From positions 2,287,713 to 2,351,712 of the forward strand of contig CAJFCJ010000004.1 in assembly GCA_904063045.1 (NCBI GenBank): 64,000 bases of DNA, given 5' to 3'. The stretch's first letter is position 1, and every line of letters begins with the position of its first letter. A program made the position numbers and the translations under genes. Origin of the DNA: Dimorphilus gyrociliatus. Taxonomy: Eukaryota > Animalia > Annelida. Positions 1 to 64,000 of this stretch are shown one piece after another. The notes beneath the pieces are model-generated. The model did no database searches, was not told where the DNA came from, and saw nothing but the letters and a program-made list of their open reading frames with translations.

Positions 1-11700: not shown

Positions 11701-14700
11701 GAACGCTTCGTTACAAATAACTTCAAAACCTTTAGCTACGTGACTTCCGCCGTACCTATATGGTATTCTTTGAGATATATTTTCCAATTCAGAACTCTTG
11801 TTAAATTCATTCAAGTAGTATTCTATTCTTGCATCATTAGAGTAGGTTGCAATTCCTATTCTTGTATGATTTTGGCTAACTTGCATATCTGATGTAATTT
11901 TTACGATGAATTTTAGTATTTTATAAAAATTATCTCTTCCAACTGAGCCCGAAGAATCAACAAGAAAAATTATATCTGCTCTCGAGTTACAGCCCTTTTC
12001 ACAATTTTTTCCTTGAAAACCATCTTTGCATATGCACGTATACTTGTTAATTCCATCCAGGCACTTTATAGCATTTTTACAGGGAGAGGACAAACATTGA
12101 TCCTCTTTTTCGCAGAGGGCACTCAATAACGAATGTGTTACGTGCTCTAAATGTACCAGGGATTCTTTTTCCGTGTTTATTTGATTGTAAATATCGGGAT
12201 GAAAGGGTTCAAAAGGTTTCCAATCGTCATGTTCGACTTTTCCAACTCCAAAAGTGAAGAATTTTACAATAGTTCCATCTGAAATAGAAATATTAATACA
12301 TTTTTAAAGATATTATCAGATATGGATAAATAGATATTTGAAAACATGAGTAAGAGGGAATGAGAGTAAGAAACAAAGATACTAAGAGAAGAAATAATAA
12401 ATGCATGTTTACTTTTAGTTTCCATATTAAATTTATCCATTCTTGTTCCACCAGTTAATAGAAAAGCAAAATTTGCAATATCTTTTCTGTTGACAGTCTC
12501 CTTCGAAAATTCATTTAATGCTAATCTCATGGCTCCAGCTGTGTATGGATAACCTCCCCTAAAAGTTACGTTAACTCTGAGCAGTTCCTCTAATTGTCTC
12601 TGTGAATTATTCGATAATGACAATAACAATTTGGCTTCTGAATCGTAACTTATTAAACCAATACGACTCTGTCCTCTATTAAATTGTTTAATTAAATCAA
12701 TTGCAAATTGTTTAGCTTTTTTTAATAAATATCTTCCGATAAAAGCTGATTGGTCGATGATAAACATAATATCCGATTTGCTGTTGCATTCTAAAAGTCA
12801 TAAATAATAACTATATCCTGTATAAGTTGCAATATAAATAGTTAAATAAAAAAAAAATTTCTTACGTTGTTCACAGTCTACTCCAGAAAAAGCTGGAGGA
12901 CACTTGCAAGTATATGAATAAATACCATCTTTACATTCTCCGTTATTTAAACAAGGATTTGGGTTGCATTGATCAACGTCTAAAGAGGAATATAAAGTGA
13001 TGTATATTATAAATATGACAAATCAAACAGATGTTTTTTTCTTCTCTTCCAACGAAACTCATCTTACCTTCCAGCAAATAATGAAGTAGATCTCTGCGTA
13101 TCTTGAATAAATCTTCAAAAGTTTCTGCAGTAAAGATTCCCTTTAATTTCTCCGTTGCCAGAGGAATAAATATATCCTTCTTCTTTACTGGAACACCTAT
13201 TGGTATAACTGATATATCTTCATTCGAACAATGCTTCGCCTATAATTAATAAAGAAGATATTAGTTTAGAAACAGAAAAGGATGTTTTAAACTAAGATGT
13301 TTCAAAAATGTATTCTTCCTCCCTCTCTTACTTCTAATGCGGTATTCTTTGTTCCAATATTTGATAATCCGTCCGAGATAATAACCAAAATATTTCTAGC
13401 GTCTTTTCTATCACCGTAGCTTTCATGAAACATCTCCTCTCTAGCTATTCTCAAAGCTTCCGATGTAAATGTATAACCAAAACTATCAAAATACAACTAA
13501 ACTTTTCTAGTCTCTTGAAAATATGAAAATTGCATTACCTGTATCCAAATTGCTCAATGCCTGTTAGTATATCTGATGTTGTATTAAACTTATTTAAATG
13601 AAATTCAATTATGACATCACTTCCATATTTAAGTAAGCCAATTCTATATGAATAATAATGAGATATTACAAGGCATTCTTAGAATATTATTAGACAAAAG
13701 AGGGACAATTCCTAGAAACTAATTGTACCTAAAGTTGCAAGAAACTATGTCAATCTCTTCTATAACACTTTTGACGAATCGTTTTAATTTGAAAAAACTC
13801 TCTTCTCCAATAGAACCAGAAGAATCTAATATGAACACTAAATCTGCTGCAGAATTGCAGGCTGTTTTCGAAAGAGAAAAGAGAACATTAAGAAAGTAGA
13901 ATAAGTATTATTTACAATCAATAAATCTATTTTTAAAGTATCTTTACTATATTGACACATCTTTCCAGTAAATTTCTTTTTGCATATACACTGGAAATAG
14001 TTTAACGAATCGACGCAAGTTCCTCCGTTTAAACATTTCTGATATTTACAAGCGTTCTTATCTATTAAATTAGAAAAGATCGTAAAGGGGAGAACCACCA
14101 CAAATGAAGGTTAATGAAATAAAGTTTTATTACCTGCTTGAAAATATTTCACCAATGGTATTACTAACTTCTGCAATTGGTTAAACCCTTTAATAATTTT
14201 TAAATTTGAAGAATGAGGCTTTGATGCCAGATCAGTTAAACCGTGAATAAGTTGATTTTCGTTTTGACCGTTTATAATTCCAATGCATATTACGTTAATT
14301 AAAGAGTCGTGTACATTTCTAGCTTCTTCCCATATTGATTTGGAGTTTGAAATACCATCAGTTATAATAACAGCTATATTTTGTACTTTCGGTCTATCTC
14401 CAACAGAAGTTTGAAATAAATCATTTCTTAAAACCTTTAAAGCGTCTAAAATATTTGATTTAAATCCAAACTGATATTGTACTTTTCTGATTCTTTTAAC
14501 AATATCAATCTTTCTTTCGCTATCGTTCAAACGTAGCCAAACTTTAACTTTTTTACCAAACGTTAGTAAAGATATTCTATAAGTTTTATCATCGACATCC
14601 AATCGGTTTATAATTTTGATAACAAATCTTTTAATTTTACCGAAATTCCATTTACCAATACTACCGCTAGAATCTATTAGAAATACAATATCTCCACCAG

Positions 14701-16416
14701 AGAATGGTTTGTGTACATTATTATCCGGTAGAGTTGGTTGAACGGGTTGAAAATTGCATATGTTTGCAAGTATCTTTTGCCTCTCAGCGTGTAGATGTGA
14801 ATATTTAGAAACGTATAATAGATTATTACGAATAGGTGTTGAAACAGTTTTGTTTAGTATTGCATTTTTAATTGATTCAACGCCAACACCAATAGCCATT
14901 ATCTTTATTCCGGACTTTTTTGTATTTTCGGCTTGTTTATAAATCTCTTGAACACTTGTTGTCCATCTACCATCAGTTATTAATAAAAGAATATTTTCAG
15001 CGTTTCTTCTGTCACCTTTAGAATAGCTATTTTTAGGAGAAGTAAAATGCTTTTTATATATTTGAAATAGGATGATTTATCTTTTACCGACTGGAAAACG
15101 TTGTTTGTAACATTTTCCAATGCTGCTGTAACATTTGATATTCCGTATATATATTGTATGTACTTTAAAGCTTGTAAAGCTGCATTGTTCGAATTAAATT
15201 TATTCAAATAGAAATGAATAGTAGATTTTGTACTAAAGGTCGTTAAAGAGACTCTTGCTTGGCCTATTGCGTAAGATAGGTAAGTAGAAATGATTAGCTA
15301 TTATGTATTGTATATGATCTTAGAACCGTAATCTATGTCCAATTCTTGAATAATGCTGCTGGTAAACTGTAAAATAAGATGAAAATGTTTAACTCCAATA
15401 CTAGATGAAGAATCAACAAGAATGGCCAAATCAATTATTTTCGTACAATCTAGACAAGGAAAATAAAAAACAATTCATTTTATGGGCTTTTTACTGATCT
15501 CTACAAAAGTTTACCCTTTTTGTAAACGGATGATTGATTATGCAAAGATAACAGGTGGGCTTGCAATAAAATACCTAAAAAATACACAAACTAAAGATTA
15601 GACTTTGGCAAATACAACAAACTAAGTACATCGTAAAAATGCAGGAGAGATAAAAAAAATAGAAGAAGATAGCGTTATCTTCTTTGGTATTATTATTATT
15701 ATTATATATAGTTATATATAAATATAGAATAAACATAAAGAAAACAGGATTCTATTTGTAAACTATTTATACTTACTATTACAAAATTGTTCAAAAATTT
15801 TTCTGCTATCTCTTATCAATATTTCGTAGTTTTCCACCAAAACCAAATATCTCCTATGTGGAGGAGAAGATACGTAACGTAACTCTTCAATTGCTCTATC
15901 ATTTCCCCGTAGTTTTATCCCTAGAATGAAAATTTGAAGACCGTTTTTTCGGGCTCTCTCAGCCTTAAAAACTGTTCTTTCGGCGTTGATATCCGATGAA
16001 CTATCAGTGATAATTAAAGCAACATTCGGTGCGTAGTCGCGATCTCCGTGTGCTTCTTTAAAAACTTGGGTATTTAAGAGATGAAGTGCGCTAGCCAAAT
16101 TATTCGCCCCACCTCGAAACTTTCTCTTTCTCAGGAATGAATTTATTTGCGATATTGATGTTAAAGGCGATTTCAATGAAAAGTGAATATTTGCCTTAGT
16201 AGCATATGTAACAAAAGCTAACTTTGTCTGATTTCTTAAATTAATAGTTTTAAAGAAAGAATGAAAGAAATATTGAAGATTTAAGATATCTCTTTCCTTA
16301 ACGCTGCTCGATGTATCTAGAACTACAGCGATATCCAAATCACAATCGCAATCTAAAGGAATTTTAAGAAAATCTAAGGTAATCTAGGTTAAGATAATAC
16401 AGCTTTTGTTTATATA

Positions 16417-16469
<53 letters not shown>

Positions 16470-17119
16470 GATACACGTTACTTACAAAATGGAGCATCTT
16501 CTGGTATCTGTACTTCTGTTTCTGTTTGAATTATTCAAAATATTAATATTTAGTTAATATTTTGACTTTTTCAATTATTAATAAATAACTGAACAACGTC
16601 TGTTTTATCTCTAAATTATACTAATATCTGCTCGTATTAATGGGCATTTTTCATTCATTTTATTAACTTTTGCGTACTTTTCCCACAACAACTCTTAATT
16701 GATCAATTAACACATATTTTTCCTGGTTTTATTATTATAAACAAATTTTTAATATATTTAAATAGCTCGTTAGATATCTCTTTTCATTTATATATAGAAA
16801 AGGAAAAAGAGAAAGGAGGAAAAAGTTTCAGCAACCAAGAAAAAACGAAATGAAAATAACCTTTCTATTTAGAATAAAAGAAAAATAAAGGAATCTGCTC
16901 TAATTTTCAATAGAAAAAAATGAAGAAAATTTAATTGTTTTTACTGGAAAACTTTTATCTTTCTTATCATTTTTTATTCTCTTCTTTTATTTTAAAAGAA
17001 TTAAACAAATTCATTAGTTTTATTAAATTAACCAAAATGTTTAAAGATTAAATAAACTTACTTGTAACTTGAAGAAAAAATAAGATAGCAAAGATATAAT
17101 TTCCGTAAAATCTAAACAT
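8747..17119 (-). CDS. Large secreted multi-VWA/EGF extracellular matrix protein (9 VWA + 5 EGF; matrilin/collagen VI-like VWA arrays, no collagen helix)
   Basis: Signal-peptide exon 17119-17062 ([19 protein letters not shown]), then about 20 exons linked by short GT-AG introns, ending at TAA 8749-8747. Repeated DxSxS...GDR...N+++++TDG VWA motifs alternate with CxxNPCxNxGxCxDxxxxYxCxC EGF motifs. One junction in VWA2 (~15085) was not resolved with certainty. Confidence 0.85.
10190..10213. repeat. (TA)n microsatellite, intronic
   Basis: About 12 TA units in a VWA-gene intron. Confidence 0.9.
16411..16470. repeat. (TA)n microsatellite with CA interruptions, intronic
   Basis: About 60 nt of TA/CA repeat in intron 2 of the VWA gene. 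Confidence 0.9.
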
Positions 17120-19357
17120 TTTATGAAAAGGAACTATATATTTTCTTCTCCAGCATTACAGAACACATTACAGTGTCTGACAACTGTTATAGTTCAAAAT
17201 AGGCCTACAACCTCTTTGCAGTTGCTAATGCATTGGAAAAATATTTAGCCAACGTGTCTAACTATAAGCAACATTAGAGTAGGTTGTTATTAAAAGCAAT
17301 TGTTATTTACGAACATATATAATAATTAAATTGATAAGAAAAAGATGTAAGTATGAATATTAAAAAATTTAAACAATTACGTATAATCATATATACTAAT
17401 ATATATATATATTGACTGTATGTACACATAGATATACTAATTAGTTATTTGGGTCTTTTCATCTTATTTTCTTTTTCGAAACGAACTAATGTAGAAAATA
17501 CTATTTTGTATGTTTAAAAAACAACATTTCAAAAAACCTATACGTAAACACCCCATAGTAATCTCTATATTTCTCATCTTGTCTATTAGTTTATTTTGAC
17601 GTTAAAGAAAGGAAAATGGTTTTGAATATTTAGAAAATCATCAATCCTAGTGGTAATTTGCTTCTTCAAAAGATCCTTTACAATGCTTATATTGTATATG
17701 CCCCGACTTTTTTTTAACTCTATATCTAAAAAAAAACGAAAATGAAACCAATATAGAAAAATTTATGTATAAATAAGAGCATCAATGGAAGTATATTCTT
17801 TCTTTAGTATAATTATTTATATTCATCTTTTCTCACTTTTATAAAGATACGTTTTTTAATCAAACTGAAAAAGACATTTAGTTTAAACCTTCCACCAATG
17901 TAAGGATAAGAAAGAAGGGTACAGACCCCTTTCAGTTATATTTTATCTTTTTTCTTTCATTGTAATTGGCATATTTAAATCAGGTACGATGAAAATAGAT
18001 CTCATATTTGTCAAGGTGTCATTGAAAACATTTTTTTTCCCATTTTCCTTACGTGTCTCAGTACGTCATGAAAATGAGCATTATACAGACAAATTGCCTT
18101 GACAAAATTTAAGAGGATTTTCATTTTAATACACTTTGAAGAAAGCTAAGTGAAAGAGAAAATGAAAATTTTATATTTAATAATTTATACTGTTTATGTT
18201 AATCTTTGAAGACAAAATTTTCTCTGCAAGCTCTTAAATTCATTCAAAATATGTTACATTCAAATATAATTCAATATTAGTCACGATAAGGACAATAGAA
18301 ACAAATGAAACAACTACAACATTTTGGTTGGATGTATTTATCGTTTGAGAAAGCTTTGAATATAGATAACAAACAACTTATGAAATAGTTTTGTTGATAT
18401 TTTTTTTAAAAAAACAAAAGATTAATTATATTTTCTAAATCTATTTTTAGTTCATTTTCCCAGCTAATTCGTATATATATGCAGTGCATGTACAATATAT
18501 AAACATATACATGTATACATCTATATCATGTTTATTAAAAGAGTCTCCAGAAAACTAGAATTTAGCAAATGAAATATTTATATTATTTTATATTAAAAAG
18601 AATTTTGTGTTCTCTATATTTATTCATTATAAACTTGATAAAAAGTAATTTATATTTTTTACACTACTCGTGAGAATTGTATAGATTATTTAGCTTTAAT
18701 AATTTTACTCTTGTATAAATTCAGATTATCACTCAGGAAATAATTCTGCACTTGGAGAGGAGCGTTTGACCTTGAAAAATACTTGGAATATCACGTTATA
18801 CCAAAAAGCTCGTAGTGTTTTATTTCAAAAACTATTGCTTAGCAGTAAACATAATGATATTAAATCTAAAGGAAACGTTGTTTAATGTTATATAATAATT
18901 TATATACATAAACATACAACCATATAGTGCTATATTAGTTTACCAACTAAAATCCTTTCGCCATATTTCATATACACAGTATAAAGATTACGATTTTAAA
19001 CGCTTTACTTTCTAGTATAACTGATTTTTTAACTTGTAAGATGTATTCAAAAATCATTAAAAATGTTATTTTTAAGTAAACAATCAAGGTTAAATCTATA
19101 AGAAGTGAATACATAAGATAGATAATTGTATGTATCTGATTGGTTGAAAGTAACGGAAATATGAAGTAGAATATGAAGCATTATGCGCTGAGCGTCTCAC
19201 TTAGACGGAATTACTGCTTACAAAGGTAAGGAAAAAATACAGGATGTTTTATAGCAAGATTACATAAGATTTATCATATAAAACATTCACAATAAGAATA
19301 AAAATCACTTTTTCTCTACTTTTCAATCACCTAGGTTGTTTCAAACAAGTTGACGAA

Positions 19358-22300
19358 ATGGGAATTAAACTGTTCTTTTGGATGTCTCCCATCATTCTTT
19401 TCTCCTACCTTGGTAAAGTTGACTCAAGAAGAACTTTAAAACTTGGATTTATCACTCCAAATAGCGGTCCTCTAAGTTATGGAACTACTGCAGCAGCAAC
19501 AACTATGGCAATTGAGAAAGCTAAGAAAGACGGCTACCTTCCAGATACAGATGTCAGGTAAAAATAAGTAATTAATGAAATTTCCTTTAAAATTGGAAAA
19601 AAAAGAGAAAGAAAATACAAAAGAAACCGATAAAGTTAAAAAAGACTTTAGTGATAGAACGTTAATACAAAGTTTCTCCCGTAGCTTTCAATTACCAGAG
19701 TCCAACTCCAAGTGACATTACATAATAGCATCTGTACGACAGTATTTTGATAAGTAATATTTATATACATCTTCTATTGTCAAATACAAACAAAAAACAA
19801 GAGACACTAAAGTTTTTTATTTCCTTTAAAAGTCTACTTAAAAAAAGTCGCTTCGTCAGATTTTTAATACTAATATTAGTAGTATATTATTTATAGAGCA
19901 TCTATTAGAGCGATTTTGTTGCTGTATTCGCATTTTTCATAGAATTTCAAAATTTTCATAAACAGCGCTAATTTCGTAATCCAATTGACTTAATTAAATT
20001 TCTTATACTTATACAATTACTTTTTTAAAAGGCTAATATGGCGTAATGGAGCTTGTAGTGGTAAACAAGCTCTTGGTGTAACTGTTACTTTATGGAGGGA
20101 GGAGGATGTGGATGGATATATTGGTTTGCCATGTTCAATTGGTAAATTTTTGAATCATAAACATAAATTTAAAAAATGAATAATTCTTATCAATTATTAT
20201 GATAACAATAGATAAAGAAATAGTTATCTAATATTACTAGTAGTTTTAATTAATAAGTTACCATTTCACAGTATATACACAATACATGTTTATATTAAGT
20301 GTTACAATAAGATTGAATGAAAGAGGATATGACTATTAACGAAAATCAAGGAGGAAAGAGTGAATGGAAGAAAAGTATTAGCTATATTTGTCTATAATCA
20401 TACTTAAAATGTAATAGTCTATATAATTTTAATATTACTTTGCTAATGAAGGATAGAACATGAGTAAATGTTGAAAAAAATTAGTATCAAAGATTTGTTT
20501 TAGCATATCTGATATTTTCTTTAAGGTTATCTCGTCTCATTTTAAATATATGCTTAATTATAAGACAATCCAAAATACATTGCTGTTTGATATTATATAC
20601 CTAAAGTAAAATAAATGTAGGCAAAGGAAAAATTACATAGGCATATATTTAATTACAAGCAACCAGTTTTTTCCCATTAATTTTTAGTATACTTTGAAAT
20701 ACTTCTTCATTTTTTGTTTTTAAAATGAACGTATTCAATATCCTTCAGCCGCTATAAATGCAGGAAAGGTTATCTCATTTTGGAATTTACCTCATTTTAC
20801 CCATGAATCACCAGATCCAGAATTGGCTCATAAACAGACATATACAACACTGATACGAATGCTTAGCCCTTTTAACAAACTGGCTTTAGCCCTTTTGAAA
20901 TTTATAGAAAATATGGGATGGAGCAGAGTAGCCATGGTAACAACTAGTCCTGCTCTTACGCATTGTGATTTCGCAAGCAGATCTATTGAAAAACTATTTC
21001 TCGACTCGAATATAACTTTAATTGATTGGTTAAAAAGGTCAAGTATGCCCGATAGATTTACCATCTTTAAGTGGTTAGACAGGATAAAAGAGAGAGCGAG
21101 AAGTAAGTTAATAATTAACATTGATAATAAAAAATATATTGAACTAAGATTAATGATTATTCTTCTTCCCAAGTTATTATTATATGTACGGATGAGGTTC
21201 ATTTACGAGATTTTATGCTACAAGCTGAAGAAAAGAAGATGACTGACGGTGATTACGTCTTCATTGAACCTACGCTTCTGCCATATGAAAACTACAAGAA
21301 CCGCTGGCAACAAAAAGATGGTAATGATGAAAGAGCATTCACAGCTTTTCAGACACTTCTTCAAGTTTGTTTAATACAATTTCAAAGAGTAGGAAGCGAT
21401 TAAAACTTTTGATTACGCTCTATTATTAGATGGCTCTTGGTTTTGTTAATACCGAGGAAGCGGAAAAATTTAGAGAAGAACTACCAAAGAAAATGGCCGA
21501 ACCACCTTGGAATTATACTAAGACTTTGGAGAATAAAGAAAAGGTCAGATCAAAGACTTAAGTCTAAGATATAAAAAAGATTATAATTAGTACTTTTACA
21601 ACAAGTACAACTTATATTCTATGATCTAATTCTTTTAAAATAACTTTGAAACTATTCCAATAAAGTCATCAAAGAAACTTAATTAATTTATTAGTGTTTT
21701 CTTGGTATGCTAATGAATGAATGGAATTTCAATGAATATTTTCTTCAAGCCAAATCCCTTTGTTTCAGGGTTCTTTATTTTCATTGTATCTTCATGATAC
21801 ACTCTACCTTTACTGCATTGCTGTCGATAGAGTTCTTAAACTCGGTGGTGATCCTAGAAATGGAACATTTATTTTTGATCAGGCAAAAAACATTACGTTC
21901 AAAGGTTAATACAGAAAAAATATAATCTAATGAATAGGACTTTTTATGTTTTTTCATAAAATCTTAGGAATTTCTGGCGATGTTGTGTTGGACGAAATTG
22001 GGGATAGAATAGGAGACTATTGGATATGGCAATTGAGGAAAAAGCGCGATGAATATGATCTTTGGGCAAAAATTTCTGTCTCCAAAAAGGATAAATCAAA
22101 AGTAAAGTATACTATTAAAATATTAATGCAATAAAAGATCCTTTGCATTTGAAGGTTATTGAATACGAAGCGATTAGGCATTGGGGAGCTAAATTTGGCT
22201 ATGAAATTCCATTGGATACTCCTAAATGTGGATTTTTTAATGAACTTTGTCCAAAAGAAGGATCAGGCCTAAATATCGCAACTGTAATTGCGATCGTTGC

Positions 22301-24977
22301 CTCAATTGTACTAATAGGAGCAGGTTCAGCAGTTGTTTACGTCTTCTACAGGTCAGTTAATTAAAATTCGAAATAAAATCACTTGTTCTTACATTATATA
22401 AATCATCCATAATGAAAAAATAGACGGAAAAAATTCGAAAATGAAATTGATTTAATGCTGTGGAAAATTAAATACGAAGATGTACATTTTCCTTCAAAGA
22501 GCCTTGGTAGTATACGAGTAAGAATCTTATATAATTATATTATAATTTATTTCGTATAAACTATTTTTATTTTTAGACTCTGGGTCAAATGTCTGCGAGT
22601 GCTGGAAGTGAAACTAATTCAATTAACACTCTTAATAACTATAATAGGACTTCATCAATAAAAGTTGGCAATTATAAAGGAACCTTGGCTAAAGTTACAT
22701 ATTTAAGATCTGAAACTATTGTACTTTCAAGATACGATCACATCGAATTGAAAAATGTTACTTGAATACTTTTAACCTCTTCGAATCATATATTATGTCA
22801 CTTTTATGTTTTAGATGAGAGAATTAAATCACGATAATGTTAATCCATTTATCGGAGCTTGTATTGATGCGCCAAATATTTGCTATTTAACTAAATACTG
22901 TTCAAAAGGTAGTCTCGAAGTAAGTAGACGTTTAAGAATATTAACATGTATTCCATTTTCGTTATATTAATAATAGGACGTTATTTCCAACGAGAATATT
23001 AAATTGGATTCGATGTTTAAAAGTTCCCTAACTTTTGATTTAATAAACGTAAGTGAATTAAAAGACACTTTCAATTTTTAAAGTAACACTTTATTAATTA
23101 TACAATTAAAAGGGTCTGGACTATATTCATCATTCATCTCTAAAATCGCACGGAACCTTGAAAAGTTCAAATTGTTTAATTGATGGAAGATGGATTCTTA
23201 AAATATCTGATTACGGTTTAAGTTGGTTTAAGAAAGTCCCTGAAAATGAATTTGATATTTATAAAGGTTATTGAATTTTGAAATAATATTTTCAATAGCA
23301 ATAATTAGAAATTTCCTTGTCAACTTTCTCATAACAGATCAACTGTGGACTGCACCAGAAATTCTCAGAATGATACCAATGCCAATAAAAGGTACTCAAA
23401 AAGGAGATATTTACAGTTTTGCTATCATTCTCCAGGAGTTATATTACGGATGCTCTCCATTTCGTAGTAACTGTGATTCCATTCAGGTCCCAAAAGGTTA
23501 AATACTATATAATTATTAGAATACAGTAGAACATTAATATCTCTAAATCACCTATATATATATATATATATAGACTTGGTTGGTAGAGTGAGAAACGGGG
23601 AGACACCACCTTTCAGACCGATTTGTCCACACGATCCGAAAATAGATGTGAATATTATAAACTTAATAAAGGATTGTTGGTCGGAAGAGCCAGCTAGTCG
23701 CCCAGACACTTTACTGCTTAAGAACAGGTTTAATCTCCTCAACAAAGGAAAGTGAGTTACTATAATAATATAACGCTCGTAAAAATAATGGTTTGGCTAA
23801 CGTTAACTATTGCGCTTATCATTTTAATAAAGGCAACATAACATTATGGATAATATGTTAAGAATGATGGAGAAATACGCAACGAACCTAGAAGGTTTGG
23901 TTGAACAAAGAACAAAAGAATTGGTTGAAGAAAAGAAAAAAACTGATTTACTCCTATACAGAATGCTTCCGTCGTATGTCATTCTGTTGATTAATAATGA
24001 TAATTTAATAATAATACTAAATATGAAACAATAATTAGTTTAATATTGTTTTAGAACTGTAGCGGATAATTTAAAAATGGGTGTCGTCGTTCAGCCCGAA
24101 CTATTCAAGGAAGTTAGCGTTTATTTTAGCGATATCGTTTCATTTACGAAAATGTGTTCGGAGAGTACTCCTCTTGAGGTAATAAGTTTCTTGAACGATT
24201 TATGGACTCTGTTCGACGACATTACAAGTAAATATGACGTCTATAAGGTAAACATGCAAATAAATTTTTATTATGTGGGATATTATTAACAAAGTTCTTT
24301 ACAAATGGTAATTTATTAATCAATCAATACGAAAATAAAGGTTGAAACGATAGGAGATGCGTATATGTGTGCCAGCGGAATACCGGTTCCAATTGGAATA
24401 AAGCACGCAAGCGAAATTGCTGTGATGGCTTTACACATCTTGAAAGGTGTTAGAGAGTTTACCATAAAACATAAACCACAAGAACAATTAAAAATCCGCA
24501 TAGGTATTCATTCAGGACCAGTTGTTGCAGGTACTATTAACCCTATTATTCATACTTTTTAAGTTTTACGGCATTAACAAATTTTACAGGAGTTATAGGC
24601 CTAACAATGCCCAGATATTGTTTATTTGGTGATACAGTCAATACAGCTTCCAGGATGGAATCAACTGGAGAAGGTTTATTTTTTTATTTTCTTCATTATT
24701 AGTTTTAACTTTATCTTGAATATTTTTCCAGCTCAAAAAATTCATTTAAGTCACGAAGCCTACCTTGCAATTCAATCTTCGTCTTCATCATTTGAATTTA
24801 GTAGGCGAGGAGAAACTGAAATAAAGGTTAATATCTTTGAATAATTCTCTACCTAATGGATTTCAACTTTTCTATTTTAATATTATACTTTAGGGTAAAG
24901 GATTAGTGACAACTTTCTGGTTGGATGGAAATAATGAAGCGCATAAGATAGCCGGTAAAAGAAACGAATATTTATAG
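19358..24977 (+). CDS. Receptor (membrane) guanylyl cyclase, natriuretic-peptide-receptor-like
   Basis: Signal peptide; ANF-receptor ectodomain ([28 protein letters not shown]); TM helix [26 protein letters not shown]; kinase-homology domain ([27 protein letters not shown]); coiled coil; cyclase motifs [20 protein letters not shown] and [19 protein letters not shown]. Last exon 24894-24977. Probable 5'UTR intron 19226-19334. Confidence 0.93.
23553..23572. repeat. (TA)10 microsatellite abutting a 3' splice site
   Basis: (TA)10 runs into the acceptor: its last A and G23573 form the AG in the guanylyl cyclase gene. Confidence 0.9.
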
Positions 24978-25899
24978 AATGAAGAAAATGTTAATCTTAA
25001 AAATTCACTTATATATTAAGATGTATAACTTGTTTAATCACTGTATTTTGTCGATTGTTAACAATGGAGTATATTTAAGTAAACAACAAAAGCACGATAT
25101 GTACTGTTATGTGAGAACTTTTCACTTTCCTTCGTATAGTTGAGATAAAGAGACGGAAGTCTTTATTCTATCTCTCTTTTATCAATAAATAGTTCATCGA
25201 TTTATAACACAATAAATCCTAGTTAATTCCAGATTTAAGTTAACTTTGTCGAGTTATATCTTTTTTATTTCAATGATAATGTCTACCAAGCAATTTTACA
25301 TGGGATTTTACATAGATTATTAGGTATTTCTTTTATGTATGACATATTCAAGTATTCATTGCTTATTAAATATCCTTAGCCCCTATACACTAATCCTACA
25401 ACCTCCTTTAAATTTATTTCTATGTTAGAAATAATACTGACTGCAGTTATACTTTTCCCTCGATTTTTACTGTTATTCCTTCGTCGGCACTTGGATTCTT
25501 GAAGAGTTTTCCTTTCTTCTGGCAATTTCTAAAGGTGAACTCTATAGTGTACCTTAATTTACATGTTTTAATGAGGGGAAGACTTAGGACTGCTATCAAT
25601 TGTTTCTCTGGAGCGGAGGAACACTTTATATCAATAGTGATCTGCATGATTTGCAGTTTATGAATTTAGATCCAGGCCAGATATTTTGTAGGCTCCTAAT
25701 TATTGAGGGTATATGCACCCTCTCATTGCCATAATAGACAATTAGAAGAGTTCTAGAGAGGGTAAAAAGCCTTTACTCCTAAAATTCATAAAGACTAATT
25801 TAATGAAATCTGAATCGGCTCCTTGTTTATTTCATTTCAAATAGACAGTCAGGATGTATTTATTTATTAATATATTTAATATTCTAAGAATAGGAATAA

Positions 25900-26640
25900 T
25901 TGACGTTGACGTTGACGTTGACTAAATTCTTTGCTTTTAGGATTGATCGTGATGATGGGTAGGAATAAGAGAAAATGAGGAAAGGAGGGAAACTCTAACT
26001 TTTATAATGGGAAAAGTGAATTTTGCTATTGATAAGGTATGTTTATTCGTTGTTACAGGGATTATTATAAAAGGGTTGAACTACAGATAGAGACACTTTT
26101 ATTATAATATAATTTAAAATGTAGTTTATAGTGTCGTATAGTTATAGCAGGAAAAAAGTCTTTGTATCCCATGTCTTGTTTGATTAACCATCGCAAAAAT
26201 ACCATACTCATCTGACTGATAATCAGGAAACAGTCTCTTTCACAAAGATTTAAAACGTGATAAGATGGCATTATATGAATTGAATATATTGTACTTTATG
26301 TTACTTGCACATTAGTAAATCACTCTTTTCTCCATAAATTCTCATAAAGTATAATTAGTTCATCTAACGGAAGATCTAACTTGTTACCACTAGCCTATCT
26401 TTCCATGAGCCAGATATGCTAAAAGCTCCTTCATAATATAGCATTCTGCTACCTTTCTCAGCATGTTGGGTATTAAGAATAAATAGCAAGAAAATGATTC
26501 GTCCAAATTTTCGAACTTATCATGATTCATTTCATTGGGCTTATCGGTTATGATATTTGGACTTTGAGAGTTTATACACCGTAAGAAGCTATTTTGGTAC
26601 TATTACTCCATCTAGTAGTCTTCAGAGATAGCCAAAGGAA
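25900..26640 (-). mobile_element. Possible highly decayed 3' remnant of a non-LTR (LINE) retrotransposon
   Basis: Minus-strand fragments WKDRL...KLDLP, SDLLMCK and YKDFFPAITIRHY loosely resemble RT C-terminal motifs (YEERLxxLxL, GDLIxxYK, FFPRTIRxWN). A (GTCAAC)n tail-like repeat lies at 25922-25900. Many stops and frameshifts; similarity is weak. Confidence 0.3.
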
Positions 26641-26813
26641 GAGTTAACAAAAATCACTTTAGCAACTAGGTGCGCCACTGTCAAAATATTTTTACTTAAC
26701 TAATAGTTCTCTTAAATGAATGAGCCTGACCGGTATTTCTATTCCAGACAAATACAGTTTTTATACAAACCGTCATTTAACTCAATACAAAGAACTTACA
26801 CTAATCAAGAATT

Positions 26814-28617
26814 ATGAAAATTTTAGTATTTTTCGCTTTGTTGGTTGCATGCCTCAAAGCTAAAAAATTTCTTTTATTAACGAATCAGATGCCATCCCAT
26901 ACGATGATGGTATGGAGTATAGGATCAGAATTAGCCGAAGAAGGACATGACGTAAGTTTTTAGTATTATTACTATTATTCCGTGAACGCTCTATCTATCT
27001 CCAAAAGTCTTTGTAAATGATTAAAGTTTCGTCGTTACATAAATTTAAAGTTTTATTAAAACTTTATTAATATCTCTGTTATTTAACTTATTGTATATTT
27101 ATTTATACAGGTTGTTGCAATAACCAAAAAAGACTTTGAAGCGAACAAATTAAAGCATTTCGAAAAGAATATTAAGGTTAAGAAAAAGAAACATGACAAT
27201 ATATCTATTTTAATTAAAGAGTATCTACCGATTTATTTAGACTTGGCAATTTGAACCAATTAAAGGTCCTTTCGCTAATGAACGTGAAGCTGAAAAAAAG
27301 TTTTTTGACTTTCTTTTTCAAGAAGTTTTAGCTGGAAAAAGACCACCAATAAACCCAAATATTGTTCAGGGTTTATACAATGAAACTATAGCTATTGTTG
27401 AAAATAAAGAATTAATGAACAAGATAAGAGATTATAAATTTGATGGTGCAATTTTGGATGGATTTGTCCTCGCTAGATTTTTTGCTGTTATTCCTTATCA
27501 TTTTGGAATTCCTATTTTTACTGTTACAGACATGTTAATGGATCCAGCAATACAAATAGCTTCGCTACCATCTCACATTCCTCATTTACTTACTCCCTTT
27601 ACAGAAAGAATGTCCTTTACTGAAAGATTATTAAATTTTGTCTCAGTTTCTGTAATATGTAATCCAACTACTCGAAAAATGGTAATTCCTCAGATGCCTA
27701 CAGATTATCTATTCAAGAAATTTGTTAGAGATGATAAGATTAAACACTGGGATGATTTAATAGCAAAATCGGAATTATTTATTATAACTCGAAATCATAT
27801 GCTTGAATATCCTGCACCGACTTGGCCAAATACTATTACAACACATAGTTTAACTGTCAGACCCTTTAAACCTTTAACTGAAAAATTTGAAAAGATGGTA
27901 TTAAAACATCCAGATAAAAAACTTGTTTTTGTTAGTTTTGGATCACATGGAGATTTGATACCTTCTTCATTTTCAATGAAATTGCTCGAAGCATTTGGTT
28001 CCTTCAATGATGTTCATTTCATTTGGTCATATCGCTTACTAGAAAGTGATGCTGAAAAAGTTCCATCCAATGTAGATATCGTTCCGTGGGCACCTCAAAA
28101 CGATTTACTCGGTCACGATAGAGTATCAGCATTTATCACTCATGGTGGTCAAAATGGACAATCCGAGAGTGTTTATCACGGAAAACCAATGCTATGCATA
28201 CCATTATTCGCCGAACAACCTCATAATGCTGTTCGAATTGCTTATCGAAAATATGGTAAATATCTATTCCCCCATGAACTTACAACAGAGAAATTACAAT
28301 TATTGTTAAGAGAAGTTCTAAATAACGATGTATACGCTAAAAATGTGAGAAGAGCCAGCGAAATTATAAAATCCCAGCTTGTTCCGGATATAAAAAGAGT
28401 TACACACGAAATATTAACTATTACTGAACACGGTAGTTCCCATCTTAAGAGTTATGGACAGTCTATGCCATTTTATCAATACTTTTCATTAGATATTATA
28501 TCTTTTATATTCTTTGTTATTTTAATTGTGTTATCTTTCATTTCATTTGTTCTTTGTTACGCTTTTAGAAAACTAAAACGCTATTGTTTTTCAACCAATA
28601 AAGAAAAGGTTCAATGA
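26814..28617 (+). CDS. UDP-glycosyltransferase (UGT-A), 526 aa, ER membrane type
   Basis: Exons 26814-26951, 27111-27176, 27241-28617. Signal peptide, catalytic His (NQMPSH), UGT signature WAPQNDLLGH...FITHGG...ESVYHGKPMLCIPLFAEQ, C-terminal TM helix and KEKVQ ER-retrieval tail. Confidence 0.93.
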
Positions 28618-29628
28618 TTGAAAATTAAATTAAAAATACAAAATTATGGAATCATTTAATAGAAATGAGATGGATATTGATTGTAAAATATTATCTTCAA
28701 CAATTATATAATAGAAAGCATCTGAATTATTTTTGACTATTGCTACTTTAATTTTGCAGTTGTAACCTTAATAATTTATTGCTATCAATTCGTATGACGA
28801 AAAAAGTCATAATCAGCAGCAATAAATAGATAGTTGAACACAAACTATATTCACTAAAAGAATGTTTATTGTTCAAATTTTTTTGAACATTTCTTAACAG
28901 AGATGAAAGCAAATATCAGTTATCTTTTCGATTTATTTCTCAATCCATAAATGTTTACCTTAAATAAAAGAAAGAAAGAACAAATTGTTGATTAAAAATA
29001 AATCAATAGATATGGACTAAAAAGAGAACTATTCAATAAGTTTGCATATATTATTCCCAACTGAACGATAGGCTTTTTTAATATTCTATTGCGGTTTGAA
29101 TATGACAAGTAGTTTTATTACTGTAAGAAATTCTTTTCAATTTTAGTAATAATGATTTAATTCTTTAAATCTTACATAAAATCAGCTAAAGAGTGTTGGG
29201 TTTCACTTAATAATATCATTTTTTGGAATAATGAAGCCCTATTTATACAGTATACAACTGTAGACTTGTGAACTATTAAACAAGTATGAGTCATTTTTTT
29301 CAGAACAAATCGAACACAAACAATGTCTCTTTGATTGAGTTTCTAACACTTGTCGTTTTTTTTACAAATACGCCATCTACCCGATTTGGTCTAAGTGTAA
29401 GTAAATTATAGCGAAAATAATCATAAAGTAGAGGGCGACATTGAAAATTTTGAAAACTCAAAAAATTTTCATTCTCTCTGTAGTAGAAAATATTTCAAAC
29501 ATTGAATACTAAGACTACCACCACAATTTAGTCTAACTTATGTGTATAAACCACTGTGAGCGATATACACACATTTCTAACTGTCCGGCGAAGGTTAAAT
29601 AGATTTCGGTTTAAACCAAAAAGAAAAT

Positions 29629-31356
29629 ATGAAAATTGCAATACTTTTTGTAATGATAATATCATGCTTCGAAGCTAAAAGATTTCTTTTGCTTACGAAT
29701 CAAATGCCATCTCACGCTATGATGGTTTGGAGTATTGGATCTGTTTTGGGTGTAGAAGGACATGATGTAACTTTTTATTATTCTTATTATTAATAGACGT
29801 AGTATCCTTATTCTATTATTCTAATTCTATAGGTCTAACACCATCATTTATATTTATTCAGGTTGTTGCAATAACAAAAACAAATTTTGAAAGAAATAAG
29901 TTAAAGCATTTTGAAAAGAATATTAAGGTAAATAAAGAATTGTCTTAATTCAACATCTTACGATTATTTTTACAATTAGGTATGGGAATATGAACCAATT
30001 GAAAGCTATTTCGATAAAACAGGCGGAATGAAGGAACTTGTTATTAAGGAAGCTTTAGAAAGAACCATAGCTGGAAAACAACCAAAATTGAGACCCGATA
30101 TGCTTGAATACATATACAATGAAACTGTAGCTATGGTAGATAACATAGAATTAATGAACAAAATCAGAGATTATAAATTTGATGGAGCAATTTTAGATGG
30201 ATTCTTTATAGCTAGATTTTTTGCTATCATTCCTCATCACTTTCGAATTCCTATTTTTACTGTTACAGACTCTTTAACAGATCCTGTCATTCAGCCAGTC
30301 TCACTACCTTCTTACACTCCTAGTTTATTTTTGCCCTGTAGTGAACAAATGTCTTTTACTGAGAGACTATTGAACTTCGCTTTAACTGTTCTACTACGTA
30401 CTCAAATTATGCGAAATATGATGTTTCCTCAGATCCCTACCGACAACCTTTTCAAAAAATATGTTGCAGATGACAAGATTAAACACTGGGATGATTTAGT
30501 GAAAGAATCAGAACTATTTATTGTATCTCGAAATCATATGCTTGAATACCCTGCACCGATTTGGCCTAATACTCTTCTGGCTCACAGTTTAACTGTCAGA
30601 TCCCCAAAACCTTTAACTGAAAAATTTGAAAAAATGGTATTAAAACATCCAGATAAAAAACTTGTTTTTGTTAGTTTTGGGTCACATGGAGATTTGATAC
30701 CTTCTTCATTTTCAATGAAATTGCTCGAAGTATTTGGTTCCTTCAATGATGTTCATTTCATTTGGTCATATCGCTTACTAGAAAGTGATGCTGAAAAAGT
30801 TCCATCCAATGTAGATATCGTTCCGTGGGCACCTCAAAACGATTTACTCGGTCATGATAGAGTATCAGCATTTATCACTCATGGTGGTCAAAATGGACAA
30901 TCCGAGAGTGTTTATCACGGAAAACCAATGCTATGCATACCATTATTCGCCGAACAACCTCATAATGCTGTTCGAATTGCTTATCGAAAATATGGTAAAT
31001 ATCTATTCCCCCATGAACTTACAACAGAGAAATTACAATTATTGTTAAGAGAAGTTCTAAATAATGATGTATACGCTAAAAATGTGAGAAGAGCCAGCGA
31101 AATTATAAAATCCCAGCTTGTTCCGGATATAAAAAGAGTTACACACGAAATATTAACTATTACTGAACACGGTAGTTCCCATCTTAAGAGTTATGGACAG
31201 TCTATGCAATTTTATCAATACTTTTCGTTAGATATTATATCTTTTATATTCTTTGTTATTTTAATTGTGTTATCTTTCATTTCATTTGTTCTTTGTTACG
31301 CTTTTAGAAAACTGAAACGCTATTGTTTTTCAACCAATAAGGAAAAGGTTCAATAG
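29629..31356 (+). CDS. UDP-glycosyltransferase (UGT-B), 526 aa
   Basis: Exons 29629-29766, 29862-29927, 29980-31356: same sizes (138/66/1377) and phases as UGT-A. Full signature, TM and KEKVQ tail. Confidence 0.93.
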
Positions 31357-31792
31357 TTTCATCTCCAGATAATTAATTGCTATGCAAATGTGTTATATTA
31401 GAAATATTGTTGAAAATATAATAGCTTTATTAAAACAGAAAGTGTTTATTTATTATATATTTATTAAAATTGTGAACTTTGAAGGCTTTTATTCAAATAT
31501 AGTTTTGTAAAATAAACTTCATTTAGGTCCTTAATAGGTTGATTTAAGCCTCTAACTATATATATTATATTTAAATTTACTCCATAGTCAAATACAGATA
31601 TAGTATAAAATAACTGTTCAAGTCACAAGAAATTTTTGCTAAATACCAATAGCATTTAACTTCTGTTGTTACAAAACCTTTATTTTAAAGTAAGAAACTA
31701 AAAGGCTTTTGTCTGTAGCTGTTACAGATAACAAACAGATATATTAACGTTTCTTTCTAGAAAGCCTAATATTTTTACAAATATTATTAACA

Positions 31793-31975
31793 TGACTCAT
31801 TCTTTCAGGACATATGGGTGAGACATAGTTCACTCTTGAACTTTGTTTCTAACGGACAAAGGTTTTATACTAAAACAACATCTCTTGGTTATCAGAAGAA
31901 TTAAAGGAAAGAATCAAAAAAATATAGAATTTAAAACTGGGTGCAGCATTGTTCCAAAAATGTGATTTATTTTCA
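31793..31975 (+). repeat. ~180-bp diverged direct repeat, copy 1 (copy 2 at 32797-32978, upstream of UGT-C)
   Basis: Both copies start TGACTCATTCTTTCAGGACATAT and share GACGGACAAAG/AACGGACAAAG, CATCTCTTGGT and AACTGGGTGCAGCA at a constant 1004-nt offset. Confidence 0.85.
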
Positions 31976-31984
31976 AAACATCAC

Positions 31985-32504
31985 TCTATTAATGTTTCAT
32001 CTTACATAGACATCGTTTCATGGGTGCAACAAAAGGATTTACGCGGAAATGATAGAATGTCAGTATTTATCACTCGTGGAGAAAGCAATAGATAATTCGA
32101 GAGTGTTTATCATGGAAAACCAATGTTATGCATACTCTTATTAGCCCAATATCTTTATAAAGCCATTCGAATTGCCTATCGGAAGCATGTTAAATATCTT
32201 TTCCTCATGGAACTTCCAAAGGAGAAATTACACAGTTTGTTAAGTTCTAAATAATGATATATTTATTAGAAAATGTGAGAAGATAAATGAAGCATGAAAT
32301 AGTAACTATTACTGAACATGGTAGTTCCCATCTTAAGAGTTATGGATAGTATATGCAATTTTATAAATATTCTTCAATAGTTATATTAATATTTATAATT
32401 TGGGTATCAATATCCGCTGTAACCATCTTGTTGTTAGCATTGCATTTTGCTTATAACCAAAATTAAATACTGTTTTATTTCAGACAAAGAAGAAGGTTGA
32501 ATGA
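31985..32504 (+). pseudogene. UGT pseudogene: 3'-terminal fragment of a UGT-C-like duplicate
   Basis: Reads SINVSSYIDIVSWVQQKDLRGNDRMSVFITRGESNR*FESVYHGKPMLC, with stops and frameshifts, and ends AAGAAGGTTGAATGA like UGT-C. The 3' flank (to ~32760) resembles the UGT-C 3' flank. Confidence 0.85.
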
Positions 32505-33130
32505 TTGATTTATTTTGTTTTTAGTATCTTAAACATTGTAATGTTAATCTTTTTATTAAATGTTGTTGTACAACTTGTTTCACATAACAGACATTAATAA
32601 ACTACATGTCTTTTGTATACATTGAGAAAGTATAATCTTTATGTTTATATTATCTTATCTTTATAAAAGTGTTACTGTATTAAGTTTATTATAATCACTA
32701 TTGAAAAACTGCTTTTCACTGTGAAATATATAAATTCATATCTTTATATTATCTCTATACTTTTTAAATTTAAAATTTCTGGAAACTCTAAATAATTGAC
32801 TCATTCTTTCAGGACATATCGGTGAGACTCAGGTTACCCTCGTATTTATTCTCTGACGGACAAAGTTTTGCACACTAACACGCCATCTCTTGGTCATCTG
32901 AAGAATTTACAGAAATAGTTAACAAAATTACATTTTGAAACTGGGTGCAGCACTGTCGCAAAATTGTGACCTATCTTCGAAGTGAACATTCCCTTCATTG
33001 AAACAAGACTTGACAAGGTGGCGCTAAAGTCAAATTTCAAATATATAAATATATGTATATATAAAGTGGAAAATAAATTCAAATTAGTCTGAAAGGAAAC
33101 TAATAAAGAGCTTCTGCATTTAAAAGAATT

Positions 33131-34844
33131 ATGAAAGTTGTAATATATTTCGTCTTAATGATAGCTTGCCTCGAAGCTAAAAAGTTTTTATTGCTAACAA
33201 ATCAAATACCCTCGCATACTATGCTGGTTTGGAGTATTGGATCAAGCTTAGCTGAAGAAGGACATGATGTTAGTTTTATTTTTCCTATTATTGCGATACT
33301 TAGCAATCTAATCATAGAGATATTATATTTTAATCTTTTTTATAAAGGTTATTGCCTTAACTAAAACAAACTTTGAAACGAAAAAGTTAAAACATTTTGA
33401 AAAGAACATCAAGGTAAATAATCATCTATATTTTTAATATAATCGCTAATAATACCAATATATTTAGACTTGGCAATATCAACCAATTGAAAGCTATTTT
33501 GACCAATTTCGCGGAATGGAAAAACAGCTTTTGCAGTCGGGAATTAAACGAGCGTTGAAAGGACAACCGCCAGAGATGAGGGCAGACATGATTGAATATT
33601 TGTACAATGAGACTATAGCTATTGTTGAAAACAAAGAATTAATGAACAAGATAAGAGATTATAAATTTGATGGTGCAATTTTGGATGGATTTCTCCTCGC
33701 TAGATTTTTCGTAATCATTCCTTATCATTTTGGAATTCCTATTTTCACTGTTACTGAATCACAAATAGATCCCGTGTTTCAACCAATTTCGCTACCTTCC
33801 TACATTCCTCATTTGTTGTCTCCGTTTACAGAAATAATGTCTTTTACTGAAAGATTATCGAACTTTTTTACATATATTGTACTATTCAATCCCACCCTTC
33901 GAAATTTGATAATTCCTCAGATGCCTACAGATTATCTGTTCAAGAAATTTGTTAGAGACGATAAGATTAAACATTGGGATGATTTAATAGCAAAGTCGGA
34001 ATTGTTTATTATAACTCGAAATCACATGCTTGAATATGCTGCACCGACTTGGCCAAATGCTGTTGTTGTGCACAGTATAACTGTAAGACCTTCTAAGCCT
34101 TTGTCAGAAAATTTCGAAAAACTAGTATCCAAACATCCAGATAAGAAAATTGTATATGTTAGTTTTGGATCTCATGGTGATTTATTACCCGTTTCGATTT
34201 CATTACAATTACTCGAGGCCTTTAGGTCTATGGATGACATTCATTTTATTTGGTCATATCGTTTTCCGGAAAATGAAAGTATTAATTTTCCATCTAATGT
34301 AGATATTGTTCCGTGGGCACCACAAAACGATTTACTCGGTCACGATAGAGTATCAGTATTTATCACTCATGGAGGAAACAATGGACAATCCGAGAGTGTC
34401 TATCACGGAAAACCAATGCTATGTATTCCCTTATTTGCAGAACAACCTCATAATGCTGTTCGAATTGCCTATCGAAAATATGGCAAATATCTTTTCCTCC
34501 ATCATTTTTCAAAAGAGAAATTACAATTTTTGCTAAGAGAAGTTCTAAATAACAATGTATATGCTAAAAATGTGAGAAGAGCTAGCGAAATTATAAAATC
34601 CCAGCTTGTTCCGGATATTAAGAGAATTACACATGAAATAGTAACTGTTACAAAATATGGTAGTTCCCATCTTAAGAGTTATGGACAGTCTATGCCATTT
34701 TATCAATATTTTTCATTAGATATGTTAATATTTTTAGTGTGGGCCTCAATATCTGCTCTAATAGTCTTTTCATTAGTTTCCTATTACGCATATAAGAAAT
34801 TGAAGAGTTTTTTTATTTCATGTATGAAGAAGAAGGTTGAATAA
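33131..34844 (+). CDS. UDP-glycosyltransferase (UGT-C), 526 aa
   Basis: Exons 33131-33268, 33348-33413, 33468-34844 (138/66/1377). Full UGT signature, TM helix, KKKVE di-lysine tail. Confidence 0.93.
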
Positions 34845-35959
34845 CTATAAATTTATTGTTTATTTGTATTTTAAACATTTGCAATGTTAATCCTTTCACT
34901 AAACATCTCGTATCGTATAGAGTAGTCTTATGGAAGTCACATTAATAAGCTACATTTCTCAAAGCAATAAAAAGCTTCATATTTTGTATATAGATTTTTA
35001 TGCAGTATATTTGTAAAATAAAATATTTACTCTTATAAATCCGTCTTAATATGTTTACATTATCTTATCTTTTATATTTAAAAGGCGTCACTCTTTTAAG
35101 TTTATTATAATCACTTATTATAATATATATTATAAAAGATTGTCTTCCACTCTAAAATATATACAGTATATATATCTTTTTATTATCTTTTTTTCTTTCA
35201 GTCTCTCTTTCTCGTTCTCTCCTTGTCTTTATTTGTTTGTCTCTGTGTCTTCTTGTCTGTCTCCCTCCGTTCAGCTATCTATCTTTTATCTATTTAGTCT
35301 GGTTATTTAATTTATTTCGTAAAGAATAATAGTAGACAGACGTAATTCTTAAAAAAATTAGAATTTAAAGATAAAATAGGAACCCTTAAATATACCGTGA
35401 ACTTTGTAATATAAGTATAATGATATAAACTTGGTAGGGAATTTATCGCTTGACATTGGAAGGTTCTACTTCAATCTTCAATTTATGCTTCAGCCGTCAG
35501 CTAAAGTGAAATCTTGCCTTTTCTGTTTCTTTGATTTGGGTTTTTAACATAGTGAAATGTTTTTTTCATTCTCTCTACGGTACTCATCCATACAAGAGCT
35601 ACTTTAAATATATGTATACAGTATATATTCTAGTTATCACTAGCAGAACAAAGGTGCATACTTGTTTATCAAAACTATACGTTTGTATTTATATTATTAC
35701 ATGAACCTCCATTGGTAAACTGGTAAAAGCTACCAATAGAGAGCATATTACAACCTAAACATTACTGATATATCTCAAATGTATATTAAATTTGACAGGT
35801 TTTAACGCTGTTTTGTAGAGGTTAAGAATCAATTACAATTAATTAATTAGGCTAATAATTTATATTAATACCAAAAATAATATAAACTAACATTTTTATC
35901 AATAATAGTATTTATTAATTAAACTAAATGAAGTTCTTTGATCAATATTCCTTCGTTTC

Positions 35960-37300
35960 AAGTTGAAGGTTTTTAAGAAGAACATTCAGATCGTTGAACA
36001 AAAAAATAATGATGTATAAATTATGGAAAATAACAGTTTTCAATTTCTTTCTCCCCTTCACTTTTAAGGCGTGGCATTCGGATTCCCTGAGAAAAGATGG
36101 AGGCTATCAGCTGAACGAATATTTTGACTGGAAATGAAAAGCTAGTTGACAATGCTCTAAAAGAAAAAAAAACCATGACAATACAGACGATTTTGCAGAG
36201 TATCCTTATAACGATACTGCTGCCATTGTAAATGATAAAGTACTCATGAATAAGATAAAGAATTAGAATTTCGACTTGGCTATTGTTGATAGTTCTTTAT
36301 ACGCATCATTTCAACTTTCCATATGTCACTGTTTCAGGAACCTCTCTCGATCTCATGATAAAACCTGTTGTAAATGTCAGTTATTGTTATGAGTATATAA
36401 AAGAGGCTTGCAGTTCCATACCTGCTGAGAAGAAAGGTATTAGAGAAATATAGATTGAGCGAAGAGCGAAGACATAAAAGATTATGACGATATTACATTT
36501 AAAGCCAGTCCCTTTATTGTTGCTGGAAACTCTTTGCTTGAGTATCCTTTACAACTTTGACCTAATGTTTTGACTATTCATTTAACAACGCCTGAGCCGG
36601 TAAAACCTTTACCAGTGAATTAGAATATGCTGTTGACTAGATATTTGAAGAAGATAGCTTACGTTAGCTGTGCTTAAATAGGGGAATGATTACCGATCTC
36701 TATTTCTAGGAATTTCTTAGTTCCTCTGATTTAAATACTTTAAGCATTCTTTTTTTCGTCTTTCTGATTATCCAAGAGTAACAACTTTGCAATTCGGAAG
36801 ATGTCGAAATTCCATCTTGGACGCCTTAAAATGACCTATTGGGAGATGATAGGATAAATATGTTTATTACACACGGTGGACATCGAAGTCAAACAGAAGC
36901 CTTCATCACGGAAAACCAATGCTATGCATACCTATTTTGGCTGAATAATCTCACAACAGTGTTCGAATAAGTTATCATAAATATGGCAATTTTTTTTTAC
37001 CGATAATGAAACCAAACGCTGATAGTTTAAAAGAGTGCGATTAACGATGTCTTAGAAAATCGCGAATATAAAGAAATATCAGAAAAATCGATTAAAATAT
37101 TAAAATCTAAAAGAATCTCCAATATACGAAAGACTGGAGGACTGTGAAGATCATTTATGCAGCTATTGACAATGTATACCTTTCTACCGAATCGCTTTAG
37201 TTGATGAGATGTTTTTGGCTTTCATTAACAACATTTGTTTTTACAATATATTTCATTTTGAATTGAACAGAGAGTTTTGGATTTTAGCTTATTAATATTA
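35960..37300 (+). pseudogene. Older, more divergent UGT pseudogene
   Basis: Collinear UGT fragments KLKVFKKNIQ, LMNKIKN*NFDLAIVD, LLEYPLQL*PN, SWTP*NDLLGDDRINMFITHGG...HHGKPMLCIPILAE*SHN and PFYRIALVD, with multiple TAA/TAG/TGA stops. Boundaries approximate. Confidence 0.8.
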
Positions 37301-38688
37301 TCTTTATTATAAGCAATAATTTCACCATACTCTGAATAAATAAATTTACAAATGCTATTTTTAGAGCGTCCAAATGTCCTTGAAATGTCTTTCTAGTCTA
37401 CACTGAAATTTTCTTGGAAATATCTCTAAAGAGAGAAGTTGAATAAGGAAATCCAAAAGAATTTTATAGAATTGAATAGCTATCGCTTATATGTTGTAAA
37501 AGTGTATAAAAGATAAAACGTTTATAGCAATTTATATAGTTGAAATGAAGGATATGTTAAGAAGAAGTTAAAATGTACTTTCATATAAAGTACTATAAAA
37601 TTTCTAAGACGAGCATCTAATGTATTTAGAAAAGAAAACTTTACGCGTTGGATATTAATTAGTTAAGATCTAAATTGAAATACTTTTGGCTTTAAAGACT
37701 ATTAAGTTTATTGTCTTTAATGAAAAATAACTTAGCTAATAGTTGTAGGTGTTTTTTTTGTCTAAAAATGGAATTTTTTTTCTATTTATTTTTCGAGTGA
37801 AAAACACTGTTAATAAGATAGAAAATAGGAAAAATCATGTTCGAAAGAGGACATTTTTCACTCACTAAAACATTCTATAATATTGATTTAAATACAGTAA
37901 ATGTAGAAAAAGTGTACTTGTACATTGTAACATTATACTGTATATAATGTATAATTAGTCAACAATATGGTCTTATTTTAGATTTTTCTATGATGCACTT
38001 GTATTTCTTTTATAACAAATTTAATATATTTTAATGAAAGATATTTGCAATTTTTTGAAGTTGACACAAACAGTGTATGTATATGTATTTTAATTTGATA
38101 ATTTGATATCTATTAATAAGAACTAGACACATTTTCAGCAACTAATTAGCAAAAGTATGAGAGACAGAATGTTTTGACTTACCTGTTTAATCTTTAATCG
38201 TATTAAGTAACTTTGTGTTACTTTTATTAAAAATATAATATATAGTATAGTAAATTAACATAATTCATTTTTAACTCGTGTTATTCTTTAATTTCTTCAT
38301 TCCTTTTCAAGCACCAAAGTCATCAACCTTTAGAGACTAATTTTCGTTATTCTTTTATGTTTGTTTTTTTATCAAATCATTCTTCATTCTCTATTCTATC
38401 GCTTATAGCTGTTATTATTTATGTTTACAGATTTAGTCGTTATGATTGGGGGAGATGTGGGAGAGGGAAAAAAAATACTGTTTTCTGCTGTTAAATATTA
38501 CTGCAGAACATAGAAATGATCTGTACTAGAGATGTTTTTCCATCATCTTCTTTCCATATTTCTCTTAAAGTAATAGTAAATAGTCGAACAAAAACTGTTG
38601 TTATTATTATATGCTGTACAGTTTATAGATATATATATATTTGTCTTTGATAATAACTAAACATACGCTTTTTTAAAAGACAAAACTA

Positions 38689-41600
38689 CTACCCTTGGCT
38701 TAATCTTCGTAAACATTGTTGCAATAGATTGACAGTAAGATTATTTAAAAAATTTGCCCTTCTATTTGCTTCTAATTTACTTATTTCTCTCGTTGCCGTT
38801 AGAGCTAGTAAATGGGTTTTTTGTAAAACAATCCACTTTTCGGCGAATTCGTCCGTTTGAACTGCCATCTGATCTGTTGGTCCCCAGAGCATGACACAGA
38901 GTAAAATATGAGCCGTTCTATAGTCTTTTTCTTTGAGAGCATCTTTAAGGGCTTTCGGTCGGGCAGAAGATGGTATAAGACGCTCAAAAAGGTCTATAAT
39001 TTCTGAAGAATCTTTCGGATTATCTGAAGGTATGACTATGGCATATTTCTGACCAGATATTGCAGAAACAAGGATGTTTGCATAATCCAATCTCGGCTCT
39101 AAACCGAAACTCTTCAGGCAAATGGCCCCGGACAATACTTGTTCCATAAGCTTAGCACACTCCCTACCATACTCGGAAGGATCAACATCAATGTACAATG
39201 CATAAACGACATCTCTGATTGTTTGAACGTTTTCGCAGTTTAAAACTGATATATAGGTAGAAACATCTTTTTCTAATGGATTATCTAAAAATTCCAAAGG
39301 AAGCTGATCTTTAGGTAGGTTCGACTTGAAACTCTTTTCCGGATTTAAGACATGAGGATGCTTATTGTGACATGTTGTTAGTTGGGTCTTTGACACCTAT
39401 TTTCGCACGTTTTAAAATGTAGAAATATTCTAAATTAAGGAAAAAAAAAAGACAACTAACCATTAACACTACAGAATCATTTCCGAGTAAAGGTTTAGCT
39501 TTCATGAAAACTATATCATCCATAGTTAAAATAGCATTATCCTCAACGAAATAATCCGTATAAGATTCAGGAAAATGAGACTTTAACTTTCTAACAAACT
39601 CAATTTTGCATAAACTACGAATGGCTTTGCTCTGAATTTCAATAACGTCCGTCGAAAAATTAGTAGTTGCAACATTCACTTCTGGTACGCAATCTCTTAT
39701 AGAAAATGGCATGGATATGTAAGAAGATATGCCCGTTTTTGGAGGGGGACAATCTGGATTCATTTCTAAACAGCTCGAAGGTTCTAGATAGGCTGACGAG
39801 GGTCTCATATAGCAATTCGATTGATCAATATCTTCGTAAGGCAGTTGAAAGGAATTTAACTCTTCCCCAACAGTTTCGTAAACATCTTCGGATGGTGGTA
39901 GGAGAGGCGGAGCTTCTTGTACTGGAGGTGAAGGTAAGGCTCTATCGGCAAACTTTCTAGTCTTTGGAAAAGTGTCTAACAATTCTGTTACTCTATGCGA
40001 TCTCATTTCTGAAAAAGAATACAAATTGACTTAAAATAGTTGCGATAAAAAACATTTCTTCAACATTTCTTTTTATAAAACAACAGAAAAAAATAGAAAA
40101 TAGAAAAAAAAGACTAAAGCAATTAGTCAGTTCTTCTCACCAGTTTCTACTGCTGAAAAATTATGTAAGAACCAGGATTTTCGTTGATCTTTTTGGCTAT
40201 ATCCAACATTTTCACATGCATGGACTACAACGATAGGAAGAGAAAAAAAATGAAAGAGTAGAATAAGGGAAAGATGGGAGAAATTAACAGTTTCATATAC
40301 AAAATATAAACTTAAAATATTTCCTTTTAACTCACCAGAGCCTGCTAAATCTAAATCGAGTTTTACACCTTCGGTTACAGTTCTTCTAGAATTTCTTGGC
40401 TCTGTTCTAGATCGGGTATTCCTAACAACACTTTCAGCTTCCTTCCAATCGGTTATTTTTAGAGATGGACCTCTGTTTCTTTCTCTTTGTCTTGCTATCC
40501 TCGCTGCAGAACTTCTGGGTAAAGTTGCGTGAATAGACGATGAAATTACACCACTGTCAGGAGGCAATGGGGGCGGAGAACTAGGTCTTTTCAAATCACT
40601 AGACGATCTTCTTGTACCAGGTGGGGGTGGCGGTGGAGCCTCATTCATTCTCACTCTAGGTTTGGTCCCTCGTCCAACTGAAACTTCCGAGCGAGGTCTC
40701 GGTTTTCTTGGAGCTTGCATTAAAGGTGCATCGTCAGGGCTTTTAGGAGAAATGCTTGATCTAGGTGAAGGTTGCGGAGCTGTGTCGACTGTCAGTGCCA
40801 TAGTGGTTGTCTCTGGTACTATTGAAATAGATTTCTTTTTTGTCTGTCGGATACAAACAGTTGTTTAGAATTTGATAGAAAATATAAATACAGCGTTGAT
40901 TGTCAATAATTATTAAGAAAACACTAGAATATATCGGTGAAATCTGTCTACAAAATACACGAAATAATAGGTTTTTCGCTTCAATAATTATACCTCATCT
41001 TCCATGACAAGTCTAGCAACTACTTATACGGCTTTTATTATGTTACAAATAGGATGAAAGTACTTTAAAAAGAAAGGTAGCTGTAAGGAAAAACCTATTT
41101 GCTAAAACAAGATCATCCTCAAAGCTCCCACCTAAACCACATTTTTTATTACCTTTGGAGATTTCATAAGAGAGTCGGATGCTAATGGAACTTCTTCCAA
41201 TATTTGGTCCATCAAGGAAAGTTCCTCTTCTTTATAACTGTCGTCTAAAGTCGGTATGTCGGAAGAACTACTAGTGCTATTTACGGTGCTACTCCTACCC
41301 GAATCGGTTTCAGAAGGTTTCTTACACAAAATAATAGGTGAAGAGTTTGCTGATTTCGATGGCAAAAAATCGTCTTGTTTTAAAGTAAATTGAGCTTTTC
41401 TCAAAAGAGGAGAACTAGGCTTTGTCATTATAACGTCAGACTTCTCTGGAATTTTCTTCTCAATTTCTTCACCTTTGTCGCTTCCTCTCCTAAAAAGTCT
41501 TTTAAAAAAAGAATTTCCTCCACTCTGTTTCTTTTGTCTAGAATCAGGTGAAGAGCTTCTATCGGAGAATCTCTCATCGAATGTCTTCCAGACACGAACT

Positions 41601-42594
41601 TCTTCAGCTATTGCTTTCTTCTTGGCTTCAAAATGGGCTTTCTTGTTTAGTTCGAATGAACTTTCGCCTGTATCAACATCTTCGTATAAATGATAATTGT
41701 CTGCTGGATCTTCTTCTTTAGGTGCCGCATTCTGAATAGGTATTGGACATCCAGAGAGTCCTCTCCTATCAATATCGTACTTATGATAATAGTGAGGTGA
41801 AGGAGCGCCAACACTATCCCTTGGAACGTCTTCTGCTAACACTCGAGGCGGTGGACTTTTCCTACCACTTGACACTTTACGAAACCTATTTTTGAAGAAG
41901 AATTCGACATTTTGATAATAAGAAAATTTAATACAGAAAATTTGTCATTTTCCGTATTTTCGTCAATAAATTCACCTGCTCGGCTTATACATTTCCTCCA
42001 CTTCGTCTTCCGGAGGCAGAGAGCCCTGGGGTAGGGTAGTTGAGTTTCTCCTAGTATTTTTTACAGTTTCTATTGCAAGTTGATCATCTGAAGAGATGGC
42101 TGCCCTTAAATCATCAGATGTATCTTCGTCTTCTGGAATTCCCTCTATCCCAATATTTTCTGTAGAGCCTACACCACCATCTGTACTTATAACAACAGCA
42201 TCTTCTGCGAATCCAACGTGTCTAAAAGAAAAAACAAGAAAGAGGATATAAACAAACGCATGTTAAAACTAATTAATATTTTACGAATTAACTATTTAAT
42301 ACAAAGTTAATGCCCTCCTTGGGGTAATACTCACTTTCCCTCGATGCTAGCCGAACTTCTTAAAGTGGGCCTAAAGCTAGAAGTTGCCGCATGATCAACG
42401 GTTGCTGCTCTTTGAAAAATTTGTCTTTTATTCCTTCTTTCATCTTCTGTACAGAATGATGACAATTGCGACGTTCGAACAGGTGAGTCAGAATCATGGA
42501 CAGACTGGGTTCTTTTACAATTCGCGCATAAATCCTTTTTAAAAGCATGCGGTGTAAAATCGTCACAAGGGGATCCTGCCGCATCATCCGCCAT
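38689..42594 (-). CDS. PEAK-family (PEAK1/SgK269, pragmin/SgK223-like) pseudokinase scaffold, ~1000 aa
   Basis: Exons 42594-42335, 42221-41976, 41885-41153, 40843-40336, 40008-39461 and 39396-38689 splice in frame (3003 nt). N-terminal CDDFTPHAFKKDLCANCKRTQSVH resembles PEAK1 CNTFTEHVWKPGECKNCFKPKSLH. PSEYGRECAKLMEQVLSG resembles PDLYERQVCLLLLQLCSG; LLCVMLWGP resembles LQCLLWGP. Orthology to a specific vertebrate paralogue cannot be assigned. Confidence 0.8.
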
Positions 42595-44812
42595 TTTTCT
42601 GAAAAAACAGTAGAAGAGAAATCGTTAATCAGGAGTATAATTTTATTTTTACAGATACTTAATTAGAAATGAACCCATAAGATAACTTTTAAGGTAATCC
42701 ATACTGAAACCGTTTAAGTAAGCTACTGATTTGACTAGATTACCATTCTTTTAGGCCAAATTTTAATATTTATTATAAAATTGATGAATTGCATACTATT
42801 AATAGCAAAATATCATACGATTATATCCGTTTCAATAGATTATCAATCTCTTTTTTAACATAAGCTATAATACCCAGTTTATTCTGCCTATTCACCTTTC
42901 GTAGAAAGTTTTTTTTAATGGATAACTAATTTATATCGGAAAAGATTTTATAAAGGAATCCTTTTTACTGCAATTTCATTAATGAAATTTCATTTTCACA
43001 TTAAAATTTGAGGAATCAGTTGGAAGTAAGTTTTTAAGAGTGTGGGTGGTACAATAAAAAAAACAGGGTAAATTAAATTTTCCCAGAGAACAACTGGCTT
43101 CTTTCTCCAAATGAAGCCGTAACTATGAGTAAAGAGAGCATCGATTGTAGGTAGTACAAGCAAAAACCCCAAAGAAAGAGCTCAATTTTGTAAAGGAATC
43201 GCTGAAAGAAAATTTTACCTAGAGACTGCTGGTAAGTTACGCACTGAGTATAAAAATAGAAGCAAACCCAAGTGCGAAACCCACAATTTATAATGGATGG
43301 CGCATGTAATACAAGTAATATTTGAAATTGAAGATTTCGGGGCCATAGGGAAAAAAAACACTAGTATTGTTTGAAGAGAGAAATACCAAATAGCACGAAA
43401 GTCAAATATAATAGATAACTTTTTAGGTAAACTTTTAGAATTTTACGACCAGAGTCAAATAAAAAAAAAGGTTCTCCTCTAAAATTCTTTGTAGAAACAA
43501 AAACTAATTCCTATATCTTGAAGCTTATTAGAAGAAAGGCTCCGAATTAGTAATATAATTTACGACGCCTCGACTTCTCTTAGCATCAGTTAGACTTTCG
43601 ACATTATCTCCTTATTAAATAAGACATGAGCCATCTGTGTAAAGAACTTTAGTTTTTCTCTTAAAAAATTTATATATAAATTTACCTAAATGTTGTATAC
43701 ATTGTATAGTTAATCTCTCTTAAAGTAAAAAAAAACGCATAGGAAAGGTCATATTGATGTTTTATGTTTATGGAGGAATTTTTTAAGTTGAGAGATGAAA
43801 AAAATACTATTTCATTTATTGACATTTGTTGCTAACTCTTATAAATTAATCAATCAATCAACAAAAATATTTTATATTCTCTCTGTCTATATACAGTATA
43901 TACTAATACTGTATATATATATTCAACATGTTAGAGGAAACAATTCCCATCCATCCCTTTTTGTAATAGTTTTGATAGCATAGATGTGATTACAGTAATA
44001 AAGGCTGTAAGCTTTGCCTTTTCAACAGTGCGGTTTATTTAATAGAAACATCAGTTTTCATAAAGAATCATACACTCAATAAGATAATTAGATGAAAAGT
44101 TTTTATTGATAAGGGTTAAAAGTTATCTTTGTTTACACTGACCTGATGAATATCGTACGTTGATGTGGAAATACAAGATTGGATGAAAAAAATCGAAAGA
44201 GAAAAGCTGAGAGAAAACAGAGAGAAGCCGCAGAGATTAAGGCAAAGGATTAGTAGAATATGACATTTGTGATTCTCTTTTTTTCAATTCTCTTCTAATG
44301 ATTACGAATAAAAAAGATAAAGATAAAAGAAGAATTACTAATTCTCTTACACTAAAAACGCTAAAGTGGAAAAACATCAAAGTAAATATAGCATATCGGT
44401 TCTGTACCTATTTACTGTTAATCTAAAGCGAGGTAGACATTGATCAAGTATCTCGCTAGCAGAATTCAAACAGTCAAAAAAAAAAGAACGATATATAGCT
44501 ATTCATGAAATATATTCCACAACAGAACTTCTTTATAATTTAATAAGAAAATTGAAATCAAAGGAAAAAGAAGTTTATTGATAAAGAAATTAAGGAAAAG
44601 TATTTCTTGGGCAACAGGCACGTGATAGTTTACAGATGCGTATTAAGTAAGGATTAGTGATGGGCGTTACCTCAGGCTTGATAGGATGAAATTTCTCTTA
44701 GGAGAAAAGAGTGATCAGCTATTTCCTGTCTACTTCTCTCTTTGTTTTACTTGATGAACGCTCTTCTCCTGGTTCTCAATATTCATTTAAAGAAATATTC
44801 AACAAATCGACT

Positions 44813-44830
44813 ATCAACGCCATCTGGCGA
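44813..44830 (-). promoter_or_regulatory. CTCF-like motif (TCGCCAGATGGCG)
   Basis: Close match to the CTCF core CCASYAGRKGGCG in AT-rich intergenic DNA. It is the best of several AGATGGCG cores in the window. Confidence 0.45.
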
Positions 44831-47800
44831 TGGGACAAATGGCTAGAAATAATTTGATGCTAACTAATATATGCTCAATGCGATTCACCACAGGCTGTTA
44901 AATTAATAGCAAAGTTGTCTAATTTTCTAATAGTCGAAACCAATAAGCAAGAATTTATGCTAATCAACAACAGAATAAAAAACCTAGGAGGAAAAAATCC
45001 GTATTAAAGGACATTAACCGCGTAATAAGCTTTGGAATTCATTAAGTACAAGGGAATACGGTAGACGAATGCTATTGGTGACAAGGGAAAAATGAATATT
45101 TTGCAGTACAGAGAGGTTTATATATATGAACCTAATATTCTACATAGGCTTAACATTGTTTTACATCAATTAAAATAACAAACTACTACACAAAGCTACA
45201 AGATATCACACCTTATTCATATAACTTATTAATAATTCAAGAGTTTGTGAACCTTCTTTTGTATACATGTAAGAATTTTTAGCTGACAGTGTCGAAAATC
45301 AATTCATCCTCTTAGGAATTTAGTTAACACGTATATAATTCATTGATTGCCACGTCTCCTTTAACCAACCAAAGTTTGCTGTAATTGATTTTTTGACTTG
45401 AAAATATTCTTTTCTAAACATCCAAAAATACTTTAAATTGAAGGTTTCTCTCTTTCTCTCTTTTTTTCTCCCTCTTTCTATCTCTTTCTTCATTATAACT
45501 GTATCTTTTATATTTCAATAGGAGCGTTTGGATGGCAAGATATCGATTTTTTTCGCTGCCCTGCTTATTATGGATAATTTGTATTCCTAAATGGAAACGT
45601 ACCGACCAACTTCCATGTTGCACGGAGAATTACTAATAGATGGATATTCTCCTTTAACTATATACTTTGCGTTTCTCTAAAAAGATTACAAATTAAGTGA
45701 ACCATACGTATAGTTCTGTTTGTTTATAAAGTAAACATCGGTAAATAGGCTCCATTCCTGGTTACAATTTACTATTGTATAATTATGGATGAGTACTTAA
45801 CGCCGTATGGAAGAATTATAAGTTGAGCTTTCTTTATAAGAGAGAGAAAAAAAAGCCAGAAATATAAAATGTCCACTGGTCAATCACAGCACATGATTAG
45901 AAGTCGTAAAAGTTTAGCTGATTCTTCGACGGTCTTTTTTAATTAAATTACACAGACGAAACCAGTTTTTAATTAGTAAACTGCAAACTGTACCAGTTTT
46001 TCATTTTTTCCGAAATGAAAAATGTGGGAAATATGATTGATTGGGAATTTGTCACCTAGATAATAACAGATCATTTATCTATCTTCATATGATAAATGTC
46101 TATTTTCTCTTACTATACTTGCTATTATAAAAAAATTTTTGTATACAATAACAGTGACAAATCGTAAAAAAGGAGAAAATATAAAAAAGAGTGCTATTTA
46201 TAGATTTGGCGACTTAAGCATGTATTCTTTTATATATAAAAATGAGAGAGAGTGTTAAAAAAGAACTTCTAAAATGAAAAGGAAAATGGATTTTCAACAA
46301 TAATCAGAAATATAGGCGAACATGTTGATCCTTTCATACAATGAGGGGATCAATGCAGTTTTAAAAACTCGTCGAATGGAAATGAAATTAGTTGCTAGAA
46401 AGTCTTGAAAAAATATTTATTCTTCTGCAAAATTTTCCACAAATGTTTGCTTGGAAAATAGTTTTAAAAATAAATTATATAGGAAAAAAGTCAATAAATT
46501 TTTCATTTTCATTCAAAGTAAGATATAAGAGCTACTCAACTTCGTAAATGACCGCTTCCAATTGACAATCGATAATTAGGAGGGTAGGAGGGAAAAGGGA
46601 ATAATCTATAATGACTCTTATTTTACATAATATTTCTCTTTCATCTTCACTAATATTAACGAATGAAAGGGAAGGAATGCAAAGTTAGAGCAGGGTTAAA
46701 CAAGGAAAGAAAGAGAGAAAAAAAGAGTTTGAGTTGAGGAAACGTGATCTCCGATAGTTAATCTCTAAATTCTTTTCGTTGTATTCATTTTGTCAGTTAA
46801 ACTTTCATTAATAAATAAAGAAATTCAATACATTTCAACAATAAATAGGCCTTTAGCTTTCTTCTTTTAAAATTAAAACCTTTCCTCTTAATAAAAAACT
46901 ACATGCAAGTATATACAAGATAGGGAATCTCTCTTTATGAAAAAGGACAAGAACAGAGTAAATCAAATTGGAATTTACTATCTTCATCAATAAATTAGTC
47001 TGTTTGGCGTTTTGTCAACAAAATAACACCTACGCCTCAAGTTAGAACGCTTTATTACAATTTGTAACATGAATAAGCTAATTGAACTACATTGTATGTT
47101 AATATCCTTAATAAAGACAACTATTTACATACAAATACAAATATAAATACTACATATATGTGCTTGTAATTAAATTTAAGATAGCCGTACTTGGTAAAGA
47201 AACTGCAATTAACCTCTCCATACACTTTTGTAAACTTTATATATAGAAAGTAGTTGGTTTAGTAGTTTAAATAAACAAGACACCAGACGCTTTCCAGATA
47301 TCAATTTTGTAAATTTGATCCCATAGTCTGGATCAAGTCATTCTTTTATTTCCTCTATTAATTAAGACAATATAATATTCAGGTGGAAAAGAGCTTAGGC
47401 TGAGGAGGCTAAGTCTCTTTCTTAGAGGGGGTTGGGAAGAAAAAGCATCAAAAAAGCACTGGTAAAGGGAAATTAACTTCTCAAAAAGCAAGCTACATTT
47501 TAGCTAATAGGTCGGAGCCTCTGGCCCTTTTGAAATATATAAAGAATGGGGCTATTGTAACTTTTTTTACAATGCTCCTCCCTAGCATTTAACCAGTACA
47601 ATCTGTTCTTTCAGCTTTAGCTCTCTAACCCGAAACAATCAGCTTTATTAGTATTAATTAAAGTGTAATATTAACCATAAATATATATATTTCCCTGACT
47701 AATATACGCAATTTACCGAATAATATTTCACTATATGTACGGGCCTCTACTTCCACTTTTCCGTAATCAATTAACCGATAACGAGTAAATTTGTTTATAT

Positions 47801-48749
47801 TTGTAGTTTCGTATAAAAAAAGAGGGTAGCGTTTCAGACGCCTTTTCGTATACCGGAACGAGAGCGATATTTAGAGAAAAGAAGGGTGAGAAGATAAGGG
47901 GTTAATGCTAAGGAATGATCGTAAAATCAGCATTTAAACACAAATAAAATGCACTAATAGTAGAATTTCACGAAAGTAATAATAAATCATTTATTAAATA
48001 AGCAAAAGAATGGGATAGTATAGCAAAAAAAGTGATATTTTCTACCGTTCTCCTTCACTATCATAAAATGACGCTTGGTGTTTTTTTTTCTATTTCGATT
48101 ATTACTAAGTAACAATACTGAATATTTTATATATATTTTATTTATATTTTAATAAACTATTTGAACTTGTTGTATACTAAAAAATATATAGAAATCAATA
48201 ATTAGAGAGGGTTTTTTCTAGTATTTTTTTATAGTACTCTCCCATAGGGCTACATCTTGTGACATCCTTTGTTTTAAAGACCACCTCTTTTTTTTCAATA
48301 TTATATTGATTATGGTACGAAAAAGATAAAATAGTATACACGGATGATGAGCATGCACTTGGAATATTCCTTTATGTTTAGCTATTAAAGTATAATTAAT
48401 GAAATTAAAACGTTAATCATCATTTGAAAAGGCGGCACAATATACTCTCCGTAACATGTACAAATGTCTACAGGTAGGCATAAATATATGTATACATAGG
48501 CTTATTAGTACTCTAACACATATATGTACACCTATATTTATACATATGTACAAATGTATACATACTTCTACAGAAGAAACAACCGAAAAAAAACCGTCAT
48601 AAACACTGATAGTTTGTGGTTACTCACTTTTTTTTTAATAGAAATTTTAAGGCGGATTCTTTTATTTCCTTCTAAGTCGAACCTAAATTTTTCATTCGGT
48701 CTATGGCTTTAATTGATTTCTTTCATATAATCCTTTGAAAACTGAAATT

Positions 48750-48910
48750 TACAGTGCAAACTTTGCAGTTAGACTGCAATCAGAAAAACAGCGCATGCGC
48801 ACAAAAATTTTACAATGCCATCTATCGGTTATCGAGAATAAAAAAACTCGTTGATTTTCATTACAGACATTTGCAGTAGCTGGTGTGCACTGCAAAAAAA
48901 TCGATGACTG
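48750..48910. promoter_or_regulatory. Candidate promoter/enhancer: NRF1-type palindrome plus CTCF-like core
   Basis: GCGCATGCGCA at 48791-48801, TGCCATCTATCGG at 48816-48828, and several TGCAGT/ACTGCA inverted repeats within about 160 bp. Confidence 0.4.
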
Positions 48911-50494
48911 CATAATTTATTCGAGGGAAAGTAACGTGTTGTACGTTAGAAAACGAGACGTTATTTTTATTCAAGATGGTGAGCTTCGGTGTTACATAAA
49001 TTTTAGAAGAAGAGTTTTTTGCCATTGAATATATCGATTTTGGAGTAAAATTTAAACAGGTGTGTATAAACTATATCATGTTTGATATTTATGGACGTTG
49101 ATTACGCAGAAAAATACAATTTACAAACGTTGACATAGGCCAAATATGGCTTATAAGCTCGCTTTCATATACATTATATTGTGATGATGACAGTAGTCCT
49201 TTATTGTCTTCTGTTAAAATCAGTCTAACTTGACAAACAGTTCTACGTAAAATATGCCATTTAGCTCGGTTAATTTTTGTATATAACAATAATCGTCAAT
49301 TTAATAATTAGGTCAAAATCTTAGTCATCTGCAAGCAATGCACTTATGGTAGCTTAGTGAAAAGGGGCTTTACTATATTTACCTGAAAAGTTGCGAAATT
49401 GTGAATGATAAAAGTAGATATACAAACAAACAATTACAACTATTCAAGGGAAATATTTCTCTCTTTTTATTAATGTAATATTGTTTTAAATAGGAAAAAT
49501 ACTTAATAACACTTTTATCATCTTAGAACGCGGTTTAAGATTACCAAGTTTTATTTAAGGCTTATTAATAAATTTGTTGATTTACCGTAATGTTACAGTA
49601 TTTCAAAGATCTCTTGCTGTTTATCTTAGATATTCACCTACATTGGATCCCTCCCTATCTCTCTCTCTCGCCCCCAACTCCGCTCTATCTTTGATAGAGG
49701 AATTATCTTAATGGTCATTCTTTGCCATTTTTGCATAATGTTTAAGTAATTTTCCTCATTCCTCTACTATCCATCGTGAATAAATGCGTTTGTCAATATG
49801 CATTTATATCGTTTTACACACAGAGTAAATGCATGAAAGACATCCTATATACAGTACTATGTATATAGTATATACAGTATACATTTATAAATACGATTTA
49901 AATATTATATGTATTCTTTACATGCAATGTAGAAGTTAAAAATATCGTCTTCCTGTTCAAAGGAATCCGTAAATATCCTATTCCACTAGATAACCTTTCA
50001 CCAACCCTTTCAACCATTTTCTAATTGTTTTATTTCAAGAGTATCATCCATTTTTAAAATGTCATTTGGGAATTATTAAAAAGATCTCTCTCGCTCTCTT
50101 TAATGGGCTCTTTTTTTATACAAACCCTGAATTATATTGTCAATATTAATTAGTGAATAAATCATCTACCACCCCTCATTCTTCGTTCCCCCTCCCCACC
50201 TTCCTTCTTTCTATTCTATTTCAGTTTATAAACACACTGCATATACAATAAAACTATCTGCTTTAGAAGGAGAAATATTATTCTTAGACCCATTTCTAAT
50301 ATTCTCCACTACCTTATCAATGTCATCATTATCCCATTACAGTTATTATATTTGTTAGCTTGTCGACGCTTCATCACTTTTGACAAAGAAAGCATTTGAA
50401 TTGAACTAATTATAGCATTCGCTACAGGCTCTAACTCTCTTGAATGATTATGGAATCTAAAATATTTTCTAGATAAAAGATCTCTCACCTCTTC

Positions 50495-50560
50495 TTCTCT
50501 CTCTCTCTCTCTCTCTCCCCCCTCTCTCTCCTTCACTCACTCACCCACTCACTCACTCAC
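50495..50560. repeat. Compound (CT)n/(ACTC)n microsatellite
   Basis: CT run followed by ACTC repeats, about 350 bp upstream of the first RUSC coding exon. Confidence 0.85.
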
Positions 50561-50904
50561 TAGCTCTTTCTCTTCCCCTCAGCTAAATAGGCCTCTAATT
50601 CAACAAGTATTTTTTTTCACAGCAATACCTTTGTTCCTAAAAATAAATTGTTAACAAAATGACCAAACTCTCGAAATATTTTTAATTTTTTTGTTCAGTA
50701 TATATAGTAGGTCTCGTACAAGTTATTTGTATATTTTTCCTTTATGTTTCTCCGTAAATTGCTTCCATATCGCAAAGGGGTTATTTTAATAAAAAAAGCT
50801 GAAAATGTGCAAAAAAGATGTTGAATATTTCGGCTGAAGAGAGAACAACTTGAGATAAAACTTACTAATTCCTTTTAACGCTTTCATTTCAGAGTCGAAA
50901 AAAA

Positions 50905-53900
50905 ATGGAAGTCGACGTACTGGAGGATGATTTTGACATGAATGAAAATACTCAAAGGACGAAAATTGGTCCAATCAAAAACCAGGTAAATCAATTAATT
51001 AAATAGGCAGTATTAGTATATAAAAACATATACTGTATGCATTTATTGTATATACAGTATAATTTTGTATACTTTATACGCAGTATAATAAAGAAATAAC
51101 TCTGAAAGTTTACTTCAATTCCTACATAAAAACAACTGCAAATAGTTTATAATAAAATATGAAAAAAAAAAGAAATTAGGCTAAGATTTAAATGAAAAAA
51201 CCATGTGAGTAATGCAACAGATGCTATTTAAAATGATTTTTGGTTAAAGTATCTATTATAATAAAAATATTAGGGTTTCCATATATTAGTTTTCAAATAA
51301 TTAACTAATTTCAATAATTATCAGTATGCCTCTTTAATAGCTTTTTACGTAGCCATTCATTTCCTTAAGATTAGTACAAGATTAGATATCTTCAAGTGAA
51401 GTTATTACCAATCACATATTTAACCCATTTGAATCGTTCCTTTCTACGTTTTAAACAAGCTGTTGCTGATATTTTGCAGTTTTCGATATTTTTTCAAAGT
51501 GGATCCTTCAATTTTCGTTTTTCGTTTTTTATATAATGAAACTACATTATATACTTATGATAACATTTGTAATTACTTAGAAGGAATCCCATGGCTTATA
51601 TTTAGCATATACTTTATTAAAATTATCTGGATACTTCACGAATTTCGAAGGTTAAAGGTAATACAATTTAATATAAGTGCCCTCAGGTTTGATTTTTTTC
51701 TTGATTGAATTTTCGTTCAATGCTTGAACGACGGGTGTCCTAATATCAAGGTGAAAAGGTTAAGGAATTCTTCATTTTTAAAACCCCGTTTTCCTCTTAT
51801 TTAAGGTGCTAATGTCCAAGTGACCTACATGTACCAACTGTAAATAGAACCTTGCAGGAGGTTTCTCATTATATTTTTCCATCTCGATATTTTGCCCAAG
51901 CACATCAAATAAAAAATTGCTTCATTTTCCGTAATAGAATGTAAATATTTCTACCGGAATAGGCTTAATAAATCTGATAAACAGGATAAATTACCAGACC
52001 TAAGCAGTTACAACTATTTTATATTTAGTACGAAAAGAGATGTATAATCGTGTAATAGAACTTGATTATTAGCTATTATTTTATATATATATATATATAT
52101 ATACAGTATTTACAGTATATACTGTATTAGGTGACAGTTCATTCTGTATATTTTTGATTAGTCATTTGATAAATGAATAAATTATAGTTTAAATAGCAGA
52201 AAGAGGATTAATTAATCAATAAAATAAAAATAAATATAATCAGACTGTGTCTCTGGATTAAAAAAAGAGAGGAATTATTGCTTTTTGTTATCATTTATTT
52301 TCTGGTACTTCCTGGCTATCTGCCTGTGTCTATCTTTTCATGTCTTTCTCTTTGCCAGTATACAGTATATATATATATATATACATATATTTGCTAATAT
52401 ATACAAAACAAAAAAGAGAAACTAGTGAATTATGTTTTATTTATATCAGCTTCAATTAATGGTTACGTTTTTATTTGTTATTCATGAATTACTTGATTAA
52501 TTCATTGTTTAATATATAAGAATTGAACTACTAATACTGTTTAGGCCTGGTAAATACCAAAAAAAAGACAACATACGAGATACTTTTTCGTTTATATTGT
52601 TTTTTTGTCATGCTTTATTTTAATTCTTTTAATATAATGTCTATTAATAAAGTTTTATGCTTTATCTTTAGCGATCGTCATCGATCTCGCCTGATCAACG
52701 GACTAAAGAACTCTTTTCACCTGAAGACGCTATTAACAACGACTTCTTCTACGACGACGAATTAGTCCTGAAGGAGAGCGTTTGTTCTGAATTCTCTGTC
52801 GATTTAAATAGGCCACTTTTCACGCCGAGAAGCAGCATTCATGAAGAGGTAATTTCCTTCATTACTTGCCAATTGTATCCGTCAACTGTAAACTTTTCAT
52901 AACATATAAATATATATATATATATATATATATTATAGATAATGGAAGAAACCAACGAAGAGGTCAACAGTTTTCATTTGGATATAGCTGCTTGCAACGA
53001 GCATAGATATTATCTTTCTTTTGCCCAAAATGTCCAGAAGCTCGAAACTTCAGATCCTCCTTCTTTAAGGTCTAGTACGGCAGATAGTATGCAGAATTGG
53101 GCTGGAAAAAGTTACGCTAATGAGGTAGCTAACGAAGCCACATGGCCGGAAATAATGAAAGCTTCCGATTGTTCGGGCAATAATAATACTAGACCGAAGG
53201 AGGAAAAAGTTTTAACTACTTGGAAAACCATTGGTAAACAACAAGAAGAGGCTACTAGAAGTAAATCTTTGGGTAAATTTTGCTTTTTATTCTATTTATA
53301 TTCTCTGAAACGTATATAGTTTCTTCCTATTTATTTCATTCATTATTATTTTTCTAAAGGTGATCTCAACGTTCAAAGAATAAAGCCGAGTTTAAATAAA
53401 ACTAAAAGCGTACAGGAACCGGAAAAAGGCGGTAAACGCCAGTCAGCCGAATCTCTTGTTGAAGCCTTCCAAAAAGTTCGCTATCAATTTCCAGATGTGG
53501 ATTTAGCCCAGATAGCTAATACAGCTTGGAGCATGACACCGTCTAGTTGCGATCTTCAATGGCCAAACGAGAAAAAGGACTTTGCTGTCCAAACAACCAC
53601 TAGACGAGCATTTAGCGCTTACGAACTTCCAGATTTAAATTTCCTTTACGAAGCACGTGAACCACCTGATTTAAGTTTTGCGGATGGCGAAAAATTACCT
53701 CCATTCCCTGATCTGGATTTATTAGATGAGATTCTGCAGAAAAATTTCAATGAGAACAAAAGTCCTAAAAAGAACGACACTAAATTTAAAAGCAAAATTC
53801 CAACTCCTAAGAGTACAAAAAGTAAAATACCAACTAGAACATCTTCGAAAGAACCGCTAAAGAAGACGGCCACCGTTAGTTCTAGTTCATCGGGAATAGG

Positions 53901-55604
53901 TTCTTCGGTGAGAAATGTTATATCTGACACAAGTACAAGCGATTCAGATGTTTGTGCTGGTAAAACTAAAAAACTATTGAGCCCTAAAAGGCGGGCGCAG
54001 AATAATATGAAGAAAATGGAGAATTTAGGCCTATCTCCTAATAAAGAGAAAGTCGAGAAGAGGGAAGGAAAGCGAAAAGCTAGACCAGCATCCGATCCGT
54101 GCTTGGGAGAAAAACTAGAAGAGGATATGAAAAGAGGAAGAAATCCAAGTGACGACGACGATAAAAATAGCAAAAAGAGTGTATCATTTAGCGAAAATAT
54201 CAGCTATTTATCACCACAAAGACGAAGAGGAAGTTGTCCTGGAAAAACAGATTTCCAAGCAGAAGGTAACAGTTTCTTTTTTCTATTGATTGTTTTTCAA
54301 ATACTAATTTGGTCTATTAACTTCACAGAATATCTTCAAGTTACAATAGAATCCTCAATAACGAGCCAAGAAGCCGAACTTATAGAGAAGAGAAAACTTC
54401 TCTTACGAGTTATCGATTCCGCAAATATAATTAAACGCCATTTGGCTGGTGCAAGGGATAGCGAACTGCAAGCCCGACTCGCAAATACAGCCGTTACACC
54501 TTTAGTTGGCCATCTTTTACTAGAGCATTTATGCCCAGCAATATGTAATCTTGTTCAAGATGGTCTAAGATCTAAAGCACCTTCCCTCTTCGGTTATATG
54601 AATAACAACATATGGAAATTTGTCGAGGATTCCGCAAATACTGGTTTGTTTTTTTAAGCAAACTTCCCTATTTTCGAGATTTTATCTACAATTTTTCTTT
54701 TCAGGTCCAACAACTCGGGTACTATATGAAGCAATCCAGGATTTGAATAGCCTCAGCTTCTTAACAACGCCAATAATGAAATTTAATGCCTTCATTTTCG
54801 CCCTTTTAAAGTAGATAATCTAAATAAGATGATTTTCAAAGAGAACTTTTATTAACTCTCTTATCCATTTTCTTTTTTCTCTTTTACAGTCACAAAGCCC
54901 TAGATTTTTGGTTATCACACGTTATAAGTGAAGAAAAGTTCCTTTCTCGACATCATCTACCAAATTCGAGTCTAAGATTAGCTTCCGGCCCTCACTTAGG
55001 ACCGCTGAGTTTGGATATGACAGACAGCCTTGTTCCCCTGTGTCATATTCAATGGCAATTACAGTATTCATTCGAATACGATCAAATGGAAAGGTCAGAA
55101 CAGCTTCGTCTCGCCGATAGTGTTCTGCTAAAGCATATGTCACGTGCACATGCCCACGAACACGCACAAAGAGCCCTTCAGAGTGAACATGCCCGTCTAG
55201 TCATGATGGATATCACAAAATCCAAGACTCTGGAACAAAGCCATTCTGATTCCGAGATGAGACAATCTACATCGTATTTGAAGAAAGCCGGAGAATTATT
55301 GTATAAACTTCTTCCACCAAAAACTGGTAAAGACCAAAAAATTGACATACAAGACGAGAGTATTGTGGAAAAAGTTCAAGACGCTTTAGAGGAACAAAAA
55401 CCGGAAACAGTTAAAACGAAGAAAAGACATAGTTGGAGTAGTTTAGCTCCAGCTTTAGTACAGCTTTTCGATAAATTACTAATAGACACTTCAAAACAAC
55501 CAGGAGAACCTTTACAGAACCGAATGACATCGTCGAGAAGTGAAAGTGATTTAAGGGGGAATTTTCCAGAAAGAATGTATAGAAGTCGTTCTGAACAGAT
55601 ATAG
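50905..55604 (+). CDS. RUSC-family RUN-domain protein (RUSC1/RUSC2-like), ~877 aa, no SH3 domain seen
   Basis: Exons 50905-50985, 52672-52848, 52939-53272, 53360-54265, 54329-54643, 54705-54810 and 54890-55604 splice in frame (2634 nt). RUN region VGHLLLEHLCPAICNLVQDGL...GPTTRVL...MKFNAFIFALLNHKALDFWLSH closely parallels RUSC2 [21 protein letters not shown]...GPSTKVL...[22 protein letters not shown] as I recall it. Confidence 0.85.
52083..52126. repeat. (TA)n microsatellite followed by three TACAGTA/TACTGTA units
   Basis: (TA)10 then TACAGTA at 52102 and 52111, and TACTGTA at 52120. Confidence 0.9.
52911..52932. repeat. (TA)11 microsatellite next to a 3' splice site
   Basis: (TA)11 then TTATAG acceptor of RUSC exon 3. 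Confidence 0.9.
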
Positions 55605-57319
55605 AGATACTAATATTAATAAAAATTAATAATTTCATTCCTTTCTTAAGTTGAAAGTATCATTCTATAATAAGAATAATAAAAGAATAAAAGAAAAGTG
55701 AAGAGATTCCACATTCTTGATTTATTTCAAAAGAAGAAAAGGAAGAAATCTCAATGAGAAAAATAGCTAAATTTCTAAAGAAAAAAACAAAAATCGGAGG
55801 AAATTTTGACGATAAAATAAAAAGGAAGAAGAAGATAAAGGAAAAGCAAAAGAAATTTTAATCTTTTTGGGATTCTTTTCCTTATTTTTCTTATTTTTTC
55901 CCTGTCTTTCTTTAAATCGTCTTTTCCACACTTTTCTTTATATATTCTGTTTTCTTTTTTATTGGGTTTTGCTATTACCTCTTGTGTTTTTAATTACGTT
56001 TTCTTTCGGATCGCAAACTCATAAACTGATTTATTCGTGTTAAAATTGTGTGAAATGAGAAAAACAAGAGAAATAAGAGAGAGAATTTTTCTGGAATTAA
56101 TCGTTTTATTTCTTTCGTAGTGAGTCAAAAATAATATGCACTGAATGTTGCGTATTGTTGTAAAAGTCAAGAGATAACAAACAGAAAATGAATTATTTTA
56201 AATAAAAACCATTTTAAACATTTAGATTTTGTGTTTTCAATTTATTTCCTTCAATGGCAATTGAGAATATTCAAGGAAACTTACTCTCTGATTCAAACAT
56301 TTCCACTCTTTTATGGTCATTTTTTTTATTATAGGTTGAGTAGGTTTTTTTGGTAGTTGTTGAATAAAAGAAGCTAATTTCTGTATACAATACATAAATT
56401 ATTCTGGCCTAAATAGTTTAGAATTGTGCTGAATAAGTTTAATAAGAGCATCAATATAGTTGACACGATAAAAATTGCCACTATTAAGTTACTATAGAGT
56501 GAGAAATAACGATATTTTTTAAGGATCAGCACAATTTCATATGTCTGAAAGCGTTTCTTTCAAACTACTTGTTTGAGGCTTCTTTGTGCTTTCTTCTCCC
56601 TCTTCCTGCGGCTTCTCTTCTTTCAGTAAATGTAAACTATATACTATACAATAATTCTCAACCATCAATATCTATATTAATCTCATGTCACGCAAGGAAA
56701 TAGCCGTATGCTCAATTGTTGTTCTACATAAATAAAATCGCCAAGATATCCTGTATTTCCGTATCAGTAAAATTTGCCCTGTCAGGAGCTATTTCATCAA
56801 CATCAAACAGTCTGAGGTTTTCTTAAGAGTCTTATTAATTCTAGTTCATTATTCACTTACTTGGTTAGTAGAGAGTATTGAATTTCTTTCGTTAACTTTC
56901 TCGGGTTTTTGAATGAATTCTTACAATAAAACACCTTTATCGCAGTCTTTATTGAAGTTTTAATAGTAATAATTAAAAGCAAAATATAATAAAATTTATA
57001 CTTATAAATAACACATCATTCTTTAGTAATGTCATCTTTTAAAAAAGTATTTCTTAAGGTATATCTAAACAAATCCTGAATATCTAATTTTCGTATTAGC
57101 TTATTCATTAATGAGGTATTTTATATGGAATATATACTATATATAGACATAATTATATATACTGTATATCTATGGATCAAAAAGATAATAGTAGAAAGAC
57201 ACGCAAGAAATTAAACTGTAAGCAGACTATAAATCATTAACAAATCAAGTGATTATAAATTAAAAATAGAAGCAATGTTTTCTGATTTGTGATACAGAAA
57301 TAGTTTTACTCTTATTGAC

Positions 57320-59081
57320 TTAATAGTAATAGTATTCATCTTCTGGATTACTTCTTCTGTAAGGCTCATTACGTGACGAATAGGACGATCTGTCGTTACT
57401 TTTATCATTTGACCTTGGTATACTATCTTGAGACTGTTCATAGGCAGAAATTAATATTTAAGGCTTTTATATCTGTAATTAAATTACCCGTTTGTGTTGT
57501 AGTTTTGGTCTTTGAAGATTAAGCTATTAACAATATGCAAATTAGAAAGAGTAATTAAATAAAGATCACTAATCAAGGATTCATTCCAGCTTACCTTTGA
57601 ACTTGTATCAATACTTTCTAATCCTGATGTAAACGTCGTAAAACTAGGATCTGACAATCTATCATTCTGATAGCCCTACAATGACAATTAAGTTACTAAA
57701 TAAAATTAAGCAGGAACTTTTTGCTTTCGGACCTGATTAAAAGTTCCAAGTCTGGGTGCAATGGCTTCTTCCAATTCTCTTAGAATGGGTTGAGCTTGAT
57801 TTGAAAGGTTATTTCCGTACAAATTATCAGTTGTAGTTTTCCTATAAAAACATAAAGAGAATTTTCTTGGTATTTGATCGATTATAGATTAAAATTTATA
57901 TATATATATATATATATACTATGTATATATATATACTGTGGAGGAGAAGCAGTCTCATTCAAATTTGTTGGCTTATTTCGAATTAAGCAAATGAGAGCAA
58001 TTATCAATGTAAGAATAATAGTACCACCAATACCACCTATCAAACCAAAGAATAATCCATAAGATACACAATTTGATGATATTTTTATATAGTTATCTTT
58101 GCATCTATCATAAGAACAAATTAATTAACGATTTAGGCATCGAATACTAATTTGTAAAATTTGCCTACCTAGATGGATCATTAATAGTTTTCTCTGTCGT
58201 CATCTCTGTAGACTCTCCAATTGTGGAATAAATAGATGATAATGTTGAAATTTCTTTATCGGTGGTCGATTCTAAACTACTAGTAGTTTGTATTGAAATA
58301 CTAGTAGTTGTTTCAGGAATTTTCTGACTGGAGGAGTATTCAGTTGTTGAAATTGAGTTTGATAAAGTTGACTGATTATTTACCATTTTATAATCTATAG
58401 AAAAAGTATACAAATGTAGTATGACAAGTTTAATTAAAATTGAATACTGTTGCTATATTTTTGTTTTTTTTAAAAAAAAACTTTGTATACCAAAAACTAA
58501 ATTACTAAATTGTAGAAGGTAATCTTTTTTCTCAACTTCTCTACCATGTTGAATATAGGCGCAGCTTACTGAATAATCAAGATTAGCAAAGCTACTAGTT
58601 TCTATCGATATGCTTGACCTATAGAAGAGAAAAATCATAAATATGGTATGAATAGAATTTAACAAACTGTGTATTAATATAAATTTATTAAAACTTATTA
58701 TTACGTCAGATTAAAGGGAAAATATAGTATTTCTATTCCATCCGAACCGTTCTTATTGGAAGTAACAGAACCAATTTCTCGTTCATTTATATACCACGAA
58801 TATTTCGATAATATATTCGAATTATTGTAAAAATTGCATTGCAGTTTTACTTTATCAACATCGTATTTCTCAAGAATCAAATCTTCAATCAGCACTGAAT
58901 TTGATAATTCACCACCTACACATTATTCAAATAGTTATTGTTAGATTAAAAATAGATACTATATTTTAAAAGAATTATAAATATTTAACTAGTTGTTACC
59001 GTTAGAAAGTGAAGAAATCGTAAGGAATTTAAGAGAAAGTATTGAAAATAGATGAAAACTAAATTGAAAAAAAGCCTTCAT
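57320..59081 (-). CDS. Single-pass membrane protein: signal peptide, Ig-like domain, Ser/Thr-rich mucin-like stalk, TM, cytoplasmic tail (367 aa)
   Basis: Exons 59081-59000, 58915-58705, 58618-58506, 58394-58169, 58104-57937, 57841-57733, 57675-57595 and 57433-57320 splice in frame (1104 nt). Ig-type C...YSWYIN...YSVSC; TM LFFGLIGGIGGTIILTLIIALICLI. Confidence 0.75.
57897..57935. repeat. Interrupted (TA)n microsatellite abutting a 5' splice site
   Basis: On the minus strand the donor GT at 57936-57935 runs straight into the TA repeat. Confidence 0.85.
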
Positions 59082-60242
59082 GCTTCTGAATCATAAGAGA
59101 AATGATACGAATCCTAGAAGCTTATGTTTATTGCGGTAGCCATTTTTTTTGTATGCTTATAAAACAATAATAAATTTTAGTCATAAACATTTTTGCTATA
59201 GATAATTAAGTTAAAGCATTCTATATTACTTTGATTATATAACAATGATACTTTACGCATATATAGATCCTTGAAAGAGAGGGAGAGAGGCGCACACTCA
59301 CAAAGGGAGAGAGAGACACTCTACCAGATAATCTATTTGATAAATTATATTAAAAATGGGAAATTCGATAAAATCAATTCTCTCTCTTTCTCTCTCTTTC
59401 TGTATGAATAATATTTTTGGTAATAAATTACGTTTATAGATTTTTTTAACTACGTTTTGTATTCTTATCATATTATCACAATTGATAAGAAATTTTGAAA
59501 ACTATAATTTTTATATAGGTGTACGTGATCTAGTTTCTATCAATATAATAATTATATACTTGATAGGTAGTATATTCTGTTCAAGATAAAAAATAAGTGC
59601 ACACGATTCAAACCATAACTGTTTTTAAATTACAGGCATTTTTTTAATACCTTAATACAGTTTTAAAACGAAAGTACATAATCTGTTCATTTCTGAGTGA
59701 ATAATTCTGTTTCTCTTTCCTTAATCTTTTTTATCTTCTGGGCTTGAATACGATTTTTTATATAAAATGTATAAAAAATAGATTTTGAGGTAATAAAACT
59801 ATTAATATTCTCATAGAGGAGGAAGTAAAATAGGTATATTTTGTCATGTTAAATATATACAACTATGCACTTGCATATAACTATAAATAGAGTATATTTG
59901 TATAAATATAGTATATACAGCATTATATATTTATATATTTAACCCATAAGTACAAATTCTTTAAATTGTTTAGATTAGTATCCTAAGTATAGTGAGTAAT
60001 GATATCCAATAAATGAATCTATTTATTCAGCATTTTTGACGTCAAATCAAAAAGAAAAGTTAAAAAAGAAATATTAATAATAATTGTATTTGTATGAAAT
60101 TTTTCCAAATATAAATAGAAAAGATGTTAAACGATTTCTTCCAAGATCTATCTGATAATTCGTTTAAACTCTATTAACAATTTTATCATAGATTTAATAC
60201 GATAAAATAAAGAATTATCTTTAATCGAATAGTTTAGACTCT

Positions 60243-63200
60243 TTAATTATTCCAATCTTTGCTGTATCTCTGTCTTGATATATTTCTACCACTTCCAGTT
60301 CTTATTGGTCTTCTTTCAAGAGATTTGGGAGACGACTGAAAAGATAAATATATATATGTATATATGTAATATGTTTTAAATTGTAATTATCTATCGATTT
60401 ACATCGTATCTGGGTCTTATTTGAGGTCTAGCTATGCCCGATTGCTATAAAAAATAAAAGAAAACAGAAGAGTAAATTAAATTTTGATTTAATATCCAAT
60501 GATTTAACTCCTATTAACTTACTCTACTACTGACGTATTCGTCTAGTCCTATCCAACTATCGCTGTCATCATCTTTTCTCTTATCCGGGGTAAAACCCTT
60601 CGAGTGCAAAGGAAATTTGTTTAAGAGTATAAACTAATATTAAAAGTATCAATTAACCTTATTTGTTCGTCCTTCGTTAAGATCATCTCTATTTCGGTTT
60701 GATGGTTCTCCAGTGTAAACCTAAATTTTTCGTTGGTAAATAATACAACTAGAAACTAATGAAAATTGTTTAGAAAACTTACCCTTTCCAAGCTATCTTG
60801 ACGTCTACCTCTTCCTCTATCATCTATTTCGTCATAGTCTCTTTTATCATATCTATCAGCCTGAGAATAGTTTAACAATACGTAACTTTCGTTCTTTCTT
60901 TTATAAGATTTTAAATACAAACTCTTCTTCTATCCAACTCGCCCTGCCTTCTTCTCTCTTCTAATGGTATTGGTACAATTGGATACTATTTTAAAGAGAA
61001 GAATATTATAAAATTTTAATAAAATAATATGTTTATAATAAGAAATTTTCTTATTTTTACAACCAAAATAGGAGTTTCCTTCCTTTTGTTTTCGTCTTCA
61101 TTGTCACCACCAAAATCATCATATCTCTTACTTCTAGGTACCTCCTACAAAATAAAACAATAAGAATATACGTATCGTATTATTTCTTTTGCAAAGCATA
61201 TACTGTACAAATACAGTTTATACTAAGCAGAAACAAAAAAGTAATATCATATTTACTTCTGTTCGAGTCTCTTTAACCTCTTCTCTTCTCTTTTCTCTTA
61301 ACTTGATAATTAATTATTTTAAGGATATCAATCAAAATTGCTAACATTTTAATATAACATACCTTAGCTCCTGAAGTTTCTGGCTCTTCATTTTTTGGTT
61401 TAGCAACGGGCTCTTGCCTCCTTTAATTATGGAGTTCAGGGATTATTATATTACATAATTATATTGTAATAACTTACTGCCTAGTTTCACTTGATTCGAT
61501 ATTCTCGTAACTTTATTTTTTAATTTAAATCATAAATAGTCTTATTGAAATATTCTTGACAATTAAAAAAATTAATCTTCTAACCTTCTAATAATTTCTG
61601 GTTCTTTTCTCTTCTTTCTTACGCAAATAACAACTATAACAATAATCAATATAAGAAATATTGCTCCTAAACAACCTCCAAGTATTCCATAGAAAACAGC
61701 AGGTTTGACGCATTTACTGCCGACTTTTACGTAGGAAGTTATACATCTAAATGAATAATTATGCAATTGGATTAAATGAGTATCTAGTAATATTTTTGAA
61801 ATAACTTTAAAGAAAAGAACCAAATAAACAAACCCGCATTTAGCTTCTCTTTCACGAATATAACAGACTTGATTATTTTCGGTCTTACAGGCGTTATTTA
61901 AGCATAAATTTTCGCAAGTAACATTCGTTCCATAGTCAACGCATTTATCATAATTCTGATTACAAGTTTTGCTGATTTCGGCAATGGCACAGGAATTACT
62001 TTTCAATTGATTAATTTCTGATAGCGCTGAAATAAATATAATGCCATCATATACATAAGTATATGTATAAATTAAAAGGGTTTTTTTTCTTACATTGTTC
62101 AAGATTTTTTTTAATATCTTCTGAATTTGTTGGTTCTTTGCCTTCAACTTTTATTTTTGCTACTCCATTTATTATACCCTCTCTTTCTCTTTGAAAATTT
62201 TCAAAAAAATAAGAAGAATTTTGCTTCATGACATTTACTTTTGCTTTTATTGATACTGCAAAGTTCTTTCCTTGATTACTTTTTAGACTGAAATCGAACA
62301 ACTAACAGTTTTCTCAATCGTCAAAAACAAAAAATGTCTTACAATAAATTACGTGGACATTTTGGAGTATTAAAATAAAAATACTTTTTGAAATTTGTGA
62401 ATGTTTTAGTAACCTGAAAATAAATTAATTAATAGATCACATTTCTAAAAATTGTAATAACAAACTTCATTCTTCAAAAAATTTTCCTTCTCTAAATTGC
62501 ATGTTACGTCATAAACCATGTTCCAGCTAATGTCTTTTAAAAGGGTATCTAAAAATATTTTATACTTATACTGTTAATGAACTAGAACATATGTGCAACT
62601 AGAGATAAAAATTTAATAAATATGTAAAAAATACCAGGGCTAAGATCATCACCACCTATTTGTAACAAGAGAATTTTAATTATTACGTATAATAGAGATT
62701 ATTTTAATTTTATTACTGTTTTCATTAACTGCAAATACGTCAGTTTCACCTTGAAATTGAAAGAAATAAGATTTAGATTAGTTTAGGATAGATATAAGTA
62801 AAATATAATTTATATATATTTATCGGTCTATTGTACATACCTAGAGCAAATATATTAGCACTTCTTTCTTCAATTGGCGTTTGAGGATGATAAAAGTTAG
62901 GATATTTACAAGAAACTTTGTATTCTCCAATATGTAAATGAGAGATATCGACGTTTAAGGTTGATCTTAATTTTTACAAAAGAAGAAATTTTTAAAAGAA
63001 ACAAACTAATGGTAAAAAAGGCAAGGTATCTGTTTACCTTTTATTTAAGCTATTGAACTTAATATCATGGATATTATGTTTTGAATTTCTATTGACTTCT
63101 CCAATAAGTTCATCATTTAGAAACCATTTATAATTTGATATGTAATCATTGTCTACCCAATTAGAAAATTGACAGTGAAACGTTTGATGTTTAAGACTTT

Positions 63201-63406
63201 CAGGTGTTATTGAATAATATGTTTTAGGTCCCGATACTATTACGCATTCAAATTGACTATTTTCATCCTCTAATTAAAAAAATTAGTAATTACAATATAT
63301 ACAGCTTTGCTATAGCTGTTAACTTACCACACACATTCTTTGAGTAGCAAGATATTTCCGTTAGAAACACAGAAAGTAGAGAAATAAAAATTAAATATCC
63401 TTTCAT
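60243..63406 (-). CDS. Single-pass membrane protein: signal peptide, Ig-like domain, possible SEA-like domain, EGF, TM, multi-exon cytoplasmic tail
   Basis: Signal-peptide exon 63406-63328; Ig-type FHCQF...YKWFLN...YKVSC; six-Cys EGF (CLNNACKTENNQVCYIREREAKCGCITSYVKVGSKC); TM VFYGILGGCLGAIFLILIIVIVVICV; last exon 60335-60243. Exons at 62750-62290 (micro-exons and SEA-like part) are less certain. Confidence 0.72.
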
Positions 63407-64000
63407 ATTAATCGTGACATAAGATAATGAATATTTCCTAAAAAGTGCTGTTCCTTTTATATTGTGCTTTTTATATTTTATAGATAAGTTATCTACTATC
63501 AAATTAAGACATGCGCAGAATGACTATTTCTAATATGAAATTGATTTATTAGAGAAAAGAAACAAAGCGTTTTTTAATAAAAAATGATTCGAAAAAGGAA
63601 ATAAAAATTTGGCAAAAGTTGATTCTTTGAGATAAAAGAGTAAAGATTTCTATTAATTATTATTATTATTATTATATATGAAATAGATATTAAATGCTAA
63701 GGTATTGTAATATATTTCATAGTTGTATCAGATTCATTGAACAATAAATTACTTCGGGAAACAAGAATTACTAATAGTAATATCTTTTAATTAATCGCCA
63801 AAATAGGATAAAGATAGCGTTAAAAGTAGGAAATGAAGAAATTAGAACTATCTATATGTATAAAAATAATCGTTTGAAAAATGTATAGTAAAATAGATAA
63901 AGAAAAGAAAACTACTCTTAAACTTTGCAGAAAGAAAAGAAAATCAATGTTTGATATTGCTTATCTTCAACTTAGTAGTTAAATTACTCCTATGTACTGA

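Follow-up and report, generated by a model that had tools for sequence, protein, structure and literature searches.

Two neighboring UDP-glycosyltransferase (UGT) genes of the annelid Dimorphilus gyrociliatus, here called A and B, are clearly diverged through their N-terminal halves and introns yet carry nearly identical C-terminal halves. We consider it about 85% probable that this mosaic arose by recent interlocus gene conversion, in which some 750 bp passed between two old, diverged tandem UGT genes. Both genes belong to a cluster within a window of 64,000 nt (assembly GCA_904063045.1, contig CAJFCJ010000004.1, positions 2,287,713-2,351,712, forward strand), and coordinates below are those of the window. 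It contains three intact tandem UGT genes, each encoding 526 amino acids, and two UGT pseudogene fragments, all on the plus strand. Gene A occupies 26814-28617 (exons 26814-26951, 27111-27176, and 27241-28617), gene B occupies 29629-31356 (exons 29629-29766, 29862-29927, and 29980-31356), and gene C, which lies outside the recent tract, occupies 33131-34844 (exons 33131-33268, 33348-33413, and 33468-34844). The introns of A and B were checked against reads, and the exon structure of C is a model only. In all three genes the 3′ 1.4 kb is free of introns.

The two fragments were located with tblastn. The first, psi1 (31970-32460), comprises only a C-half interrupted by stops and frameshifts, as its translation indicates; a promoter-like upstream region is joined directly to codon ~334, repeat families D1, D5, D9, and D11 are present, and its 3′ flank resembles that of gene C. 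The second, psi2 (36189-36999), is a degraded UGT recovered as pieces with 39-57% identity. In a related species the syntenic locus holds one intact UGT ortholog, and psi2 is the counterpart of a second, diverged UGT on that relative's contig (L001 11356-12253).

By sequence and predicted fold, A, B, and C are animal-type UDP-glycosyltransferases (PF00201, GT1, GT-B fold). In such enzymes the N-domain picks the acceptor and the C-domain binds the UDP-sugar. Database searches and fold prediction used exon 3 alone as the query (458 of 526 residues), while the joined proteins served only in codon statistics. The exon-3 products match the UDPGT profile PF00201 with E-values of 1.6e-64 (A), 4.8e-63 (B), and 1.6e-61 (C), and the matches cover positions ~77-492 of 499, thus including both domains. 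Members are expected to have two Rossmann-like domains with a linker and the donor-binding signature W-x-P-Q-x-D-L-L-x-H...T-H-G-G...E...P...D/E-Q; we found WAPQNDLLGH...THGGQNGQSES...PLFAEQ, and an AF2 model of exon 3 (mean pLDDT 90, pTM 0.86) shows alternating strands and helices in two Rossmann-like domains. The products also align to the crystallized C-domains of UGT2B7, 2B15, and 2B17 (E = 1e-21 to 1e-23). Read by eye, the N-terminus is hydrophobic, a candidate signal peptide in keeping with an ER type-I topology; a C-terminal hydrophobic stretch of ~25 residues forms a long helix in the AF2 model, and the tails read KEKVQ (A, B) and KKKVE (C). For gene A, the predicted features are a signal peptide, the catalytic His/Asp context, the UGT signature, a transmembrane anchor, and a KxKxx tail. 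With exon-3 queries, the gene C product was the only one matched to an annotated database protein, and it equals P0001 (DgyrCDS3140, Dimorphilus gyrociliatus) from Met31 on.

The shared segment spans codons 278-526 and lies at 27868-28614 in gene A and 30607-31353 in gene B. It takes in the C-terminal Rossmann domain, the helix returning to the N-domain, the transmembrane anchor, and the tail. A preliminary description had counted about nine mostly synonymous differences between the copies, and the alignment bears this out: the copies are 747 nt each, gapless, and 98.8% identical, differing at exactly nine positions (in the A copy, 27894, 27942, 27992, 28116, 28326, 28469, 28488, 28575, and 28602), seven of them synonymous and two non-synonymous. 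The divergence that it had noted elsewhere is equally clear. The 60 nt immediately upstream of the tract contain 14 differences between A and B, and the homology of the two genes continues 5′ at 80-90% identity; downstream, identity stops at the T of the stop codon (TGA in A, TAG in B). Neither the introns nor the two flanks of the genes align, and identity there is at the random level.

Silent sites show the same discontinuity. Between A and B, Nei-Gojobori dS falls from 0.654 (codons 1-277) to 0.046 (codons 278-526), a 14-fold contrast. The maximum chi-square breakpoint falls right after codon 277, with 213 differences on one side and 9 on the other (chi-square 194; Fisher P = 5e-53), and a Sawyer-type fragment score of 97 compares with a null maximum of 17 (permutation p < 1/2000); these GENECONV-type statistics came from our own permutation and maximum chi-square implementations. 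Within the tract, the excess of synonymous over non-synonymous differences (Fisher P = 4e-4) indicates that both copies have been under purifying selection since the event, so that A and B are both still working genes.

Trees of the two parts conflict. In maximum-likelihood analyses of the three genes, rooted with the relative's ortholog (L001:7820-9178), the N-part supports ((A,C) 91%, B), with informative sites divided 20:26:8, and the C-part supports ((A,B) 99%, C), with a division of 39:1:1. Gene C retains its own diverged C-half, with dS of 0.56 to the half shared by A and B.

We propose that A, B, and C descend from one UGT gene by old tandem duplication, and that non-reciprocal recombination would have copied ~750 bp between A and B, beginning in the inter-domain loop and extending as far as the final codons. 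The event would date to ~7% of the A-B silent divergence. The 5′ end of the tract lies inside sequence that is still homologous, and its 3′ end at the limit of alignable homology. The evidence fits one recent event, as it would several successive ones. As to direction, we lean weakly toward gene A as the donor: both the 5′ flank and the N-half tree place A with C, and the distance of the shared C-half from C is similar to that of the N-half of A.

The tract begins at K278, within the loop that leads from the final strand of the N-domain into the first helix of the C-domain; the crystallized C-domains of human UGT2B7, 2B15, and 2B17 begin at the same place. The preliminary description had placed the switch at the boundary at which vertebrate UGT1A variable and constant regions meet, and this is roughly supported: our mapping puts the UGT1A exon 1/2 junction at E282/K283, five codons 3′ of the tract start. 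That mapping was based partly on the length of UGT1A1, which we take to be 533 residues, and on the gap pattern of the UGT2B alignments. Its other two anchors were the 245-residue UGT1A constant region (PMC1851988) and the tryptophan of the WLPQ motif, W354 (PMC1885805). Searching texts for the peptide at the UGT1A junction returned irrelevant matches only. The chance of a 5′ end falling within the 13-residue inter-domain loop is ~3%, and with one boundary to judge we do not regard the coincidence as remarkable. The 3′ end of the tract is simply the place, at the stop codon, where alignable homology ceases. That the tract should extend to at most 12 nt from this limit, and do so across a transmembrane and tail region with only ~60% identity to that of gene C, counts somewhat against the conversion reading.

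The strongest competitor, which we nonetheless consider improbable, is recurrent conversion bounded by selection, whereby the donor half is kept common and the N-domain is spared for acceptor specificity, giving a DNA-level analog of UGT1A. The position of the 5′ end in the inter-domain loop, even though homology continues upstream, speaks for it, as does the higher dN/dS of the N-half (0.38, against 0.28 for the C-half compared with gene C). A further point in its favor is a candidate older tract in the C-domain core, which takes in gene C (28057-28476, codons 341-480; gene C counterpart 34284-34703). There, dS between A/B and C is 0.29-0.33, compared with 1.1-1.3 in the two parts of the C-half on either side (Fisher P = 6e-6); outgroup dS is uniform, yet saturated. 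These values are suggestive only, and the segment is probably an older conversion tract involving gene C. Its ends, near codons 341 and 480, however, lie away from the domain boundary, and the N-half, too, shows mosaic signal, with A-C windows 94-98% identical and one short fragment shared by A and C (p = 0.02). The "constant" half is moreover present in only two of the three genes. The preliminary description had gone further, proposing that conversion is producing a variable-N/constant-C repertoire that converges on the UGT1A design; the divergence of gene C tells against this, as do the fit to a single event, the placement of the older tract, and a 3′ end set by the end of homology. We likewise consider improbable the general form of this idea, that in D. 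gyrociliatus frequent short-tract conversion between adjacent paralogs, together with selection, systematically keeps "housekeeping" modules such as the UGT donor domain common while specificity modules diverge. Were it true, the pair would be a DNA-level equivalent of the vertebrate UGT1A design, not a one-off.

Near-identical repeats of 747 nt lying 2.7 kb apart are a classic site of polishing error, and in principle one 3′ half could be an artifact of collapse, of duplication, or of polishing with the other gene's reads. This explanation is close to refuted by contigs assembled from four public runs (X1-X4) in two studies. Both 5′ junctions and both 3′ ends are bridged, without mismatch, into unique sequence: DNA contig X1 record 3 spans the 5′ junction of gene A, and X1 record 8 (2119 nt) runs from the last 70 nt of A through intergenic DNA and the N-half of B to beyond the 5′ junction of B. 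RNA contigs X3 records 13 and 14, from the second study, cross both 5′ junctions, and X2 record 11 (30634-31436) and X4 record 19 carry B-specific letters and continue into the B 3′ UTR. At the nine differing sites, both sets of letters occur in the public data, those of A in DNA contigs and those of B in RNA contigs; one RNA contig phases all nine for B, and overlapping short DNA contigs cover them for A. The A copy is tiled mismatch-free by DNA contigs at ~2x the depth of its unique flanks, and word depth in X1 is ~640 in the shared segments versus ~220-325 in unique parts, although contig depth is not equal to copy number. The same data show that A and B are both transcribed. All four of their introns are confirmed by spliced contigs, those of gene A in X2, X3, and X4, and X4 record 19, a 1803-nt spliced contig from gene B, matches 29487-31436 with zero mismatches. 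The switch lies within exon 3 of each gene, in agreement with the preliminary description's placement of it inside a single exon, and its preference for gene conversion over splicing is upheld by the dS contrast, the conflicting trees, and the independent bridging of every junction.

A single unequal crossover yielding a chimeric gene is very unlikely, even though tandem arrays of the same orientation do undergo such exchange and make N/C chimeras. In that case the 3′ flank of the donor would have traveled along with the C-half, whereas identity here halts at the stop codon, beyond which A and B have nothing in common; a sensitive blastn search of the 3′ flanks for displaced homology found no match. 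Two exchange points are needed, which argues for gene conversion and against a single crossover.

Least likely of all is a recent duplication of the whole gene after which amino acids changed quickly in the N-domain alone. The N-domain of UGTs does evolve faster than the C-domain, and among UGT pairs sampled from other animals the C-half was always the more similar, but the silent sites of the N-half are diverged (dS 0.65, far from the low C-half value), introns and flanks are unalignable, and the N-part groups A with C, not with B, so that silent-site and intron data refute it. A shared exon or alternative splicing is rejected as well, given that the junction is intra-exonic and each gene has its own copy and its own 3′ UTR; among the RNA contigs none joins the A N-half to the B C-half, and the only introns seen are the four short within-gene ones. 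Conversion through a cDNA, considered in view of the intron-less 3′ 1.4 kb, is unlikely, given that A and B have no 3′ UTR in common.

Module-limited conversion between paralogs has precedents. Interlocus conversion between tandem paralogs that is confined to a single module is known for the TIR domain of mammalian TLR1/TLR6, for CYP21A2/CYP21A1P (PMC3843699), and, as cited in PMC1885805, for protocadherin variable exons. The A-B pair resembles these cases in its sharp near-identical tract inside old paralogs, its homogenized silent sites, the conflict between part trees, and the continued function of both genes; it differs in occurring in an annelid UGT cluster and in a tract that corresponds exactly to the donor-binding half together with the membrane anchor. 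In the literature searched, coverage of which was incomplete, we found no description of C-domain-limited conversion in UGT genes, and Li and Wu (2007) report little conversion among vertebrate Ugt1 variable exons.

At the vertebrate UGT1A locus, many variable first exons are spliced to shared exons 2-5 (PMC1885805, PMC1851988). The likeness to A and B lies in a differing acceptor-binding N-domain combined with an identical or almost identical donor-binding C-half of ~245-249 residues, and in a switch point in or beside the inter-domain linker. Vertebrates also have a second boundary, of the UGT2A type, and three cichlid isoforms share one sequence from a point near residue 241 (numbering of genes A and B). 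The organization, however, is different: UGT1A has one set of constant exons, common to all members, to which variable exons are spliced, whereas A and B have two physical copies with their own 3′ UTRs and neither a shared exon, a junction intron, nor alternative splicing, and the third gene stands apart.

The pair is best read as a clear-cut case of gene conversion, a process already known, and not as a new gene architecture; the tract demonstrates no new mechanism or designed repertoire. Whole-protein UGT trees would mislead here, since A and B did not arise by recent duplication. The two genes are a natural domain-swap pair, with differing acceptor domains and an essentially identical donor domain, and offer a convenient system for finding out which half determines the specificity for substrate and sugar.

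Two transcribed, functional tandem UGT genes in the window, A and B, share a tract of approximately 750 bp that is most probably the product of recent interlocus gene conversion. They belong to five UGT-related units located within 26.8-37 kb of the AT-rich, eukaryotic window sequence (30% G+C), all on the + strand. Gene A (exons 26814-26951, 27111-27176 and 27241-28617), gene B (29629-29766, 29862-29927 and 29980-31356) and gene C (33131-33268, 33348-33413 and 33468-34844) each encode 526 residues, and their proteins align without gaps. Their exon-3 products, with exon 3 alone serving as the query for database searches and fold prediction, match Pfam UDPGT (PF00201; E = 1e-61 to 1e-64). The public Dimorphilus gyrociliatus protein model DgyrCDS3140 (P0001, 496 aa) is identical to the gene C product from Met31 on, and therefore lacks the putative signal peptide encoded from exon 33131-33268. 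The A and B products were absent among the protein matches to the exon-3 queries; these genes may be missing from the annotation or may form part of a longer, merged model.

The remaining units are the pseudogene fragment psi1 (31970-32460) and the degraded copy psi2 (36189-36999). Around psi1 (31767-32776), a C-half directly follows a stretch that is 74-78% similar to the gene C upstream region (32771-32981), and the 3′ flank (32508-32776) matches that of gene C (34851-35188); psi1 looks like a gene with an internal deletion. Elsewhere in the window, several long minus-strand ORFs with von Willebrand A and EGF domains (10533-14899) look like one or more genes for multi-domain extracellular proteins.

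The tract occupies codons 278-526, encoding the donor-binding domain, a putative transmembrane anchor and the tail. Its copies (27868-28614 in A and 30607-31353 in B) differ at exactly 9 of 747 positions, seven of them synonymous, in agreement with the count made by eye in the preliminary description, while the 60 nt directly 5′ contain 14 differences. Identity between A and B is 0.97-1.00 across the C-half, 0.5-0.9 across the N-half (codons 1-277) and 0.3-0.5 in flanks and introns, the level expected by chance for AT-rich DNA; at the 3′ end it runs no further than the first base, T, of the two stop codons (TGA in A, TAG in B). The maximum chi-square breakpoint falls exactly after codon 277 (213 versus 9 differences, P = 5e-53), and a Sawyer-type permutation test scored the fragment at 97, with 17 as the highest value under the null. 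A recent duplication with selection confined to N-domain amino acids would leave silent divergence as low in the N-half as in the C-half; we found 0.654 for the N-half against 0.046 for the C-half (codons 278-526). The tract stops no more than 12 nt short of where homology ends, having crossed the poorly conserved region of the putative transmembrane anchor and tail. Silent and replacement changes within it number 7:2 over 158:589 sites (P = 4e-4), a sequence-based indication that both copies have been kept under purifying selection.

We reject an assembly artefact, since contigs from four public runs of two studies, aligned to 26700-31500, bridge the junctions, and word depth over the shared segments is about double that of the unique parts (~640 versus 220-325; contig depth is a rough guide). 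One contig of the DNA run spans the 5′ junction in A, and a 2119-nt DNA contig passes from the coding end of A through intergenic DNA and the B N-half across the 5′ junction in B; both junctions are also spanned by contigs of a run that belongs to another study, from 2017. The other three runs are RNA, and their contigs omit exactly the four modelled introns (26952-27110, 27177-27240, 29767-29861 and 29928-29979), confirming the gene models and the transcription of A and B. A spliced 1803-nt contig covers gene B from the 5′ UTR to 80 nt beyond the stop with zero mismatches and carries all nine B-specific letters; for A, support for the nine letters comes only from short contigs that overlap.

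Synteny with the window is seen in L001, a Logan contig of a related species in which the flanking genes recur with 74-83% identity at the nucleotide level. It contains one intact UGT gene with approximately 67% identity to A, B and C, a diverged copy matching psi2, and one N-half fragment. Given this single intact gene, A, B and C are lineage-specific duplicates for which it can serve as outgroup. In L001, the UGT genes as a block are inverted with respect to the two conserved flanking genes (L001:174-19028 compared with window 20003-42844). Exon-3 trees rooted with the L001 gene gave ((A,C),B) for the N-part (91%) and ((A,B),C) for the C-part (99%), with informative sites of 20:26:8 and 39:1:1, respectively. 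A and C have in common a stretch of 5′ flank that B lacks. Measured in silent divergence, the tract's age is ~7% of that of the A-B split.

Gene C was probably involved in an earlier exchange, judging from its sequence. Over codons 341-480, the donor-domain core (28057-28476 in A and 34284-34703 in C), dS of A and B versus C is 0.29-0.33, compared with 1.1-1.3 in the two C-half segments on either side (P = 6e-6). All parts are equally distant from the outgroup, but these distances are saturated and make a weak control. The ends of this exchange lie away from the domain boundary. The N-half is itself a mosaic, with some A-C windows 94-98% identical and one short fragment (27461-27485, nt 648-672 of the A coding sequence, and its C counterpart) showing no differences over seven consecutive polymorphic sites (permutation p = 0.02), which hints at further small exchanges.

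In an AlphaFold2 model of the gene A exon-3 product (pLDDT 90, pTM 0.86), the last N-domain strand (exon-3 residues 198-200) and the first C-domain helix (214-221) are separated by a loop (201-213). K278 is exon-3 residue 210, so the tract starts in the predicted inter-domain loop. Crystal structures of the C-terminal domains of human UGT2B7, 2B15 and 2B17 begin at the aligned ...KPAKPLPKEMEEF... Using the length of the UGT1A constant exons, the position of W354, three UGT2B alignment gaps and a UGT1A1 length that we take to be 533 residues, the UGT1A exon 1/2 junction maps to E282/K283, five codons 3′ of the first identical base. That constant-exon length is 245 residues (PMC1851988), and the Trp in the WLPQ motif is W354 (PMC1885805). 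The proposal that A and B switch at the homologous position thus holds to within five residues, the tract starting five codons 5′ of the mapped junction. The 3′ end simply marks the limit of alignable homology. The 5′ end alone could have come to lie at another place, and its chance of landing in the 13-residue loop is ~3%.

A broader proposal, that the locus has converged on the UGT1A design, is not supported: the C-half is not common to gene C, and the probable older tract has other ends. Vertebrate UGTs, moreover, use two different variable/constant boundaries, which counts against a design. The likeness to UGT1A is in the protein products (different N-domains, same C-half), not in mechanism or locus architecture. 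Neolamprologus cichlid isoforms (P0093, P0100 and P0106) are 100% identical from approximately residue 241 on (gene A protein numbering), which is the UGT2A-type shared-exon boundary. Three Octopus bimaculoides paralogs on one chromosome (P0070, P0071 and P0073) show 75% identity over the N-half and 93% over the C-half. Across a sample of ~120 animal UGTs, conservation is always higher in the C-half than in the N-half, and A and B, at 62% versus 99% protein identity, are the most extreme pair, vertebrate shared-exon isoforms aside. The paper describing the 73.8-Mb genome of the miniature annelid Dimorphilus gyrociliatus does not mention gene conversion (PMC7854359). The A/B tract is a clean new instance of this known process.
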